A stretch of 64,000 nt of DNA from an uncultured Clostridia bacterium (GTDB lineage: Bacteria; Bacillota; Clostridia; TANB77; CAG-508): assembly GCA_947628835.1 (NCBI GenBank), contig CANRBL010000004.1, positions 214 to 64,213 on the forward strand, read 5' to 3'. Positions 1 through 64,000 of the stretch are shown here, piece by piece. Each line of letters begins with the position of its first letter. Within the stretch, counting starts at the first letter, position 1. Both the position numbers and the translations under genes were made by a program. The notes below the pieces were generated by a model. It saw only the letters and a program-made list of their open reading frames with translations. It did not search any database and had not been told where the DNA came from.

Positions 1-96
1 TTCATTTATATCTTACAATAATTTTATTTATGAGTCAATACCTTTTACAATAGATATTTCATTACTAGTTACAGGTTAATGGTTTTAAAAGGATAA

Positions 97-165
97 ATTT
101 CTAAAAGCTTTTCCAATCACATTCGTCATTTCATTCAAATTCTTATATTTCTATGCTTTTAACAC
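97..165. repeat. Partial copy (right arm) of an intergenic palindromic repeat family
   Basis: 107..155 matches 48918..48966 at 46 of 49 nt (gcttttcca.tc.cattcgtcatttcattcaaattcttatatttc.atg). Non-coding, downstream of the 231..1388 gene. Confidence 0.6.
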
Positions 166-230
166 TATTTTTATATAAAACCATTAATTAATAACAATAT
201 TTCATTTAACTGTGAATTGTAACATATATT

Positions 231-1388
231 TTAATAATCCGACACATTTATCGTAGGATAACTAAATTCTTGACCATTTTCTGTAAACTGATACCTTTCT
301 ATATGATTTTGATTAAAATTATTTGAACCTTTAAGAAAGTATCTATATCTATTTTTATCTGACAACTTACCACCATTAGTAATTATAGGGTCATCCCATG
401 TAACATCTACTGCATACCATATACCATCTACTTTAACATAATTCCATGAATGACTTTCTGTTACATTCTCTGAGTTTGTTCCTGTTCCAATAACCATGAC
501 ACAATCTATTCCCATAGAATTTAATAAATACTTAAAAGCCTTTGCATATCCTTCACATACACATTCTCTATTTACTAATGCACCATAGATATTATAAATA
601 TTATCTTTTGAAATAGTATTTTCATAATTTATTGTATCTACTAAATAATTATGAACTTTAAGTATTTTTTGATATTCTGTACCAGTTGTATTATTAACAA
701 TATAATTTTTAACGCTTTCTATAGTTTGTATATATTCACTTAACTGTTGTTGTGATAATATTCCATCAATATAATAGTTTGCTTCATTACCTGAATTTAT
801 ATATACATCATATGTTGTTTTTCCCTTGTATGTTGTACTACTTATATTTAAATACATTTTTCTAGGCTCCAAATAAAATACATCCGGATTATCGTATAAA
901 AACGCTTCCATCGCTGATTGATAATAATTTTTTAATTGTTCCTGTCCATTTTGATTTTGTAAGATATCACTAAAAGCTTCTCCAAAATCAACTTGATATG
1001 TACCATTTTTCATTTTTTCTTTACTATTTTGCAATCCATTATAGATTTTTTTTGAATATTCATTCAATTGATTATAAAGCATATTTTCTTTTATATTTGA
1101 AAACGTTCCTACAATTTGCTCTTGCATTTCATTTTTTTCATCTGAATCTTGCTGTGTATTTAATGGAATTTGGAGTATCTCAGGAACTGTTAATAGTTCT
1201 TCTTCATTACTTTTTTTATCCTCATCTGTAAACGTTCCTTCATAAAATGCATTTTCTATTTTCATTATATTTCCATTTGCTACTAAATCATTATACAGAT
1301 CTGTACCAACTATATACATACCTGCAACTACAAAAATAATTAAAAATAATAATATAATTGTTATTATGTTTCCATGATCACTTTTCAT
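231..1388 (-). CDS. Membrane-anchored transglutaminase-like (Cys-His-Asp) domain protein
   Basis: 385-aa ORF with an N-terminal TM helix (IITIILLFLIIFVVAGMYIV). C-terminal transglutaminase-core-like pattern RECVCEGYAKAF ... SHSWNYV ... DVTWDD. Confidence 0.65.
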   Translation of the reverse strand: MKSDHGNIITIILLFLIIFVVAGMYIVGTDLYNDLVANGNIMKIENAFYEGTFTDEDKKSNEEELLTVPEILQIPLNTQQDSDEKNEMQEQIVGTFSNIKENMLYNQLNEYSKKIYNGLQNSKEKMKNGTYQVDFGEAFSDILQNQNGQEQLKNYYQSAMEAFLYDNPDVFYLEPRKMYLNISSTTYKGKTTYDVYINSGNEANYYIDGILSQQQLSEYIQTIESVKNYIVNNTTGTEYQKILKVHNYLVDTINYENTISKDNIYNIYGALVNRECVCEGYAKAFKYLLNSMGIDCVMVIGTGTNSENVTESHSWNYVKVDGIWYAVDVTWDDPIITNGGKLSDKNRYRYFLKGSNNFNQNHIERYQFTENGQEFSYPTINVSDY

Positions 1389-1491
1389 AGTTTTTACCTC
1401 TCTCTATTATTTACATTTTTATTATAACATCAATTCATTAAAGAGTAAAGACACCCTAAAAAGGATGCCCTTACTAATAAATTTACACTTA

Positions 1492-1836
1492 TTACCTCAA
1501 TAATAATCTAGTAATGATACCTTCTAAATTAGCAATTCTTAATTCTAATTTTAAAAGGTCTAAACTAGTTGCCGTTGGCTGTTTTATCAATTTTTTAATA
1601 ATTTTTGCCATGTATTTGGCCGCTTCCTCATCATTACTAAATTCTTCTTGTAAGCTACACTCTTGTTCCCATAACGTTTCACTGACTATCCTCCGATTTG
1701 CCAGTACTCTTCCATCGATTTTTCCTTCCACGATTTCTATTACACGTTGCCAGAATTCTTCTTCTGTTTCTTTATCCCTTAGATTAATATTGTACAACTT
1801 TCGAACTTCTAAGACTAACTTATTTAAGTTTGTCAT
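1492..1836 (-). CDS. Hypothetical small cytoplasmic protein (114 aa)
   Basis: Uses the ORF-track frame. ATG at 1836 is preceded by AAAGGAGG, so the track start at 1866 is less likely. No domain recognised. Confidence 0.5.
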   Translation of the reverse strand: MTNLNKLVLEVRKLYNINLRDKETEEEFWQRVIEIVEGKIDGRVLANRRIVSETLWEQECSLQEEFSNDEEAAKYMAKIIKKLIKQPTATSLDLLKLELRIANLEGIITRLLLR

Positions 1837-2012
1837 ATTCAAACCTCCTTTTCTGAAAAAAAGCATATTAGCTAGAAACTCTTATATTATATCACATATC
1901 AATTATTTTGTCATTATTTTTAGTATAATTTTCTATTTTTTGCAAATAATATTATAAATTTAAAATGTATTTAAGAAAAGTTTGTTCACTTAAGAAAGGA
2001 GATTGATAAAAT

Positions 2013-3692
2013 ATGAATCTTAAGCAAATAATCAAAAAAATATTTACCTATAATCCCAACAATGAATATAACTTTTCAATATTAGAAGATAGTATAGGTC
2101 CAAACAAGCCTGAAGACAAGCAACAATCAGAAAAAATTTTCCCTCGTTTAGATTTAAATATTCAAAGTATAGAAACAAAATATAATCTTTTAATTAATAG
2201 TGATGTAATATTAAAACAATTTACTTTAAATGCAAGAGGTAAACAATACAATGCATTTATATTATATATAGATGGAATGGTAGATACAACACTTGTGAAC
2301 GATTTTTTACTAAAACCATTAATGCTCAGAAATCAAAATAATTTATTTGATGGTAATCAAAACAAAATACTATCAGAATCAGTTTCAAATAATGTTACTG
2401 TTAGAAAAATAAAAAAATTCAATTTAGCAGAATACGTTGAAACTTGTTTAGTTCCACAAAATAGTGTAAAAAAAGTACAAGAATTTGCTGATGCAATATC
2501 TGGAGTTAATTCTGGTGATTGTGCTTTATTTATAGACACCTTAGATATTGCTTTTGATGTTGATGTAAAAGGATTTAAACAAAGAAGTGTTGATACACCT
2601 ACAAATGAAATTATTATAAAAGGTCCTCATGAAGCATTTGTTGAAAATATTAGAACTAATACTTCACTTGTAAGACGAATTGTAAATAATGAAAATCTAA
2701 TTATAGAAAATTTAGAAGTTGGTAAAATAAGCAAAACAAAATGTGCTGTATGCTATATGAAAAATATAACTAATTCTAGTTTAGTTGCTGAAGTTAAATA
2801 TAGAATGAATAATATTGATATTGACTCATTACTATCTAGTGGTCAACTAGAACAATTGATAGAAGATACCGATATGTATGGTATTCCCCAAATTTTATCT
2901 ACAGAGCGTCCAGACAAAGCTACCAAATATTTATTACAAGGTCGAGTTGTTGTTATAATAAATGGTAACCCTTATTGTTTAATTATGCCTGCAACACTTA
3001 TAGATTTCTTATCTTCTCCAGAAGATACTAATTTAAGTACTTTATTTGCTAATTTTTTAAAAGCATTAAGAATTATTGCTGTTGTACTTACATTATTATT
3101 ACCTGGTATGTATATTGCAGTTACTAGCTTCCATCAAGAAATTTTACCAACCGAAATTCTTTTTTCTACATTAGCAGCTCGTGAACAGGTTCCCTTTCCT
3201 ATAATTTTTGAATTATTAATTATGGATTTTTCTTTTGAATTAATAAGAGAAGCCGGTCTACGCGTGCCATCTCCTATTGGACCTACAATAAGTATTGTTG
3301 GTGCTTTAATATTAGGTGATGCTGCAGTTAATGCAAATATAGTTAGTCCAATACTAATTATTGTTGTTGCTATTACAGGTATTTCATCTTTTGCTATACC
3401 AGATTTTTCTTTTGGTTTTCATTTAAGAGTATATAGGTTTGTATTTACTTTATTAGGTTTTACAGCTGGCTTTTTAGGTATTGGATTAGGAATATATGTT
3501 TATATATGTTTAATTTGTAATATAAAATCTTTTGGTGTTCAATATACAGCTCCATTTGCTCCTGCTATGAATAGCAAAAATAATGGATATTTTATTCCAC
3601 CAATATGGAAACAAGAATATCGTGCAACATTTTTATCACCAAAAAAAGAAAAAGCTCAATCTCATATTAGTATGAAGTGGAAAAATAATTAA
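2013..3692 (+). CDS. Spore germinant receptor A subunit (GerA/GerKA family)
   Basis: 559 aa with a soluble N-domain and a C-terminal TM bundle carrying the family-typical stretch PFPIIFELLIMDFSFELIREAGLRVPSPIGPTISIVGALILGDAAV. AGGAG RBS. First gene of an A-B-C operon. Confidence 0.85.
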   Translation: MNLKQIIKKIFTYNPNNEYNFSILEDSIGPNKPEDKQQSEKIFPRLDLNIQSIETKYNLLINSDVILKQFTLNARGKQYNAFILYIDGMVDTTLVNDFLLKPLMLRNQNNLFDGNQNKILSESVSNNVTVRKIKKFNLAEYVETCLVPQNSVKKVQEFADAISGVNSGDCALFIDTLDIAFDVDVKGFKQRSVDTPTNEIIIKGPHEAFVENIRTNTSLVRRIVNNENLIIENLEVGKISKTKCAVCYMKNITNSSLVAEVKYRMNNIDIDSLLSSGQLEQLIEDTDMYGIPQILSTERPDKATKYLLQGRVVVIINGNPYCLIMPATLIDFLSSPEDTNLSTLFANFLKALRIIAVVLTLLLPGMYIAVTSFHQEILPTEILFSTLAAREQVPFPIIFELLIMDFSFELIREAGLRVPSPIGPTISIVGALILGDAAVNANIVSPILIIVVAITGISSFAIPDFSFGFHLRVYRFVFTLLGFTAGFLGIGLGIYVYICLICNIKSFGVQYTAPFAPAMNSKNNGYFIPPIWKQEYRATFLSPKKEKAQSHISMKWKNN

Positions 3693-3732
3693 GTGTTTAT
3701 CTAATATACACTTAAGAAAGGATATATAAATT

Positions 3733-4845
3733 ATGACAAATAATAAAATTGGCAACTTTGAAGCAATTGCATTAATACTAACAATAGTTATAAACCATAC
3801 AGTTCTTACATTACCTAAAACAATTGTATCTACAACAAAATCATCTTCATTAATAAATATTGTATATGTTGGAATAATTGCTATATGTATTTCTATCTTA
3901 ATTTGTAATTTGTTAAAAAAATTTGTTGGCTTTGATATAATAGATGTTGCTACATTTTTAGGTGGAAATACTTTAAGAAATATCCTTGGAATACTATTTA
4001 TTGTATATTTCTTGTTTTCAGCTGGTTCTTTATTGCATAATTTTTGTAGTTGTTTACAAATTGCTTTTTACTCTTTAACAAATATACTATTTTTGATATT
4101 ACTTTTCTTAATTGTAGTTTATATAACTTGCAATTTTGGATTTAATTCTATTATAAAAACAAATCTTTTAATAGTTCCAATTGCTTTACTAAGTATAGTA
4201 TTTTTGTTTATAGCAAATACAAAGAATTTTAACTTGCAAAGAATTTTTCCAATTTTGGGAGATGGATTTAGTGCTACTTTTGTTTCTGGTCTAAGTAATT
4301 TAGTTGCTTTTAGTGGAATTGTTTTCCTATATTTTTTACCACCATATCTAAAAGAAAGTGAAAAATTAAAAAAAATTGCTGTATCATCTGTGATAATTTC
4401 TTTAGTCTACTTACTATTATCTATATCAACTATTTTGTTTATGTTTAACTTTTTTACAGCAACTGAAGAACTAATGCCATTATACTCAGCAGCAAGATAT
4501 ATAGAATTTGGAAACTTTTTCCAACGACTTGATTCAGTATTTTTATTAATATGGATTATGTCTCTTGCTTGCTATGTTTCCATTCTTGTAATTTTTTCAA
4601 TGAGTATTATGAAAAAAATTACAAATATAAAACATTATAATAGTACGATTTACCCGTTTTTATTAATAATTCTAGGTGTTAGCCTGTTACCTTCTAATGC
4701 ATCAATTGCTAATTTATTTGAAAATGTTATTTATAAATATGCATACTTTATATTAGTTTTAGGTATTAGTCTAACTGTACTAATCTTGGCAAATTTAAAA
4801 CATAGTAAAATTCCAGAAAGTAGTAATTTAAAAGAATATAAATAG
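3733..4845 (+). CDS. Spore germinant receptor B subunit (GerAB-type permease-like membrane protein)
   Basis: 370 aa with about 10 hydrophobic helices. Sits immediately after the A subunit. RBS AAGGA. Confidence 0.8.
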   Translation: MTNNKIGNFEAIALILTIVINHTVLTLPKTIVSTTKSSSLINIVYVGIIAICISILICNLLKKFVGFDIIDVATFLGGNTLRNILGILFIVYFLFSAGSLLHNFCSCLQIAFYSLTNILFLILLFLIVVYITCNFGFNSIIKTNLLIVPIALLSIVFLFIANTKNFNLQRIFPILGDGFSATFVSGLSNLVAFSGIVFLYFLPPYLKESEKLKKIAVSSVIISLVYLLLSISTILFMFNFFTATEELMPLYSAARYIEFGNFFQRLDSVFLLIWIMSLACYVSILVIFSMSIMKKITNIKHYNSTIYPFLLIILGVSLLPSNASIANLFENVIYKYAYFILVLGISLTVLILANLKHSKIPESSNLKEYK

Positions 4846-4858
4846 GTTTGGAGGTATT

Positions 4859-6094
4859 ATGAAAACAAATAAAACTGTAAAAAAAATCTTTATACTATTA
4901 TTAGTAATAATATTTATTTATGCATTCTCTAAATCATATACAACACATAGTATAGATAATTTATCTTACGCAATAGCTATGGGTATTGATACTGCTGATT
5001 CTGATCCAGAAAAATTAAAAATTACTTTCCAACTTTCTACAATTTCATCTTCTGGCGATTCTGGCTCTGCACAAAATTCAACTGTTACAAATGTTGTAGA
5101 AGCTTCATCTATTGATTCTGCTATTAATTTAATGAATGCATATATTGATAAAGAATTAAATTTAGCACATTGTAAAATTATAATCATATCAGAAGAGGTT
5201 GCTTCTAAAGGTATTGCTACTGAAATTTATAGTTTAATTAATAATACTCAACTTAGACCTACCGCAAATGTTGTAATAACCAAATGTACTGCAAATGATT
5301 ACATTAAAAATTCTGAATCTGACTTAACTAAATTGGTTACAAAATATTATTCTTTGTTTCCTGATTCTAGCAAATTTACAGGATATACAACAACTACAAC
5401 AATTGGAGATTTATTTAATGGATTTTCTTCCTATAAATATAACAATACTGCTATTTTAGGAGGATTAAATAATCCCGAAATAGAAACAGATGATACTCAT
5501 AATACTTCTGGTGGTGATTTTGATATTACTTCTGGTCAATCTCCTATTATTGGTGAACGTGGTACAGAAAATTTTGGTCTTGCTGTTTTTGATGGTGATA
5601 CTTTAGTTGGTGAATTAACTGCTATAGAAACTTTATGTCATTTAATAATATCTAATAAAGTTGACTCTTTTTTAATTGCAGTACCTGACCCTAATGATAA
5701 TGCTAGTACAATTGATATGTCTGTTTCTCCAAAAAAGAATTCAAAAATTAGTGTTGATATTGTTAATGGTATGCCCTATATAAAGGTTCATGTATTTTTA
5801 AATGCTAAAATTTTCACAATTAATCAAAACTCTAATTATACAAATTCTAATAACCTTGACGATTTATCTAATTATGCAAATATCTATTTAAAAAATCAAA
5901 TTACAGATTATTTGTATAAAACTTCTAAAGAATTAGAATCTGATATTGATGCTTTTGGTAATTATGCAATTAGACATTTTACAACTTTTACAGAGTGGAT
6001 TGATTATGGCTGGCTGGATAACTATAAAAATTCTTTTTTCGATATTAATGTCGATACTAATGTTCAATCTAGCTTATTACTAACTGAAAGTTAG
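4859..6094 (+). CDS. Spore germinant receptor C subunit (Ger(x)C family), non-lipobox variant
   Basis: 411 aa. GGAGGTATTATG initiation context. The mature domain starts with the family-like LSYAIAMGIDTA. The N-terminal anchor has no Cys. Confidence 0.75.
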   Translation: MKTNKTVKKIFILLLVIIFIYAFSKSYTTHSIDNLSYAIAMGIDTADSDPEKLKITFQLSTISSSGDSGSAQNSTVTNVVEASSIDSAINLMNAYIDKELNLAHCKIIIISEEVASKGIATEIYSLINNTQLRPTANVVITKCTANDYIKNSESDLTKLVTKYYSLFPDSSKFTGYTTTTTIGDLFNGFSSYKYNNTAILGGLNNPEIETDDTHNTSGGDFDITSGQSPIIGERGTENFGLAVFDGDTLVGELTAIETLCHLIISNKVDSFLIAVPDPNDNASTIDMSVSPKKNSKISVDIVNGMPYIKVHVFLNAKIFTINQNSNYTNSNNLDDLSNYANIYLKNQITDYLYKTSKELESDIDAFGNYAIRHFTTFTEWIDYGWLDNYKNSFFDINVDTNVQSSLLLTES

Positions 6095-6110
6095 TCTTTA
6101 TGGAGGTATT

Positions 6111-6290
6111 ATGAAAACTTTATTTATTAATATTATTTTTTTACTTTTTACTGTTTTTATTTTTATTAGAATAATATCTTATGCTTTATATGAAATTAAA
6201 GAAGAAAATAATAGTTTTGGTGGTATTTCTTTAATTGTGCTAACTTTTTTTAGCATTATATTTGCTGATATTATGGTTTGGATAAGCTAA
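6111..6290 (+). CDS. Small two-helix membrane protein, candidate germinant-receptor D-type subunit
   Basis: Not in the ORF track (59 codons). ATG 6111 has the same GGAGGTATTATG context as the C-subunit gene; stop at 6288-6290. Protein: MKTLFINIIFLLFTVFIFIRIISYALYEIKEENNSFGGISLIVLTFFSIIFADIMVWIS. Confidence 0.45.
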   Translation: MKTLFINIIFLLFTVFIFIRIISYALYEIKEENNSFGGISLIVLTFFSIIFADIMVWIS

Positions 6291-6430
6291 ATATGTCAAT
6301 TTAAAATATTAATATTTTTTATACAATAATTCATTTTTTTAGTAAATTTTTCTATTATTAATTGTAACAACTTATATTTTTTTCAATATAATAATTGTAT
6401 ATTTGAATGCTATTATTTATGGAGGTCCTT

Positions 6431-8239
6431 ATGTGTGGTTTTGTTGGTTTTGTAAACTATAAAAAAGATGTTTCTAATGATAAAAATATACTAGAACAAA
6501 TGAATAATACGTTATCTAATCGTGGACCAGATGAAGAAGGTTATTACATAAAAAAACATGTTGCTTTAGGCCATAAAAGGCTTATTGTAATTGACCCAGA
6601 TGGTGGTAAACAACCAATGATTGAAACGTATTCTTTTGGTGAATATGTTATTTGTTATAATGGACAAATTTATAATACAAAAGAACTTAGAAAAATTTTA
6701 GCAAAGAACGGTTTTTCTTTTAATGGTCATTGTGATACAGAAGTTCTTCTAAAAAGCTATATTCATTTTGGTAATGATGTTGTTAATCATTTAAATGGTA
6801 TTTTTTCTTTTGCAATATGGAATAGTAAAAATGATGAGTTATTTTTAGCAAGAGATCATTTCGGTATTAAACCTCTATTTTATACTGAATATGATGGTAA
6901 CTTAATATTTGGTTCTGAAATAAAGGCTTTATTTAAATATCCTGGAATTAAAAAGATTATTGATAGACAAGGTATTGGAGAATTATTTGGAATTGGACCT
7001 AGTCATACTCCTGGTACTACTGTTTTTAAAAATATTTTTGAACTAAAACCTGCTCATTTTGCTATTTATAATAAGTCTGGATTGCATATTAAAAATTATT
7101 GGAAACTTGAAAGTAAAGAACATACAGATAATTTTGAAACTACTTGTGAAAAAGTTTCTTTTCTTTTAGATGATGCAATAAAAAGACAATTAGTTTCTGA
7201 TGTTCCTTTGTGTGTTATGCTTTCTGGCGGATTGGATTCTAGCATTATAGTTGCTTATGCTAGTAACTATTGCAAATCTCAAGGTTTACCACCTTTAGAA
7301 ACATTTTCTGTTGATTATGTTGATAATGATAAAAATTTTGTTAAAAGTGATTTTCAACCTAATTCTGATAACTACTATATTGATATAATGAAAAAATCTT
7401 TTAATACTAATCATCATACTATAGTAATTGATACTCCTGAACTTGCTTCTACTTTAAAAGATGCAATGATTGCTAGAGATTACCCTGGTATGGCTGATGT
7501 TGATTCTTCTTTCCTACTATTTTGTAAACATATTAAAGAACATGCTACTGTTTGCTTGTCTGGTGAATGTTCAGATGAAATATTTGCTGGATATCCTTGG
7601 TTTTTTCGTGAAGATGCTTTAAATAGTAATACTTTTCCTTGGTCTATTGCTATAAAGGAAAGACAGGAAATTTTGAATAAAGACATCGCTTCTAAGGTTG
7701 ATTTAAAAAGTTATATTGATTATCGTTATAATGAAAGTTTATCTAATGTTACTATTTTAGATACAGACTCAAAAGATACTGCCGAAAAAAGAAAAATTTC
7801 TTTTCTTACTATGAATTGGTTTATGCAAACTCTTTTAGATAGGTCTGATAGAACTTCTATGTATAATGGCTTAGAACTTAGAGTTCCTTTCTGTGATTAT
7901 AGATTAGTTGAATATTTATGGAATATTCCTTGGGAAATGAAAGCTTTAAATGGTAGAGAAAAAGGTTTACTTAGATATGTTGTTAAAGATATTTTACCTG
8001 ATGAAATAGTTGATAGGAAGAAAAGCCCTTACCCAAAAACTCATAATCCTAATTATCTTTCTAAAGTTAAAAGTATGCTTTCAGATATTATGCGAAAACC
8101 TGATGCACCTATAAATAACTTGCTAAATAGACAGTATATACTTGATATTATTGCTACTGATGGTAATGCTTTTTCTCGCCCTTGGTTTGGGCAACTTATG
8201 ACCCGGTCCTCAACTTATGGCTTATCTTTGTCAAGTTAA
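6431..8239 (+). CDS. asnB: Asparagine synthetase (glutamine-hydrolysing); 3' end apparently frameshifted
   Basis: MCGFVGF N-terminus (Cys2 nucleophile) follows GGAGG at 6421. SGGLDSS PP-loop present. The track start at 6407 is an upstream non-ATG codon. The conserved C-terminus continues in another frame to 8279. Confidence 0.85.
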   Translation: MCGFVGFVNYKKDVSNDKNILEQMNNTLSNRGPDEEGYYIKKHVALGHKRLIVIDPDGGKQPMIETYSFGEYVICYNGQIYNTKELRKILAKNGFSFNGHCDTEVLLKSYIHFGNDVVNHLNGIFSFAIWNSKNDELFLARDHFGIKPLFYTEYDGNLIFGSEIKALFKYPGIKKIIDRQGIGELFGIGPSHTPGTTVFKNIFELKPAHFAIYNKSGLHIKNYWKLESKEHTDNFETTCEKVSFLLDDAIKRQLVSDVPLCVMLSGGLDSSIIVAYASNYCKSQGLPPLETFSVDYVDNDKNFVKSDFQPNSDNYYIDIMKKSFNTNHHTIVIDTPELASTLKDAMIARDYPGMADVDSSFLLFCKHIKEHATVCLSGECSDEIFAGYPWFFREDALNSNTFPWSIAIKERQEILNKDIASKVDLKSYIDYRYNESLSNVTILDTDSKDTAEKRKISFLTMNWFMQTLLDRSDRTSMYNGLELRVPFCDYRLVEYLWNIPWEMKALNGREKGLLRYVVKDILPDEIVDRKKSPYPKTHNPNYLSKVKSMLSDIMRKPDAPINNLLNRQYILDIIATDGNAFSRPWFGQLMTRSSTYGLSLSS

Positions 8240-8299
8240 TATGTGGCTTGAAATGTATCAGCCTAAAATTGAGTTGTAGCTCCTAATCATACTTAATTA

Positions 8300-8332
8300 A
8301 AGAATAGCTAAAATCTGCTATTCTTCTTTTTT
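8300..8332 (+). terminator. Rho-independent terminator downstream of asnB
   Basis: Stem agaatagc / gctattct (8301-8308 / 8317-8324) followed by a T-run. Confidence 0.6.
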
Positions 8333-8447
8333 ATATCCATATTTTTATTATTTCATTATTGTTTTTATTATTAACTCAGTAAATAAATTTTTTTTATTAT
8401 TTTCTGTAAATGTTTTAATTTGCTTTAGTATTTCTTATTTGTAATTA

Positions 8448-9635
8448 TTATTTTATATTAAATACTATTAAAGGAAGTTCCATTTCATTTTTTGTCAATC
8501 CACAGTGTGTTGATTTTTTTTCATTTTTACCTTTTAATTCTCTATCAAAATAATTTTCTAAAACAATAATAAAATCTGAAATAGCTATTGCTATATAATT
8601 TCCTATAAAGTCATCAATTTTTTTATGCTGTTTTCCTTTTCCCATTAAACCAGAATCTAAAAACTCTTTTTTATTATAAAGAATATATTTTTCATTAAAT
8701 TCTTTTTTAAATATTTCTTCAAATTTTTTCTTTTTTTCTTCTTTCACAAAGAAACTTATCATTCTCGATTCCAAAAAAGGTGGCATAATTAAACAATTTT
8801 GTATTTCTGGCAATTCTAAAATACTAATTTTTTCTTTAATATCATTATGTCCATGGTCTGCTGAAATTAGCAGTAATGTATTGGTTCCTTTTAACTTATT
8901 AATTAATTTTTGAAAATATTCTTCAGTTTCTTGTATAAATTTTTTTGTTTCATTAGAATAACATCCATTCTTATGTATAATTTCATCTGGATTATCACTG
9001 TATGCAAATATAAAATTTTGGTTTTTATCATTATTGCAAATTGCTAAAATTCCTTCACACATTTCATCTATGTTATTTGCATTTATTGTCAACTTTGTTT
9101 TCTTTTTACAATAATTTGGCACAATTTCACACACTGTCAGATTATTGTTTTGTTCTAATATTTGTGTGTAAATATTCTTATATCCTATTATATCTGATAT
9201 TTTTTTATCCTTTATTTTAATCTGTTCTCCATTTGAATCATCTATTTCAGGAAGTACATCAATATATTTCCCATATTCTTTAAAATATTGTGTCCAAGCT
9301 ATCCATGCAGTTTCAATAGGTGGCTTTCCAGAATAATATGTAGTCATAGCAGCAGTTGTAGTAGTTGGAAATACACTTGTAATATTACATAGTTTATTTC
9401 TATTAAATAGTCCTTTCGGAGAATTCTTAGACAATATATTTTCTCCCATCCCATCTAAAATAACTAATACAATATTATTATAGTCTTTATTTATTACTTC
9501 TTTAATTTCAGTTAATTCAGGAAACTCAGATTTTACATTATATTTTTTTAAAATAGATGTTATTAAGTTAAGTATAGACTTATTATAATTAGGTAGCATA
9601 ATCTTATTATCCATATTATTAAATCTTCTCTCCAT
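8448..9635 (-). CDS. Alkaline-phosphatase-superfamily protein (phosphodiesterase/nucleotide pyrophosphatase-like)
   Basis: Metal-site-like motifs VLVILDGMG, SVFPTTTT and LLISADHGHND. The exact start is ambiguous (M1, M8 or M13). Confidence 0.6.
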   Translation of the reverse strand: MERRFNNMDNKIMLPNYNKSILNLITSILKKYNVKSEFPELTEIKEVINKDYNNIVLVILDGMGENILSKNSPKGLFNRNKLCNITSVFPTTTTAAMTTYYSGKPPIETAWIAWTQYFKEYGKYIDVLPEIDDSNGEQIKIKDKKISDIIGYKNIYTQILEQNNNLTVCEIVPNYCKKKTKLTINANNIDEMCEGILAICNNDKNQNFIFAYSDNPDEIIHKNGCYSNETKKFIQETEEYFQKLINKLKGTNTLLLISADHGHNDIKEKISILELPEIQNCLIMPPFLESRMISFFVKEEKKKKFEEIFKKEFNEKYILYNKKEFLDSGLMGKGKQHKKIDDFIGNYIAIAISDFIIVLENYFDRELKGKNEKKSTHCGLTKNEMELPLIVFNIK

Positions 9636-9811
9636 TTCATAGAAAATAATTTATATTTATTTTAACATTTAAATTTTCTTTTGTAAACTATACTAAAGCA
9701 AAGAAGAGCCCATTTAGACTCCTCTTTACTTTTCACTAAACTCATTCTTTAAATTTTCTCATTACTATTAAATCATTAACTGAAATAAATATTTCATCTT
9801 TTTATATTTTT

Positions 9812-10294
9812 TTAGATTTTAATAAAATTATATTTTATATCAAAAAATTCAAGTATTTTTGATACTTCTTTTGGATTAAAAGTTACTGTTAAGGTATTTA
9901 TATTTGGATGAAAAGCCACTTTTTCATAATTTAATATATCCTCATCAATAACAAATATAACATCTGTTTTTTCGATATTTATAACATTAAATATCGAAAC
10001 AGATCCTTTCTTTGTTCCAAGTTTTTCATTTAAAGCATCTTCATCTCCAAAACTTAATCTTGTTTCTCCTAATAAATTTTGTAAAATTTTCAAATCGCTC
10101 CTTTTTTCTATTGGTAAAACCAATAAATAGTATTGACTTTTATTGCTATTTTTTATAAAAAGGTTTTTACATATTACTGCATCAAAATCTAAATTATATT
10201 TTTCATTATCCTCACAAGTAAATAATGGTGGATGTTCTATTATCTCATATTTAATATCTAGTTTTTCTAATAATTCATATACCTTATTCTCCAT
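9812..10294 (-). CDS. YbaK/ProX-type aminoacyl-tRNA editing domain protein
   Basis: 160 aa. YbaK-like pattern: N-terminal EHPP..T.E, central KNLF.K, and GSVS.F. Confidence 0.7.
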   Translation of the reverse strand: MENKVYELLEKLDIKYEIIEHPPLFTCEDNEKYNLDFDAVICKNLFIKNSNKSQYYLLVLPIEKRSDLKILQNLLGETRLSFGDEDALNEKLGTKKGSVSIFNVINIEKTDVIFVIDEDILNYEKVAFHPNINTLTVTFNPKEVSKILEFFDIKYNFIKI

Positions 10295-10333
10295 ATCTTT
10301 TTATAACTCCTTTTTAATTTTTCTTTCAATTAA

Positions 10334-11293
10334 TTATTGAAATTTAGTTATATTGTCAATTTTTCCTGCAAAATAAGGTGTATCTTTTCCTTCTTCCTTT
10401 AAAAAGATTGCAAATGTATCATCTATCAAAAATTCTCTTACTTCATCAACCATCATTACCGATTCATTCTCTACCATCATTCCTGCTTCGCTTTTTATTT
10501 TTCCTCCTGTTCTATCTAATTCAAATTCTATTGTTTGAATTGCTTTTTCTATCTCATAAACATCTCCATTAGAAAATAAAAATTCTTTATTTTCTATCTC
10601 TGTAAATTCATTTTTCTCTTTTAGTTTTATATTTGGAATTTTCAATATTTCTCCTTCTTGAATTTTGCTATTCCCCTCATATTTTTCTTCTTGTTTTAAC
10701 ATATTATTATATATTTCATTAAAAGTTTTCCCTTGTGGATTTTTACATAAAATCACTTCATCTTCTTGTTTTGTCTTTAATTTTATTGCAAAATCATCTT
10801 TTGAATTATAATATAATACATTAACTTGATTTTTTAATTCTTCTGTTTCTTCTTTTATTCCAAAATATTTTATATTTTCATATTTTCCAAACTTACCTAA
10901 TTCTAAATCTTCAAATGCCTTTTCAAATTGAAATTCTTTTTTTAACATTGCATATAAGAAATAGTCTTTAGAATCTCTATTTTCCCACTCAAAATCATCT
11001 AAAATGTCGCTTGTTTCATTAAATTTATCTTTTATAGCTTTTTCTATTTCTTCCTTTAATTTAAGTGATGGAGTTCCTACCTTTTTGTAATAATATTTAT
11101 CTGAAATATCGCTTGTTTTAAATGTTTCTTTGTTTAAATTTTCTATTACCTTTAGTTGAGGACTAAAAACAATATCTTGCTTTGCTAAATCATTTTTCAA
11201 GTCATTCCAAATTAATTGAAACGTACCACACCATATTGTATCATCTTGAATTTCATCTTCTAATGATAAAACTGTTGTTATTCCGTTCTGCAT
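10334..11293 (-). CDS. Short serpin-like (I4 family-like) protein; 5' end probably displaced by a frameshift
   Basis: Three serpin-like elements: IVFSP near the N-terminus, hinge-like ELDRTGGKIKSEAGMMV, and a C-terminal F.IDDTFAIFLKE...YFAGKI pattern. No SD before ATG 11293. Confidence 0.45.
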   Translation of the reverse strand: MQNGITTVLSLEDEIQDDTIWCGTFQLIWNDLKNDLAKQDIVFSPQLKVIENLNKETFKTSDISDKYYYKKVGTPSLKLKEEIEKAIKDKFNETSDILDDFEWENRDSKDYFLYAMLKKEFQFEKAFEDLELGKFGKYENIKYFGIKEETEELKNQVNVLYYNSKDDFAIKLKTKQEDEVILCKNPQGKTFNEIYNNMLKQEEKYEGNSKIQEGEILKIPNIKLKEKNEFTEIENKEFLFSNGDVYEIEKAIQTIEFELDRTGGKIKSEAGMMVENESVMMVDEVREFLIDDTFAIFLKEEGKDTPYFAGKIDNITKFQ

Positions 11294-11401
11294 TATAATG
11301 TTTTTGCTCTGTATTACTTTTATTTGTATTGTTATATATTTCTTTTAATAAAATTATTCCTACTATAATGATTAATATAATAATTTTTTTCTTCATAACA
11401 T

Positions 11402-12436
11402 CTACCCCTCCACATCATTTAATCTCATTTCTGGTATTCCAATATAGACATCTCTATCTCCATCTAAAGAATTTCGTTTTATAATTGTATAACTATCATA
11501 GAAATATATCATTGAACCACCCTCTTTATACATATCACTTACAATAATACTTTTAGAATCTCTTTCTGCTTGTTCAATTATTTTTTCCATTGTTACTTTA
11601 TCGTTTTTTAATGCTTCTATTAAATCCATTTTTTGATTATCTATTTCAATTATAGCACTATCTATACCATAATAATATATGTCATAATCATATTTGTTTT
11701 TTAATTCATCTACTGTAATTTTTTTCTTTTCTATATTTTCACTTTTTTGTATTTCTAATAAATAATTAAACTCATAATCGTTTATTATCTCGTAGTTTTT
11801 ATAATACCCAATAACATAAGGTCCTTTTAAATCTCCTTCTACATCTTCCATCAAGTATATAGAGAATTTTTCATCTGATTCATCTATTCTTAAATCTCTA
11901 AAATTACCATACCTATAAGTTCTATCTTCTTCACCTGCCCATTTATCTCTAGTCGAATCAAGACAATACCTAAAACTTTTATTTCCTTCAAAATTGACAT
12001 CTGTTATTAGCATATCTCCTTCTTCACTAAAGGAAATACATCTTACAAAATCTGGTATATTATTATTTACATTTTCCAGAAATTTATCTAATTCATCTTT
12101 ATTATATATTTTATGACTATTAGATGATATTACACAATTATCCCTTATAGCTTGAATAAAACTATAATCTTTTGGAAGTTCCTCTATTTTGGTCTTATAT
12201 TGTATTTCTGTTTGAATATCATCTAGTAAACTATTTACTTTCAAATCTTTATTTACTTCAACTTTATACCCTAGTCCATAATATATTTGATTTGATAAAG
12301 TATCGTTTTTTGATTTTTCAATAACAAATATTGGCTCTTTTAAATTAGCACATCTATTATAGTCTATAATAAATATTACTCCCCATATAATTAATAGTAT
12401 TACTATTCCTAATATTATTTTAACTTTTTTATTCAT
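11402..12436 (-). CDS. Membrane-anchored extracytoplasmic protein of unknown function
   Basis: ATG 12436 follows AAAGGTGG (the track start at 12445 is GTG). It has one N-terminal TM helix (IILGIVILLIIWGVIFII). Lies between the sigma gene and the serpin-like gene. Confidence 0.55.
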   Translation of the reverse strand: MNKKVKIILGIVILLIIWGVIFIIDYNRCANLKEPIFVIEKSKNDTLSNQIYYGLGYKVEVNKDLKVNSLLDDIQTEIQYKTKIEELPKDYSFIQAIRDNCVISSNSHKIYNKDELDKFLENVNNNIPDFVRCISFSEEGDMLITDVNFEGNKSFRYCLDSTRDKWAGEEDRTYRYGNFRDLRIDESDEKFSIYLMEDVEGDLKGPYVIGYYKNYEIINDYEFNYLLEIQKSENIEKKKITVDELKNKYDYDIYYYGIDSAIIEIDNQKMDLIEALKNDKVTMEKIIEQAERDSKSIIVSDMYKEGGSMIYFYDSYTIIKRNSLDGDRDVYIGIPEMRLNDVEG

Positions 12437-12460
12437 TCGTACCACCTTTTAACCTTTCTA

Positions 12461-13381
12461 TTATTTAGACGTTTTTTTCTTGCTCTTTGGTTGGTGTTTT
12501 ATGAAAAAAGTTGCACAAATTATAGTAATTATTAAAAAAATTGCAGAAATACTAAAAGAAGCAATTCCAAAATAGTTAGATATATTGTTTTCAGTTTCAT
12601 CTACAACAATAGTTTCTTGCTTATTGTTATCTTCTATAATTTGATTTTGTAGTTCTTCATTATATTTATCTTGAACCGCTTCTGTATATGATGATTTTGA
12701 TGTATCTTCTTTTTGCCTTTCTTCGGCTTGATCTAATGTTTCGTTTTTATTTTCTTCTACTTGTTCTTCTACTACTTCTTGTTTATTCATCATTTTATCT
12801 TTATTAAATAGTGTTTTTAATCCAATTATAAATGTTACTATAAACATACCTAGATTGCTCAATAACATTTTGATTGTATTAACTGCTTTATAATATCTCC
12901 ATTTTACTGTTCCAGATGGCTCATTTAATAATTTACTAATTTCTTTAAATGAGAAATTTCCTAATATTTTGAGTGATATTATTTGCTTTTCTTTATTATT
13001 TAATTTACTTATTAGCCTATTATAACTATCACAATCTATAATCTTGTTTATCTCATTATCATTATTTTCTATTTCATATATATTTTCTAAACTTATAGAA
13101 TCTTCCTTTTTTCTCAAAAATGTTATAGCTTCATTTTTAGTTAATGTATATATCCAACTTACTTCTTTTTCTGTAGGTAGCTTTTCTTTACTAATTTTAT
13201 ATATTTTTGAAAATACGATTTGTACTATATCTTCAGAATCTGCTTTGTTTTTTAAAATACTAAAAGCGATTCCATATATCAATCTGTTATATTTAGTATA
13301 TAGATTTTCAAAAGCTTTTTTGTTACCACATTTTAATTCAATAAATAATCCTTTTAGTTCTACTTCATTTATTTTTACCAT
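12461..13381 (-). CDS. ECF-type sigma-70 family factor fused to a two-TM C-terminal extension
   Basis: Region 2-like (DIVQIVFSKIYK ... WIYTLTKNEAITFLRK) and region 4 HTH (FSFKEISKLLNEPSGTVKWRYYKA). These are followed by TM1 (~aa 172-192), an acidic ~70-aa loop, TM2 (~270-294) and a Lys-rich tail. Confidence 0.7.
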   Translation of the reverse strand: MVKINEVELKGLFIELKCGNKKAFENLYTKYNRLIYGIAFSILKNKADSEDIVQIVFSKIYKISKEKLPTEKEVSWIYTLTKNEAITFLRKKEDSISLENIYEIENNDNEINKIIDCDSYNRLISKLNNKEKQIISLKILGNFSFKEISKLLNEPSGTVKWRYYKAVNTIKMLLSNLGMFIVTFIIGLKTLFNKDKMMNKQEVVEEQVEENKNETLDQAEERQKEDTSKSSYTEAVQDKYNEELQNQIIEDNNKQETIVVDETENNISNYFGIASFSISAIFLIITIICATFFIKHQPKSKKKTSK

Positions 13382-13435
13382 ATATAAGTTGCTCCTTTTA
13401 TCTCAACTTTATATTTTTCATGTAATCACATTTAC

Positions 13436-14614
13436 TCATATCGTATTTTTCAATTTACCAAAATATTTTTTATCCCATACTTCCATATTTAGTTTTGTTT
13501 TGTTAATATAGTCTTTCTTTATATCATCTAATTTTGATTTTTCTCTTTGGCTAAATATATTAATATAAGATGTTGCAATTATTTTTATCATTTGTTTTAT
13601 CATTTCTTTATCTTCTTTTGCTATTTCTCCATATTTTTTTAGTATTTTTGGAAGATTAATTGATATATTTTTTGACATCTCTCCAAAAGTTTCGCTATCT
13701 GTTGAATAAAACAATTCAAATATTGCATCTATTACAATTTTCCTCTGCTCATTTGTTGTTAATTCTATCCATTCTGTCATCGTCTTATCAATGTCCTCAC
13801 TTATATCTGTATTTTTCTCAGAATGAATTAAATCATCTCTTAAAACTTGCCAAGAATAAATATCATGTTGTAAAATTCCTTTTTCCAAACTCAATGCTAT
13901 TGTCATTTTTTCTTTGTGATTTAATAGTCTTCCAATGATTGAATCTTGTGGGATATATGTTTCTATTTTAGATATAATTTCATCATTATTGTATTTATTA
14001 ATTATGTTTTTATTAAATCCTGGCCCATCATAGTTGTAAACTTTTATTATTCTATTTTTTAATTTTTTTGAAGTAGTTATTGCAGAATATATCGCAACAT
14101 TTCCACCTTTTGAATGTCCTCCTATTCTTATTTTTTTATTAGGATATTTTTGTGCTATTTTTTCTATATACTTTTTTCCTTCTTTTTGGCAAGGAACATT
14201 TTCCATAAATGCCATATTAAAGTCTTCTTTCCACCCATAAATAGAACTATCAGTTCCTATATAAGAAATATACATTTCTTCTTCTGATATATGAATTGTA
14301 ATAGCACCAAATTGTTGCTCTATTTCTTTATCATTAGTTTGTACATAATCTGTAACTATCATATTCTTGAATCTCTTGCTTTCACCTAAATAAGTAATCA
14401 ATTCCTTATCACCATTATATCTAAATTCCTCATTTTCAAAATCTTTCATTTTTTTAGAAATAGATTCTATTGTTTCCTTTTCATTCATTTCTATTTTATC
14501 AAAAATTAAATATGAAAATCTTGCTAGAATTATACTATCAATCTCATTAAATCTGAATTCTTCATTAATTGGAATATCGCCTCTCCATAATAAATAATCG
14601 TTAATATTTGCCAT
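13436..14614 (-). CDS. Alpha/beta-hydrolase-like protein (DUF2974/Mbeg1-like)
   Basis: 392 aa with the nucleophile elbow GGHSKGGNVAIYSA. GGAG RBS. Confidence 0.6.
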   Translation of the reverse strand: MANINDYLLWRGDIPINEEFRFNEIDSIILARFSYLIFDKIEMNEKETIESISKKMKDFENEEFRYNGDKELITYLGESKRFKNMIVTDYVQTNDKEIEQQFGAITIHISEEEMYISYIGTDSSIYGWKEDFNMAFMENVPCQKEGKKYIEKIAQKYPNKKIRIGGHSKGGNVAIYSAITTSKKLKNRIIKVYNYDGPGFNKNIINKYNNDEIISKIETYIPQDSIIGRLLNHKEKMTIALSLEKGILQHDIYSWQVLRDDLIHSEKNTDISEDIDKTMTEWIELTTNEQRKIVIDAIFELFYSTDSETFGEMSKNISINLPKILKKYGEIAKEDKEMIKQMIKIIATSYINIFSQREKSKLDDIKKDYINKTKLNMEVWDKKYFGKLKNTI

Positions 14615-14656
14615 TTTTTTCTCCTTTTTTATGAGCAGTAATTGTTAAAATAAAAG

Positions 14657-15154
14657 TCAATAATCTATGAATAAACTAATCTCATTATTTTTTAAGCTTT
14701 GTTGTACATTTATGACTCTCTGATTTGATGAACCTTTCCACTTTAAAGTAAAGTCATGTAATTCATCTTTATAAGTTCCATCAACTAAAACGTCAATATA
14801 TTTTACTACTTCTTTATCTTTTAAATCTTCATCAAATTTAAAGCCAGACCATACCCACAAACTCTTATTAGGATATTTTTCTTTAAATGCTTTTGCAAGT
14901 TTTGTTGTTGCTTCAATATTTTTTGGGTGCATTGGCTCTCCCCCTAAAATTGATAATCCCTTAATATGTTTTTTACTACATAAATCAAGAACTTTATTTA
15001 TTGTATCATCATTAAATTCTTTTCCTCCTTCAAAACTCCAAGTTTCTTGATTAAAACAATTTTTACAATGAAAGCTACAGCCTTGCATAAATATTGAAAC
15101 TCTAACTCCTGGTCCATTTGATATATCCATCTCTCTAATTAAATTATATCTCAT
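14657..15154 (-). CDS. nrdG: Anaerobic ribonucleotide reductase activating protein (radical SAM)
   Basis: GPGVRVSIFMQGCSFHCKNCFN cluster motif. The start overlaps the nrdD stop. Confidence 0.9.
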   Translation of the reverse strand: MRYNLIREMDISNGPGVRVSIFMQGCSFHCKNCFNQETWSFEGGKEFNDDTINKVLDLCSKKHIKGLSILGGEPMHPKNIEATTKLAKAFKEKYPNKSLWVWSGFKFDEDLKDKEVVKYIDVLVDGTYKDELHDFTLKWKGSSNQRVINVQQSLKNNEISLFIDY

Positions 15155-17349
15155 TATTCTTTAACCACCTTATTATCTAAATGTAATACCCTTTCTTTAA
15201 TCTCTTGTGTTCTCCCTTTGTTCCAAAAATTAGTACCTATATATCCGCATGTTCTCCTTGCTACATTTAATGTATTATGATCTCTATTTCCACAATTAGG
15301 ACAATACCATTCCATATTTTCATCTATTAAAATTTCTCCGTCAAATCCACATTTTTGGCAATAATCAGATTTAGTATTTAATTCTGCATACATAATATTA
15401 TCATATATAAATTGTATTACTTCAATAATTGCATCAATATTATTTTGTAAATTAGGTGTTTCAATATATGAAATTGCTCCACCTGGACTTAATTTTTGGA
15501 ATTCACTTTCTAAAGCTAATTTTGAAAATGCATCAATTTCTTCAAATACAGGTACATGATATGAATTAGTTATATAATCTCTATCTGTAATTCCTTTTAT
15601 TATTCCAAATCTTTCTCTTAAACATTTTGAAAATTTGTATGTAGTAGATTCTATTGGTGTACCATAAACTGAATAATCTATATCTTCATCTTCTTTCCAT
15701 CTTTTTGTTGCATCATTTAAATGTTGCATTATTTCTAACCCTAATTCTTTTCCTTCTCCATTGTCAGTATGAGAATGACCTGTCATATATTTTACACATT
15801 CATATAGACCCGCATATCCTAATGAAATAGTAGAATATCCATGATGTAATAATTCGTGTATAGATTCTCCTTCATCTAATCTTGCCAATGCTCCATTTTG
15901 CCATAAAATTGGTGCTACATCACTTGTTACATTACTTAACCTTTTATGTCTTATTTGCAATGCTTTATGACACAACTCTAATCTTTCATCAAATATTTTC
16001 CAAAATTTATCCATATCTTTGTCTGAAGAAAGAGCTACATCTGGTAAATTTATAGTAACAACACCTTGATTAAATCTACCATAATATTTTCCCTTTCCTT
16101 TAACATAATTTTTAGCTTTAGCTATATTTCCTACACTCATAGTTCTGTCTGGTGTAAGGAACGAACGACATCCCATACATGGATAGCAATCTCCATCTCC
16201 ATAACCATTTTTCTTTAATTCTAGCATTACTTTTTCTGATATATAATCAGGCACCATTCTTTTGGCTGTACATTTTGCTGCAAGTTCTGTTAAATACCAA
16301 TATTTGCTATCTTTATGTATATTATCTTCTTCTAAAATATATAAAAGTTTTGGAAATGCCGGAGTAATATATACTCCTTTTTTATTTTTAAATCCTAATA
16401 TTCTCTGTCTTAAAAATTCTTCAATTATTAGTGCAAGTTCATCTTTGTATTCTTCCGTTTCTCCTAAATACATACATACTGACAAAAATGGGGCTTGGCC
16501 ATTCGTATTTGTCATTGAATTAACTTGATAATTAAATGTTTGTACTCCATCTTGTACTTCCTTTTTTGTATCTTCTATTGCAAAATTTTTACAATCTTCT
16601 TCCTTTAAATTTCGTTTTTTATACTTTTCATAGTATTTATTATAACTATCTCTTACAAATGGTGCTAAATGCGAAAGTGATACTGTTGCCCCACCATAAC
16701 TTGAAGATGTAACTGCAAGTATTATTTGAGTAGCAATAGTTGCTGCTGTAATAAATCTATGTGGTTTTTCTATCATTACTCCATTAATATTTGTTCCATT
16801 TTGTAACATATCATCTAAATTAATTAATTCACAATTATGTAAAGCATTTTGAGCAAAATAATCTGCATCATGAAAATGTATAATTCCTTCATCATGTGCT
16901 TTTACTATATCTTCTGGAAGTAAAAATCTTTTCGTAATATCTGTACTCGTAATTCCTGCTAAATAATCTCTTTGTGTTGTTACCACTTTCGCATTTTTAT
17001 TAGAATTTTCACTATTCCAATATTCATTTTCTCCTTCAATTAATTCTTTAATTGTTTGATCTGTAGTATTAGCTTTTCTTACTAACTCCCTTGTATATCT
17101 ATATGTAATATATTTTTTTGCTAGTTTATATTTATCAAACTCCATTAATTTTTCTTCTATTATATCTTGAATATCTTCCACTAAAATTCTTTTTTTATTT
17201 AGTTCCTCTATATATTGTATAATTTGCTCAATTTCTTCCTTTGATGCTTTTTCTTTACCTTTTACTTCACTATTTGCTTTTCCTATTGCTACTCTTATTT
17301 TTTCTGGATTATATTCTACTATATGGCCATCTCTTTTTATAATTTTCAT
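15154..17349 (-). CDS. nrdD: Anaerobic ribonucleoside-triphosphate reductase
   Basis: ATP-cone N-terminus (MKIIKRDG). C-terminal zinc ribbon CQKCG...CPNCG and glycyl-radical motif RRTCGYIG. ATG 17349 follows a GGAAGGAAAG SD; the track start at 17370 is TTG. Confidence 0.92.
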   Translation of the reverse strand: MKIIKRDGHIVEYNPEKIRVAIGKANSEVKGKEKASKEEIEQIIQYIEELNKKRILVEDIQDIIEEKLMEFDKYKLAKKYITYRYTRELVRKANTTDQTIKELIEGENEYWNSENSNKNAKVVTTQRDYLAGITSTDITKRFLLPEDIVKAHDEGIIHFHDADYFAQNALHNCELINLDDMLQNGTNINGVMIEKPHRFITAATIATQIILAVTSSSYGGATVSLSHLAPFVRDSYNKYYEKYKKRNLKEEDCKNFAIEDTKKEVQDGVQTFNYQVNSMTNTNGQAPFLSVCMYLGETEEYKDELALIIEEFLRQRILGFKNKKGVYITPAFPKLLYILEEDNIHKDSKYWYLTELAAKCTAKRMVPDYISEKVMLELKKNGYGDGDCYPCMGCRSFLTPDRTMSVGNIAKAKNYVKGKGKYYGRFNQGVVTINLPDVALSSDKDMDKFWKIFDERLELCHKALQIRHKRLSNVTSDVAPILWQNGALARLDEGESIHELLHHGYSTISLGYAGLYECVKYMTGHSHTDNGEGKELGLEIMQHLNDATKRWKEDEDIDYSVYGTPIESTTYKFSKCLRERFGIIKGITDRDYITNSYHVPVFEEIDAFSKLALESEFQKLSPGGAISYIETPNLQNNIDAIIEVIQFIYDNIMYAELNTKSDYCQKCGFDGEILIDENMEWYCPNCGNRDHNTLNVARRTCGYIGTNFWNKGRTQEIKERVLHLDNKVVKE

Positions 17350-17486
17350 TTTTATCACTTTCCTTCCCAAGGCACAATTAAGTAAAAAAAATTATAACTT
17401 TATATATCTAAAATTATAATTATTTTTTGTTCCTTTAATATTTCAAAAATATTCTACCAATAATACAAGTAAATAAAAAGTTGCAC

Positions 17487-17515
17487 TTGCACCTTTTTAT
17501 AAAAAATGTTAAAAT
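17487..17515 (+). promoter_or_regulatory. Candidate sigma-A promoter for the Crp/Fnr-family gene
   Basis: TTGCAC (17487-17492), a 17-nt spacer, then extended -10 TGTTAAAAT (17507-17515), about 17 nt before ATG 17532. Confidence 0.4.
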
Positions 17516-17531
17516 TACTTTGGTGATAATT

Positions 17532-18164
17532 ATGAATAGTCCTTTTGCTAATTTATCAAAGGTTCAAATAAACAAATTATACGATTTATTGGGCTCACAT
17601 ATTTATAATTTCAATATAAATCAAGAAATTTTGCCAACCATAAAAAGCGAAAATATTGTTGGCATTATTTTAAATGGTCAAGCACAAATTATTAGTATAG
17701 AATATAATGGTAATGAAATAGTAATTGAAAATCTATTTAAAGATGATATCTTTGGTAGCAACATTTCATTAACAAATAATGAAAATTATCAAATAATTTC
17801 AAAAACTGATACTCAAATATTAGTTATTGATTATGACAAATTATTAAATCCTATCAATTTAAAATATAATTATTTTAATATTTTCTTTAGAAATTTATTT
17901 GATATTATTAATAATAAATTTAAAGAAAAAAATGAAAGAATAAGAGTATTAGAAAAGAAACAAATTAGAGAAAAATTATTGGAATATTTTGAACTCCAAC
18001 ACAAAAAAAGTCGTTTAAAAAATATTTATTTACCCGTTTCATTTAAAGATTTAGCAGACTATCTTGCTGTTAATAGATCTGCAATGTTTAGAGAATTAAA
18101 ACATTTAAAAGAGGAAAATCTTATTAAAATTAACAACAGAAAAATTACATTATTATACAAATAA
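17532..18164 (+). CDS. Crp/Fnr-family transcriptional regulator
   Basis: cNMP-binding-like beta-roll N-domain and C-terminal HTH (FKDLADYLAVNRSAMFRELKHLKEENLI). Divergent from nrdDG. The track start at 17481 is TTG. Confidence 0.7.
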   Translation: MNSPFANLSKVQINKLYDLLGSHIYNFNINQEILPTIKSENIVGIILNGQAQIISIEYNGNEIVIENLFKDDIFGSNISLTNNENYQIISKTDTQILVIDYDKLLNPINLKYNYFNIFFRNLFDIINNKFKEKNERIRVLEKKQIREKLLEYFELQHKKSRLKNIYLPVSFKDLADYLAVNRSAMFRELKHLKEENLIKINNRKITLLYK

Positions 18165-18230
18165 TAACATAATTTTCATTTCTATTTAAAAACTGAGGTT
18201 GTACATTACAATCTCAGTTTTCTGGTATAA

Positions 18231-20444
18231 TTAATCTAATTTTTTTATATTTTTTAATCTTATAGCATTTAATATAACTGTAATACTACTAAAAACCATA
18301 GCAAGACTTGCTAACATTGGATTAATTGAAATACCAAAAGGTGTTAATATTCCTATTGCTATTGGTATCATTAAACAATTATAAAAAAATGCCCAAAACA
18401 AATTTTGCTTAATATTACGTATTGTTTTTTTACTAATTTTTATTAATTTAAGAATACTTATTAAATCATTTTTAGTTAAAATAACATCAGATGAATCCAT
18501 TGCAATATCTGTTCCACTATTTACACTTACACCTATATCTGCACTTGCTAAAGCAGGACTATCATTAATTCCATCTCCACACATCATTACATATTTATTT
18601 TTTTCTTTTAATTCTTTTATCATTTTTGCCTTTTCAGATGGTAATACATTAGAAATAACTTTACTTATTCCAATTTTTTTTGCAATTTTTTCAGCTGTTT
18701 CTTTATTATCTCCTGTAAGCATAATAGTTTCTATTTTTCTTTTATTTAATTCTTCTATAACTTTTACTGCATTTTCTCTTACAATATCATTTACTCCAAT
18801 TAATGCTAATATTTTATTTGCATTTGCTACATATATAATACTATTTCCCATTTTTGTAAGTTCTTCTTCATCTTTACCATATATATTGTCAATATCATAT
18901 TTTTTTAAAATTTTCAAATTACCAAGTATATATTCCTCATTATTTACTTTTCCTACAACACCAAAACCTGATAAATTTTCAAATTCTGACACTTCTAATT
19001 TTTTGATATTATTTTCTTCTAAATATAGTTCAAATGCTTTGCCTATAGGATGAGTTGATTTACTTTCAATACTTCCTATTATTTGTAACAATTTATTTGT
19101 TTCTATATTACTATAATTTTTTATCTCTGAAATTTTTAAAGTTCCATATGTTAATGTCCCTGTTTTGTCAAATACAATTGTGTCAACTTTTTGTGCATTT
19201 TCAAGTATTTCACTTTTCTTTACTAAAATACCATTACTTGCACATAAACCTTCTGACACAACAATTGCAAGTGGTGTTGCTAAACCTAAACTACATGGAC
19301 ACGCTACAACTAATATTGTAACAAATCTTACTAAGCTACTTGAAAATTCATACCCCATTATTAAATAGATAATGAATGTTAATATAGCTATTAATATAAC
19401 AGTTGGTACAAAATACCCTGAAACAGTATCTGCTATTTTAGCTATTGGAGCTTTTGTATTGCTTGCCTCTACTACTAATCTTACAATTTCTGATATTGTA
19501 GATTCTTTTCCTATTCTTTCTGCTTTATATTCAATATATCCATCATAATTTATACTTCCTGCAATAACTTTATCTCCCTTTACTTTATTAGATGGCTTAC
19601 TTTCTCCTGTTATAAAAGATTCATCAAAATGTGCTGTTCCTACTAGTATTTCTCCATCAACTGCAATTTTTTCTCCTGGTTTACTAATAACAATATTTCC
19701 CTTATGTATCTCATCTAAAGTAACCTGTTTTTCTTTTCCATCTACTTTTATCGTAGCTTGGTTTGGCGTCATTTTAACCAATTTTTGAATAGCTTCCTTT
19801 GTTTTATCTGTGCTAATACCATCTAAATATCTACCTAATTTTATGAAATATATAACAATAGCAGTAGACTCAAAATATAAATTATGAATATACTCTAAAT
19901 TTCCATTTAAAATCATAATCATACTATAAATACTATATAAAAAACTACTCAATACTCCAATTCCTACTAATGTATCCATATTTGGAGTTTTATGTATTAA
20001 ATTTTTGTACCCATTTTTTAAAATATCATAACCATAAATTATAAAAACTACAGCAAATAAAAATAAACATATTGTATAATTTATTGGATTATTTTTCATA
20101 TTTAAAAAATTAACAATAGGTAAATTTATCATATGGCCCATAGATATATACATTAATATTATTGCCAAAAAAGTAAAAATAATAAATTTTGTTTTTTCTT
20201 TTTTATTTTTGTTTTGTATATTTATTTCTTTAAATTCACCTAAACTTTTAAATCCTGCTTGTTTTACATATTCATCTATTTTATTTTTTTCCAATATATT
20301 TTCATCATAAATAATAGTAGCATTTGCCATAACTAAATTAACATTTGCCTCAATTATTCCATTTTGCTTATTTAAATATTTTTCAAGACCATTTGAACAT
20401 GCAGAACATGTCATTCCATCTATTGATAAAATTATCTTTTTCAT
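18231..20444 (-). CDS. copA: Copper-translocating P1B-type ATPase
   Basis: HMA domain (MTCSACSNGLEKYL), CPC motif (ACPCSLGLATP), DKTGT and GDGINDSPAL. ATG 20444 is preferred over the GTG at 20453. Confidence 0.9.
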   Translation of the reverse strand: MKKIILSIDGMTCSACSNGLEKYLNKQNGIIEANVNLVMANATIIYDENILEKNKIDEYVKQAGFKSLGEFKEINIQNKNKKEKTKFIIFTFLAIILMYISMGHMINLPIVNFLNMKNNPINYTICLFLFAVVFIIYGYDILKNGYKNLIHKTPNMDTLVGIGVLSSFLYSIYSMIMILNGNLEYIHNLYFESTAIVIYFIKLGRYLDGISTDKTKEAIQKLVKMTPNQATIKVDGKEKQVTLDEIHKGNIVISKPGEKIAVDGEILVGTAHFDESFITGESKPSNKVKGDKVIAGSINYDGYIEYKAERIGKESTISEIVRLVVEASNTKAPIAKIADTVSGYFVPTVILIAILTFIIYLIMGYEFSSSLVRFVTILVVACPCSLGLATPLAIVVSEGLCASNGILVKKSEILENAQKVDTIVFDKTGTLTYGTLKISEIKNYSNIETNKLLQIIGSIESKSTHPIGKAFELYLEENNIKKLEVSEFENLSGFGVVGKVNNEEYILGNLKILKKYDIDNIYGKDEEELTKMGNSIIYVANANKILALIGVNDIVRENAVKVIEELNKRKIETIMLTGDNKETAEKIAKKIGISKVISNVLPSEKAKMIKELKEKNKYVMMCGDGINDSPALASADIGVSVNSGTDIAMDSSDVILTKNDLISILKLIKISKKTIRNIKQNLFWAFFYNCLMIPIAIGILTPFGISINPMLASLAMVFSSITVILNAIRLKNIKKLD

Positions 20445-20472
20445 TATTATCACATTCTTTCTAATGCCAAAT

Positions 20473-20682
20473 TTAATCTTTTACTACTTCAAATCCAATA
20501 TCATCAATTTTTTCTTCTATAACCGTATTATCTATTTCTTTATTGGTTTTTACTGTAACAATACCAGTTTCATGGTTTGCTTCTACACTTTCTATTCCAT
20601 CTATTGTAGATAAAGCATTCTTCACTCTGTTTTCACAACCTTCACATACCATTCCATTTACCTTTATTTTTATTTCTTCCAT
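20473..20682 (-). CDS. copZ: Copper chaperone (HMA domain)
   Basis: 69 aa with the MVCEGCENRV metal-binding motif. Directly upstream of copA. Confidence 0.85.
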   Translation of the reverse strand: MEEIKIKVNGMVCEGCENRVKNALSTIDGIESVEANHETGIVTVKTNKEIDNTVIEEKIDDIGFEVVKD

Positions 20683-20716
20683 TTAATATACTTCCTTTCT
20701 TTTATTAATATTTAAA

Positions 20717-21415
20717 TTATTGAATAGCACTTATTATTTCATAATATTCCCCTAAAACTTTTACATTGTTAAATTGAATTTTTCCATCAGAAATTGTCCA
20801 ATACTCACTATTATCCTTTAGAAAATTTAATGTTTTATCTAAACCATCTAAAGTTTTATTAAGAGTATCTACTGCACTAGTTAAATCATTTTTTGCTGTT
20901 TCAAGTTCTTTTGCAGTATTTTCAGTTAAAAACATATTTTTATATAACTGAACATATTTATTATTTAAGTTTTTTTCTTCTATTTTAGAAATAATATTAT
21001 TTTCATCTAATAAAATATTACATTTATCCGCATAATCATTTAATTCATTTCTAAAATTTGCTATTATTTCTTTTGAAGATGTAAATTCTGTATCGTCAGC
21101 TTGTATATTTTCTGCACTTAAAATACTTGACAATTTACTGTTATTACATAATTCGGTTATTCCATTATATACTGTATATACTTCGCTTATATAATCTTTT
21201 ATAGTTTTTTCCACTACAGCATAATTTCCTTTTGTTTTTATTTTTTTATCAATTTCTTCTGACATAATATCCATTGATGATATTTTTTCCGCTTCCTTTG
21301 ATAATAACGCAATTTGACTATCATTATAATTTTTATACATAATAAATCCAGTAATTCCTACAATAATAATTATTACTAAAATAATAATACATATCAATAA
21401 TTTTTTATTCTTCAC
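20717..21415 (-). CDS. Membrane-anchored protein of unknown function
   Basis: 232 aa. N-terminal TM helix (LLICIIILVIIIIVGITGFIM), then a helical extracytoplasmic domain. Lies 34 nt upstream of copZ. Confidence 0.5.
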   Translation of the reverse strand: MKNKKLLICIIILVIIIIVGITGFIMYKNYNDSQIALLSKEAEKISSMDIMSEEIDKKIKTKGNYAVVEKTIKDYISEVYTVYNGITELCNNSKLSSILSAENIQADDTEFTSSKEIIANFRNELNDYADKCNILLDENNIISKIEEKNLNNKYVQLYKNMFLTENTAKELETAKNDLTSAVDTLNKTLDGLDKTLNFLKDNSEYWTISDGKIQFNNVKVLGEYYEIISAIQ

Positions 21416-21495
21416 TTAAAATTCCTTCCCTTCTATTTACTTAACATTATACCAAGTATTTATTATCTAATATATTAAACTCATATGATATATAG

Positions 21496-22503
21496 TTAAT
21501 TTTGTTCATTTAAATTTTTTGTAAATTTCCAACCATCTCTGCACATATCTTCTAATGTCTTCTTTGCTTCCCAGCCTAATTCTAATTTTGCTTTATTCGG
21601 ATCCGCATAACAAGTTGCAATATCACCTTGTCTTCTTTCTACAATTTTATAATTAACTTTTACATTATTTATTTTCTCAAATGCTTGTATCATTTCTAAA
21701 ACAGAGTACCCTTTTCCTGTTCCTAAATTATATATTTCTATTCCATTTGATTTTCTTACTCTTTCTATAGCTTTTAAATGACCTAAGCTCAAGTCTACAA
21801 CATGTATATAATCTCTTACTCCTGTTCCATCTGGAGTATCATAGTCATTGCCAAAAACTTTTAAATAATCTAGTTTTCCTATTGCAACTTGATTAATATA
21901 TGGCATTAAATTATTTGGTATACCATTTGGATTTTCTCCTATTAGACCACTTTCATGTGCGCCTATTGGATTGAAATATCTTAATATAATTATACTCCAT
22001 TCATTATCAGATGCATATAAATCTTTTAATATTTGTTCTATCATTAATTTTGTTGTTCCATAAGGATTTGTTGTAGAAAGAGGAAAATCTTCCTTTATTG
22101 GCACCGTTTTAGGTTTTCCATAAACCGTCGCTGATGAACTAAATACTATCTTCTTGCAATCATATTTTTTCATAATTTCTAATAAATTTAAAGTTCCTAT
22201 TAAATTATTAGAATAATATTCTATCGGTTTTTTTACTGATTCTCCTACTGCTTTAAGACCCGCAAAATGTATTACTTCTGTTATATTATTTTCTTTAAAA
22301 ATTTTATCAACTTCACTTTTTTCTAATAAATTAACATTATAAAATTTCAAATCCTTTCCAGAAATTTTTTTTATTTTGTCAACCATATCTATTTGGCTAT
22401 TTACCAAATTGTCCAATATTATTATATCTTCTCCACTCTTTAATAGTTCTACTGATGTATGACTCCCTATATATCCTGTTCCACCTGTAACCAATATTGA
22501 CAT
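21496..22503 (-). CDS. galE: UDP-glucose 4-epimerase
   Basis: GGTGYIGSH Rossmann motif, YGTTK catalytic YxxxK, and full-length GalE-like collinearity. Confidence 0.9.
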   Translation of the reverse strand: MSILVTGGTGYIGSHTSVELLKSGEDIIILDNLVNSQIDMVDKIKKISGKDLKFYNVNLLEKSEVDKIFKENNITEVIHFAGLKAVGESVKKPIEYYSNNLIGTLNLLEIMKKYDCKKIVFSSSATVYGKPKTVPIKEDFPLSTTNPYGTTKLMIEQILKDLYASDNEWSIIILRYFNPIGAHESGLIGENPNGIPNNLMPYINQVAIGKLDYLKVFGNDYDTPDGTGVRDYIHVVDLSLGHLKAIERVRKSNGIEIYNLGTGKGYSVLEMIQAFEKINNVKVNYKIVERRQGDIATCYADPNKAKLELGWEAKKTLEDMCRDGWKFTKNLNEQN

Positions 22504-22528
22504 TACTTTTCCTCCTTAAATTTATAAT

Positions 22529-25132
22529 TTATGTTGTATTTGTTGTATTATCATTTGTTGTATTTGTAGTATTCGTTGTATTATCTGTTGGGTTAGCTGT
22601 ATTAGTTGAATTCGTTTGATTGCTTCCTCCACTTTGTGTATTACCACCTGATGTATTTGTTGTATTTCCTATATTATTTTCTGTATTTGTAGTATTCGTT
22701 TCACTTCCAGTTACATTTACAGTATTATTAGAAGGTTTAGGAGTAGTCTCTGGTGTCGTAACTGATGGCTCTTCTGGCTGAGGTTCCACTACTTCTATAT
22801 CTATTGGTTGTTCTTCTGGTTTTGTATGAATATCGCAAATTTCTGTTGGTGCTTCTTCCACAATAACACTACCTACTGTTTTCCATAAACCTAATTGTTC
22901 TTTTGGAACTAAACGCCCTGTATTTTTTGTTGCTACATCTGGGCAGTATTCATTTGCCAGTTTTCCTGATTCATTACAAACTTGATATACAGTATGACCA
23001 CTACATGCACTAGGTACAGTTCCACTAATAAATATTTCTTGATATTTATTAACACATTTCTCAGTAGCAGCCATTCCAGTGTCTGCACATATTGTTGCTG
23101 TTACTATATTATTAGTTGCCTTAAATCTTGATTCTGCTAATCCTGAATGAATAGAAGTCATTACATTATCCCATAATTGTCCTGCTGGGTTATTTCCACT
23201 AAATTTAACTTCTTCTGGCTGGTCAAATCCGTACCATGTTGCAGCTGTATAATAATTTGTAAATCCACATAACCACCTATCTTTATCACCATTTGTTGTA
23301 CCAGTTTTAGCTGCAACATCCATTCCTGAAATTGCACAATATTTTGCTGTACCTTGCCCTCCTACTACAGTTTGAGTTAAAATATTTTTTACAACATAGG
23401 CAGTATCTTCAGACATTACTTTCGTTGTTTCTTTTTTTGCCTCTAATACTACATTACCACTAGAATCTGTTACTTTTGTGTAAAAAGTTGGACTTGTATA
23501 TACTCCATTATTTGCAATAGTTTCATAACCTGCTGCCATTTCTAATGGACTTATACCATTATACACACCACCTATAGCTAATGATAATGTGTTATCATTT
23601 TTATCATCTAATGTGCTAATTCCCATTTTCTTTAAATATTGTAAAGACTTTTTTGGGGTAAGTTCAACCATTACTTTTACAAATGGAATATTTTGTGATG
23701 TTTCTATTGCACTTCTTATACTTATATAACCTCTAAATTTACCCTGATTTTTAGGTGTATATTTTCCATTTTCAAATTCTGTTTCTGCATCATTATATAC
23801 TGTAGCTGCTGTAATAATTTTTTCTTCTATCCCTGGCACTAAATCTGCTAAAGGTTTCATTGATGAACCAGTTTGCCTCAAAGATTGTGTTGCTCTATTT
23901 AATCCTCTTGATTCAGTTTTTTCTCCTAACCCTCCTACAACACCTACAACATAACCTGTTGCATTATCTATTACAACCATTGCAGCTTGACTTTTTTGAT
24001 AATTTCCATTTTCATCTTTTATTGTCTTAGATGTTAATGTATATTTTGATGTTTTTGCAAATTCTTCTTCCATTTTTTTCTGTATACTAGTGTTTTGCGT
24101 TGAATATATTGTAAGACCACTACTATATACATAATTTTCCGCTAATTGCCTTGAAATTCCTTTTGCTTCTGCTACATCTTCTATAACTTGAGAAATAGTT
24201 GCATCAGTATGGTATGAATAAACATTTCCACTTGATTGAGCTTTTGCAAAAGCTAATCCTCCATCTACTTCTTGTATTGCTTGATTATATTCATCTTCAT
24301 TTATATATGATAATTCTTTCATCTTGTTTAATACTGTTTTTGTTCTTTTGTTTATTAATTCAGTATTGTCTTTATCTCCATATGGATTATATAAATTTGG
24401 AGAATTATTAATTCCTGCTAAAAATGCACATTGCGCTAAACTTAATTCTGAAGCACTTTTATTAAAATAGTATTCTGAACCCATTTGTACTCCATAATTT
24501 TTTCCACCAACAAATAAAATATTTAAATATAATTCTAGTATCTGATCTTTAGATAACATTCTTTCTACTTGAACTGCTTTAGCCCATTCTTTTACTTTTC
24601 TAGTAATCTCTTTTTTGTCTTCTTTTGTGATATTTTTTACTAATTGTTGCGTTATTGTACTTCCTCCAAATGATGAATCTCCTTTATGTAATACATATGT
24701 AACAATTGCTCCTAATGTTCTTTTTATATCAACTCCATTGTGTTTATAAAATCTTTCATCTTCTATCGCTATATATGCTTTTGGTAGATATTCTGACATA
24801 TTTGATAGTGTTATTATTTTTCTTTTTTCATCTCCACTTAAATCAGCTATTACATTTCCATCTGTATCTACAATTATAGAATTTGATTCTGATATAATAA
24901 GTTCGTCTTTACTTATTGAAAAATCATCACCAAATACTCCAAATATTAATCCTGCAAAAATTCCTGCTCCTATTACAGTAACTAATACAATTAATAATAT
25001 TATAATTCTTATTAATACCATTAGCTTTGGATGTTTTTGTTTAAATTTTACTTTTTTCCCATTATTTTGATTTTTCTTCGCTTCTTTCTGATTTTTCTTT
25101 ACTTTCTTAACTCTTTTATTACTTTTTGACAT
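22529..25132 (-). CDS. Class A penicillin-binding protein (glycosyltransferase + transpeptidase) with Thr/Asn-rich tail
   Basis: GT51 motifs EDERFYKHNGVD and GGSTITQQLVKN. Transpeptidase motifs SSMK (SxxK) and KTGT. ATG 25132 follows GGAGGAAAAA. Confidence 0.9.
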   Translation of the reverse strand: MSKSNKRVKKVKKNQKEAKKNQNNGKKVKFKQKHPKLMVLIRIIILLIVLVTVIGAGIFAGLIFGVFGDDFSISKDELIISESNSIIVDTDGNVIADLSGDEKRKIITLSNMSEYLPKAYIAIEDERFYKHNGVDIKRTLGAIVTYVLHKGDSSFGGSTITQQLVKNITKEDKKEITRKVKEWAKAVQVERMLSKDQILELYLNILFVGGKNYGVQMGSEYYFNKSASELSLAQCAFLAGINNSPNLYNPYGDKDNTELINKRTKTVLNKMKELSYINEDEYNQAIQEVDGGLAFAKAQSSGNVYSYHTDATISQVIEDVAEAKGISRQLAENYVYSSGLTIYSTQNTSIQKKMEEEFAKTSKYTLTSKTIKDENGNYQKSQAAMVVIDNATGYVVGVVGGLGEKTESRGLNRATQSLRQTGSSMKPLADLVPGIEEKIITAATVYNDAETEFENGKYTPKNQGKFRGYISIRSAIETSQNIPFVKVMVELTPKKSLQYLKKMGISTLDDKNDNTLSLAIGGVYNGISPLEMAAGYETIANNGVYTSPTFYTKVTDSSGNVVLEAKKETTKVMSEDTAYVVKNILTQTVVGGQGTAKYCAISGMDVAAKTGTTNGDKDRWLCGFTNYYTAATWYGFDQPEEVKFSGNNPAGQLWDNVMTSIHSGLAESRFKATNNIVTATICADTGMAATEKCVNKYQEIFISGTVPSACSGHTVYQVCNESGKLANEYCPDVATKNTGRLVPKEQLGLWKTVGSVIVEEAPTEICDIHTKPEEQPIDIEVVEPQPEEPSVTTPETTPKPSNNTVNVTGSETNTTNTENNIGNTTNTSGGNTQSGGSNQTNSTNTANPTDNTTNTTNTTNDNTTNTT

Positions 25133-25411
25133 TTTTTCCTCCATTCAAACAAAATATCGTTTAATTATGACTTTTATTATTTTTCTTTTATTTATGGTTA
25201 AAATTTCTGTTAATTTATTATATTATAAGTTTAAAAAAAAAGAAAGTGTTTTTGTAATTTTTATTACATTTAAACTCAAAACTTTTACTGTCTTGCAACT
25301 ACAAAATATTTTACTTTCTTTATTTTTTTCTTTTATTTAATACACAAAATGCATATGTTTTATTACATTAATTTTATTTGTCAAGTACTTCTTCAACATA
25401 TATTTACCCTA

Positions 25412-26365
25412 TTAAGCTTCTATTATTTTATCAATTGACTGCTCCCTCATATTTTTCATTAATTCACAACTTTTATTTAATTTTTGCTGTTCTTCGGCGT
25501 TTAAATCTAAATTTAAAATTTCTCTTAATCCATTGCTATTTATAATTGCTGGCACTCCAATATATATGTCATTTTGACCATATTCTCCTTCTAAATAAGT
25601 AGATACTGTTAATATTGAATTTTCATTATCAAGTATAGCTCTCACTAATCGATTTAATGCCATTCCAATTCCATAATATGTTGCCTTCTTTTTTTCTATT
25701 ATTTCATATGCAGCATTAATAACTTTTTGATGTAATTCTTCTAATTTGGCAATTGGTAACTTATTATCTTCCATAACATCTCTTATATTTTTACAACCTA
25801 CATATGCATGGTTCCATGGTACAAATGAGGAATCTCCATGTTCTCCCATAATATAAGCATGAATATTTTTACTCGAAATACTAAGATAATCTGCTAATAC
25901 ATATCTTAATCTTGCTGTATCTAAAATAGTTCCTGAACCAATAACTTTACTTTTTGGAAGACCTGATGTTTTGTATACTACATATGACATTAAATCTACA
26001 GGATTACTTGCAACTATTATAATTCCATTAAATCCTGTTTCCATAATTTGCTTAGTAATATCTTTTACTATTTTTGTATTTATTTCTGCTAATTCTAATC
26101 TTGTTTGACCTGGTTTTTGTGCTATTCCTGCAGTTATGACAACTATTTGAGCATCTTTACAATCAGCATATGTTCCTGCTTTTATTATCATTTTCTGTGG
26201 AGCATATGGCAAACCATGAGATAAATCCATTTCTTCTCCTTTTATTTTATTTTCATCAATGTCTATTAATATAAGTTCATTAACTCCTCCTCTATTTAAC
26301 ATTGAATATGCCATACTCATACCTACAAATCCTGCTCCTACTAATACTATTTTACCTTTTTTCAT
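25412..26365 (-). CDS. ldh: L-lactate dehydrogenase
   Basis: GAGFVGMS dinucleotide fold, GEHGDSS, and LDH-length collinearity. Confidence 0.9.
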   Translation of the reverse strand: MKKGKIVLVGAGFVGMSMAYSMLNRGGVNELILIDIDENKIKGEEMDLSHGLPYAPQKMIIKAGTYADCKDAQIVVITAGIAQKPGQTRLELAEINTKIVKDITKQIMETGFNGIIIVASNPVDLMSYVVYKTSGLPKSKVIGSGTILDTARLRYVLADYLSISSKNIHAYIMGEHGDSSFVPWNHAYVGCKNIRDVMEDNKLPIAKLEELHQKVINAAYEIIEKKKATYYGIGMALNRLVRAILDNENSILTVSTYLEGEYGQNDIYIGVPAIINSNGLREILNLDLNAEEQQKLNKSCELMKNMREQSIDKIIEA

Positions 26366-26440
26366 TTTTTATCACATTCCTTTCCTTTATGTATATTTGT
26401 TTTTAAAAATTTGTAATTGTTCTTTTATTTCCGCCTTCAA

Positions 26441-27400
26441 TTATATTACAAATAAACTTATCATATATCCTATATATAATAAAAAATATATCACTCCATT
26501 TGCTCTACTTATTTTATTTTTTGGTGGAATTATTGGAAATAAAGATAATATTAATGTTCCTATTATTAAAATAATTAAGTCTTTATTATAACTTATGTTA
26601 TATACAATAGGTTTTATTACAGATGATACGCCTATTATTAATAACATATTAAATATATTTGAACCTAATATATTTCCAATTGCAATATCACTTTTACCTT
26701 TTATTGCTGCTGAAACACTTGTAACTAATTCAGGTAAACTTGTTCCAACTGCTAATATAGTTACACTTATTATTTTTTCGCTTAAATTAAATAATCTTGC
26801 TATATTTACTGCATTATCTACTGTTAAATCTCCTCCTATTTTTAATCCTATTATACCTAAGATTACATATATCACATCTTTTAATGTGGATTCTTTCTTG
26901 TTTGATACTAATGATTTTTCTTTTTCCTTCTGCTTTTCATTTTCCTTTTCTTTTATTGACATTACTATTGTATAACCAATAAACATTATAAATAATATAA
27001 TTAATATTATTCCTTCTACTTTTGTTACATCTTGTCCTATATTACATATTAGCATAAAAACAATTGTTATTACTAAACATAATGGAATTTCTATCATTCT
27101 CGTTTCTTTTTGGAATTCTATTGAATTTATTATTGCAGATACTCCTAATATTAATAACAAATTCGCAATATTACTTCCTACAACATTTCCTATTGCCATA
27201 TCTGAATATCCATCTAATGCAGATGTTATACTTACAAATAATTCTGGCATAGATGTTCCTATAGATATTATGGTTAACCCTATGATTATCTCTGGTATGT
27301 GAAATTTTTTTGCTATATTACTTGCTCCATCTACTAAAAAGTCTGCTCCCTTTATTAGTAATATAAATCCTATCAGTATTAAAATAATCGATATAAACAT
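26441..27400 (-). CDS. Ca2+/Na+ (CaCA family, YrbG-like) antiporter
   Basis: Two alpha-repeats (GNVVGSNIANLLLILG and GNILGSNIFNMLLIIG) separated by a charged loop. Confidence 0.8.
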   Translation of the reverse strand: MFISIILILIGFILLIKGADFLVDGASNIAKKFHIPEIIIGLTIISIGTSMPELFVSITSALDGYSDMAIGNVVGSNIANLLLILGVSAIINSIEFQKETRMIEIPLCLVITIVFMLICNIGQDVTKVEGIILIILFIMFIGYTIVMSIKEKENEKQKEKEKSLVSNKKESTLKDVIYVILGIIGLKIGGDLTVDNAVNIARLFNLSEKIISVTILAVGTSLPELVTSVSAAIKGKSDIAIGNILGSNIFNMLLIIGVSSVIKPIVYNISYNKDLIILIIGTLILSLFPIIPPKNKISRANGVIYFLLYIGYMISLFVI

Positions 27401-27646
27401 ATGTTACCTCCAAATTCAATTTACATTGCTATTTTACTATATTTTTACTGTTTTTACAAGTATTTGATAAAAATAAATCCTTTAACATATATAAGACAAC
27501 AGCAATAAATCCATGAAAAAATTAGATATTTTATATTTCCCATGGATTTCATTTAAAAATTTATAAAGTTATTTAAATTTCATTTTTTCAAAATTTCTAT
27601 ATTGAAAGCCTTTGTGGATAACTACAGTACTTTTATTTCTTATCTA

Positions 27647-28843
27647 TTATTGCTTTACATACCAATATCCTGATTGATAACCATTTGCAGGATACTCATT
27701 TTCATTTGTACTTGTTACTGTTCCACATAAGTTTGTCCCTTTAGAATAAGTCGACGAGCTTAAAACAGTACAAACATCTACATTCCAAGTGTTCCAATGC
27801 GAAGAATTATTATTATAAACTTTACAACACTTATACGGTGACAAAGCAGCATACTTTGTTCCATCCCATAAACGTGCATATACTGTTTGTCCATTTTGTA
27901 TTCCTGTTACTTCACTTCCATTTTGCCACTCTCCTGATGTTCCTCCTATTTGATATTGTATGCTCCCTGTTATTCCTGCTCCTTTATTTATTGTTACACT
28001 TGCTGTATGTTCTGTTGCATTCCAACTTACTTCTCCAAATTCTATATTTCCTTCTGCTACTATTACTTTTCCTGTTCTTTTTGATAATATTTTTGTTGTT
28101 GATATTTTGTTACTATTTGTTGCCACTATTTTTATGTCATATATTTTATCCTGTTGCAATCCTTCAAATGTATAGGTTGTTGGATTTTCTGTAACTCCTG
28201 TTTGTGTCCTTGCTAATTTATATTCATTATCCCCTTGTTCTTTATAATAATAATTAAATGTTCCTTTTTCATCTATATTACTATATTTTACACTTGCTGT
28301 TATTTGATTTGATGTACTTGTTAATTCTACATCTATTCTTGGTCCTGCTTCACTTTGTTTTGCTACATATTCACTTCCTATCACATAATATTTTGAAAAT
28401 TCATCTTCTATACTCTCATCTATATTTTCTATTTTATTTACTTCTATTTCATATACATATCCACCTATTGTAAATGTTACATATCCTTGTTCTATAAATA
28501 TCGCATCAACATTACTTTCATCATCTTCCATTAATGTTACTCCATCTTCATCTTGACCTTTTAATGCATCTACATATTCTCTTAATGTTACTTTTCCGGT
28601 ATAATTATAATCATTTGATGCCGTTGGTATTAATAAATTATTTAATTCTAAATTTAATCTTTCTAATATTGCTATATACATATTTGCACTACTTGATTTT
28701 CTTGCTTTACTTACTATTCCATTGCTTCCTGATAATATTTGTATTGATACTCCTGCTAATATTAATAACACCAATATTGTTATTACTAATGCTATTAAGG
28801 TTATTCCTTTATTCTCTTTTATTTTTTTCATTTTTAATCTCAT
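27647..28843 (-). CDS. Orphan prepilin-like protein with large extracellular domain
   Basis: The N-terminus MRLKMKKIKENKG/ITLIALVITILVLLILAGVSI resembles a type IV prepilin leader plus hydrophobic helix, but position +5 is Ala, not Glu. GGAGG RBS. The C-terminal part is beta-rich, with a Cys-rich end. Confidence 0.6.
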   Translation of the reverse strand: MRLKMKKIKENKGITLIALVITILVLLILAGVSIQILSGSNGIVSKARKSSSANMYIAILERLNLELNNLLIPTASNDYNYTGKVTLREYVDALKGQDEDGVTLMEDDESNVDAIFIEQGYVTFTIGGYVYEIEVNKIENIDESIEDEFSKYYVIGSEYVAKQSEAGPRIDVELTSTSNQITASVKYSNIDEKGTFNYYYKEQGDNEYKLARTQTGVTENPTTYTFEGLQQDKIYDIKIVATNSNKISTTKILSKRTGKVIVAEGNIEFGEVSWNATEHTASVTINKGAGITGSIQYQIGGTSGEWQNGSEVTGIQNGQTVYARLWDGTKYAALSPYKCCKVYNNNSSHWNTWNVDVCTVLSSSTYSKGTNLCGTVTSTNENEYPANGYQSGYWYVKQ

Positions 28844-28890
28844 TCCTTCCTCCTCTTCTTTTGATTATTCTATCCATATTTTTCTTTTTT

Positions 28891-28919
28891 ATATTATCAT
28901 AATAAATTTTCTATTGCAA
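28891..28919 (-). promoter_or_regulatory. Candidate sigma-A promoter of the orphan prepilin-like gene
   Basis: Read on the minus strand: TTGCAA (28919-28914), a 17-nt spacer, then TAATAT (28896-28891). Confidence 0.35.
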
Positions 28920-28946
28920 GTATTTATAGGTGCATTTACTATATTT

Positions 28947-29003
28947 TATACAAAAAGCAGGAATACTAGCCTGTATCAAAAATTGATACAGGCTTACTCC
29001 TGC
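28947..29003 (-). terminator. Rho-independent terminator downstream of pgsA
   Basis: Perfect 11-bp stem agcctgtatca/tgatacaggct (28968-28978 / 28984-28994), extended by gcagga/tcctgc. A U-run follows on the minus strand. Confidence 0.6.
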
Positions 29004-29046
29004 TATATTTTATATTTAATTTTATTTTTTTATTTAATAAACATAA

Positions 29047-29068
29047 TGTGTGTGTGTGTGTGTGTGTG
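29047..29068. repeat. (TG)11 dinucleotide microsatellite
   Basis: 22 nt of uninterrupted tg repeats, counted directly. Lies between the pgsA stop and its terminator. Confidence 0.95.
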
Positions 29069-29202
29069 TACAGCCTCAAGGCTTTCAGACTTTATTTTCT
29101 TCATCTTTTGCTTTTCCCCTTTCTTTTTATACCTTTACAGTCTTTGATTAACAGATATATTATACTATTACTTTATATCGTTTTATTCAATTTACATATA
29201 AA

Positions 29203-29802
29203 TCAATTATCTAATAATAATTTTTTACCATTTTTTAAATAATCCCAACCTGAAAAAACAGTTGCAATTACAGATACTATCATAATAATTGTTGCCAATA
29301 AATTTAATACAAAACTAAATCCTGTTAAAGTCCCACAAAAGCATTCTCCAAACTTATTAATATCTACAAAAGCTAATATTATTGCAATCATTTGAGTAAC
29401 AGTTTTTATTTTTCCCCATACAGAAGCTGCAATAACTGTTCCACCTTTCTCTAATGCAATTAATCTATATCCAGAAACTATAAATTCCCTTGAAAGAACT
29501 ATTACTGGAATCCATGCTGGTAATTTATTTTCATATCCTACTAATATGACCATTGCAGTTAGTACCAAAATTTTGTCAGCTAGTGGATCTAAAAATTTTC
29601 CAAAAGTAGTAACTTGGTTTTTTGAACGTGCAATGTATCCATCTAGTTTATCGGTTATTGAGGCAACTATAAATATTATATTCATAAGCCAAAATTTAAT
29701 TGAAATTCCAAGTAAGCTTCCTTTTATATCAATAATTGAAATTATTAACATTATAGGAACTAATATTATTCTAAATATAGTTAATTTATTGGCTAAATTC
29801 AT
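29203..29802 (-). CDS. pgsA: CDP-diacylglycerol--glycerol-3-phosphate 3-phosphatidyltransferase
   Basis: CDP-alcohol phosphotransferase motif DGYIARSKNQVTTFGKFLDPLADK. About 4-5 TM helices. Confidence 0.9.
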   Translation of the reverse strand: MNLANKLTIFRIILVPIMLIISIIDIKGSLLGISIKFWLMNIIFIVASITDKLDGYIARSKNQVTTFGKFLDPLADKILVLTAMVILVGYENKLPAWIPVIVLSREFIVSGYRLIALEKGGTVIAASVWGKIKTVTQMIAIILAFVDINKFGECFCGTLTGFSFVLNLLATIIMIVSVIATVFSGWDYLKNGKKLLLDN

Positions 29803-29812
29803 TATTCTCTCC

Positions 29813-31036
29813 TTACTTTAATAGTTCTATTGCTTTTTGTAATTGTGTATCACTTTCTTCATTACCTGTAATTGTATTATCTGGAATTGTTACTGATTCA
29901 GACAATTCTATTTTTTCATCTGGTATAACTCCCACACCATTAATTTTATTTCTATTAGGTGTGTAATATTCTTCAGTTGTTATTTTTAATCCACTTCCAT
30001 CTGTTAAAGTTAAAAACTCTTGTATTACTCCTTTTCCATAAGTAACTGTACCTACTATTTTTGCTTTACCTAAATCCTGTAAAGCTCCTGCTAAAATTTC
30101 TGATGCACTTGCTGTATTTTCATTAACTAAAATTACAACTGGCATATTTATAATTGGATCTTCTGTTGCTTTTGTTATTTCTTCTTTTTTATCTTTATTT
30201 ACCGTTATTAATAAATCAGAATCTTTATCAGCAATATAATTTGCAATTGTTATAGCTTCATCAACTAATCCACCACCATTATTTCTCAAATCTATTATAA
30301 GTGATGAGATATTTTGACTATTTAATTCCTCAAATTTTTCTTTAAATTCTGTACTCACATTTTCATCAAAACTACTTAAAGAAATATAACCTATGTTATT
30401 CTCTAGCAACTTTGACTCTACTGGATTTAAATTCACTTTTTGTCTTATTACATCAAACTGCATAACCTGACCATCTCTTAATATTTCCAGATGAACGTTT
30501 GTACCTTCTTCACCTTTTATATTAGTTGCTGCTACTGTCAAATCATCAGCAGAGTATTCTACACCATTTGCGCTTACAATTATGTCCCCTGGTAAAATTC
30601 CTGCTTTTTCAGCTGGGCTACCTGTTATAGGACTCAAGACTTGTATTTTATCTTGTTCCGTATTTTGTATCATATATATACCTATTCCTACAAAATTTCC
30701 TAACAATGATGATGTGTAATCTTCCATATCTTTAGCTGAAATATATTCTGTATATTTATCTCCTATTGCATTTATATATCCCTCAATTGCACCATCTTTA
30801 AGTGTTTGTGCATCAACATCACCTAAATAATATGTATCTATAAGCTTTCTAAATTTTGTTAAAGTTGTTGCTATGTCAGATATTTCTGATGTAGTTGTTG
30901 ATGATACTTCTAAATTTCCAGATAGATATGAATACATACCTATTGAAGTAAGTATAAATGTAATAAATATTGTTATTGCTAATAACATTATAATTTTATA
31001 AACTTTTTGTAACTTTTCATTGTCTTTTTTTTCCAT
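29813..31036 (-). CDS. Carboxy-terminal processing protease (S41 family)
   Basis: N-terminal TM, PDZ domain (GILPGDIIVSANGV) and S41 core (LVNENTASASEILAGAL). Confidence 0.85.
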   Translation of the reverse strand: MEKKDNEKLQKVYKIIMLLAITIFITFILTSIGMYSYLSGNLEVSSTTTSEISDIATTLTKFRKLIDTYYLGDVDAQTLKDGAIEGYINAIGDKYTEYISAKDMEDYTSSLLGNFVGIGIYMIQNTEQDKIQVLSPITGSPAEKAGILPGDIIVSANGVEYSADDLTVAATNIKGEEGTNVHLEILRDGQVMQFDVIRQKVNLNPVESKLLENNIGYISLSSFDENVSTEFKEKFEELNSQNISSLIIDLRNNGGGLVDEAITIANYIADKDSDLLITVNKDKKEEITKATEDPIINMPVVILVNENTASASEILAGALQDLGKAKIVGTVTYGKGVIQEFLTLTDGSGLKITTEEYYTPNRNKINGVGVIPDEKIELSESVTIPDNTITGNEESDTQLQKAIELLK

Positions 31037-31074
31037 ATTTTTTTATTCCCTCCTGAGTTATACCACACTATATA

Positions 31075-32355
31075 CTATGGTAAATATGGCAATGGATTTA
31101 CTGGATCTCCACCAATACGAACTTCAAAGTGTAAATGTGGTCCTGTTGAATTTCCCGTTGAACCTACTATTCCTATTACTTGACCTTGTTTTACTTTATC
31201 TCCTTTTTGTACTGTTCTAGAATTTTCTAACATATGTCCATATAATGTTTGCGTTCCATCACCATGACTAATTGTTACCACTTCACCATAACTATAATAC
31301 TTTCCACCAATTTTTTTTGCTTCAGATTTTATTACTGTTCCGTCTTTTACTGCTACCACTTTTTTTCCTACAACATTTATATTGATATCTACACCAGTAT
31401 GACCTCTATATGAAGGATATGTTTTTACTCTTATATTTGATTTAGAGCAACCAGAAACTGGGAAAATATAACCACTTGTAGCTGAATTTCCGCCATTACT
31501 TGATGAATTATTATTTGATGTTGTATCATTATTTGAACTTGCATTATTTGAGTTTCCTTTATTTTTATTACTTTGCTCTTGTTCTTTTTTCTTGGCTTCT
31601 TCTTCTGCTTTCTTTCTTTGTGCTTCTTCCTCTGCAGCTATTTGTCTTAGTTCTTCTGTAATTTTTCTTTTATCTTCTTCAAATAATTCTAACTGTTCTT
31701 GTGTCTGTCTTTCTTCTTCTGTTAATTGTTCAACATAACTATCTTTTTGTAATTTTGCTGTTTTTAAATTTGATAACACACTTTGTTTACTTGTTTTTGT
31801 TTCATTTAATTCTGCTTTATTAGCTTCCAAACTATTTTTTATTTCTTCAATTTCATTTTTCTTATTCTCAATTTGTTCTAATAATTCTGTATCATATGTA
31901 GCAAGCTCTGATACCATATAATATTTTGATATAAAATCTGTTATACTTTTTGATGTCAATAAAAACTCTAAATAACTGGTATTTCCATTTTGATACATTG
32001 TAACTAATCTTTCATTTAAAAGATTTTGTTGACTATCATACTCTGCCTGTTTTTGAGTTATATCTTTTTCTGCTTGCGATATTTGCGTATTCAAATCATT
32101 TATTTTATTATCCAATTCTGCAACTTGTAATTCATATTCAGAGATTTCAACAGTTAATTCTTCTGCTTGTTTTAAGGTTTCTGACTTTTGAGCTTGTATC
32201 TCATCAATTTGGTCTTCCTTTTCTTGTATTTGACTATCAATATTATTCTTCTCATTATTTAATTCTGTTTTTGTAGCAGCTATTGATATATTATGTTGGA
32301 ACATTAAAATTATTATTATTGATACTATAATTATATTATAAAAAAATTTCTTCAT
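31075..32355 (-). CDS. Coiled-coil M23 (LytM-type) peptidoglycan endopeptidase
   Basis: Signal peptide, a long coiled coil, an Asn/Ser-rich linker, and an M23 domain with intact HTGVD and GPHLHFEV motifs. Confidence 0.85.
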   Translation of the reverse strand: MKKFFYNIIIVSIIIILMFQHNISIAATKTELNNEKNNIDSQIQEKEDQIDEIQAQKSETLKQAEELTVEISEYELQVAELDNKINDLNTQISQAEKDITQKQAEYDSQQNLLNERLVTMYQNGNTSYLEFLLTSKSITDFISKYYMVSELATYDTELLEQIENKKNEIEEIKNSLEANKAELNETKTSKQSVLSNLKTAKLQKDSYVEQLTEEERQTQEQLELFEEDKRKITEELRQIAAEEEAQRKKAEEEAKKKEQEQSNKNKGNSNNASSNNDTTSNNNSSSNGGNSATSGYIFPVSGCSKSNIRVKTYPSYRGHTGVDININVVGKKVVAVKDGTVIKSEAKKIGGKYYSYGEVVTISHGDGTQTLYGHMLENSRTVQKGDKVKQGQVIGIVGSTGNSTGPHLHFEVRIGGDPVNPLPYLP

Positions 32356-32426
32356 ATTTTTATCCTTTCACATTAATTTATCTGTTTTTTACAGATCTCA
32401 TTTGTATATTATTATAAATATTGTTA

Positions 32427-33566
32427 TCATTGCTTAGGTGTAGTTAAATATTCAATTGGATCGACCGTTTCTCCATTAACTCTTATTTCAAAATGTGCAT
32501 GTGGTCCTGTTGAATATCCAGTTGAACCTACTTTTAAAACAACATCACCTTTAGTAACTGCTTGCCCAACTTGAGCTATAATTTCAGATCCATGAGCATA
32601 CAAGGAAGATATTCCCCCTCCATGATCTATAATTACCATATTACCATATGCTGCATTATATTCCGCTTTTAATACCACACCATCTGCCATAGCAACAAAA
32701 TTTGCTCCTATAGGTGCACTTATATCTGTACCAGTATGTAATTTATATACACCTGTTATTGGATGTGTTCTCATGCCATACTTAGACGTTATTGTAGTAT
32801 AACCAGGTATTGGCCAAACCATATCTCCACCTATATATTCTTCTGATATACTATTTAATGTAACTTGCTTTATTTGAGCTTCTATTTCGTTTACTTGATT
32901 ATTATATTCATCAATCTTCTTTTGTATAGCTTGTTCTTCTTCAGATAATTTTGATATGTAATTTTGTCTTAAAGCTTTTGTACTTTGTAATATATTAGAT
33001 GTTTTTTGTGCATTCTTTTTTAATGTTTCTAATCGTGATTTATCTAATTCTAGTTTTTGCGTTGCAAGTTCAATTTTATTTTTTTCCTTTTCAATAATTT
33101 CTAATAAATCTGTATCATATTGTGCTACCTGTGATATTAAAAAGTAATTTGATAAAAAGTTTGTAAAGCTCGTTGAACTAAGTATTATATCTATATATTG
33201 TACTTCTCCTGCTTCATATATTGCAACTAATCTATTTTCTAATATTTCTTTTTGTTTACTATAATCTTGTTTTGCTACCTCTAATTTTTCTTCCTGTATT
33301 TTTATTTGTTCCTGTAAATCTTCTATATTTATATCTAGATTTTTTATTTCTTGTTCAGTTTTTGATATTTGTTCATCTAATTGTTGTACCTGTTTCAAAT
33401 TTTCAGTCAACTCATTTGTTACATTTTCTAATTCTTCATTTGCTTGATTTATATTATTTTGTACTTCATTATACTGTTCTTGTAATTCATTTAAATTTGT
33501 TGCATAAGATGAATATAAATTTAGCATAAAAGCAAGTATTAAAAATATACATACAATTTTACGCAT
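32427..33566 (-). CDS. Coiled-coil M23 (LytM-type) peptidoglycan endopeptidase, paralogue
   Basis: Same architecture as its neighbour. Intact LHTGTD and GPHAHFEI motifs. Confidence 0.85.
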   Translation of the reverse strand: MRKIVCIFLILAFMLNLYSSYATNLNELQEQYNEVQNNINQANEELENVTNELTENLKQVQQLDEQISKTEQEIKNLDINIEDLQEQIKIQEEKLEVAKQDYSKQKEILENRLVAIYEAGEVQYIDIILSSTSFTNFLSNYFLISQVAQYDTDLLEIIEKEKNKIELATQKLELDKSRLETLKKNAQKTSNILQSTKALRQNYISKLSEEEQAIQKKIDEYNNQVNEIEAQIKQVTLNSISEEYIGGDMVWPIPGYTTITSKYGMRTHPITGVYKLHTGTDISAPIGANFVAMADGVVLKAEYNAAYGNMVIIDHGGGISSLYAHGSEIIAQVGQAVTKGDVVLKVGSTGYSTGPHAHFEIRVNGETVDPIEYLTTPKQ

Positions 33567-33638
33567 TATTTTACATTATCCTTTCTATATTTTTCATCAT
33601 TCTTTTGAAATCATTTATTTTATTATAATAACTATAAT

Positions 33639-34565
33639 TTATACTTTTAAATATTTTCTCATTGAAATACTACTTCCTAAAGCACCAATTCCAATTCCTA
33701 ATATTAGGTACACAGATGCAATTAAATTAAACATTTCTGAAAAGCTTACTAAACCAATATTTAATATTTTCATGAAATCTGTATTCACTATGTTTTCAGC
33801 TATTATACTATATATGCTTCCTATAATAACAATGGATATAATTCCAGCTGCTACACCTATAATAAGTCCTTCTACTATAAATGGCCATCTTATAAAACTA
33901 TTTGTTGCTCCTACATATTTCATAATTGATATTTCTTTTCTTCTTGCATGTACTGTTAATTTTACAGTATTTGAAATTATAAATACTGATATTAATATTA
34001 ATAAAGCTAATATTACTCCTGTTACTATTTTGATACCATTTGCTATTTTTATTAATGCAGATACAACTTCATCTCTGCTTCGTATATCTTTTATATTATC
34101 TAACTGTTCAATTTTTTCTTGTACTTGAGAGCTCAAATTTAAATCAGTTAAAGTTATTATATATGATGCAGGAAAAATACTATTTGCATCAGTTAATCCT
34201 TCTATTAATTCTGCTTTATCTTCAAACCAATTTTCCATTTCTACTACTGCTTGTTCTTTTGATACAAATTGCTTGGTATTTATTCCATCTATTTCATCTA
34301 ATTCCTCTCCAACTTTTTCAATTTCTTCATCTGTTGCATCTAAATCAATAAATACTTGTATTCCTTGTATTGCTTCTATTTCTTTTACAAAATTGTTAAC
34401 ATTTTGGCTTATAGCCAAAAACACTCCAAAAATAATCATTGTAGCACACATTATTCCTAATGATGCCACTGTTGATTTTTTGTTTTTAAAAACATTTGAA
34501 AATCCTTCTCCAACTAAATATGTTAATATATTATACCTCACTATCATAACCACCTTTTTTATCAT
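33639..34565 (-). CDS. ftsX: Cell-division ABC transporter permease-like protein FtsX
   Basis: 4 TM helices plus an extracytoplasmic loop, and the family motif MKYVGATNSFIRWPFIVEG. The start is ambiguous (34565 or 34547) and overlaps the ftsE 3' end. Confidence 0.85.
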   Translation of the reverse strand: MIKKVVMIVRYNILTYLVGEGFSNVFKNKKSTVASLGIMCATMIIFGVFLAISQNVNNFVKEIEAIQGIQVFIDLDATDEEIEKVGEELDEIDGINTKQFVSKEQAVVEMENWFEDKAELIEGLTDANSIFPASYIITLTDLNLSSQVQEKIEQLDNIKDIRSRDEVVSALIKIANGIKIVTGVILALLILISVFIISNTVKLTVHARRKEISIMKYVGATNSFIRWPFIVEGLIIGVAAGIISIVIIGSIYSIIAENIVNTDFMKILNIGLVSFSEMFNLIASVYLILGIGIGALGSSISMRKYLKV

Positions 34566-35217
34566 CTTTCACTATTATGCCTTTATCTATATGAATAACT
34601 CTTTTTTTCATATGGTCAACTATATCTTTAGCGTGCGTTGCTACAACAACCGTAGTTCCTCTCATATTTATATCATTTAAAAGATTCATTATATCCCATG
34701 CTGTATCTGGATCTAGATTTCCTGTTGGCTCATCTGCAATAAGCATTGATGGATTATTTACTAATGCTCTTGCTAAAGCTACTCTTTGCTGTTCTCCTCC
34801 AGATAATTCACTTGGATACATTTTTGCTTTATTACTTAATCCTACTAAAGACAAAACCATTGGCACTTGCCTTCTTATATGTCTAGGTGTTGCTCTTACT
34901 ATATACATCGCATATGCAACATTATCATATACCGTTTTATCTGGTAATAATCTAAAGTCTTGAAATACCACTCCCATACTTCTTCTTAAATATGGAACTC
35001 TACTTTGTTTTAAAAATGTTGTATCTTTTCCATTAATTATTATATTTCCACTTGTTGGCTCTTCTTCTTTTAATATTAATTTTATTAATGTTGATTTTCC
35101 ACTTCCTGAACTTCCTACTAAAAATGCAAATTCTCCTTTTGGTATTAAAAAGTTAGCGTTTTGTACTGCTTTTGTTCCTGTATCATATATCTTCGTTACA
35201 TTTCTAAATTCTATCAT
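34531..35217 (-). CDS. ftsE: Cell-division ATP-binding protein FtsE
   Basis: Walker A GSSGSGKST, signature LSGGEQQRVALARAL, Walker B MLIADEPTGNLD. Confidence 0.9.
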   Translation of the reverse strand: MIEFRNVTKIYDTGTKAVQNANFLIPKGEFAFLVGSSGSGKSTLIKLILKEEEPTSGNIIINGKDTTFLKQSRVPYLRRSMGVVFQDFRLLPDKTVYDNVAYAMYIVRATPRHIRRQVPMVLSLVGLSNKAKMYPSELSGGEQQRVALARALVNNPSMLIADEPTGNLDPDTAWDIMNLLNDINMRGTTVVVATHAKDIVDHMKKRVIHIDKGIIVKDDKKGGYDSEV

Positions 35218-35316
35218 TTCGTTAGCTTATGCTAGTATATACTACTAACATATCCTCCCTTCAAATTACTCATTTATATCATAACAATAATGTATTTTTT
35301 TTGCAATACTTATTCT

Positions 35317-35370
35317 AAAAAAAAATGATAGAAAATGTATGTTTTTTTACTTTTTCTATCATTTTTCTTT
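35317..35370 (-). terminator. Rho-independent terminator downstream of the transketolase genes
   Basis: Stem atgatagaaaa/ttttctatcat (35325-35335 / 35352-35362), flanked by an A-run and a T-run, so it could act in both directions. Confidence 0.55.
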
Positions 35371-35461
35371 GTTATTCTCTATTTTAAACATTTCACATAA
35401 AATTTACAAAACATATATATTTTTTTCAACATATATAATAGGAAACTCCATAAAACTTTTA

Positions 35462-36388
35462 TTATAATATTATTTTCATAATATTATCTGCTGTTATTCC
35501 AAAATATTTCATTAATTCTTCTGCTTTACCAGATTTACCAAAAGTATCGTTTATTCCAATTCTTTGTAATTTACAAGGATATTTTTCAGTTAAAACTTCT
35601 GAAATTGCTGAACCTAATCCACCAATAATATTATGGTCTTCTATAGATATTAATTTTTTGGTTTCTTTAGCACATTTAACTATCATTTCTTCATCTATTG
35701 GTTTTATTGACCACATATCAACCACTCTTATATTTATTCCTTTTTTCTCAAGTTCTTCTTTAGCTTTTATTGCTTCTACAACTGTTACCCCTGTAGCAAA
35801 AACTGTAGCATCTGTTCCTTGTCCAATTTGTATTGCTTTTCCTATTTCAAACTCTTGATTTTCATCATATATTTTAGGTACTGCTAATCTCGCTAATCTC
35901 ACATATACTGGAGCATTTATTTTTGAAATTTTTTCTATAACTTTTTTTGTTTGAACATCATCAGACATTGAAAGAACTGTCATATTAGGTAATGTTCTCA
36001 TTAAAGATATATCTTCTATCATTTGATGTGTTGCTCCATCTTCGCCAACTGTTATACCAGCATGTGTAGCACATATTTTTACATTTAATTTTGGATAACA
36101 TACACTATTTCGTATTTGGTCATATGCTCTACCAGCAGCAAACATTGCAAATGTACTTACATATGGAATTTTTCCACATGTTGCAAGTCCCGCAGAAGTT
36201 GCAATCATATCTTGTTCTGCAATTCCAATATCAAAAAATCTATTTGGAAATTTTTTTGCAAACAAATCTGTTTTTGTAGCACTTGATAAATCAGCATCTA
36301 ATACTACTATACTATTATTTTTTTCTCCTAATTCTACTAATGCCTCTCCATAACTTTGGCGAGTTGCTTTTTTCTCTGTATAATCCAT
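35462..36388 (-). CDS. Transketolase, C-terminal (pyrimidine-binding) subunit
   Basis: 308 aa collinear with the C-terminal half of transketolase (GIAEQDMIATSAGLA, EDGATHQ). Confidence 0.9.
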   Translation of the reverse strand: MDYTEKKATRQSYGEALVELGEKNNSIVVLDADLSSATKTDLFAKKFPNRFFDIGIAEQDMIATSAGLATCGKIPYVSTFAMFAAGRAYDQIRNSVCYPKLNVKICATHAGITVGEDGATHQMIEDISLMRTLPNMTVLSMSDDVQTKKVIEKISKINAPVYVRLARLAVPKIYDENQEFEIGKAIQIGQGTDATVFATGVTVVEAIKAKEELEKKGINIRVVDMWSIKPIDEEMIVKCAKETKKLISIEDHNIIGGLGSAISEVLTEKYPCKLQRIGINDTFGKSGKAEELMKYFGITADNIMKIIL

Positions 36389-36453
36389 TTTTACTACCCT
36401 TCCTTTCTAAAGAACAACAGTGAGCCCACGATTTTCTATCAAATTTATAATTT

Positions 36454-37272
36454 TTATCCTAATTCTACCATTGCTTGTTCATACTGCTCTTTATTTGGAG
36501 CTTTTCCATGCCATCCTGCCTGATTTTCCATAAAAGAAATACCTTTTCCCTTAATTGTTTTAGCTATTATACATGTTGGTTTTCCTTTTGTGTTCCTTGC
36601 TTGCTCAAATGCCTGTAAAATTTCACCTATATTATGACCATCAACTATAATAGATTCAAATCCAAAACTTTTAAACTTTTCATCTATTGGATATGAACTC
36701 ATTACTTCTTCAATAGTTCCATCTATCTGTAAATTATTATTATCTACTATTACACACAAATTATCAAGTTTGTATTTACTTGCTGTCATTGCAGCTTCCC
36801 ATATTTGTCCTTCTTCTATTTCTCCATCTCCTAATATAGCATAAACTCTATAATTTTTATTATCTAATTTTCCTGCAATTGCCATTCCATTTGCAACAGA
36901 TAATCCTTGTCCTAAAGAACCTGATGTCATATCTATTCCATTAACTTTATTCATATCTGGATGCCCCTGTAAATTACTACCTATATTTCTAAATTTTGTT
37001 AAATCTTCTAAAGGAAAATATCCTCTCAATGCTAATGCTGAATATATTGCTGGTGAACAATGCCCTTTTGACAAAACTACTCTATCTCTATCATTCCACT
37101 TTGGATTTTTTTCGTCAATATTTAATTCATTAAAATATAAAACAGCTAAAATATCTGCTATAGAAAGCGAACCTCCTGGATGTCCTGATTGTGCACTATA
37201 AACTGCCGTAACAATTCCCTTTCTTATTTGTTTTGCTTTTTTTTGCAATTCACTAATTTCATTAATTTTCAT
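36454..37272 (-). CDS. Transketolase, N-terminal (TPP-binding) subunit
   Basis: 272 aa with SGHPGGSLS and the GDGEIEEGQIWEA TPP-binding motif. Confidence 0.9.
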   Translation of the reverse strand: MKINEISELQKKAKQIRKGIVTAVYSAQSGHPGGSLSIADILAVLYFNELNIDEKNPKWNDRDRVVLSKGHCSPAIYSALALRGYFPLEDLTKFRNIGSNLQGHPDMNKVNGIDMTSGSLGQGLSVANGMAIAGKLDNKNYRVYAILGDGEIEEGQIWEAAMTASKYKLDNLCVIVDNNNLQIDGTIEEVMSSYPIDEKFKSFGFESIIVDGHNIGEILQAFEQARNTKGKPTCIIAKTIKGKGISFMENQAGWHGKAPNKEQYEQAMVELG

Positions 37273-37456
37273 TTATAATATATACCTCCTTTATGCTATA
37301 CTTTTATATTTCGATTTTTTTATATTACTATTTTACTATATTAATAAAAAAATATCAATTATTGTAACTTATTTCCTTTGATTTTATACACAATTTATGT
37401 TAATATATTATTAAGGTTATAGAGAATTTGATATATTATACGAAAGAGGTGATAAT

Positions 37457-37714
37457 ATGCTAAATAAATTTTTATCTTATATAAAAAAACTTGATGAAAT
37501 TGCATTAAAAATATTAAAAAAAGGAATTTTTAGTTGTTTTGCACTATGCATATTTTCTTGTATTATTCTTATTACATATCTATTATTTATACATACACAA
37601 TACACATATTTGCTAGGTATTACATTGTTTAGAATTAGTTTAATTTTTAGTATAGAATTCATTATTTGTGCTTTTGTATCAGATTTTATAAAAAACGGAA
37701 TTAGTATTTTATAA
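37457..37714 (+). CDS. Small membrane protein of unknown function (85 aa)
   Basis: AGAGGTGA RBS. Two or three hydrophobic helices. Confidence 0.5.
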   Translation: MLNKFLSYIKKLDEIALKILKKGIFSCFALCIFSCIILITYLLFIHTQYTYLLGITLFRISLIFSIEFIICAFVSDFIKNGISIL

Positions 37715-37720
37715 TTAGTT

Positions 37721-37963
37721 TTATATAATAGGAAACGTCAATATGAATTTCTTTTGAAATAAAATATATATTTTTGAAAAAAGCGCATTGAAAATAATTG
37801 AGCTAGAACTTCTAAAAATTTTTATGGAAAGAGTTCACGCTTGTCGTGGAAGGGTGCCATAAAAATTTTTTAGAAGTTCTGTGAAAATTATTTGAACGAG
37901 CATTTTTGAAAAAATAATATTTTATTTCAATTAGAATTGAGAAATTAAAGTTCCTATTATATA
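37721..37963. repeat. Long (~243 nt) imperfect palindromic intergenic element
   Basis: The outer arms (ttatataataggaa / ttcctattatataa), middle arms (ttgaaataaaata / tattttatttcaa) and inner arms (gaacttctaaaaatttttatgg / ccataaaaattttttagaagttc) are each mutually reverse-complementary. They surround a GC-richer core, atggaaagagttcacgcttgtcgtggaagggtgccat. Confidence 0.7.
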
Positions 37964-38069
37964 AAAAAGCAAGCCTAAGATTTTTCTAACGCATAACTTA
38001 TCCGTAATTCGCTACACTCATACGGCTAAGAAATCTATAAAATGCAAATTTTAAGAAAATCTTAAGCTC
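37963..38069 (-). terminator. Terminator-like hairpin module downstream of spoVM (expanded-loop copy)
   Basis: Stem gcaagcctaagatttttct / agaaaatcttaagctc, with a U-run on the minus strand. It is the same module as 48199..48251 but with ~50 nt inserted in the loop. Confidence 0.5.
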
Positions 38070-38076
38070 AAATTTT

Positions 38077-38151
38077 TTAATCCTTTATTCCAAAAATTAA
38101 TTTTACAATACCTCTTAAGCATTTTGGAACTTTTTTTACAACAATAGTCAT
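38077..38151 (-). CDS. spoVM: Stage V sporulation protein M (24-aa amphipathic peptide)
   Basis: Not in the ORF track. AAGGAGGGA RBS, then ATG 38151 and stop 38077-38079. MTIVVKKVPKCLRGIVKLIFGIKD aligns with B. subtilis SpoVM (MKFYTIKLPKFLGGIVRAMLGSFRKD), sharing PK.L.GIV....G. Confidence 0.75.
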   Translation of the reverse strand: MTIVVKKVPKCLRGIVKLIFGIKD

Positions 38152-38169
38152 ATGTATTCTCCCTCCTTT

Positions 38170-38319
38170 TTAGCATGCTAACCACATAAAACCTACACAT
38201 ACAACAATTAGACCAATTATAAATAGCCAACCTGTTATTGGAAGTAACAATACTAATAACATTCCCAGTCCCAAGCCAATTAGACATACACCTAAAGTTT
38301 TCTTTAATACTCCTAACAT
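38170..38319 (-). CDS. Small (49-aa) two-helix membrane protein upstream of spoVM
   Basis: Not in the ORF track. GGAGGT RBS. Protein: MLGVLKKTLGVCLIGLGLGMLLVLLLPITGWLFIIGLIVVCVGFMWLAC. Its stop lies 18 nt before the spoVM start. Confidence 0.5.
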   Translation of the reverse strand: MLGVLKKTLGVCLIGLGLGMLLVLLLPITGWLFIIGLIVVCVGFMWLAC

Positions 38320-38415
38320 AACAATTACCTCCAATAACATTTTTATATATTATATTATTTTCAAACATTATTGGTTACAGTTATGTTAATTAATTTTATT
38401 ATATTGTATATATAT

Positions 38416-39786
38416 TTATTGAGATTGAGTAATATTTTCTTCATTTTTTTGAATATTAAGCTGTTGCAACAATTGTATAATATCAATTTGATTATTTTCA
38501 TAATCCATATAATACTGTTTATTTCCTCCATTTTCTTTAATATATACTCTATCTGCTACATTATTTGTTAGCTCTTCTCCTGTTTTTGTCATTAATAGAT
38601 ATTTTTTATCTTTTTGAGCCACAATAATATCATAATCTGGTATAAATAATATTCCATAAGTATTTGTTGTACCTTGCTCTGCTGTACATCCTAAACTTTC
38701 ATATTTCAAGTCTATTACTTTTTCACCAGTAGTTGCGTTCAAAAATCCCCATAAATTATTTTGCTTAACTGGAATTAAATCATCTAAAATAATATATCCA
38801 TTTGTAATTCCATTTTCTTTAAAACTATTTGTCTTAACTCCGATACTATCATAATCAGGATATACTATTAAATTTCCATCTGTATCCATAATTCCATATT
38901 TAGAATTTTTAGATACTAAATAATAATTATATTTACTATCTATCTTTTTTATACTATCATATATTAATTCTACTTTTGTTTGTTTGTTGCTTGAAATAAT
39001 CCCTACTTTTTGATTACTTGTTACTAAAAAATCTGATGTAGATGGCATATACTGTATATCATCATATTTTACTTCTAATATTGTTTCTCCTGTTAATATT
39101 GAAACCACACCAACCTTTTCATTTGATTCAACCACTATCATATTATCTAAAACTATTTTTCTATTATTTAATGTATCAGAAATTAATGCATCATATCCTA
39201 AATCATTAACTTTTTTTTCATAATAATTAATCAAAAATGGCATAGTATATATTTCTATGTTATTTTTTTCATATGAAAAACTAACATTAAATGCTTTTTC
39301 CATTCCATCTACTGTTGTACATAAAACACCATTAATTTCAATTATTGGCTCATCAATTTCTACCTGTTCTGTTTTTATTGCAGTTTCCTTAGAATTTGCA
39401 TCATATTTATTAACTATATTTGAATTTAGTGTGAATGTAGTAATTTCATCTTCGGATTTTACATAACATTTATTAGAATCTTCAGACAAATTTATATAAT
39501 CACCACTGTAGTCTTCATAATCAAAATATTTTGCAATTTGTCTAATTGGAACATATATTTTAGAATTTTCATCATCAAATATTAATATTTGTTTTATTTC
39601 TTCATTTAACTTTCCATTTAGCATTAGAGTTGTTGTTGTCATTTTTAAATATACAATTATCCCTGCTACTGCAATACTTAATAATACTAATATAATTATT
39701 GCTATTAATATTATTTTTGAAATTTTCTTTGTTTTTATATCTTCTTTTACTTTAACATTTTCTTCCTCATACCACTTCATGTTCAT
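38416..39786 (-). CDS. Membrane-anchored WG-repeat (KWG-like beta-repeat) protein
   Basis: N-terminal TM helix. Repeated modules of the form N.K.G(I/V/F)......G..(I/V)....YD.I (NEKVGVVSILTGETILEVKYDDI, NSKYGIMDTDGNLIVYPDYDSIG, NNLWGFLNATTGEKVIDLKYESLG). Confidence 0.6.
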   Translation of the reverse strand: MNMKWYEEENVKVKEDIKTKKISKIILIAIIILVLLSIAVAGIIVYLKMTTTTLMLNGKLNEEIKQILIFDDENSKIYVPIRQIAKYFDYEDYSGDYINLSEDSNKCYVKSEDEITTFTLNSNIVNKYDANSKETAIKTEQVEIDEPIIEINGVLCTTVDGMEKAFNVSFSYEKNNIEIYTMPFLINYYEKKVNDLGYDALISDTLNNRKIVLDNMIVVESNEKVGVVSILTGETILEVKYDDIQYMPSTSDFLVTSNQKVGIISSNKQTKVELIYDSIKKIDSKYNYYLVSKNSKYGIMDTDGNLIVYPDYDSIGVKTNSFKENGITNGYIILDDLIPVKQNNLWGFLNATTGEKVIDLKYESLGCTAEQGTTNTYGILFIPDYDIIVAQKDKKYLLMTKTGEELTNNVADRVYIKENGGNKQYYMDYENNQIDIIQLLQQLNIQKNEENITQSQ

Positions 39787-39818
39787 CTCTCCCTTTCATA
39801 TGTATATAATATTATTGC

Positions 39819-41610
<1,792 letters not shown>

Positions 41611-41685
41611 TTTTATTTCCTTTCTAATTTTTCATTCCTTTATATACTCAGTGACAAAATCATTAGCTCTTCCATATGTAGCCCC

Positions 41686-42711
41686 CTAATTAATTAACAT
41701 TGCATCACCAAAACTGAAAAATCTGTATTTTTCTTTGACTGCTTCATTATATGCTTTCATTATATATTCTCTACCTGCTAATGCAGACACTAACATAAGT
41801 AACGTTGATTCTGGCAGATGAAAATTTGTTATTAACCCATCTATACATTTAAATTTATACCCTGGATAAATAAATATATTTGTATCTCCTTCAGTTTCTT
41901 TTACCATTCCTGTTTTCTCATCTGCAATAGTTTCTAATACTCTACAAGATGTTGTTCCAACAGATATCACTCTTTTTCCTGCTTTTTTGGTTTCATTTAT
42001 TTTTTCTACATCTTCTTGTTTTATGTAAAAATGTTCTGAATGCATTTCATGTTCTTCAATATTTTGTACCTTTACCGGTCTAAATGTTCCTATTCCAACA
42101 TGTAATGTTACATTTGCTATTTTTATTCCTTTTTGCTCTATTTGCTTTAATAAGTCTTCCGTAAAATGCAATCCTGCTGTTGGTGCTGCTGCTGAACCAT
42201 CATATTTTGCATATACAGTTTGATATCTGTCCTTTTGTTTTAATTCTTCGTGTATATATGGTGGTAATGGCATTAACCCTATCTCTGCCAATATTTCATT
42301 AAATATGCGACTATATTTGAATTTTACTTTTCTTGTTCCTCCATTCATTATTTCTAATACTTCCGCTTCTAATATTCCATTTCCAAATATAACCTTAGTG
42401 CCAATATGTAATTTATTTCCTGGTCGCACTATTGTTTCCCATATATCGCCTTCTATTCTATTAAGTAAAAGAAATTCTACATTTGCTCCCGTTTCTTTTT
42501 TACCATATAATCTTGCTGGTAATACTTTTGTATTATTTCTTACTAAGCAATCTCCTGGTTCTAAATAGTCTATAATATTTTTAAATACTTTGTGTTCTAT
42601 TGTTTGATTTTTTCTATTTAATACCATTAATCTTGATTCATCTCTTTTTTCTATAGGTGTTTGTGCAATTAATTCTTTTGGTAAATCATAATAAAATTCT
42701 GATACTTCCAC
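41686..42711 (-). CDS. queA: S-adenosylmethionine:tRNA ribosyltransferase-isomerase
   Basis: Full-length QueA collinearity ([23 protein letters not shown]). The GTG start abuts the stop of the upstream gene. Confidence 0.93.
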
Positions 42712-44070
42712 TTAACCTTCTCCTTTTATTATTTTTATATTTCGAGTTATATTTTTACATAATTGTCTTATATATTCTATTATATTTTCTGGCTCCTTAA
42801 ATTCTTTTATTATATATGAATATTTAAAATTTGATGATTTTGCAGGTTTTAATGTATAGACTATTGAATCTAATCCTACTTTTTGATTTAGTGCTTGTAT
42901 ATTACAATTCATATAATCTACATACCATTTTTTTAAACCTTCTAAATTTTCTGTTTTATAACCATATTTTTCATAATCATGAAGTGCTGGAATATTATAA
43001 TTATATTCATTTAATGTTCTTTCAAGTGAATGTAAAAATTCATGTAAAAAAACCTCTTCTGGAAATGTGTTTATCCTTACATCATATTTATAGGTATAAC
43101 TAGTTGAACTATTAGGTAATCTTATATTAGAAAATCCTATTCCATAATAATCCATATATCCTAAACCAATCCAATCATTTACTTCTATATCACTATTGTG
43201 TTTTTCATCTCCTAATCGTACTACTACAAATATATGATCATAATCATTACTATTTATTATGTCCTTGATTTGACTTTCTACATCTTCTGGTCCTACATAA
43301 TACCCAAATTGCTCATCATAAGACAAACTTGTTATTGGTTCTGGTATTTCATAAATATCACATTTTGCTGTCATTTTATTATTTGTAAGTTCTTTGCACG
43401 CATCTTGAAATCTTATTATTGTTTGATTTATATCTCTTTTATCGCTATTTGTAATTGATAAATTTACATTTTTATTTTCAACATTTACATCTATACTTTC
43501 AAAAATAAAGCAAGCAAATTTCCATTCTGTACTATTATCTGCAATACCCGACTCCAATCTAAAATCTGTAAACCACACTTCTCCTCTCGCATTTCCATCA
43601 TTTCCTCCAAGTCTAAAACCAATTTCTACTTCTTCTCTATTTTTAGAATTAAATATTAGTGCTATTTCTTTCCATTCATCTGTTGTTCCCTGTATTGCAA
43701 CAGACCTTTCTGTTGAACCCACTATTGATATTTGTGCTCCTATTCCTTTTTTGTCTATTTCTGAAACTACATTTTTTGTCTTTACTTTACATGTTAATCT
43801 ATATGGTGTATTTTTATCTACTTTTATAGTTTTTGAAAACATTGCATCATTATAATCTTTTGAATATATTTTATAACTACTTGTATCTGTATATTTTATT
43901 TCATTATCTCTAACAAATTCAGTTATACCTGCTTTTTCTATATTTCTTACAAAATCATTAAAATTGTTTTTGTTATAAACTTTAATTACATAGAATAATA
44001 CAATGAACGTTATTATTAAAATGATTATATTTAATATTTTAACAATAATTTTCCCATTTCTATTTTTCAT
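42712..44070 (-). CDS. Membrane-anchored protein with jelly-roll (CBM-like) domain and HExxH domain
   Basis: N-terminal TM. Central pattern YRLTCKVKT...EWKEIALIF...GEVWFTDFRLE resembles CBM4/9-type modules. C-terminal LHEFLHSLER is a zincin-like HExxH. Confidence 0.5.
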   Translation of the reverse strand: MKNRNGKIIVKILNIIILIITFIVLFYVIKVYNKNNFNDFVRNIEKAGITEFVRDNEIKYTDTSSYKIYSKDYNDAMFSKTIKVDKNTPYRLTCKVKTKNVVSEIDKKGIGAQISIVGSTERSVAIQGTTDEWKEIALIFNSKNREEVEIGFRLGGNDGNARGEVWFTDFRLESGIADNSTEWKFACFIFESIDVNVENKNVNLSITNSDKRDINQTIIRFQDACKELTNNKMTAKCDIYEIPEPITSLSYDEQFGYYVGPEDVESQIKDIINSNDYDHIFVVVRLGDEKHNSDIEVNDWIGLGYMDYYGIGFSNIRLPNSSTSYTYKYDVRINTFPEEVFLHEFLHSLERTLNEYNYNIPALHDYEKYGYKTENLEGLKKWYVDYMNCNIQALNQKVGLDSIVYTLKPAKSSNFKYSYIIKEFKEPENIIEYIRQLCKNITRNIKIIKGEG

Positions 44071-44104
44071 ATTCTTCTTCCTTTTATAAATAATTTAATT
44101 TATA

Positions 44105-46396
44105 CTAAATCATGTCATATTCTATTACAGTAATAGTTTTTACATTAATTTTTGAAAGTTCATTATTTGCATCTTCATAAATTACTTTTCTAAACATATT
44201 TTCAGATTTTATTTGTAAATCTAATTTAGAAATATCTACTAAAAGTTGAGTACTTAAATCCATTCCTACTGGTAAAGTTTTATTTTGATTTTCATAATAT
44301 ATAATGTTACTAAATGCTATTGCATTTGTTCCTTTTTTTAAATTTATTCTATATAAATTTATATTTTTTTCTTCACAGTTTATAATATTATCTATTTCTT
44401 TTTGTGGATCTATATTAAATAAATTTAAATTCCTAGCATCTAAAGGTTCATCTTTTGTTGCTTTATATATTGAAAGTTCATTATCTATTTGAATTTTTTC
44501 TAATGCATCTTCTATATCATCAATTATACTTTCTAACATTAATTTATATCCTAATTGTTTAGAATCATTATTTATATCCAATATTGCAAATTTATCTTTC
44601 GGAACTTCTCTGAGCTTTTTATTTGCTATTTCAACAACTTTTGTTGTACTTTTCCCTATTCCTCCAAATATATCAAATTCTTCTTTTCCCCATATAACTT
44701 TTTCTTTTTTCTTTTCTTCCTTTAATGCCTTTAAACTACTTTCTATATCTTTTAAACTAGCTTCTTTATTTTTTACTTTATTTAAAGTTTCTAAAACATT
44801 CGTTGTTGTTATAAACAAACTATTTAATTCACTTTTAGAAAGTTTATCTCTTTGAATTCTATCCATATCTTTACCAAATTTTTCTAAATCTTCTTCATAA
44901 TCAAATCCCTTGGGGATTGGTATTACATTTAATGTTTCTTCTTCTCCTTCTGCTAATTGTTCAACTTCATCTTTATTACTGTATTTCCAAAATTCAAATA
45001 TACTTCTTTTATGCTTATAAATCTCTTCAATATATAATGTAGCATTTTCAATTTTCTTTTGTAAATTTTTATTTTTTAGCTTTAATGCATTAATATCCAT
45101 TACAAGATTTTTTATTTCATTTTGTTTTTTACCATATTCTTTACCTATATTACACAATTCTTCTATTGTATAATTTTCTTTTATTCTTAATTGTATATCA
45201 CTTGTTTCAAAATTATTAGTATTTGCTTTGCTTTGTTGTTTTAATATATCTATTTTATTTTCTTCTTTTCTTTTATTTTTTTTAGAAAATTTAAAAAAAT
45301 ATTTTACTTTTCCAAAAAAAGTTTTTTTACATTCTAAATATGTTGAAATCTGCTTTTCCTTTGATAAATATTCATATTCTAATTCTTTTGAAGTTTGATT
45401 TAATTTTTTTAGTTTTTCTTGCAATTCAATTATTTTATTACTACTTATTTGATTTTTTTCCATTAAGCTTATACATTCATTTTTTACAAAATGCGCTAAT
45501 TCTTCATATGTTATTGTTTCATCATTAAATTCAAAATCGATACTTCCTTTTTTACTTATTCTTGTTTCAAATTTATAATAAAATGATAGTTCACTCTGTA
45601 TAATAAATAATGCTTTTAATAGCTTATAAAACTTATTGGCTTCTACTTTATTTTCTAGATGAATTCTATATGTTGATTTTATTTTTTCATATATATACGT
45701 TTCTCCTACAATATCTATTGATAAATTATCATTTTTGTCATATACTTCATATATAATTGGCCATTCTTGTGTAAATAACCATAAATAATTTTCTAAATCT
45801 TCAAACTCGGATTTTTTTAAATATTGATGTGAATACTCTACGTTGCTAATTGGTACAAATATTTTACTTGTACGTTTTTTTTCAATTATCTTTTTCAATA
45901 CAAAGAAAAATGCTGAATAATCTGAATCTTGTATTGATAAAATCATAAAATATTTATCTGTTACTTCTGAATAATATATTTGCCATATATAATTGTGCTT
46001 ATATTTTATCTTAAATGGAATTTTTTTATTTAATTCTTTCTGTTCTTCTTCTAATTCCTCTATATCTTCTATAGTTACTTCATTTAGCATTTCTAAAAAT
46101 ATTTCATGTTTTATTTGATTTTCTTCACTATTTGGAATTAAATATGAATATAAGCTACTTGCTTTTTCATATTTTTCTTGAATTGTGTCTAATCTATGCG
46201 TTGGAGAAATTATTATTTCTATATCTTTTGCTATTATATATCTATATTGCCTATATTTATATTCCATATCTATTTTTGTTGCTCTATAATTTATTGGTTC
46301 TACTTTTTTTAAAACAGATGGTATTTTATTTAAATCTAGACCTATATATTCTAATTTTTGTTCTATGTCCGTCTTTTCTTTCTTTTTTCTGGGCAC
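44105..46396 (-). CDS. Large (763 aa) cytoplasmic coiled-coil protein of unknown function
   Basis: Long uninterrupted ORF, no TM helices, Lys/Glu-rich predicted coiled-coil middle. I recognise no family. Confidence 0.5.
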   Translation of the reverse strand: MPRKKKEKTDIEQKLEYIGLDLNKIPSVLKKVEPINYRATKIDMEYKYRQYRYIIAKDIEIIISPTHRLDTIQEKYEKASSLYSYLIPNSEENQIKHEIFLEMLNEVTIEDIEELEEEQKELNKKIPFKIKYKHNYIWQIYYSEVTDKYFMILSIQDSDYSAFFFVLKKIIEKKRTSKIFVPISNVEYSHQYLKKSEFEDLENYLWLFTQEWPIIYEVYDKNDNLSIDIVGETYIYEKIKSTYRIHLENKVEANKFYKLLKALFIIQSELSFYYKFETRISKKGSIDFEFNDETITYEELAHFVKNECISLMEKNQISSNKIIELQEKLKKLNQTSKELEYEYLSKEKQISTYLECKKTFFGKVKYFFKFSKKNKRKEENKIDILKQQSKANTNNFETSDIQLRIKENYTIEELCNIGKEYGKKQNEIKNLVMDINALKLKNKNLQKKIENATLYIEEIYKHKRSIFEFWKYSNKDEVEQLAEGEEETLNVIPIPKGFDYEEDLEKFGKDMDRIQRDKLSKSELNSLFITTTNVLETLNKVKNKEASLKDIESSLKALKEEKKKEKVIWGKEEFDIFGGIGKSTTKVVEIANKKLREVPKDKFAILDINNDSKQLGYKLMLESIIDDIEDALEKIQIDNELSIYKATKDEPLDARNLNLFNIDPQKEIDNIINCEEKNINLYRINLKKGTNAIAFSNIIYYENQNKTLPVGMDLSTQLLVDISKLDLQIKSENMFRKVIYEDANNELSKINVKTITVIEYDMI

Positions 46397-46408
46397 AATT
46401 ATACCTCC

Positions 46409-47332
46409 TTATTCTATAATGTCATAAAAATTACAAAATTCATATCCTTTTTCTCTTAAATATGAAATTATTTCTGGTAATGCTTCATATGTTGCACTTT
46501 TATCAGCTGCATCATGCATTAATATAACTACATTATTTTTTTCTCCTATGGTTTCTTTTAAATATGATATTTCTTCTTCTTTTGTACTCTTTCCTTCTGC
46601 ATCTCCTGTCAATGCATTCCAATCTACATGTGCTATATTATTACTATCAAGCAAAGCTATTGCTTCTTTTTTTATTTGCTTATATTTTCCTCCTACACTT
46701 CCTCCTGGAAATCTAAATAAATGAGAATTATAATTTGGCTCTCCTAATGCATTTTTTATAGCATCATTTGTTTTATTATATTCGTCTAAAACAGTTTGCG
46801 TATTTGTATATATTTGACTATATATATGTGAATATCCATGATTTGCTATATAATGCCCTTCTTCATATTCTCTTTTTACTATGTCAGGATATAATTCTAC
46901 TCTACTTCCTAAAACAAAAAATGTAACTTTAATATTTTCTGTTTTTAATAAATCTAGTATTGGAATTGAAATTTCTCTTGATGGTCCATCATCAAATGTT
47001 AAAAATGCTCTTTTTCGTTCTGACGAATATATATTTGATATATTATCTCTTCCTTTTTGAGTTAGTTCTGGCAATTTAGTTTCTGGACTCTGAACACCTA
47101 TTTGTACTATGTTTTCTTGTTCTTCTTGTTCTTGTTTTCTTTCTTGTTCTATAATTGCTAATTCATTACATTGCTTTTCATATTCTTCTGCACAATTTGC
47201 ATGCTTTTTTGTAATAGCAAAATAATCAAAATGATGTACAACTAATATTAAAAGTAGTGTAAATATTATAGCTATTATTGTTATATTAAATCTTCTGATT
47301 TTGTATTGCCTTTCTATTGATACTAAGTCCAT
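46409..47332 (-). CDS. Polysaccharide deacetylase (NodB/CE4 domain), membrane anchored
   Basis: N-terminal TM helix. NodB motifs FLTFDDGP and NHGYSH. Confidence 0.8.
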   Translation of the reverse strand: MDLVSIERQYKIRRFNITIIAIIFTLLLILVVHHFDYFAITKKHANCAEEYEKQCNELAIIEQERKQEQEEQENIVQIGVQSPETKLPELTQKGRDNISNIYSSERKRAFLTFDDGPSREISIPILDLLKTENIKVTFFVLGSRVELYPDIVKREYEEGHYIANHGYSHIYSQIYTNTQTVLDEYNKTNDAIKNALGEPNYNSHLFRFPGGSVGGKYKQIKKEAIALLDSNNIAHVDWNALTGDAEGKSTKEEEISYLKETIGEKNNVVILMHDAADKSATYEALPEIISYLREKGYEFCNFYDIIE

Positions 47333-47359
47333 TTTTTATCACCTGTTTTATTATTTAAT

Positions 47360-48112
47360 TCATTTATTCCTTTTCTTTAGAACTTCTATATCTCCAAATA
47401 ATCTTTCCTGATTTGTATCTACTTTGCTCCTTCTTGATAATTCTAATAATCCTGAAAATGCTGTTACTACTTCTTGCTTTTTATGATTTTTTATTGAAAA
47501 TAATTTATTGAATATAAATTTTCTATTTTTTATTAACACTCTATACATTTCTTTTACTTTACTTGAAACTGTATATGTTTCTGTTATTGCAATTTTTTCA
47601 ATATTTTTTGCGTTTTGATTTATTTTTGATTTATTTTTTTCAATTAAATTTTTATATACTTCTGAAACTATATTCTTTTCATATTCTTTTTCTAATTTTT
47701 GTTTTGGTAATTTTATATCTTCTGCTACCTTATAATATCTTTTTGAATATTCTATATAATTTTCTTTTAATTTTTTACTTATTTCTTTATATTTTTTGTA
47801 CTCTATTATTCTTCTTATTAATTCTTCTTCTGATACTTCTTCTTCATCTGCTTCTTGATTTGGTAACATTTTTTTTGATTTTATGTATAATAATGTTGAC
47901 GCCATAACTATAAATTCACTCGTTATTTCTAAATTCATATTTTCCATTTCTTTTATGTACTCTATATATTGGTCTGTTATTTCACTAATATTAATGTCAT
48001 ATATTTCCATTTTGTTTTTATCTACTAAGTGACATAATAAATCTAATGGTCCTTCAAAATTATTTATTTTTATTGAGTATTTTTTTGTTTCTAAAGTTAA
48101 TATATTATTCAT
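47360..48112 (-). CDS. scpA: Segregation and condensation protein A
   Basis: ATG 48112 follows AAGGAGC (the track start at 48169 is TTG). ScpA-like N-terminus FEGPLDLLCHLV and the C-terminal winged-helix part. Confidence 0.8.
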   Translation of the reverse strand: MNNILTLETKKYSIKINNFEGPLDLLCHLVDKNKMEIYDINISEITDQYIEYIKEMENMNLEITSEFIVMASTLLYIKSKKMLPNQEADEEEVSEEELIRRIIEYKKYKEISKKLKENYIEYSKRYYKVAEDIKLPKQKLEKEYEKNIVSEVYKNLIEKNKSKINQNAKNIEKIAITETYTVSSKVKEMYRVLIKNRKFIFNKLFSIKNHKKQEVVTAFSGLLELSRRSKVDTNQERLFGDIEVLKKRNK

Positions 48113-48198
48113 AGTTGCTCCTTGTTTAAATTCTTTTACTATTTTACTATATTGGGCAAAAAATATCAAGTATAATTTTATGTTTGTAAAATAAAAAA

Positions 48199-48251
48199 GC
48201 GAGCCTAAGATTTTCTATTAAATGCAAATTTTCAGAAAATCTAAGGCTCGC
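48199..48251 (-). terminator. Terminator-like hairpin module (compact copy)
   Basis: Perfect 18-bp stem gcgagcctaagattttct / agaaaatctaaggctcgc with a 17-nt loop, and a U-run on the minus strand. Sequence-related to 37963..38069. Confidence 0.55.
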
Positions 48252-48302
48252 CATATTTCTCTAGTACAGAAAATTCTCCTACTAGGAGAATTTTCCTACT
48301 AT

Positions 48303-48331
48303 ATAAAAAAGTACACCTCATTAGGGTGTAC
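48303..48331 (-). terminator. Rho-independent terminator of spoVG
   Basis: Stem gtacacc/ggtgtac (48311-48317 / 48325-48331) lies directly after the spoVG stop, followed by a U-run on the minus strand. Confidence 0.65.
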
Positions 48332-48339
48332 ACCATCTA

Positions 48340-48612
48340 TTATTCTGCTGATGATTCTGTATCTTGAGTATCATAAGCTGATAATATTGCTGATTGAATT
48401 TTTTCTCTTGTTTCAGCATTAATTGGATGAGCTATATCTTTAAATTCTCCGTTTGGAGTTTTTCTACTAGGCATAGCTATAAATAATCCATTTTGGCTTT
48501 CGATAACTTTTATATCGTGAATTACGAATTCATTATCGAATGTTACAGAAGCAACAGCTTTCATTCTGTTCTCTGAATTTACTTTTCTTAAACGTACATC
48601 TGTTATTTGCAT
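48340..48612 (-). CDS. spoVG: Septation/sporulation regulator SpoVG
   Basis: [11 protein letters not shown]...[18 protein letters not shown]...[23 protein letters not shown] is near-canonical SpoVG. ATG 48612 follows GGAGGTG. Confidence 0.92.
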
Positions 48613-48787
48613 TTTGTGCACCTCCACTGTTTTATTAATTATACATATATTATTTCTTATGTATAATTATATTATTCTACTAAAAAACTTTTTTTCCTTC
48701 TTTTTTTACAAATTTTTTATTATTTTTTCACATTACACTTTTATTTAAACTTTATATGCAAATAAATAGGTTATTTTTTTATAAAAT

Positions 48788-48966
48788 CATTGAAATATAA
48801 GATTTTCATTACATTCCTCGGCTACCTTACATACGCAAATAAATTCTAAAATTAAATCCATGGCACCTCCCAAACGGTTTTGGGTTCCTCCATGGATTTA
48901 ATTTAAGAATTTATAATGCTTTTCCAGTCGCATTCGTCATTTCATTCAAATTCTTATATTTCAATG
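48788..48966. repeat. Intergenic palindromic repeat element (~179 nt, complete copy)
   Basis: Terminal inverted repeats cattgaaatataaga / tcttatatttcaatg. Inner perfect 15-bp arms aaattaaatccatgg / ccatggatttaattt. GC-richer core cacctcccaaacggttttgggttcct. The right arm is repeated at 107..155. Confidence 0.7.
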
Positions 48967-49107
48967 TTGCTTGAGAAAATTCATATAACAAGCATTATAT
49001 TGTAACTATTCAAGTAATAATTTATAATCATTATTAATAAAATGTATTGTAAAAAGTGCAATATAAGTATATAATTATATAAAAATAAAAAAGGAATGTG
49101 AATAAAA

Positions 49108-50502
49108 ATGCCAAATATAGAAAAAATAAAAAAATACAAAAAAATACATATGATTGGTATTGGTGGAATAAGTATGAGTGGTATTGCTGAAATACTAGTA
49201 AACTGGGGCTTTACAGTAACAGGCTCTGATTTTTGTCAATCCGAAACTACTGATACATTAATTTCAAGAGGAATTAATGTATGTATAGGACATAACATAA
49301 ATCTTGTTTCTAATGCAGATTTAGTTGTTTATTCTGCTGCCATAAAACAAGATGACCCAGAAATTATTGAAGCAAAAAAGCTTAATATTCCAATAATTGA
49401 AAGAGCTGATTTTTTAGGTGAACTTACCAGATGTTTTGAAAATACTATTGCAATTTCTGGAACACATGGTAAAACAACTACAACTTCAATGGTTTCACTT
49501 TGTTTTATAGAAGCATTGCTTGACCCTACAATTCAAGTTGGTGCAAATTTAAAACAAATTAATGGTAATTATAAAATTGGAAATAGCGAAAACTTCATTA
49601 TTGAAGCTTGTGAATATGTTGAAAGTTTTTTAAAATTTAGTCCTAAATCTGAAATTATTTTAAATATAGATAATGACCATTTAGATTATTTTAAAAATTT
49701 TGACAATATAAAAAATGCTTTTATAAAATATGTAAAATTATTACCAGATGATGGCTTTTTAATATTAAATGCTGATGATGATAATTGCTTATTACTTAAT
49801 AAATATACTAATGCTAAATGCATTACTTATGGTATAAATAATAAAAATGCAAACTTTATAGCAAATAATATAATTTTTGATAATAATGGTTTTGCTGAAT
49901 TTGATGTTATATATAATAACCAATTTTTTGCACATATTAAGCTTTCCATTCCTGGCAAACATAATGTACTAAATTGTCTTGCGTGTATTGCTTTATGTAA
50001 TGAATATAATATTTCTACAGAAACTATGAAAAATGCTTTACTAAAATTTACTGGTGCTAATAGAAGATTTGAGTATAAAGGTAATATTAATGGAGCTAGC
50101 ATTTATGATGATTATGCACATCACCCTACTGAAATTACTGCTACCGCTAATAGCTTAAAAAACAAGACATATAATAATTCTTGGGTTGTTTTTCAACCTC
50201 ATACTTATAGTAGAACTATAGAATTATTAGATGACTTTGCACAGTCATTATTAAATTTTGATAATATTATTATAATCGACATATATGCTGCTAGAGAAAC
50301 AAATACATATGGAGTTACCTCACAAGATTTATGTAAAAAAATAGTTTCTTTAGGTGGAAATGCTATTTATATTCATAGTTTTAGCGAATGCGTTTCTTAT
50401 TTAAAAAATAATTTAAAAACTGATGATATTTTAATAACTTTAGGTGCTGGTACTGTAACTGAAATTGGTCCTATGCTCTTAGAACAAATCAAAAATCCTT
50501 AA
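49108..50502 (+). CDS. murC: UDP-N-acetylmuramate--L-alanine ligase
   Basis: IGIGGISMSG N-terminal fold, GTHGKTTTTSM P-loop, and Mur ligase C-domain collinearity. Confidence 0.92.
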   Translation: MPNIEKIKKYKKIHMIGIGGISMSGIAEILVNWGFTVTGSDFCQSETTDTLISRGINVCIGHNINLVSNADLVVYSAAIKQDDPEIIEAKKLNIPIIERADFLGELTRCFENTIAISGTHGKTTTTSMVSLCFIEALLDPTIQVGANLKQINGNYKIGNSENFIIEACEYVESFLKFSPKSEIILNIDNDHLDYFKNFDNIKNAFIKYVKLLPDDGFLILNADDDNCLLLNKYTNAKCITYGINNKNANFIANNIIFDNNGFAEFDVIYNNQFFAHIKLSIPGKHNVLNCLACIALCNEYNISTETMKNALLKFTGANRRFEYKGNINGASIYDDYAHHPTEITATANSLKNKTYNNSWVVFQPHTYSRTIELLDDFAQSLLNFDNIIIIDIYAARETNTYGVTSQDLCKKIVSLGGNAIYIHSFSECVSYLKNNLKTDDILITLGAGTVTEIGPMLLEQIKNP

Positions 50503-50526
50503 TATTTAAATAATAATATATTAGAA

Positions 50527-50545
50527 CCCCGACACTATGTCGGGG
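50527..50545. terminator. Bidirectional terminator hairpin between convergent murC and spoIVB
   Basis: GC-rich stem ccccgac / gtcgggg with a 5-nt loop, in an otherwise AT-rich spacer. Confidence 0.7.
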
Positions 50546-50550
50546 AACAT

Positions 50551-51786
50551 TTATTTTACTTCTCTCATTTGCTTTATCATCATATCTCCAAATATTGCAT
50601 AACCTTTTGTTGGATCATTTACTAATACATTTGTAATTGCTCCTATAAATTTTCCATTTTGAATAATTGGAGCTCCACTCATTCCTTGTATTATTCCTCC
50701 TGTTTTTTCTAATAATTCTTTGTCTGTTATTTTTACTAGCATACTTTTATTATCATAATTATTTGTTACATATATTTTTTCTATTTCAACTTCATATTCT
50801 TGTGGCTTATTCCCATCAAGACTGGCTAGTATTACGGCTTTTCCTTCTTTTATTTCTTCTCTTAGTGCTACATCTAATTCTTTTGCACTATTTATATTTA
50901 ATGATGTAAAATTGCTCACATTACCATATATTCCAAATTCCGTATTTTTATATATTTGTCCTATATTTTTCTGATTTTCAACTGTTCCTTGTATTTTTCC
51001 GGGATTTCCTTTTTCGCCTTTTATTATAGATAACACTTTTGTTGTTAAAAATTCACCACTTGATATTTTTATTAATTCTCCTGTATCTATATCTGTTATT
51101 CCATGACCTAATGCTCCAAACATTTGCGTTTTTGGCTCATAATATGTTACAGTTCCAACTCCTGCTGCACTATCTCGTACCCATAATCCTATTTTATATT
51201 CATCTACATTTGTTTTAGTTGGCTTTATACTACATTCTAATGTTTGACCATCATGTAAATATTTAATATCTACATTTTCTCCCTTTGATGAATTTACTAT
51301 TTGTACTAAATCTTTTGTACTTGCTATATTTATATTGTCTACTGATATTATTGTATCTCCTTCTTTTATTCCTGAGTTTTCATATGGTTTATAACTGATA
51401 CTGTCTTCTCCTTGTATTTCAGACATTCCGACTACCAATACTCCATTTGTATATAATTTTATTCCCGCTATTGTACCAACTGGTATTACTGTTGTTTTTG
51501 GTATTATACTTACATTTACATCTTTAACATCTACAGTATTAAATAGATTTACTTTTAATGTTGTTTTTCCTACTCCATCTAAATCTTTTGTTTGTATTTC
51601 ACTTGATGTTAATACGGTTTCATATTCATTTTTAATTTTCGAAATTTTTATTCCAAAAATTGTATTTATATTTATATCTTCTCCTTGAAATACTATTATA
51701 TTATTAGGAATTGATGATATTGCCAAAACATATGTGTATATAATTAATAAAATTGCAATAATAAAAATTTTTTTAATTATTTTCAT
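50551..51786 (-). CDS. spoIVB: Stage IV sporulation signalling serine peptidase SpoIVB (S55)
   Basis: N-terminal TM, PDZ domain (GIKEGDTIISVDN), and S55 core with GALGHGITD and IIQGMSGAPII. Confidence 0.85.
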   Translation of the reverse strand: MKIIKKIFIIAILLIIYTYVLAISSIPNNIIVFQGEDININTIFGIKISKIKNEYETVLTSSEIQTKDLDGVGKTTLKVNLFNTVDVKDVNVSIIPKTTVIPVGTIAGIKLYTNGVLVVGMSEIQGEDSISYKPYENSGIKEGDTIISVDNINIASTKDLVQIVNSSKGENVDIKYLHDGQTLECSIKPTKTNVDEYKIGLWVRDSAAGVGTVTYYEPKTQMFGALGHGITDIDTGELIKISSGEFLTTKVLSIIKGEKGNPGKIQGTVENQKNIGQIYKNTEFGIYGNVSNFTSLNINSAKELDVALREEIKEGKAVILASLDGNKPQEYEVEIEKIYVTNNYDNKSMLVKITDKELLEKTGGIIQGMSGAPIIQNGKFIGAITNVLVNDPTKGYAIFGDMMIKQMREVK

Positions 51787-51979
51787 TTTTTTCTTCCTTC
51801 CTAAAGAATTTTCGTTGAATTATTAATTTTTAAATTTTGATTTGAAAATTTTTCAACTTTTTTCCTTTATCAAGGTGAGATTTCGTTTTCTCTTTATTAT
51901 TATTGCTTTTTTTATTAACTTTTTATACTGGTTTTCAATAGAAATTCTGTATATATGCCACATTTAATGAAATACTTTT

Positions 51980-53641
51980 TTACTTTTTATAAATTGCTCC
52001 AGAATCATTTTTGTATAATAATTCCATATTTGAAACTAAATTTTCTACATATTCTTCTGAAAAATTAGCATTATAAAAATATATAATGTAATTTACTTTT
52101 TCTAAATTAATTGAATTAGGAACATAATCATAACCCATTAATTTACTAGCCCAACTTCTTTGATAATAATTTCCTATTATAGAAACAACATCTGTATAAT
52201 CTATTATTTCTCTTGACTTTTTCAATAATTGTTTTTCCTCTTTTGTATATATAATTCCATAACTTTTTTTATTTAATATTATATTAACATTTTCATAATA
52301 TACATTACTTAATGATAATATTAAACTTAGTAATACTATAAGCATTGCGTTTATATATATATTATGTTTAGTTATTAATTTATCTATCCATTTACCAATA
52401 ATTATAAAACATATTCCCCATAATATAAACAAATTTTTTATTAAATAGTATAAAGATATTTTACCAAAATATACAACTATTGCCAAAATTATTATGTATA
52501 GCACTATATCTACAAATACATAATATATATATTGATTTTTTTGTTTTTCCTTTATAAATAAGTATATAGATAATGGAAGAATAATTATAAAATTGGAATA
52601 TATATCTCTATAAATAGGTCCTTCAACTAATATCCCAACAATTAATTCGTTTACTTTCTCTTTTTCATAAAATATATGATACTGTAAACCACATATTAAT
52701 GGAATTATAATTGTAACAATTCCTAATATTATAAATCTTGAATTTACATATTTATTATTTTTTTCTTTATTATTGTACATTCCAAATAATATTTCCGCTC
52801 CATATATGAAAGGAACAAATACATAATAAGAAAAAAATAATGAAAAATTTAAAATAAATAGACATATTGTATTTATTTTAAAATCAAAATCCTTATTACT
52901 GTAATTCTGAAAAAAAATAAAAATTGTATTTATTACAAGTATGCTTATTGTTAAATATGAAAAGCCATAACATATACTATTAAATGCATACCCTAATGTA
53001 TATAATATTGTCAATATCATTGCTATTATTCTGCTTGTCTTGTTATGGCAAAATTTTAATAATATGGTATTCATTGTTAGTGCTATTAATACTAGTATTA
53101 ATATATCAAATATTATAAATATTTGATATAAATCAAAATCATCTATGTTTCCACTAAAAATTTTCATTAGTAAACCAGTATTAATATATGCCATTGGCAT
53201 AAAACCTTTAGCTTCCTCTTTTAGCTCATCTGATTTTGAAAATTGAACGGCTGTATTATAATGTGCAGTTGCATCTATACTAGCATATTTTATATTTAAA
53301 TCTGTACTATAATTTAAAATACAAATACTAATTACAATAATTGTAATCAATATTTTTTGTACTATTTCTTCTTTGTTTAAATAAAATTTTTGATATTTTT
53401 TATCTTTTACAATTTTATATATTAGTATCCCTATAAATATAAAGTTAATTATACTTAAATTGGTAAAGTTTATCTTCACTTTTGTTTCATACATTATATA
53501 ACAAATTATAGTGTTATATCCTAAAATAATTACAATAGCTGTTATAATACATTCTAATATATTTAATTTTTTGTCAGATTTTTTTACTACTATAAATATG
53601 AACATTAATATTAATGATGTCATTATAAATGCTATTTTCAT
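51980..53641 (-). CDS. Large polytopic integral membrane protein, unknown function
   Basis: 553 aa with more than 10 hydrophobic helices and a C-terminal soluble part. GT-C / polymerase-like topology, but I recognise no diagnostic motif. Confidence 0.5.
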   Translation of the reverse strand: MKIAFIMTSLILMFIFIVVKKSDKKLNILECIITAIVIILGYNTIICYIMYETKVKINFTNLSIINFIFIGILIYKIVKDKKYQKFYLNKEEIVQKILITIIVISICILNYSTDLNIKYASIDATAHYNTAVQFSKSDELKEEAKGFMPMAYINTGLLMKIFSGNIDDFDLYQIFIIFDILILVLIALTMNTILLKFCHNKTSRIIAMILTILYTLGYAFNSICYGFSYLTISILVINTIFIFFQNYSNKDFDFKINTICLFILNFSLFFSYYVFVPFIYGAEILFGMYNNKEKNNKYVNSRFIILGIVTIIIPLICGLQYHIFYEKEKVNELIVGILVEGPIYRDIYSNFIIILPLSIYLFIKEKQKNQYIYYVFVDIVLYIIILAIVVYFGKISLYYLIKNLFILWGICFIIIGKWIDKLITKHNIYINAMLIVLLSLILSLSNVYYENVNIILNKKSYGIIYTKEEKQLLKKSREIIDYTDVVSIIGNYYQRSWASKLMGYDYVPNSINLEKVNYIIYFYNANFSEEYVENLVSNMELLYKNDSGAIYKK

Positions 53642-53735
53642 TTTTAATCACATTCCTTCCTAAGGCACAAATACAAAATTAAAATTTGACACAGCAAAAA
53701 TTGTAATTATTTTTCCACTTTTTTCCTCTTGAACT

Positions 53736-55199
53736 TTAATATGTAACCAAATACATTATATCTTTATCAAATATGACTTTTTGATTATTTTCTAAATTGT
53801 TCTCCTCATATTTAAAATACATATCATAAATTTCATCTTCCATTACTATTTGTTCTATATCTTTTTTTAACCATAATTTGAAAAAAGCCGAATTTATTGT
53901 CATTTTTAAATTACTTGATTTTTTACAAATTGGGTTTTTATCTTGATGGTTTATGATAAACATATATGGTTCTTTTGCAATATACGCAAATTTTGTAATT
54001 GTAATTCCAGATGTTTCTTCATAATCTTTTATCTGTATATTAATCTCTTCCATTATTCTTTTATCAATCAACTGTCCTTTTCTGTAATAATAGCAATATG
54101 AAATTATACTTATTGTTTGTACTACAAAATAAATTATTAATACTCCTAATAATAATTTACTAAATTGAATTTTGACATTTATAAGATTTGAACTCCATAA
54201 AAATATGTAAATATACCCTATCATTGCTCCAATTGTAAAGAATATTCTTCCATATAACCTATATGTGCTATATGGTACAGTTAGACATATTATAAGAGAT
54301 GTTATTATAGATATAAATATTATAACTATTATTTTCATTAATATTGTTTTCTTTTTTTCTACTTTGGAATAATATATTATTCCAAGTATAAAAAAAATAA
54401 AAATTATTTGTATATATTTTGGAAATAATCCTATACTTTCAAATATTATACTATATAAATTTAAGAATATTGTTTTGATACTTTGTATTATATTTAATGA
54501 TAATCTACTTGTCATATTTCCTTTTGTATATATTGCTATAAATATTAAATTTAATGTTATTGCACTACATAAAACAATTAATGCTTGAAAACAATTTCTT
54601 CTTCTATCTGCTTTATTGTAATTTTTATTATTTATAACTTGTAATACTAGATAATAACTTATAAATACACCTATATTTCCTTGATAACAAAAAGTAGCTA
54701 TTAACACACATATTACAGCTTTTATTATATAATTTTTATTTCTATTATACAGATTATTTGCTCCTACAATATATAATAATATACTTGTTGCTATTACTGG
54801 AAATTCTATAAATTGAAGATTATCTACATACATAAAATTAAATATTGTTATATATGATATTAATATTATAATTACATCTTCAATTTTATTTTTTGGGCTC
54901 TTTAATTTTTTTATTGCACCATATAAATACATAACTGTCAAACACATAATTATTATTCCTATAATATACAATCCTATTATTGCATAATCTATATCTACTC
55001 CTTGTATTAAATATAGCAATATACCAGAACAAATTCTTCCATCTTGGAAGAATTTGCTTTGTGTATATTGTTTATATCCATTATTTACCATTTCCATTGT
55101 ATCTATTGTATAATGAGGATATAAAAAGTTATGAGTTACAATTAATGAAAAGATTAGTATTAATAATATTATTCTTAACCTTTTTATATTTTTTTTCAT
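53736..55199 (-). CDS. Large polytopic integral membrane protein, possibly GtrII-like glucosyltransferase (GT-C)
   Basis: 487 aa with more than 10 helices. The first loop, HYTIDTMEMVNNGYKQYTQSKFFQDGRICSG, resembles the D...GR loop of Glucos_trans_II-type proteins. This assignment is weak. Confidence 0.45.
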   Translation of the reverse strand: MKKNIKRLRIILLILIFSLIVTHNFLYPHYTIDTMEMVNNGYKQYTQSKFFQDGRICSGILLYLIQGVDIDYAIIGLYIIGIIIMCLTVMYLYGAIKKLKSPKNKIEDVIIILISYITIFNFMYVDNLQFIEFPVIATSILLYIVGANNLYNRNKNYIIKAVICVLIATFCYQGNIGVFISYYLVLQVINNKNYNKADRRRNCFQALIVLCSAITLNLIFIAIYTKGNMTSRLSLNIIQSIKTIFLNLYSIIFESIGLFPKYIQIIFIFFILGIIYYSKVEKKKTILMKIIVIIFISIITSLIICLTVPYSTYRLYGRIFFTIGAMIGYIYIFLWSSNLINVKIQFSKLLLGVLIIYFVVQTISIISYCYYYRKGQLIDKRIMEEINIQIKDYEETSGITITKFAYIAKEPYMFIINHQDKNPICKKSSNLKMTINSAFFKLWLKKDIEQIVMEDEIYDMYFKYEENNLENNQKVIFDKDIMYLVTY

Positions 55200-55296
55200 T
55201 CTTTCTCCTTATGTAGTAGCATTATTATTTAATTTATATGAACTTTCTCTTTCTCTACCTAAAGCAGTATAATATAATTGTTGCAATTGTTTTTCT

Positions 55297-56850
55297 TCAT
55301 CTGTTTGTCCGTCCTGTAGCACTGTCTTTTCCTAAATTAATTACATATTCAAAACTATTTTCACTGGATGTATTATTCGTATTTTGATTAATTATGCAAT
55401 CATAACAGCCTGACTCTGTTTGTGGATAATAATATACTATCTGTCCACTATTATTTGTTCCTCCATTTTTTCTCTCAAAATCTATATTTAGAAATCCTTG
55501 ACAATTGTTAAGATTAATTGAACCACCAGTTAAATTTTTATCAGTAATTTTATGATATTTATTGCCATCTTTTATATAAATCAAATTTTTGTCAATATAT
55601 TCTTCATTTTGATTATTTGTAACTACTGCATAACCATTATACATTTTTCCACCTATTTGCATTCCTTGAACAAAGCTCATAACTGATACATTGTTTAAAA
55701 GTTTATACCAATCTGTTTCACTTAAATTAGGCATTACAAAATCTGCATTATTAAACATTGCATTGTAATTGGCTATTGCTAATTGCAAATTATGTTCTAT
55801 TGCATATCTTATAACTGCTAGTCTATGCTCATTAAAGTTTGAAGATGATAACTCTGGATCTCCTTCAAAAATGTTTACATTTTCATTAAAATCTGCTCTA
55901 TCCGTAATTGGGTTACCTTCAACATCACAAGCTTTATTAAATGTCAACCCCGCTAAATTCAGTTCATTTAAAACCTTGCTCGAAAATTCTTGAGCTTTTT
56001 CATAATATTCTATGGCTTTTGTATTGCTACTAAAATAACTATAATTATTATGCTTATTATCTATGTATTTTTTTCCATTTAACATTGTAAATGCAATACT
56101 TCCATCCCAATAATATTTGACCCCATTTTCTTTTATATATGAACATGATGTTGGGTTATATGGTTGTATATCTGTTCCATCATATATATTTTCTGTTAGC
56201 GCATTTTCCTCTACAATGGGTATATCTCTATATGTAATATTACCTGATGGATCTTTTTGCACGTTATTAGGATCTATAAAATATCCTGATTCATTTCTAT
56301 ATTTACCATTAACAATTCCTTGAATAGTTATATAATTATCTAATGTATATGTTATTGTAAAATCATCATCTAGTTTAGGATATCCCTTATATCTACAACT
56401 ATAATATACATATGACTTTGTTCCATATATTTCTGTACCATTTGCAGCTGAAGTACTAGTATCTGTTTGCTCTATGTTTGCTAAATCATTATTAAAAGGA
56501 GAATATATATAGTATCCATCATATAATGTAAATACTATTGCTGGTACATAATCTTTTACTAAATCAGCATTATAACCACTTAATCCAAAATTACGTGCTA
56601 CTGATGCAAAAAATGTATTTGCAGATGCTTCTATATCTCTTACTTTCGAAGCAGATATATCTGATGTACTACTATTTACAGTATTAAGTTTAAATGCTTT
56701 CACCGCATCATATGTTGCAGTTATTAATTTTGAATCATATGTACTTTGTAAATTCAATGTTTTGGTTTGAAATTTCGTGTATTCTGATAATACAATTGAT
56801 ATTGGTAATATGATTATTATAAATATAATTGCTAAACTTTGTAATTTCAT
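55297..56850 (-). CDS. Large (517 aa) filament-cluster protein with TadE/TadG-like N-terminal helix
   Basis: The N-terminus MKLQSLAIIFIIIILPISIVLSEY resembles the TadE-type hydrophobic segment (..lP..l...e.). Last gene of the cluster. Confidence 0.45.
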   Translation of the reverse strand: MKLQSLAIIFIIIILPISIVLSEYTKFQTKTLNLQSTYDSKLITATYDAVKAFKLNTVNSSTSDISASKVRDIEASANTFFASVARNFGLSGYNADLVKDYVPAIVFTLYDGYYIYSPFNNDLANIEQTDTSTSAANGTEIYGTKSYVYYSCRYKGYPKLDDDFTITYTLDNYITIQGIVNGKYRNESGYFIDPNNVQKDPSGNITYRDIPIVEENALTENIYDGTDIQPYNPTSCSYIKENGVKYYWDGSIAFTMLNGKKYIDNKHNNYSYFSSNTKAIEYYEKAQEFSSKVLNELNLAGLTFNKACDVEGNPITDRADFNENVNIFEGDPELSSSNFNEHRLAVIRYAIEHNLQLAIANYNAMFNNADFVMPNLSETDWYKLLNNVSVMSFVQGMQIGGKMYNGYAVVTNNQNEEYIDKNLIYIKDGNKYHKITDKNLTGGSINLNNCQGFLNIDFERKNGGTNNSGQIVYYYPQTESGCYDCIINQNTNNTSSENSFEYVINLGKDSATGRTNR

Positions 56851-56975
56851 ATGTATCTTTGTCCTTTCCTATCATATATAACTTAATAAGACCTGTAATT
56901 TATTACAAGCCCTATTTATATATAGAATTTTATATTTTTAGACATTATCAATAAAGCAAGTAAACTATTGTTTTC

Positions 56976-57500
56976 TTAAACTCCATTTACAGCAACTATT
57001 CCTGTTGATGATGCTGAAACTTGATATGTATCACTTCCTGCTACTTTATAAAAGAAATTCTTTAATTGTTGAGATATGGTAGAACTAGTATTTTTTACAC
57101 TAACTACTACTCTATCTCCTTCTTTTAAATTCATTATTCCATCATTCTTTTCTAATTCATCCCATATTTGAGTTGTATATTTTGAATAATATACATTTTC
57201 TCCTATTTTTGTACTCTCTGCTACTGTTGCTTTCTTTCCTGGATTTTCATCTAATACTTGTATTTCCATTTCTACATCATATGCATTACCTGTTGATGAA
57301 AGTGTTTGCACAAAAGTTTCATAATTTTCTTCTGTTAACTTTCCTGTTAATCTAATATTATCTACAAATTCATTTGTTGCTGTTTGTATTGATACCTGTG
57401 ATATATCATCTGTTCTGTCAGAAATTGCCATCAATGGAAAAACAAACATTAATACTGCTGCTAAAAATATCGCAATTATAGTTATTGTTGTATCTCCCAT
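56976..57500 (-). CDS. TadE-like pseudopilin-type protein (174 aa)
   Basis: N-terminus MGDTTITIIAIFLAAVLMFVFPLMAISD, followed by a soluble beta-rich domain. Confidence 0.45.
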   Translation of the reverse strand: MGDTTITIIAIFLAAVLMFVFPLMAISDRTDDISQVSIQTATNEFVDNIRLTGKLTEENYETFVQTLSSTGNAYDVEMEIQVLDENPGKKATVAESTKIGENVYYSKYTTQIWDELEKNDGIMNLKEGDRVVVSVKNTSSTISQQLKNFFYKVAGSDTYQVSASSTGIVAVNGV

Positions 57501-57524
57501 ATTTATACCTCCTTTTGATTCATA

Positions 57525-57872
57525 TTACGTTTCTGTATATGTAATTATACGTCGTTTATTTTTATTTGAATCATATAAATTTTCATTTGTTCCTGCTTCT
57601 GATGATATATAATTTTCTGTACCATCATAATCTATCATATAAATATCTTCTGCATAAACTACTCCCATACTTTCTGTAAATTTTTTTCCTTCTAGAATTT
57701 CATACAATCCTTTTTTATTATTAATATATATTCCACTCTTTCCAGAAGCCTGACTATTATTATCATATGAATAAATATCATATTTCTCATATTGTTTTCT
57801 TTCGTCATTGGTATACGGAGTTAATAATGCATCAATTAATTTAGTAGCTCTCTCCTGTGTTGCAATTCCCAT
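57525..57872 (-). CDS. Soluble 115-aa protein of the filament cluster (possibly the displaced C-terminal part of the upstream gene)
   Basis: No SD before ATG 57872. The frame stays open 26 codons upstream and overlaps the end of 57928..58242 in the +1 frame. Confidence 0.4.
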   Translation of the reverse strand: MGIATQERATKLIDALLTPYTNDERKQYEKYDIYSYDNNSQASGKSGIYINNKKGLYEILEGKKFTESMGVVYAEDIYMIDYDGTENYISSEAGTNENLYDSNKNKRRIITYTET

Positions 57873-57927
57873 AGCTGCTAAATTAATAACATTTGTATTT
57901 ACCCATTGCCATTCATATGTAATTTTG

Positions 57928-58242
57928 TTATCGACCTTGCTTCCGTACTCTCATATATTGAGCTACTAATTTTGTTGGTTGTGGATCTTTCCATTTAAAT
58001 ACAATGATATAATTTTCTTTAAATGCTCTATATAGCATTGGCACTATAGTTTCGACCCCAACAGTTCGCTCTTTATCTGCTGACTGCTCTATATATGAAT
58101 AATCATTTTCTCTATCTCTTAACTGCAAAATAGAATCTGTAGTCGCCCTTACTTTACCAAAAAAGTGGATACTTATGGAAAGTGCTAATATAAATATTAA
58201 TACTCCAAAAGCAATATGTAAAGCTTCTGTAACATTTTCCAT
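57928..58242 (-). CDS. MEN-type pilin-like protein P5 (104 aa)
   Basis: MENVTEALHIAFGVLIFILALSISIHFF N-terminus. GGAGGGG RBS. Confidence 0.5.
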   Translation of the reverse strand: MENVTEALHIAFGVLIFILALSISIHFFGKVRATTDSILQLRDRENDYSYIEQSADKERTVGVETIVPMLYRAFKENYIIVFKWKDPQPTKLVAQYMRVRKQGR

Positions 58243-58259
58243 AATATCCCCTCCTTACT

Positions 58260-58727
58260 TTATTGAGCCTTTTTTATAATACATTTATTTACATATCCAG
58301 AATCTGAATCATATTCAAATGATACACTATATGCTTTTCCTGTAAGAGCAGCTCCAACTTGTTTTATATCTGTTGCTTTACCATCTGCAGCAACAGTGCT
58401 ACTCGCTTTATTCCAATTTTTATTAGCACCATCAGCTGTTACTATAGTATTATCTAATGATATTTCTATTTGTTTTGATTTATCTTCTGTATTTGTTAAA
58501 TTGTTTGAAACTATTGCTTCCAATAATGCATTTACATTTGCTCCTTTTACTTTATTTCCTGTATATTGTATAAATTTACTATTAAATGTATCTACAGCTA
58601 ACCCATCTACTGAACTTGTATCTGTTGCCCCTTTCGCATTTTGAAATACTATTATACCTAATGAAATAATTAAAATTGATAATAAAATTGCTCCTGCAAT
58701 TATTAATGCTTTTGATGCATTTTCCAT
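58260..58727 (-). CDS. MEN-type pilin-like protein P4 (candidate major subunit, tandem copy B)
   Basis: MENASKALIIAGAILLSILIISLGIIVF. GGAGGAAAAA RBS. The first 52 aa are identical to P3. Confidence 0.6.
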   Translation of the reverse strand: MENASKALIIAGAILLSILIISLGIIVFQNAKGATDTSSVDGLAVDTFNSKFIQYTGNKVKGANVNALLEAIVSNNLTNTEDKSKQIEISLDNTIVTADGANKNWNKASSTVAADGKATDIKQVGAALTGKAYSVSFEYDSDSGYVNKCIIKKAQ

Positions 58728-58752
58728 AAATTTTTCCTCCTCTCATTCATTA

Positions 58753-59208
58753 CTAATTTGCATTGCCAATTGTACATGTATCTATATAACCAGAATCTGA
58801 ATCAAATGTAAAGGATACACTATAAGCCTTACCAGTTTGCGCACTACCACACTCCTTAATATTTTTTACTCTCTTTTTATCTGGCTTTGAAAAAGAGCCA
58901 CTACTACCACTTGGATTAGTCCAATCACTAGCACTAATTGTTACTTGAATCATTTTAGATTCATCTTCTGTATTTGTTAAATTATTCGCAACTATTGATT
59001 GTAATAATGCATTTACATTTGCTCCTTTTACTTTATTCCCTGTATATTGCGTAAATTTACTATTAAATGTATCTACAGCTAATCCATCTACTGAACTTGT
59101 ATCTGTTGCCCCTTTCGCATTTTGAAATACTATTATACCTAATGAGATAATTAAAATTGATAATAAAATTGCTCCTGCAATTATTAATGCTTTTGATGCA
59201 TTCTCCAT
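58753..59208 (-). CDS. MEN-type pilin-like protein P3 (candidate major subunit, tandem copy A)
   Basis: MENASKALIIAGAILLSILIISLGIIVF. GGAGGAAATAA RBS. Confidence 0.6.
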   Translation of the reverse strand: MENASKALIIAGAILLSILIISLGIIVFQNAKGATDTSSVDGLAVDTFNSKFTQYTGNKVKGANVNALLQSIVANNLTNTEDESKMIQVTISASDWTNPSGSSGSFSKPDKKRVKNIKECGSAQTGKAYSVSFTFDSDSGYIDTCTIGNAN

Positions 59209-59279
59209 AATTATTTCCTCCTTTTTTACTTTAGTTCTTTATAAAAATATTAATAACGTTTTTTATACTGATAATACTT

Positions 59280-59711
59280 TTACTTAGTTATTTGTTCAAA
59301 ATACATGTACTTTACTTTGTTTGTTTTATCATGATATTCCATTTGCGTACATTTGAATTTTATTGAACCATAATATTGCACAAAATCTGATATTCCTCCA
59401 TTGTATAGACTTTCCATATCATAAGTATTATCATCGTCCATCATATGTACATTTATTTTAATTGAATTTTTATCATTTTCAATATATTTATTGTTATTAT
59501 CTAATTGTATTTCATTTTTTTTATTATTATCAATAGCTTTATTTATAATTGTTGCAACGTCTACTCCTGAAACTTCTTTTTGATAATAATATTCATATTC
59601 TAAATTTTCTTTTTTTGCTGTATTATATTTAATTTTATAATTATTATACACGAGCCACATTGATATGACAATAAATATTATAAAAATAAAAAATATTAAT
59701 AATTTTTTCAT
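59280..59711 (-). CDS. Pilin-core paralogue with a different (MKKLLIFF...) N-terminal anchor
   Basis: Shares the core helix (GVDVATIINKAIDNNKKN versus GANVNALLQSIVANNLTN) and the C-terminal strand pair (YHDKTNKVKYMYFEQ versus YDENTGRITEMYFEF in P1). Confidence 0.45.
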   Translation of the reverse strand: MKKLLIFFIFIIFIVISMWLVYNNYKIKYNTAKKENLEYEYYYQKEVSGVDVATIINKAIDNNKKNEIQLDNNNKYIENDKNSIKINVHMMDDDNTYDMESLYNGGISDFVQYYGSIKFKCTQMEYHDKTNKVKYMYFEQITK

Positions 59712-59786
59712 TCTATCCTCTTATATTTTATCATATATTTGCTTATTTTTCAAGTTACGACAATATATTTATATTAAATTTTTGTT

Positions 59787-60284
59787 TCACTTTTTAGTAC
59801 AAGTAACTAAATATACTTGTTTGGTTATTTCACTAATTTTTACTTGACACGAGTAATTATCTAATTTTTTATTATCATTAGGTTTGGAATCTAGTTCATT
59901 TAGTTCATTCTGTATTAATGATAGGTTATTAACATCTTTTTCTATGTATTGACTTGAACCTGATTTTTTCAATATTACAGCAATATATGTCGTTTCTTGG
60001 TTACCTCGAAGGTTTGAAACAGCCACATTTCCAAAATCATATGTATCATTACTTTCTTTTGCACGATTTGCTAATGTTACCACATCATATATTGTTAAAT
60101 CCTCTCTACCGTCATAAGCAGTAAATTGACTATTAAATTCTTCTAATTGTTGTTTTGCTTGTTCATCATATATTCTAGCAGTATTAGAACCAAATGTGAA
60201 TATTAGGTAAACAAACAAAGATAAAACCATTATACCAATTAATACACCTGCTGCCATAATTAAAGCTTTTGAAGCATTCTCCAT
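59787..60284 (-). CDS. MEN-type pilin-like protein P2 (165 aa)
   Basis: MENASKALIMAAGVLIGIMVLSLFVYLIF, then EEFNSQFTAYDG. RBS GGAAAGGAAAC. Confidence 0.55.
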   Translation of the reverse strand: MENASKALIMAAGVLIGIMVLSLFVYLIFTFGSNTARIYDEQAKQQLEEFNSQFTAYDGREDLTIYDVVTLANRAKESNDTYDFGNVAVSNLRGNQETTYIAVILKKSGSSQYIEKDVNNLSLIQNELNELDSKPNDNKKLDNYSCQVKISEITKQVYLVTCTKK

Positions 60285-60322
60285 ATTTGTTTCCTTTCCA
60301 TTGTATTTACATATTTTATAAT

Positions 60323-61114
60323 TTACTGAATTTTTCCTGTAAATTCAAAATACATTTCTGTAATTCTTCCTGTATTTTCATCATAACTTACTACTTGTCC
60401 ATTAAATAATCCTTTTTTCAATTGCATAAATTCATAATATGTTTTTACGTCATCATATATAGAATTATTATTGTTGTACCCATTACTATTAACAATTAAA
60501 TTATTATAGTCATTACCAACATTTGAAGCTAGCTTAGGACAAATTTGTTTAAATTTTTCTAGTGCAAATTGTTTTTTTTCTTTATCTTCATTAGGATTAT
60601 TATTATATTGAAATATTGATGTGATATTTGATGCTAATTGCTGTATAGAATTTTTTGAATACCAGCTATTTAAATTTTCAATTTTTCCCATTATTTTATC
60701 GTCAACAACATTTTTCGTATCACTTTGTTCATATTCGCTATCTAGAATCAATCTATTTATCTCTGGATCAAAAGCAAATTCATCTTGTTTATTATTAAAG
60801 TTAATCTTTATTGTTAATGGTGTATATGCTATATATTTTCCTTCATATCCAATATCTGAATCAGCAGATGATTTTCTTTTATTATAATCTACCACCTTAT
60901 TTACTAAACTTAATAAATCGTTCCCTCTTAAATTTTCTGTAGCATAACTACCATATTCTTCATTAAATTTTACAACTTGCTCTTGTTGTGTTGAACTTGT
61001 ATTTTCGTTATAATATTTTGATATTCTATTAAAGGCAATTACTAAAAGTGAAACTACTACTATTGCAAATAATACACCTGCTGCCATTAATAAAGCTTTT
61101 GTTGCATTTTCCAT
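60323..61114 (-). CDS. MEN-type pilin-like protein P1 (263 aa)
   Basis: MENATKALLMAAGVLFAIVVVSLLVIAF, then VKFNEEYGSY and GNDLLSLVNKVVDYN. Confidence 0.55.
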   Translation of the reverse strand: MENATKALLMAAGVLFAIVVVSLLVIAFNRISKYYNENTSSTQQEQVVKFNEEYGSYATENLRGNDLLSLVNKVVDYNKRKSSADSDIGYEGKYIAYTPLTIKINFNNKQDEFAFDPEINRLILDSEYEQSDTKNVVDDKIMGKIENLNSWYSKNSIQQLASNITSIFQYNNNPNEDKEKKQFALEKFKQICPKLASNVGNDYNNLIVNSNGYNNNNSIYDDVKTYYEFMQLKKGLFNGQVVSYDENTGRITEMYFEFTGKIQ

Positions 61115-61178
61115 AATTTAATACTATACTAGCATACATTTGCTAGTATTACTCCTTTCGTAGTGTGTATATACATTT

Positions 61179-64000: not shown

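Follow-up and report, generated by a model that had tools for sequence, protein, structure and literature searches.

The window, by which is meant the whole stretch of 64,000 nucleotides that was analysed, has a GC content of 25% and contains sporulation genes. At one end it carries a series of genes that are all on the minus strand. The first of these (63343..64000) encodes the C-terminal part of a CpaF/TadA-like extension ATPase (protein 930), and its frame is open up to the window edge. It is followed by a polytopic platform protein (931; 61179..63252) that a frameshift has broken into ORFs of 434 and 259 amino acids (aa). Residues 3-433 of the 695-aa platform protein from a related locus, L001, are found in one frame and residues 434-692 in the next, with 74% identity. 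Directly behind the ATPase and the platform sit genes for proteins that start with Met-Glu-Asn (MEN). The class A pilin-like protein (60323..61114, 263 aa) starts with MENATKAL and is protein 932 by position. The class B protein (59787..60284, 165 aa) starts with MENASKAL and corresponds to protein 933. Class C, also starting with MENASKAL, is present as copy 1 (58753..59208, 151 aa), which corresponds to 935, and copy 2 (58260..58727, 155 aa), which is a second 935; the two are 70% identical. The class D gene (936-type; 57525..58242) starts with MENVTEAL and is frameshifted. It consists of a 104-aa ORF at 57928-58242 and a 115-aa ORF at 57525-57872, the latter of which has no ribosome-binding site and holds a C-terminal end matching class D. 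Between classes B and C lies a non-MEN protein of 143 aa (59280..59711) with an N-terminal MKK and a hydrophobic segment, which corresponds to protein 934. Beyond class D are a 937-type pilin-like protein of 174 aa (56976..57500), which starts with MGDTTITIIAIF and has an invariant Asp3 and Pro22, and a large 938-type pilin-like protein of 517 aa (55297..56850), which starts with MKLQSLAIIF. A scan for an operon promoter and terminator was uninformative at 25% GC: it returned 95 promoter-like sites against 75 expected, and the coding strand had no terminator.

In all five MEN ORFs an in-frame stop lies 6-63 nt upstream of the ATG of MEN, and no other possible start codon falls between the two. 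Three have a strong GGAGG ribosome-binding site and one has the weaker GGAAAGGAAA, while the 263-aa gene has no recognisable one; the site of class C copy 1 reads AAGGAGG. An upstream in-frame start is absent in 316 of 332 motif-bearing ORFs from 84 sources. For many of the remaining 16, the added residues look like a translated ribosome-binding site (e.g. KEGGK, IKEEFI).

An earlier note on this DNA had described five proteins encoded at 57928-61114 that start with MENATKAL, MENASKAL (three times) or MENVTEAL and continue with about 22 hydrophobic residues. This observation is confirmed; the ORFs are on the minus strand, and the stretch behind the start has about 22-26 uncharged residues. Besides the five MEN ORFs, positions 57928-61114 also contain the 143-aa non-MEN ORF. 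The MEN ORFs were taken for five paralogues; they represent four paralogue classes, one of which is duplicated, and the fifth ORF is the front of the frameshifted gene. A downstream core of the form F-N-x-x-[FY]-x-x-Y is common to three classes and missing from the MENVTEAL class, and a second proposed motif, G-x-[DN]-[VL]-x-x-L, is shared only in part.

A "pilus gene cluster exclusively conserved in TANB77", an uncultured gut clade of Clostridia ranked as an order, was described by Kim et al. (Nat Commun 2024;15:10726; PMC11680825). It contains CpaB, TadZ, CpaE, a CpaF-like ATPase, a fused TadC/TadB platform and seven pilin-like proteins (PMC11680825). All twelve positions of Table 1 of that paper are matched in order and size, in the window or in orthologous loci; the pilin-like proteins also agree in their single N-terminal membrane helix, and the locus in the window belongs to this cluster. 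The platform halves are reported to be structurally homologous to TadC and TadB, a signal peptide is predicted for protein 934, the N-terminal quarter of the 938-type protein is reported to be TadE/PilV-like, and protein 938 has been tested on dendritic cells (PMC11680825). The label "pilin-like" was assigned there from context and topology only, and the words "prepilin" and "N-terminal" are not used. The paper gives no account of the MEN-A-x-x-A-L start, the paralogue classes, the missing peptidase or processing (PMC11680825).

The order of the cluster is CpaB-like protein, two ParA-like proteins, ATPase, platform, MEN A, MEN B, 143-aa protein, MEN C, MEN D, the 937-type protein (MGD) and the large protein, as seen in 70-84 of 84 sources. 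The 143-aa protein is found in 81 loci and has a weak ComGD match (1.6e-4) that is under the cut-off. MAGs of gut Clostridia from humans and animals make up the set of roughly 80 related genomes, which includes one HRGM genome. The gene spoIVB follows the cluster in 56 loci; a functional tie between the two was rejected, and the arrangement is read as inherited synteny within one order. The machinery is recognisable to different degrees. The ATPase orthologue in L001 (655 aa) matches CpaF in the PDB at 1.8e-10 and Pfam T2SSE with 29.4 bits against a cut-off of 24.9. The TadA family is its best NCBIfam match, but far below the cut-off of that family. The ATPase ends in an AT-hook-like tail, KKRGRKPK, and K[KR]RGRKPK is present in 39 of 64 distinct sequences. 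The first gene of the cluster has sub-threshold matches to pilus_cpaB (9.2e-7) and SAF (0.0025), and one ParA-like protein matches CbiA below the cut-off (2e-4). For the platform, searches with the single sequence or a profile gave no Pfam or PDB sequence match, T2SSF included.

The N-terminus of the MEN proteins is strongly conserved. All of the 120 best homologues start with MENASKAL. An exhaustive profile search (E<=1e-3) retrieved 5,746 clusters at 50% identity, and in all of the best 150 of these the alignment begins at residue 1. The newly fetched sequences that were read among the best 150 start with MEN in 147 cases out of 148 and with MDN in one. In the roughly 80 related genomes, Met1, Asn3 and Ala7 are 100% conserved, Glu2 is conserved at 97-100% (Asp otherwise) and Leu8 at 93-100%; in class C, residues 1-4 and 6-8 are all 100% conserved. 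Pairwise identity is 78-98% in residues 1-8, 45-63% in residues 9-28 and about 26-34% beyond, and the four classes are about 25% identical apart from the N-terminus. Position 6 is Lys in classes A-C, whereas class D has Asp or Glu there (89%) and Lys at position 9 (67%). Over residues 1-9 the side chains add up to a net charge of 0 or -1, and the median uncharged stretch in the family, counted from Ala7, is 25-28 residues. Synonymous codons vary (GAA occurs 217 times and GAG 103 times, and position 7 uses all four Ala codons), hence the constraint acts on the protein. An RNA-level cause of the conserved 5' end is ruled out by this synonymous variation in codons 2-8. Literature searches found no description of the motif or of leaderless Tad pilins. 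The MEN-A-x-x-A-L start in place of a normal prepilin leader is an apparently undescribed feature.

The view that these are pilin-type subunits with a non-canonical N-terminus, already put forward in the earlier note, is upheld by the gene context, the AlphaFold model, the pilin-like conservation gradient and the annotation in PMC11680825. The paralogues have a common N-terminus, as do major and minor pilins. AlphaFold models class C copy 2 (pLDDT 85) as a helix at residues 2-53, a strand, a helix at 62-78 and three more strands, and the 937-type protein (pLDDT 76) as a helix at 2-52 and a sheet. Foldseek comparison of both models with the PDB gave no match at E<=0.001; SnoaL-like folds and kinesin ranked highest, at TM-scores that did not exceed 0.3. 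Pfam N_methyl has no match to the five MEN proteins even at E<=1. Since neither Foldseek nor N_methyl matched a pilin, it is the outline alone that backs a pilin fold. Additionally, the MEN proteins have no Flp/TadE Pfam match and no G↓xxxxEY motif (the arrow marks the cut). Pfam and NCBIfam scans of the five proteins and their neighbours gave matches at chance level only, and neither the MEN family nor the platform nor the CpaB-like protein had a match in profile searches against PDB sequences.

Comparison with known systems places the cluster near the Tad/Flp (type IVc) pili of Aggregatibacter, Caulobacter and Bifidobacterium, which likewise have a CpaF/TadA-type ATPase, CpaB-like and ParA-like (TadZ/CpaE) proteins, here putative, and, by the reported structural homology, TadB/TadC-type platform halves. 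Flp pilins are about 50-80 residues long and have a G↓xxxxEY site that is cut by TadV. The TANB77 subunits, in contrast, have 130-310 residues with a globular head and lack this site; no TadV is encoded in the cluster or close to it, the ATPase carries a membrane helix of its own, and the two platform halves form one fused protein. The MEN proteins resemble canonical type IV pilins (T4a, Com, T2SS pseudopilins) in that an N-terminal helix of about 53 residues carries a small head, conservation is highest in the N-terminal segment, a major paralogue is accompanied by several minor ones, and an acidic residue lies near the N-terminus. In canonical pilins the leader is positively charged and varies in length, with Gly at -1, Phe or Met at +1, Glu at +5 and often N-methylation (PMC10191384). 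Here, by contrast, there is either no leader or a fixed, neutral one of seven residues, and the Glu is the second residue of the protein as translated. If Leu8 is counted as the first residue, the fifth is Gly, Ala or Phe, and Glu2 of the precursor is the only conserved acidic residue. Among minor pilins, the GspK/PilK-type tip subunits without Glu5 may offer a parallel to class D, which likewise departs in N-terminal charge (Lys6 replaced by Asp or Glu, Lys at position 9) but keeps Glu2.

In Archaea, peptidase substrates follow a [KR][GAS] rule before the hydrophobic core. The pilins and archaellins cut by PibD, FlaK and EppA can likewise have short leaders, carry Lys-Ala before the hydrophobic core, as do classes A-C, and can dispense with Glu5. 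Archaeal leaders are variable and basic, whereas the MEN leader is invariant and neutral or acidic, with Asp or Glu at -2 in class D. The earlier note had offered an archaeal-type signal peptide as one reading; no connection of the family with Archaea emerged from the analysis, and all 80 related genomes are Clostridia MAGs. The sole match to an archaeal family in the Pfam/NCBIfam scan, DUF7186 (E=0.15), is at chance level.

Type IV filament machines, whether bacterial or archaeal, are credited with four universal parts, of which a prepilin peptidase is one. All type IV filaments studied to date depend on this enzyme (PMC10191384; bioRxiv 10.64898/2026.04.22.720090). No A24 peptidase was found in the 64-kb window, nor in 83 loci totalling 1.49 Mb, where the cluster and 10 kb around it were covered. 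ORFs with four or more membrane helices in the window and in the 83 loci have no GxGD. Two matches to the motif G[GMALSF]GD[VAIFLM]K were rejected, both being ribosomal protein L3. Canonical-looking prepilins (KG↓ITLIALV...) are encoded in related genomes; their leaders range from 3 to about 35 residues and differ in sequence, and they have sub-threshold N_methyl matches (E 0.04-0.9). Because these prepilins are present, a prepilin peptidase is probably encoded elsewhere in the related genomes. Tad loci of Gram-positive bacteria are known to have the peptidase gene outside the cluster.

Such an enzyme could act on the MEN proteins. They would then have a very short class III signal peptide that an A24 peptidase encoded elsewhere cuts after Ala7 (MENASKA↓LIIAG...), and the mature protein would start at Leu8 and lack Glu5, as in many archaeal pilins. 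We consider this rather unlikely, and yet a serious rival, which the probable peptidase and the precedent of off-cluster genes both favour. A class III signal peptide is defined by a hydrophilic leader of variable length whose last residue is Gly or Ala, with 20-25 mainly hydrophobic residues behind it and Glu5 present "often, but not always" (PMC10191384), and MENASKA↓L formally meets this definition. Ala7 and Leu8, which would flank the cut, are conserved in all classes, and Lys6-Ala7 fits the [KR][GAS] rule in classes A-C. The pattern of conservation around this site is nevertheless the opposite of what is expected of a peptidase site, in that variation falls on positions -2 and -3, and Glu, Asn and Ala at -6, -5 and -4 change no more than -1 does. 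The leader has no net positive charge, and its length is constant across the 5,746 clusters, as judged from the best 150. The earlier note had held the Glu-Ala of the MENVTEAL protein against cleavage, and this argument extends to the acidic position 6 of class D as a whole. The lack of a peptidase gene within 10 kb in the 83 loci also counts against cleavage, as does the 937-type protein. This protein has the same architecture and an invariant Asp3, and its position 2 is Gly, Ser, Glu, Asp or Gln. Because position 2 varies, it has no conserved Gly/Ala site, and its Gly2 is ruled out as a cleavage site.

It is very unlikely that the MEN proteins have an ordinary Sec signal peptide or anchor, and are either secreted after a cut by signal peptidase I or serve the machinery as single-pass membrane proteins without a filament. 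A moderately conserved Ala31-x-Gly33 follows the hydrophobic stretch in class C and may be a signal peptidase I site, but classes A, B and D have no site of the Ala-x-Ala type, and the model helix runs unbroken to residue 53 across the putative site. The lack of a pilin match in Foldseek and the fact that no filament has been observed so far would agree with this explanation. Signal peptides, however, evolve fast, whereas residues 1-28 are the best conserved here; the n-region is not positively charged (net 0 or -1), and paralogues with one N-terminus behind an ATPase and a platform have the arrangement of pilins. We find it equally hard to credit a short pseudopilus that stays off the surface and acts in secretion or DNA transport as a piston or conduit, like those of type II secretion or Com systems, and not as an adhesive pilus: a Gram-positive wall must be crossed, the AT-hook-like tail of the ATPase hints at DNA contact, and a set of four or five subunit types with two larger ones is reminiscent of pseudopilins, but no genes for competence or for secretin-independent cargo turned up beside the cluster, the large variable surface-type domains of the 938-type protein (e.g. 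Flg_new) suit an exposed tip, and the N-terminal question would be left untouched.

We favour leaderless, unprocessed pilins with a buried Glu2. The "leader" is invariant in length and at positions 1-4, which speaks against a disposable leader, and the Asp or Glu before Ala7 in class D, where classes A-C have Lys, also counts for leaderless subunits. The evidence is about evenly balanced on the full statement that the five ORFs are the pilin-like proteins 932, 933, 935 (twice) and 936 of the TANB77-conserved Tad-type (type IVc-like) cluster and are assembled unprocessed. The analysis itself establishes the motif and its invariance, the gene context, the helix-and-sheet model and the lack of a peptidase gene nearby; filament formation, topology and, above all, the absence of processing are what we infer. 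Residues 1-8 and the following 22-26 or so uncharged residues would form an alpha1N-type helix. This helix would anchor the subunit in the membrane, with the N-terminus inside and the globular domain outside, and, once the subunit is in a filament, would pack in its core. Extraction and polymerisation of the subunits would be the task of the fused TadC/TadB platform and of the CpaF-like ATPase, which is anchored in the membrane. Class C, which is short and duplicated and has the best ribosome-binding site, is the probable major subunit; the minor subunits would probably be classes A, B and D together with the 937 and 938 proteins. The subunits would most likely be used as translated, with the leader never removed. 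Glu2 (Asp3 in the 937 type), which lies beside the free N-terminus, may play the role of Glu5, neutralising charge in the hydrophobic core and docking on the neighbouring subunit. On a bolder version, to which we give slightly less than even credence, this is the first type IV filament branch with leaderless subunits and no need of a peptidase. Met1-Glu2 would be the assembly signal, Glu2 (or Asp3) would pair with the amine of a neighbour or with Lys6, and the charge-swapped class D would be an initiator or a cap.

The MEN proteins are missed by the pilin finders PilFind, N_methyl and IPR012902, and as a result the TANB77 pilus is invisible to standard annotation. The cluster is of medical interest, and the mature N-terminus matters for recombinant production and for metaproteome searches. 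The family is large, as its thousands of clusters attest. If the leaderless reading is true, the MEN proteins would provide a minimal system for pilin recognition and extraction from the membrane, and the existence of a large natural family of peptidase-free subunits would change the definition of type IV filament machines.

The MEN proteins, pilin-like paralogues that begin MENATKAL, MENASKAL or MENVTEAL, are read here from their translated N-termini. An earlier note placed five of them at 57928-61114, each with a hydrophobic run directly after its start. All five ORFs are present on the minus strand, and a long uncharged stretch follows each start. They are class A at 60323-61114 (263 aa, MENATKAL), class B at 59787-60284 (165 aa, MENASKAL), two copies of class C at 58753-59208 (151 aa, MENASKAL) and 58260-58727 (155 aa, MENASKAL), and the 5' part of class D at 57928-58242 (104 aa, MENVTEAL). 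In every case an in-frame stop lies 6-63 nt 5' of the MEN ATG, which is the earliest start available. The ribosome-binding site is a strong GGAGG in three genes and a weaker GGAAAGGAAA in one, and none is recognisable in the 263-aa gene. Across the window and 83 related loci fetched for comparison, 316 of the 332 ORFs bearing the motif are without an upstream in-frame start, and the extra residues in many of the other 16 resemble a translated ribosome-binding site. Because the MEN ATG is the first after an in-frame stop and because of these ribosome-binding sites, MEN is the translated N-terminus and not an artefact of ORF calling. The count of five paralogues holds for the ORFs, but the 104-aa ORF is only the front part of a gene. 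It aligns with residues 1-85 only of a 206-aa orthologue, while a 115-aa ORF (57525-57872) has no ribosome-binding site and carries the C-terminal motif of that orthologue at its end. Hence the two ORFs (57525-58242, minus strand) are one class D gene split by a frameshift: either the gene is a pseudogene or the assembly is wrong here. A sixth ORF, at 59280-59711, lies inside the same range and has no MEN start. The downstream core proposed as common to the paralogues, F-N-x-x-[FY]-x-x-Y, occurs in three of the four classes and is missing from the MENVTEAL class.

The N-terminal motif is widespread and tightly conserved. Among clusters at 90% identity, 7,142 are related to the 155-aa class C protein at E ≤ 1e-3. 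No Pfam domain is assigned to any of them, nor is any informatively named, and among the matches listed 120 of 120 start with MENASKAL. The wide profile scan suggested in the earlier note was carried out exhaustively against 1.84 billion representatives, with a profile of the N-terminal ~95 residues from the five window proteins; 5,746 clusters scored E ≤ 1e-3, of which 2,925 reached E ≤ 1e-10. The alignment begins at target residue 1 in all of the best 150 of these 5,746 clusters; among the 148 newly fetched sequences from this set, 147 start with MEN and one with MDN. Conservation was computed within the four classes, which were defined by operon position. M1, N3 and A7 are conserved at 100%, A4 at 88-100% and L8 at 93-100%. 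Position 5 is Ser, Thr, Ala or Val. Position 6 is Lys in classes A-C and Asp or Glu in class D, which has a Lys at position 9 in place of Lys6. The claim that Met-Glu-Asn is invariant is exact for M1 and N3, and E2 is conserved at 97-100%. Asp is the sole substitute seen for Glu2 (1-3% per class), as in a class B orthologue with the start MDNAAKAL (locus L077, 7454-7939), so it is the acidic character that is kept. Codons 2-8 vary synonymously (GAA 217 versus GAG 103; AAT 275 versus AAC 49; all four Ala codons in use at Ala7), and the constraint therefore acts on the protein. Within classes, mean pairwise identity falls from 78-98% over residues 1-8 to 45-63% over residues 9-28 and 26-34% in the remainder. 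The MEN observation is genuine and lies far outside what chance would give.

The locus itself has been described. Of 129 species in the uncultured order TANB77, 122 share a conserved stretch of 10-14 genes, which is nearly missing outside the order (Kim et al., Nat Commun 2024;15:10726; PMC11680825). The operon found here in related loci corresponds one-for-one to the proteins in Table 1 of that paper, which are given in brackets. It comprises a CpaB-like protein (927, 358 aa, CpaB), two ParA-like proteins (928, 231 aa, TadZ; 929, 280 aa, CpaE), a 650-aa ATPase that carries a membrane helix of its own at the N-terminus (930, 640 aa, TadA/CpaF, one membrane helix), a 690-aa membrane protein (931, 693 aa, TadC as first half and TadB as second half, from structure), MEN class A (932, 165 aa, pilin-like), MEN class B (933, 170 aa, pilin-like), a 143-aa MKK protein (934, 143 aa, pilin-like with a signal peptide), MEN class C in one or two copies (935, 146 aa, pilin-like), MEN class D (936, 237 aa, pilin-like), a 177-aa protein with an MGD start (937, 178 aa, pilin-like) and a large protein with an MK[IL]Q start (938, 621 aa, pilin-like, with a TadE/PilV-like N-terminal quarter). 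According to the authors, neither sequence nor structure gave an assignment for 932-937, and the label "pilin-like" came from context, promoters and topology (PMC11680825). The words "prepilin" and "N-terminal" are both missing from the text of that paper, and the N-terminus or processing of TANB77 pilins is not taken up in the later literature searched. Since both the locus and the "pilin-like" label were known before, what is new is confined to the N-terminal anomaly and its implications, which comprise the invariant start of the proteins, their paralogue classes and whether they are processed.

In the window, which has a GC content of 25%, carries spoIVB, murC and scpA and is chromosome of a spore-forming Firmicute, the MEN genes are preceded on their 5' side by the 3' end of the ATPase gene, which runs off the window, and then by the gene for the polytopic membrane protein. 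The latter, the platform gene (61179-63252, minus strand), is frameshifted into ORFs of 434 aa and 259 aa, and the break coincides exactly with residue 433/434 in orthologues that are fused (693-695 aa). Comparable splits occur in other loci from metagenome-assembled genomes (MAGs), such as L079, and for this reason they are likely assembly errors. The platform protein gave no sequence match at all in searches that included Pfam, and the CpaB and SAF matches of the first operon gene are sub-threshold. By its matches, the ATPase is closest to CpaF/TadA (PDB, CpaF at 1.8e-10; Pfam, T2SSE at 29.4 bits, exceeding the cut-off; NCBIfam, TadA family as best match). Its basic end, K[KR]RGRKPK (window 63343-63400, minus strand), resembles an AT-hook, and of 64 distinct C-terminal tails of the CpaF-like ATPases 39 carry it. 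This tail and the N-terminal membrane helix are both unusual for CpaF/TadA and could hint at contact with DNA. All 80 of 80 genome matches are MAGs of uncultured Clostridia, from the guts of humans, rabbits, mice, ruminants and chickens.

Other genes of these genomes deserve mention. spoIVB (Peptidase_S55 and PDZ; 50551-51786, minus strand) lies directly 3' of the pilus cluster in most genomes (56 related loci), which we treat as conserved synteny. Between the two in the window (51980-55199, minus strand) are genes for a GtrII-like glucosyltransferase (487 aa, Pfam 6e-26) and a 553-aa membrane protein with 12 helices and no family match. Homologues of the 553-aa protein immediately follow the 937-type gene in L023, L047, L071 and L080. 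This pair might glycosylate the pilins or the cell wall. Large proteins (~400-600 aa) whose N-terminus, KG/ITLIALVITIIVLLILAG, looks like that of a canonical prepilin are encoded in the window (27647-28843, minus strand) and in L001 (16270-17802), L018 (10360-11748), L028, L030, L056 and L059. They have Ala, not Glu, at +5, leaders of 3 to ~35 residues, fn3- or Laminin_G-like C-terminal parts and below-threshold matches only to Pfam N_methyl.

Type IVa pilins have a conserved helix-breaking proline. In the 937-type protein (56976-57500, minus strand) M1, D3 and P22 are invariant, while position 2 is Gly, Ser, Glu, Asp or Gln. Pro22 occupies the type IVa position if counted from Met1, which would agree with leaderless use. 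AlphaFold predicts for this protein a helix at 2-52 and a mixed head (pLDDT 76). The class C protein of 155 aa, modelled from a 124-sequence alignment (pLDDT 85), has a long predicted helix at 2-53 that is weak near residue 35; after it come one strand, a second helix (62-78) and three further strands. This model has the outline of a type IV pilin. Foldseek against the PDB found no neighbour for either model, in agreement with the experience of Kim et al. on TANB77 pilin-like proteins (PMC11680825). The predicted heads may be either new or too small for a match.

The general idea of pilin-type subunits with a non-canonical N-terminus is supported. The earlier note left two readings, cleaved or leaderless; we lean to the second, but both keep support and we make no choice. 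That the subunits are used leaderless, as translated, seems to us about evenly poised between right and wrong. Cleavage after Ala7 by an A24-type peptidase (MENASKA/LIIAG...) appears rather unlikely. It formally fits the definition of a class III signal peptide, namely a hydrophilic leader with Gly or Ala at its end, then 20-25 hydrophobic residues, often with Glu5 (PMC10191384). Ala7 is invariant as cleavage would have it; however, positions -6 to -4 (Ala7 being -1) are equally invariant whereas -2 and -3 vary, and the putative leader is constant in length. Position -2 is Lys6 in three classes but acidic in class D, which bears out the objection raised earlier from the E-A of MENVTEAL; the net side-chain charge of the leader is 0, or -1 in class D. 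Such a peptidase is used by every known type IV filament, and canonical-looking prepilins in the same genomes (window 27647-28843, MRLKMKKIKENKG/ITLIALVITILVLLILAG, and eight in other loci) imply that one is probably present elsewhere in them. Yet the leaders of those prepilins range from 3 to ~35 residues and differ in sequence, and no gene for a polytopic GxGD protein turned up in the 64-kb window, in the cluster itself or, in 83 loci, up to 10 kb away from it. Cleavage would also leave the mature protein without Glu2, its only conserved acidic residue, and the 937-type protein, of the same helix-plus-head build, has no Gly/Ala site and has an acidic residue near its N-terminus. Readings in which no filament is formed take the remaining weight and are less probable still.

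For leaderless subunits we infer the following mechanism, except where data or a paper are named. Methionine aminopeptidase keeps Met1 when Glu is next, and Met1 would be retained because Glu follows it. The subunits would insert into the membrane with the head facing outwards and the short N-terminus remaining cytoplasmic, in agreement with the DeepTMHMM topology in PMC11680825; the net charge of the region that follows the helix is negative. The membrane-anchored CpaF-like ATPase would, via the fused TadC/TadB platform, lift them into a helical polymer with the conserved N-terminal helices as its core. The free amine of Met1 and Glu2 would form a neutral pair; alternatively, Glu2 might pair with the N-terminal amine or Lys6 of a neighbour, as Glu5 pairs with the N-terminal amine in canonical pili (PMC10191384). 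Class C is likely the major subunit because it is the shortest, has the strongest ribosome-binding sites, is often duplicated and has the most conserved N-terminus, and class D, with the charges at positions 6 and 9 swapped, may start or cap the filament. The window system is a member of the TANB77 cluster and would work like a Tad pilus, with MEN subunits that lie outside the definition of Flp pilins and share that of type IV pilins in part only.

Follow-up and report, generated by a model that had tools for sequence, protein, structure and literature searches.

Mosaic history of a tandem pair of pilin-like genes in a Tad-like locus of an uncultured Clostridia bacterium

Introduction

Two neighboring genes in a 64,000-nucleotide stretch of DNA from an uncultured Clostridia bacterium (hereafter the window) are nearly identical over their first half, barely comparable in the middle and alike again at the end. 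The locus raises the question of what history produces such a pair, and of whether it tells us something about the filament that the surrounding genes appear to encode. An earlier note on this DNA read the pattern as the product of gene conversion or cassette exchange, with a central cassette swapped between conserved ends in a surface-exposed loop of major pilins, and suggested antigenic or functional variation.

A Tad-like pilus cluster conserved in the uncultured gut order TANB77 provides the relevant background (Kim et al., 2024, Nat Commun; PMC11680825). TANB77 pilins have been linked to immune stimulation and to checkpoint-therapy response, and the pilus is the sole molecular feature so far tied to the order's association with that response (PMC11680825). 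The cluster encodes CpaB-, TadZ-, CpaE-, TadA- and TadB/C-like proteins followed by seven pilin-like proteins, 932-938, of 165, 170, 143, 146, 237, 178 and 621 aa; protein 935, of 146 aa, has a single transmembrane helix (TMH), and a promoter of its own was predicted for its gene (PMC11680825). Structural homologies were reported for the machinery proteins of the cluster, and the paper makes no mention of duplication, paralogues or a major pilin (PMC11680825).

Results

The two genes are adjacent, intact tandem ORFs on the minus strand, as are all features described below, so that upstream here means toward higher coordinates. The upstream copy, P3 (58753..59208), is a putative major pilin of 151 aa, recognized from the ORF list, homology search and an AF2 model. 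The downstream copy, P4 (58260..58727), has 155 aa and a single Cys, and was recognized from the ORF list, BLASTP to P3 and an AF2 model of its head. These coordinates and reading frames agree with those given before. Each gene has its own start codon and GGAGG ribosome-binding site (RBS): that of P4 lies in the 25-nt spacer between the genes (58728..58752), and that of P3 in the 71 nt on its 5' side (59209..59279), a region that by its sequence could also hold a promoter. A promoter scan of 57400..61400 returned 48 promoter-like sites against 33.5 expected, which is uninformative in such AT-rich (26% GC) DNA. Because a scan of the same interval found no terminator-like site, P3 and P4 are likely co-transcribed. 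The 64-kb window holds no further full, partial, truncated or silent copy of either gene by blastn and tblastn; tblastn of P3 and P4 against the whole window otherwise matched only the N-termini of operon paralogues.

Overall, P3 and P4 share 70% amino acid identity (BLASTP, E = 1e-61), and the pattern of their similarity is far beyond chance. As the earlier note had it, residues 1-52 are identical and residues 1-85 differ at five positions (T53I, Q70E, S71A, A74S and E83K). Its description of the DNA differences as few and mostly silent is apt for codons 1-52, where all three nucleotide differences are synonymous, but becomes only narrowly true farther on: over codons 1-83, 13 of 249 nt differ (6 synonymous and 5 non-synonymous codons), and over codons 1-85 the Nei-Gojobori method counts 8.5 synonymous against 5.5 non-synonymous changes. 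Counted from the ATG, the similar tract spans positions -14 to +256, with a nucleotide identity of 94.5% (58953..59222 in P3 and 58473..58741 in P4), as delimited by this identity together with dS and site patterns. Its similarity decays gradually, with 29, 30, 29, 30, 29, 27, 28, 26 and 21 matches per 30 nt from 5' to 3'. In P3 it spans the RBS, the MENASKA N-terminus, a 21-residue hydrophobic segment and the rest of helix 1, strand 1 and helix 2 of the predicted fold.

Beyond this tract, some 40 residues in the middle of the two proteins barely align and differ in length by 4 residues. This hypervariable block comprises codons 86-122 in P3 (58843..58953), with a family-wide identity of 27% and a dip in pLDDT to 72, and codons 86-126 in P4 (58350..58472), with a pLDDT of 67-76. 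That the two blocks are unrelated, as had been stated, is not demonstrable, since both keep an SK.I.(V/I) lead-in and a Trp (W96 in P3, within NWN in P4); this Trp does not vary among 17 relatives, and its conservation across 72 is at least 90%. To judge from these common elements, the central blocks are the hypervariable, indel-rich part of one homologous domain. The motif TGKAYSVSFx(F/Y)DSDSGY is then found in both proteins, with 9 of 51 nt differing. It belongs to a conserved C-terminal segment that is predicted to form a beta-hairpin, delimited in P3 (codons 123-151, 58756..58842) by AF2 strands, family identity and dS, and in P4 (codons 127-155, 58263..58349) by alignment, dS and AF2.

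A tandem repeat of this kind calls for caution about the assembly. Exact-protein look-up yielded nine contigs of the window's species, all of one strain and with the same two alleles. Two of them (L005 and L006) match the window at 100% identity, extend across P3 and the spacer and end within the repeated 5' part of P4, and a third (L093) starts inside P4 and continues downstream at 100% identity, which confirms the tandem arrangement. Three others (L001, L090 and L092), however, join the region upstream of P3 directly to a P4-type gene as a single hybrid copy, as might be seen if the tandem were an assembly artefact, either a concatenation of strain alleles or a misrendering of what is truly one hybrid gene. 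The hybrid contigs have a coverage of 2-3x and 0-3 differences from the window outside the repeat, and they switch from one copy to the other at nt 63-126 (L001), 6-63 (L090) and 126-158 (L092). Because three different switch points occur in the same strain at such coverage, as repeat collapse produces, the hybrids probably reflect repeat collapse or bubble popping by assemblers; real, recurrent unequal crossover is not the reading we favor. Given also the identical P3-spacer-P4 junction in three assemblies, the continuation from P4 in L093 and comparable tandems in at least eight other species, we consider an artefactual tandem extremely improbable. L001 was separately considered as a different strain (99.3-99.75% identity) with a recombinant gene; this was rejected, the mismatches stemming from paralogous alignment and the flanks being essentially identical.

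The surroundings of the pair bear out the earlier description in so far as these are pilin-like subunit genes, and they place the genes in a Tad-like type IV filament locus. P3 and P4 are encoded beside a type IV filament machine, with platform proteins and the end of an ATPase gene in the same operon. The interval 61179..64000 encodes two platform proteins of 259 and 434 aa (TadB/TadC-like, split) and the C-terminal end of a TadA/CpaF-like ATPase, assigned from the ORFs and from comparison with a syntenic locus, L087, whose platform protein is 74% identical to the 434-aa protein. The ATPase gene is cut by the window end. Locus L087, with the same gene order and similar sizes, shows the upstream machinery that lies outside the window. 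The HMM matches there are weak but specific: SAF at 21.9 bits (cut-off 21), CpaB at 5e-6, a ParA/MinD-like match and, for the ATPase encoded 5' of the platform gene, T2SSE at 25.5 bits (cut-off 24.9) and a TadA-family model at 2.9e-9.

Between the platform genes and P3 lie three pilin-like genes (59280..61114; ORF list and tblastn), which encode proteins of 263 aa and 165 aa (MENxxKAL N-terminus) and of 143 aa (signal-anchor) and correspond to 932-934 of the TANB77 cluster. Downstream of P4, pilin-like genes encode proteins of 104 aa (MENVTEAL), 115 aa, 174 aa and 517 aa (55297..58242; ORF list), with homologues in 76-87 related loci; the 517-aa protein is a homologue of the minor or tip pilin 938. 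The pair occupies the place of the fourth small gene after the platform gene, with one N-terminal TMH, as does 935 in the conserved cluster, which adjoins spoIVB and murC. Because the window operon and L087 match the TANB77 cluster in order and sizes, P3 and P4 correspond to TANB77 protein 935, the match being one of gene order, position and size.

Whether the products are pilins is a question for their N-termini and predicted folds. Both proteins begin with MENASKA (7 residues, with K at -2 and A at -1), and a hydrophobic stretch of exactly 21 residues, LIIAGAILLSILIISLGIIVF, comes next. Position -1 is not Gly and position +5 is not Glu, and the ORF is not extendable upstream. MENASKA/L fits an archaeal-type K-A/L-I site and would then be a short class III leader, cut between A7 and L8; for that reason a "leaderless pilin" reading was dropped as unproven. 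P3 and P4 could equally be unprocessed. Five proteins of the operon start with M-E-N-x-[ST]-x-A-L, followed by about 20 hydrophobic residues. Among the window's 10 polytopic ORFs we found no candidate for a prepilin peptidase (peptidase A24, TadV or FppA), and such a peptidase is likewise absent from the gene list of the published cluster (PMC11680825).

The AF2 model of P3 (72-sequence alignment; pLDDT 87.4) has a helix at residues 2-53 with a kink at 36, a strand, a helix at 62-78, a strand at 88-91, an irregular region of lower confidence and a beta-hairpin (128-135 and 142-149). P4, modeled without its hydrophobic segment (pLDDT 83.9), shows these elements in an unchanged order, and its variable block is likewise predicted with low confidence. 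Foldseek searches of the PDB with the full P3 model and the P4 head gave no match with E < 0.3 and no pilin, and a profile search against PDB sequences gave nothing. Against Pfam and NCBIfam, P3, P4 and their pilin-like neighbors returned nothing above noise (for P3 and P4, no match at E <= 0.1). The Flp_Fap profile (PF04964) did not match and the G/XXXXEY motif is absent, which, together with lengths of 151 and 155 aa, places P3 and P4 outside the Flp/Fap family. Because no sequence or structure search links P3 and P4 to a known pilin, the putative label "pilin" is one of genomic context and topology only, as was concluded for the TANB77 proteins (PMC11680825).

The lack of detectable pilin homology by HMM or Foldseek, the missing Flp motif and a size about three times that of a Flp pilin could also be explained if P3 and P4 were not subunits, and were instead membrane-anchored accessory or secreted proteins of the Tad-like machine, for instance pseudopilin-like proteins or a substrate. 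We think this quite unlikely: the class-III-like N-terminus is common to the five operon proteins mentioned above, the predicted N-terminal helix of about 50 residues is a hallmark of pilins, and among the small genes of the operon this family is conserved best and duplicated most. P3 and P4 are probably the major pilin subunit of a Tad-like filament.

The wider family puts the conserved-ends profile of the pair into perspective. P3 has 7214 homologues at E <= 1e-3 in the protein collection, all unnamed and without a Pfam domain, and a scan of species-representative genomes gave more than 545 relatives. For comparison, 80 loci were retained, all from gut MAGs labelled uncultured Clostridia, Clostridium or Clostridiales, with rabbit, goat, sheep, mouse, chicken and human among the hosts. 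One family record is a closed 1.57-Mb chromosome, and an HRGM genome is found among the relatives. Over 72 sequences, mean pairwise identity is 92.8% for residues 1-28, 69.4% for residues 29-85, 27.4% for residues 86-122 (where length ranges from 20 to 41 residues) and 56.4% for residues 123-151. By this profile, a variable center between conserved ends is the normal condition of the whole family, as in many filament subunits, and what is special to P3 and P4 is the history of the two copies. The closest match to the central block of P3 outside the species is in the sister-lineage protein P0002, at 37.5% identity; for that of P4, a local BLAST against 332 family sequences gave no relative beyond its own strain (best E = 0.15).

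P0002, the product of a single-copy gene of a sister lineage (loci L002-L004), is the closest relative of the pair in any database and the only near one, and the flanks of these loci are 84-89% identical to the window. Calculated by gene segment, the synonymous divergence between P3 and P4 is uneven, as the note's proposal of recombination would lead one to expect: dS (Nei-Gojobori) rises from 0.17 for codons 1-85 to 0.99 for the 26 C-terminal codons. Between either copy and the sister-lineage gene it is 0.30-0.37 and 0.81-0.90, respectively. In nt 1-255, 22 informative sites group P3 with P4, and the two other groupings have 7 and 4. In the remainder of the gene, from nt 256, P3 groups with the L003 gene at 45 sites and with P4 at 22, and 19 support the third grouping; this incongruence between the 5' and 3' parts is significant (Fisher p = 1.3e-4) in a test that includes the variable block, whose alignment is uncertain. 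P3 and P0002 also share a pair of Cys residues (C120 and C145 in P3) that P4 does not have. Because of these dS values and site patterns, together with the shared Cys pair, the 3' half of P4 appears to be older than the split from the sister lineage, and the 5' halves of P3 and P4 appear to have been homogenized later. Even orthologues have about 2.5-fold less synonymous divergence at the 5' end than at the 3' end; constraint, and not conversion, thus accounts for part of the 5' similarity.

These results retain one part of the original proposal and revise another. The genes do have a mosaic history in which conversion is involved, but the detectable event is the homogenization of about 270 nt at the 5' end and not the swapping of a central cassette. 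Similarly, the C-terminal motif does recur in both proteins, yet its dS of 0.99 marks no second recombination boundary. Because the 3' part of P4, motif included, seems old and this dS is about that to the sister lineage, the C-terminal likeness reflects purifying selection on ancient sequence.

Pairs with the same character recur in other species. Among 80 species genomes, tandem 935-type pairs are present in L009, L016, L021, L028, L033, L034 and L040 and, more weakly, in L063; within these pairs, residues 1-85 are 92-98% identical (94-97% at the nucleotide level) and the rest 42-71%. Two genomes whose flanks are about 86-87% identical, L009 and L016, are the most instructive. Over the 5' 255 nt, their copies are 96.1% and 96.9% identical within each genome versus 90.6-91.0% between genomes. 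Over the 3' part, L009B and L016A are 88.9% identical and L009A and L016B 83%, versus 70.8% and 78% within genomes. Informative sites of this quartet group by genome at the 5' end (14, against 0 otherwise), and at the 3' end they group in the crossed arrangement (26, against 0 by genome and 1 by position). By these sites, the two 3' types predate the species split and stand in opposite order in the two genomes, while the 5' parts evolve in concert. Several other pairs have their best 3' match in another genome and their best 5' match in the in-genome paralogue; in L034 and L040 the in-genome paralogue is closest in both halves. Copy number varies among near lineages as well: L094-L097 have one copy, and L028 and L098, which share 91-93% flank identity with L094, have two. 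The single copy was assembled at 25x coverage in L094, and an identical gene is present in four samples (L094-L097).

The L034 and L040 pairs are of the kind expected if the duplication were recent and the 3' half had since diverged under very fast positive selection with no gene conversion, the 5' identity being a matter of youth and constraint. The slower 5' end seen even between orthologues fits this reading, as does the P4 central block without a relative in the sampled set, which is expected for rapid evolution in place. We nevertheless consider it unlikely. A dS of 0.99 in the C-terminal motif is saturating and contrasts with 0.17 at the 5' end, the 3' part of P3 shares twice as many derived sites with the sister-lineage gene (45) as with P4 (22), and the 3' types of L009 and L016 are trans-specific by 26 sites to 0. 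Three-prime halves that are closer to another species' gene and have a high dS are what speaks against a recent origin, and this is largely what was found.

The same comparisons bear on whether the pair belongs to a program of antigenic variation of the Neisseria pilE/pilS type, or to a cassette exchange that uses both conserved ends as arms. A variable block flanked by conserved segments on both sides, a swapped order of 3' types between L009 and L016 and a copy number that changes between such similar flanks would all suit this explanation. In the window, however, both copies are full-length with a start codon and RBS and no truncated or silent copy accompanies them in 64 kb, and all contigs of the one strain carry the same two alleles. 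The 3' motif has not lately been a recombination arm, because its synonymous divergence is high. We therefore judge a programmed system to be very improbable here; the swapped 3' order of L009 and L016 keeps alive some cassette shuffling for the family as a whole. For P3 and P4 themselves, antigenic or functional variation of a surface-exposed region is a reasonable conjecture.

Discussion

We assign a probability of about 0.7 to the reading that P3 and P4 are tandem paralogous major subunits of the TANB77 Tad-like filament, with 5' parts homogenized by conversion and old 3' halves. In each protein, a constant module would lead into hypervariable loops and then into a conserved beta-hairpin at the C-terminus, which closes a small alpha/beta head. 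The constant module would comprise the short, polar MENASKA sequence, the 21-residue hydrophobic segment running into a helix of about 50 residues, then a single strand and another helix. The C-terminal motif would be under purifying selection because the hairpin closes the head. The 3' halves would have diverged before the lineage parted from its nearest sampled relative, and the 5' stretch of about 270 nt would since have been homogenized repeatedly between the copies by intrachromosomal gene conversion. This stretch encodes the portion of the protein that is expected to build the filament core and to engage the assembly platform. Conversion tracts may end at the point where the copies have become too divergent, or where selection maintains distinct heads. 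In this way the cell would keep two subunits that use the same machinery and filament core packing and present different surfaces. The variable block is probably surface-exposed, the subunits may co-assemble or be used alternatively, and host immunity, phage or receptor diversity are candidate sources of selection.

A bolder reading would take the 935 pilins as a new class of type IV-like subunit, with an unrecognized head fold and a leader that is only 7 residues long or absent. Their constant region would be kept uniform by conversion, and their variable types would form a trans-species balanced polymorphism, reshuffled in order and copy number by unequal recombination. We hold this to be rather doubtful. 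If true, gut commensals would gain heritable, and perhaps switchable, pilus surface types, and this would matter in view of the reported links of TANB77 pilins with immune stimulation and with the response to checkpoint therapy.

On the favored reading of conventional paralogous subunits, the pair still has practical consequences. The subunits of the TANB77 pilus are otherwise unstudied, and the likely major subunit often comes in two isoforms with a shared core and long-lived, different surface regions. Such isoforms, together with variable copy number, bear on any read-based quantification of "pilin abundance." They also bear on the epitopes that the host sees and on the proteins chosen for structural or immunological work.

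Among described systems, the TANB77 cluster is the closest to the window, with a common operon architecture, similar gene sizes and a low-GC uncultured gut Clostridia host type. It differs in several respects: the window has two tandem copies of the 935 gene, with a mosaic history, its platform gene and its 936 homologue are each split (434 and 259 aa, and 104 and 115 aa, respectively), and two extra membrane-protein genes follow the operon. Lineage-specific GtrII-like and 12-TM proteins are candidates for glycosylating the variable block, which is rich in Ser and Thr.

Tandem flp genes are familiar from Tad loci, such as flp-1/flp-2 of Aggregatibacter and flp1-3 of Haemophilus ducreyi, and these too are adjacent pilin paralogues in one Tad operon with a common N-terminal hydrophobic part. 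Flp pilins, however, have about 50-60 residues when mature, no globular head and a G/XXXXEY processing motif, whereas P3 and P4 have a predicted alpha/beta head of about 100 residues, no Flp Pfam match and no such motif. Tandem paralogues are also known among archaellins (flaB1/flaB2 of Methanococcus), the archaeal pilins PilA1-6 of Haloferax and bacterial flagellins. Their N-terminal assembly segments are nearly identical, their surface middle is hypervariable and their C-terminal part is better conserved, a pattern like that of P3 and P4. In the PDB searches P3 and P4 matched none of them by sequence or fold, and the machinery here is bacterial, of the Tad type; the Tad system itself reportedly derives from archaeal pili (Denise et al., 2019).

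In Neisseria, silent partial pilS cassettes recombine with pilE, and in Moraxella a site-specific invertase switches between Q and I pilins, so that the expressed gene changes within a clone. Like the present pair, these systems join alternative C-terminal regions to an unchanging pilin N-terminus and involve recombination of one pilin copy with another. The 64 kb, searched for silent cassettes, contains none, and neither an invertase nor an inverted repeat was noticed. The window holds instead two complete, expressed-looking genes, and conversion acts on their constant part. Set beside these systems, the pair is a fresh example of a familiar mode of pilin evolution, partial concerted evolution, clean but conventional and not a new mechanism.

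Possible recombination among tandem pilin genes

Single hybrid genes, in which the 5' end of P3 is joined to P4, its tandem paralogue in the probable major pilin pair, were found on three low-coverage contigs of the window's own strain (L001:1696-2163, L090:2641-3027 and L092:772-1221), each with a different switch interval. These hybrids probably reflect collapse of the repeat during assembly. Recurrent unequal crossover with deletion of one copy would look the same.

The tandem pilin pairs of two other species (L009:10001-10916 and L016:10001-10973) have two trans-specific 3' types that stand in opposite order. Simple unequal crossover within the shared 5' part cannot yield this reversal, which implies either exchange of 3' parts or cycles of gain and loss. 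Four consecutive genes resembling the published pilin-like gene '935' (163, 173, 163 and 132 aa) occupy L078:10001-12210 in MAG SIG349. The adjacent N-terminal regions of the first three are only 54-59% identical, which makes this an expanded array without homogenization.

Components of the pilus operon

Five ORFs on the minus strand (57928..61114; 263, 165, 151, 155 and 104 aa) encode proteins with a common N-terminal pattern, beginning M-E-N-x-[ST]-x-A-L and continuing with about 20 hydrophobic residues. All five have a GGAGG site 7-8 nt 5' of the ATG, and no upstream extension of any of these ORFs is possible. Either the proteins have a class III leader that is very short (MENxxKA, cleaved before L), or they are unprocessed; no peptidase A24-like ORF was found in the 64-kb window.

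We also compared the gene following the probable major pilin, the position of the published pilin-like gene '936', with related loci, most of which encode a protein of 198-237 aa there. The window has two minus-strand ORFs of 104 and 115 aa (57525..58242), as does L003 of the sister lineage, and homologues of the 115-aa ORF were found nowhere beyond these two lineages.

Between spoIVB and the pilus operon lie two further minus-strand genes (51980..55199), one encoding a GtrII-like glucosyltransferase of 487 aa (PF14264, 6e-26) and the other a 553-aa protein with 12 TM segments and no family match. Neither has a homologue in any of the roughly 80 related loci; spoIVB was detected downstream of the pilus genes in 58 of these. 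P3 has a Ser-rich variable block (SGSSGSFS), and the two proteins may form a pilin glycosylation module specific to this lineage.

Comparison with known systems

The platform protein of the window is split between overlapping minus-strand ORFs of 434 and 259 aa (61179..63252, overlapping at 61948..61958), whereas the TANB77 representative in the published cluster has one fused TadC-TadB protein of 693 aa (PMC11680825). The related locus L087 is likewise split (430 and 251 aa).

Most of the family have at most one cysteine, and P4 (58260..58727) has a single one. P3 (58753..59208) and its single-copy orthologue in the sister lineage, P0002, have two each (C120 and C145 in P3), lying either side of the C-terminal hairpin, an arrangement that recalls the loop closed by a disulphide bond in type IVa pilins.
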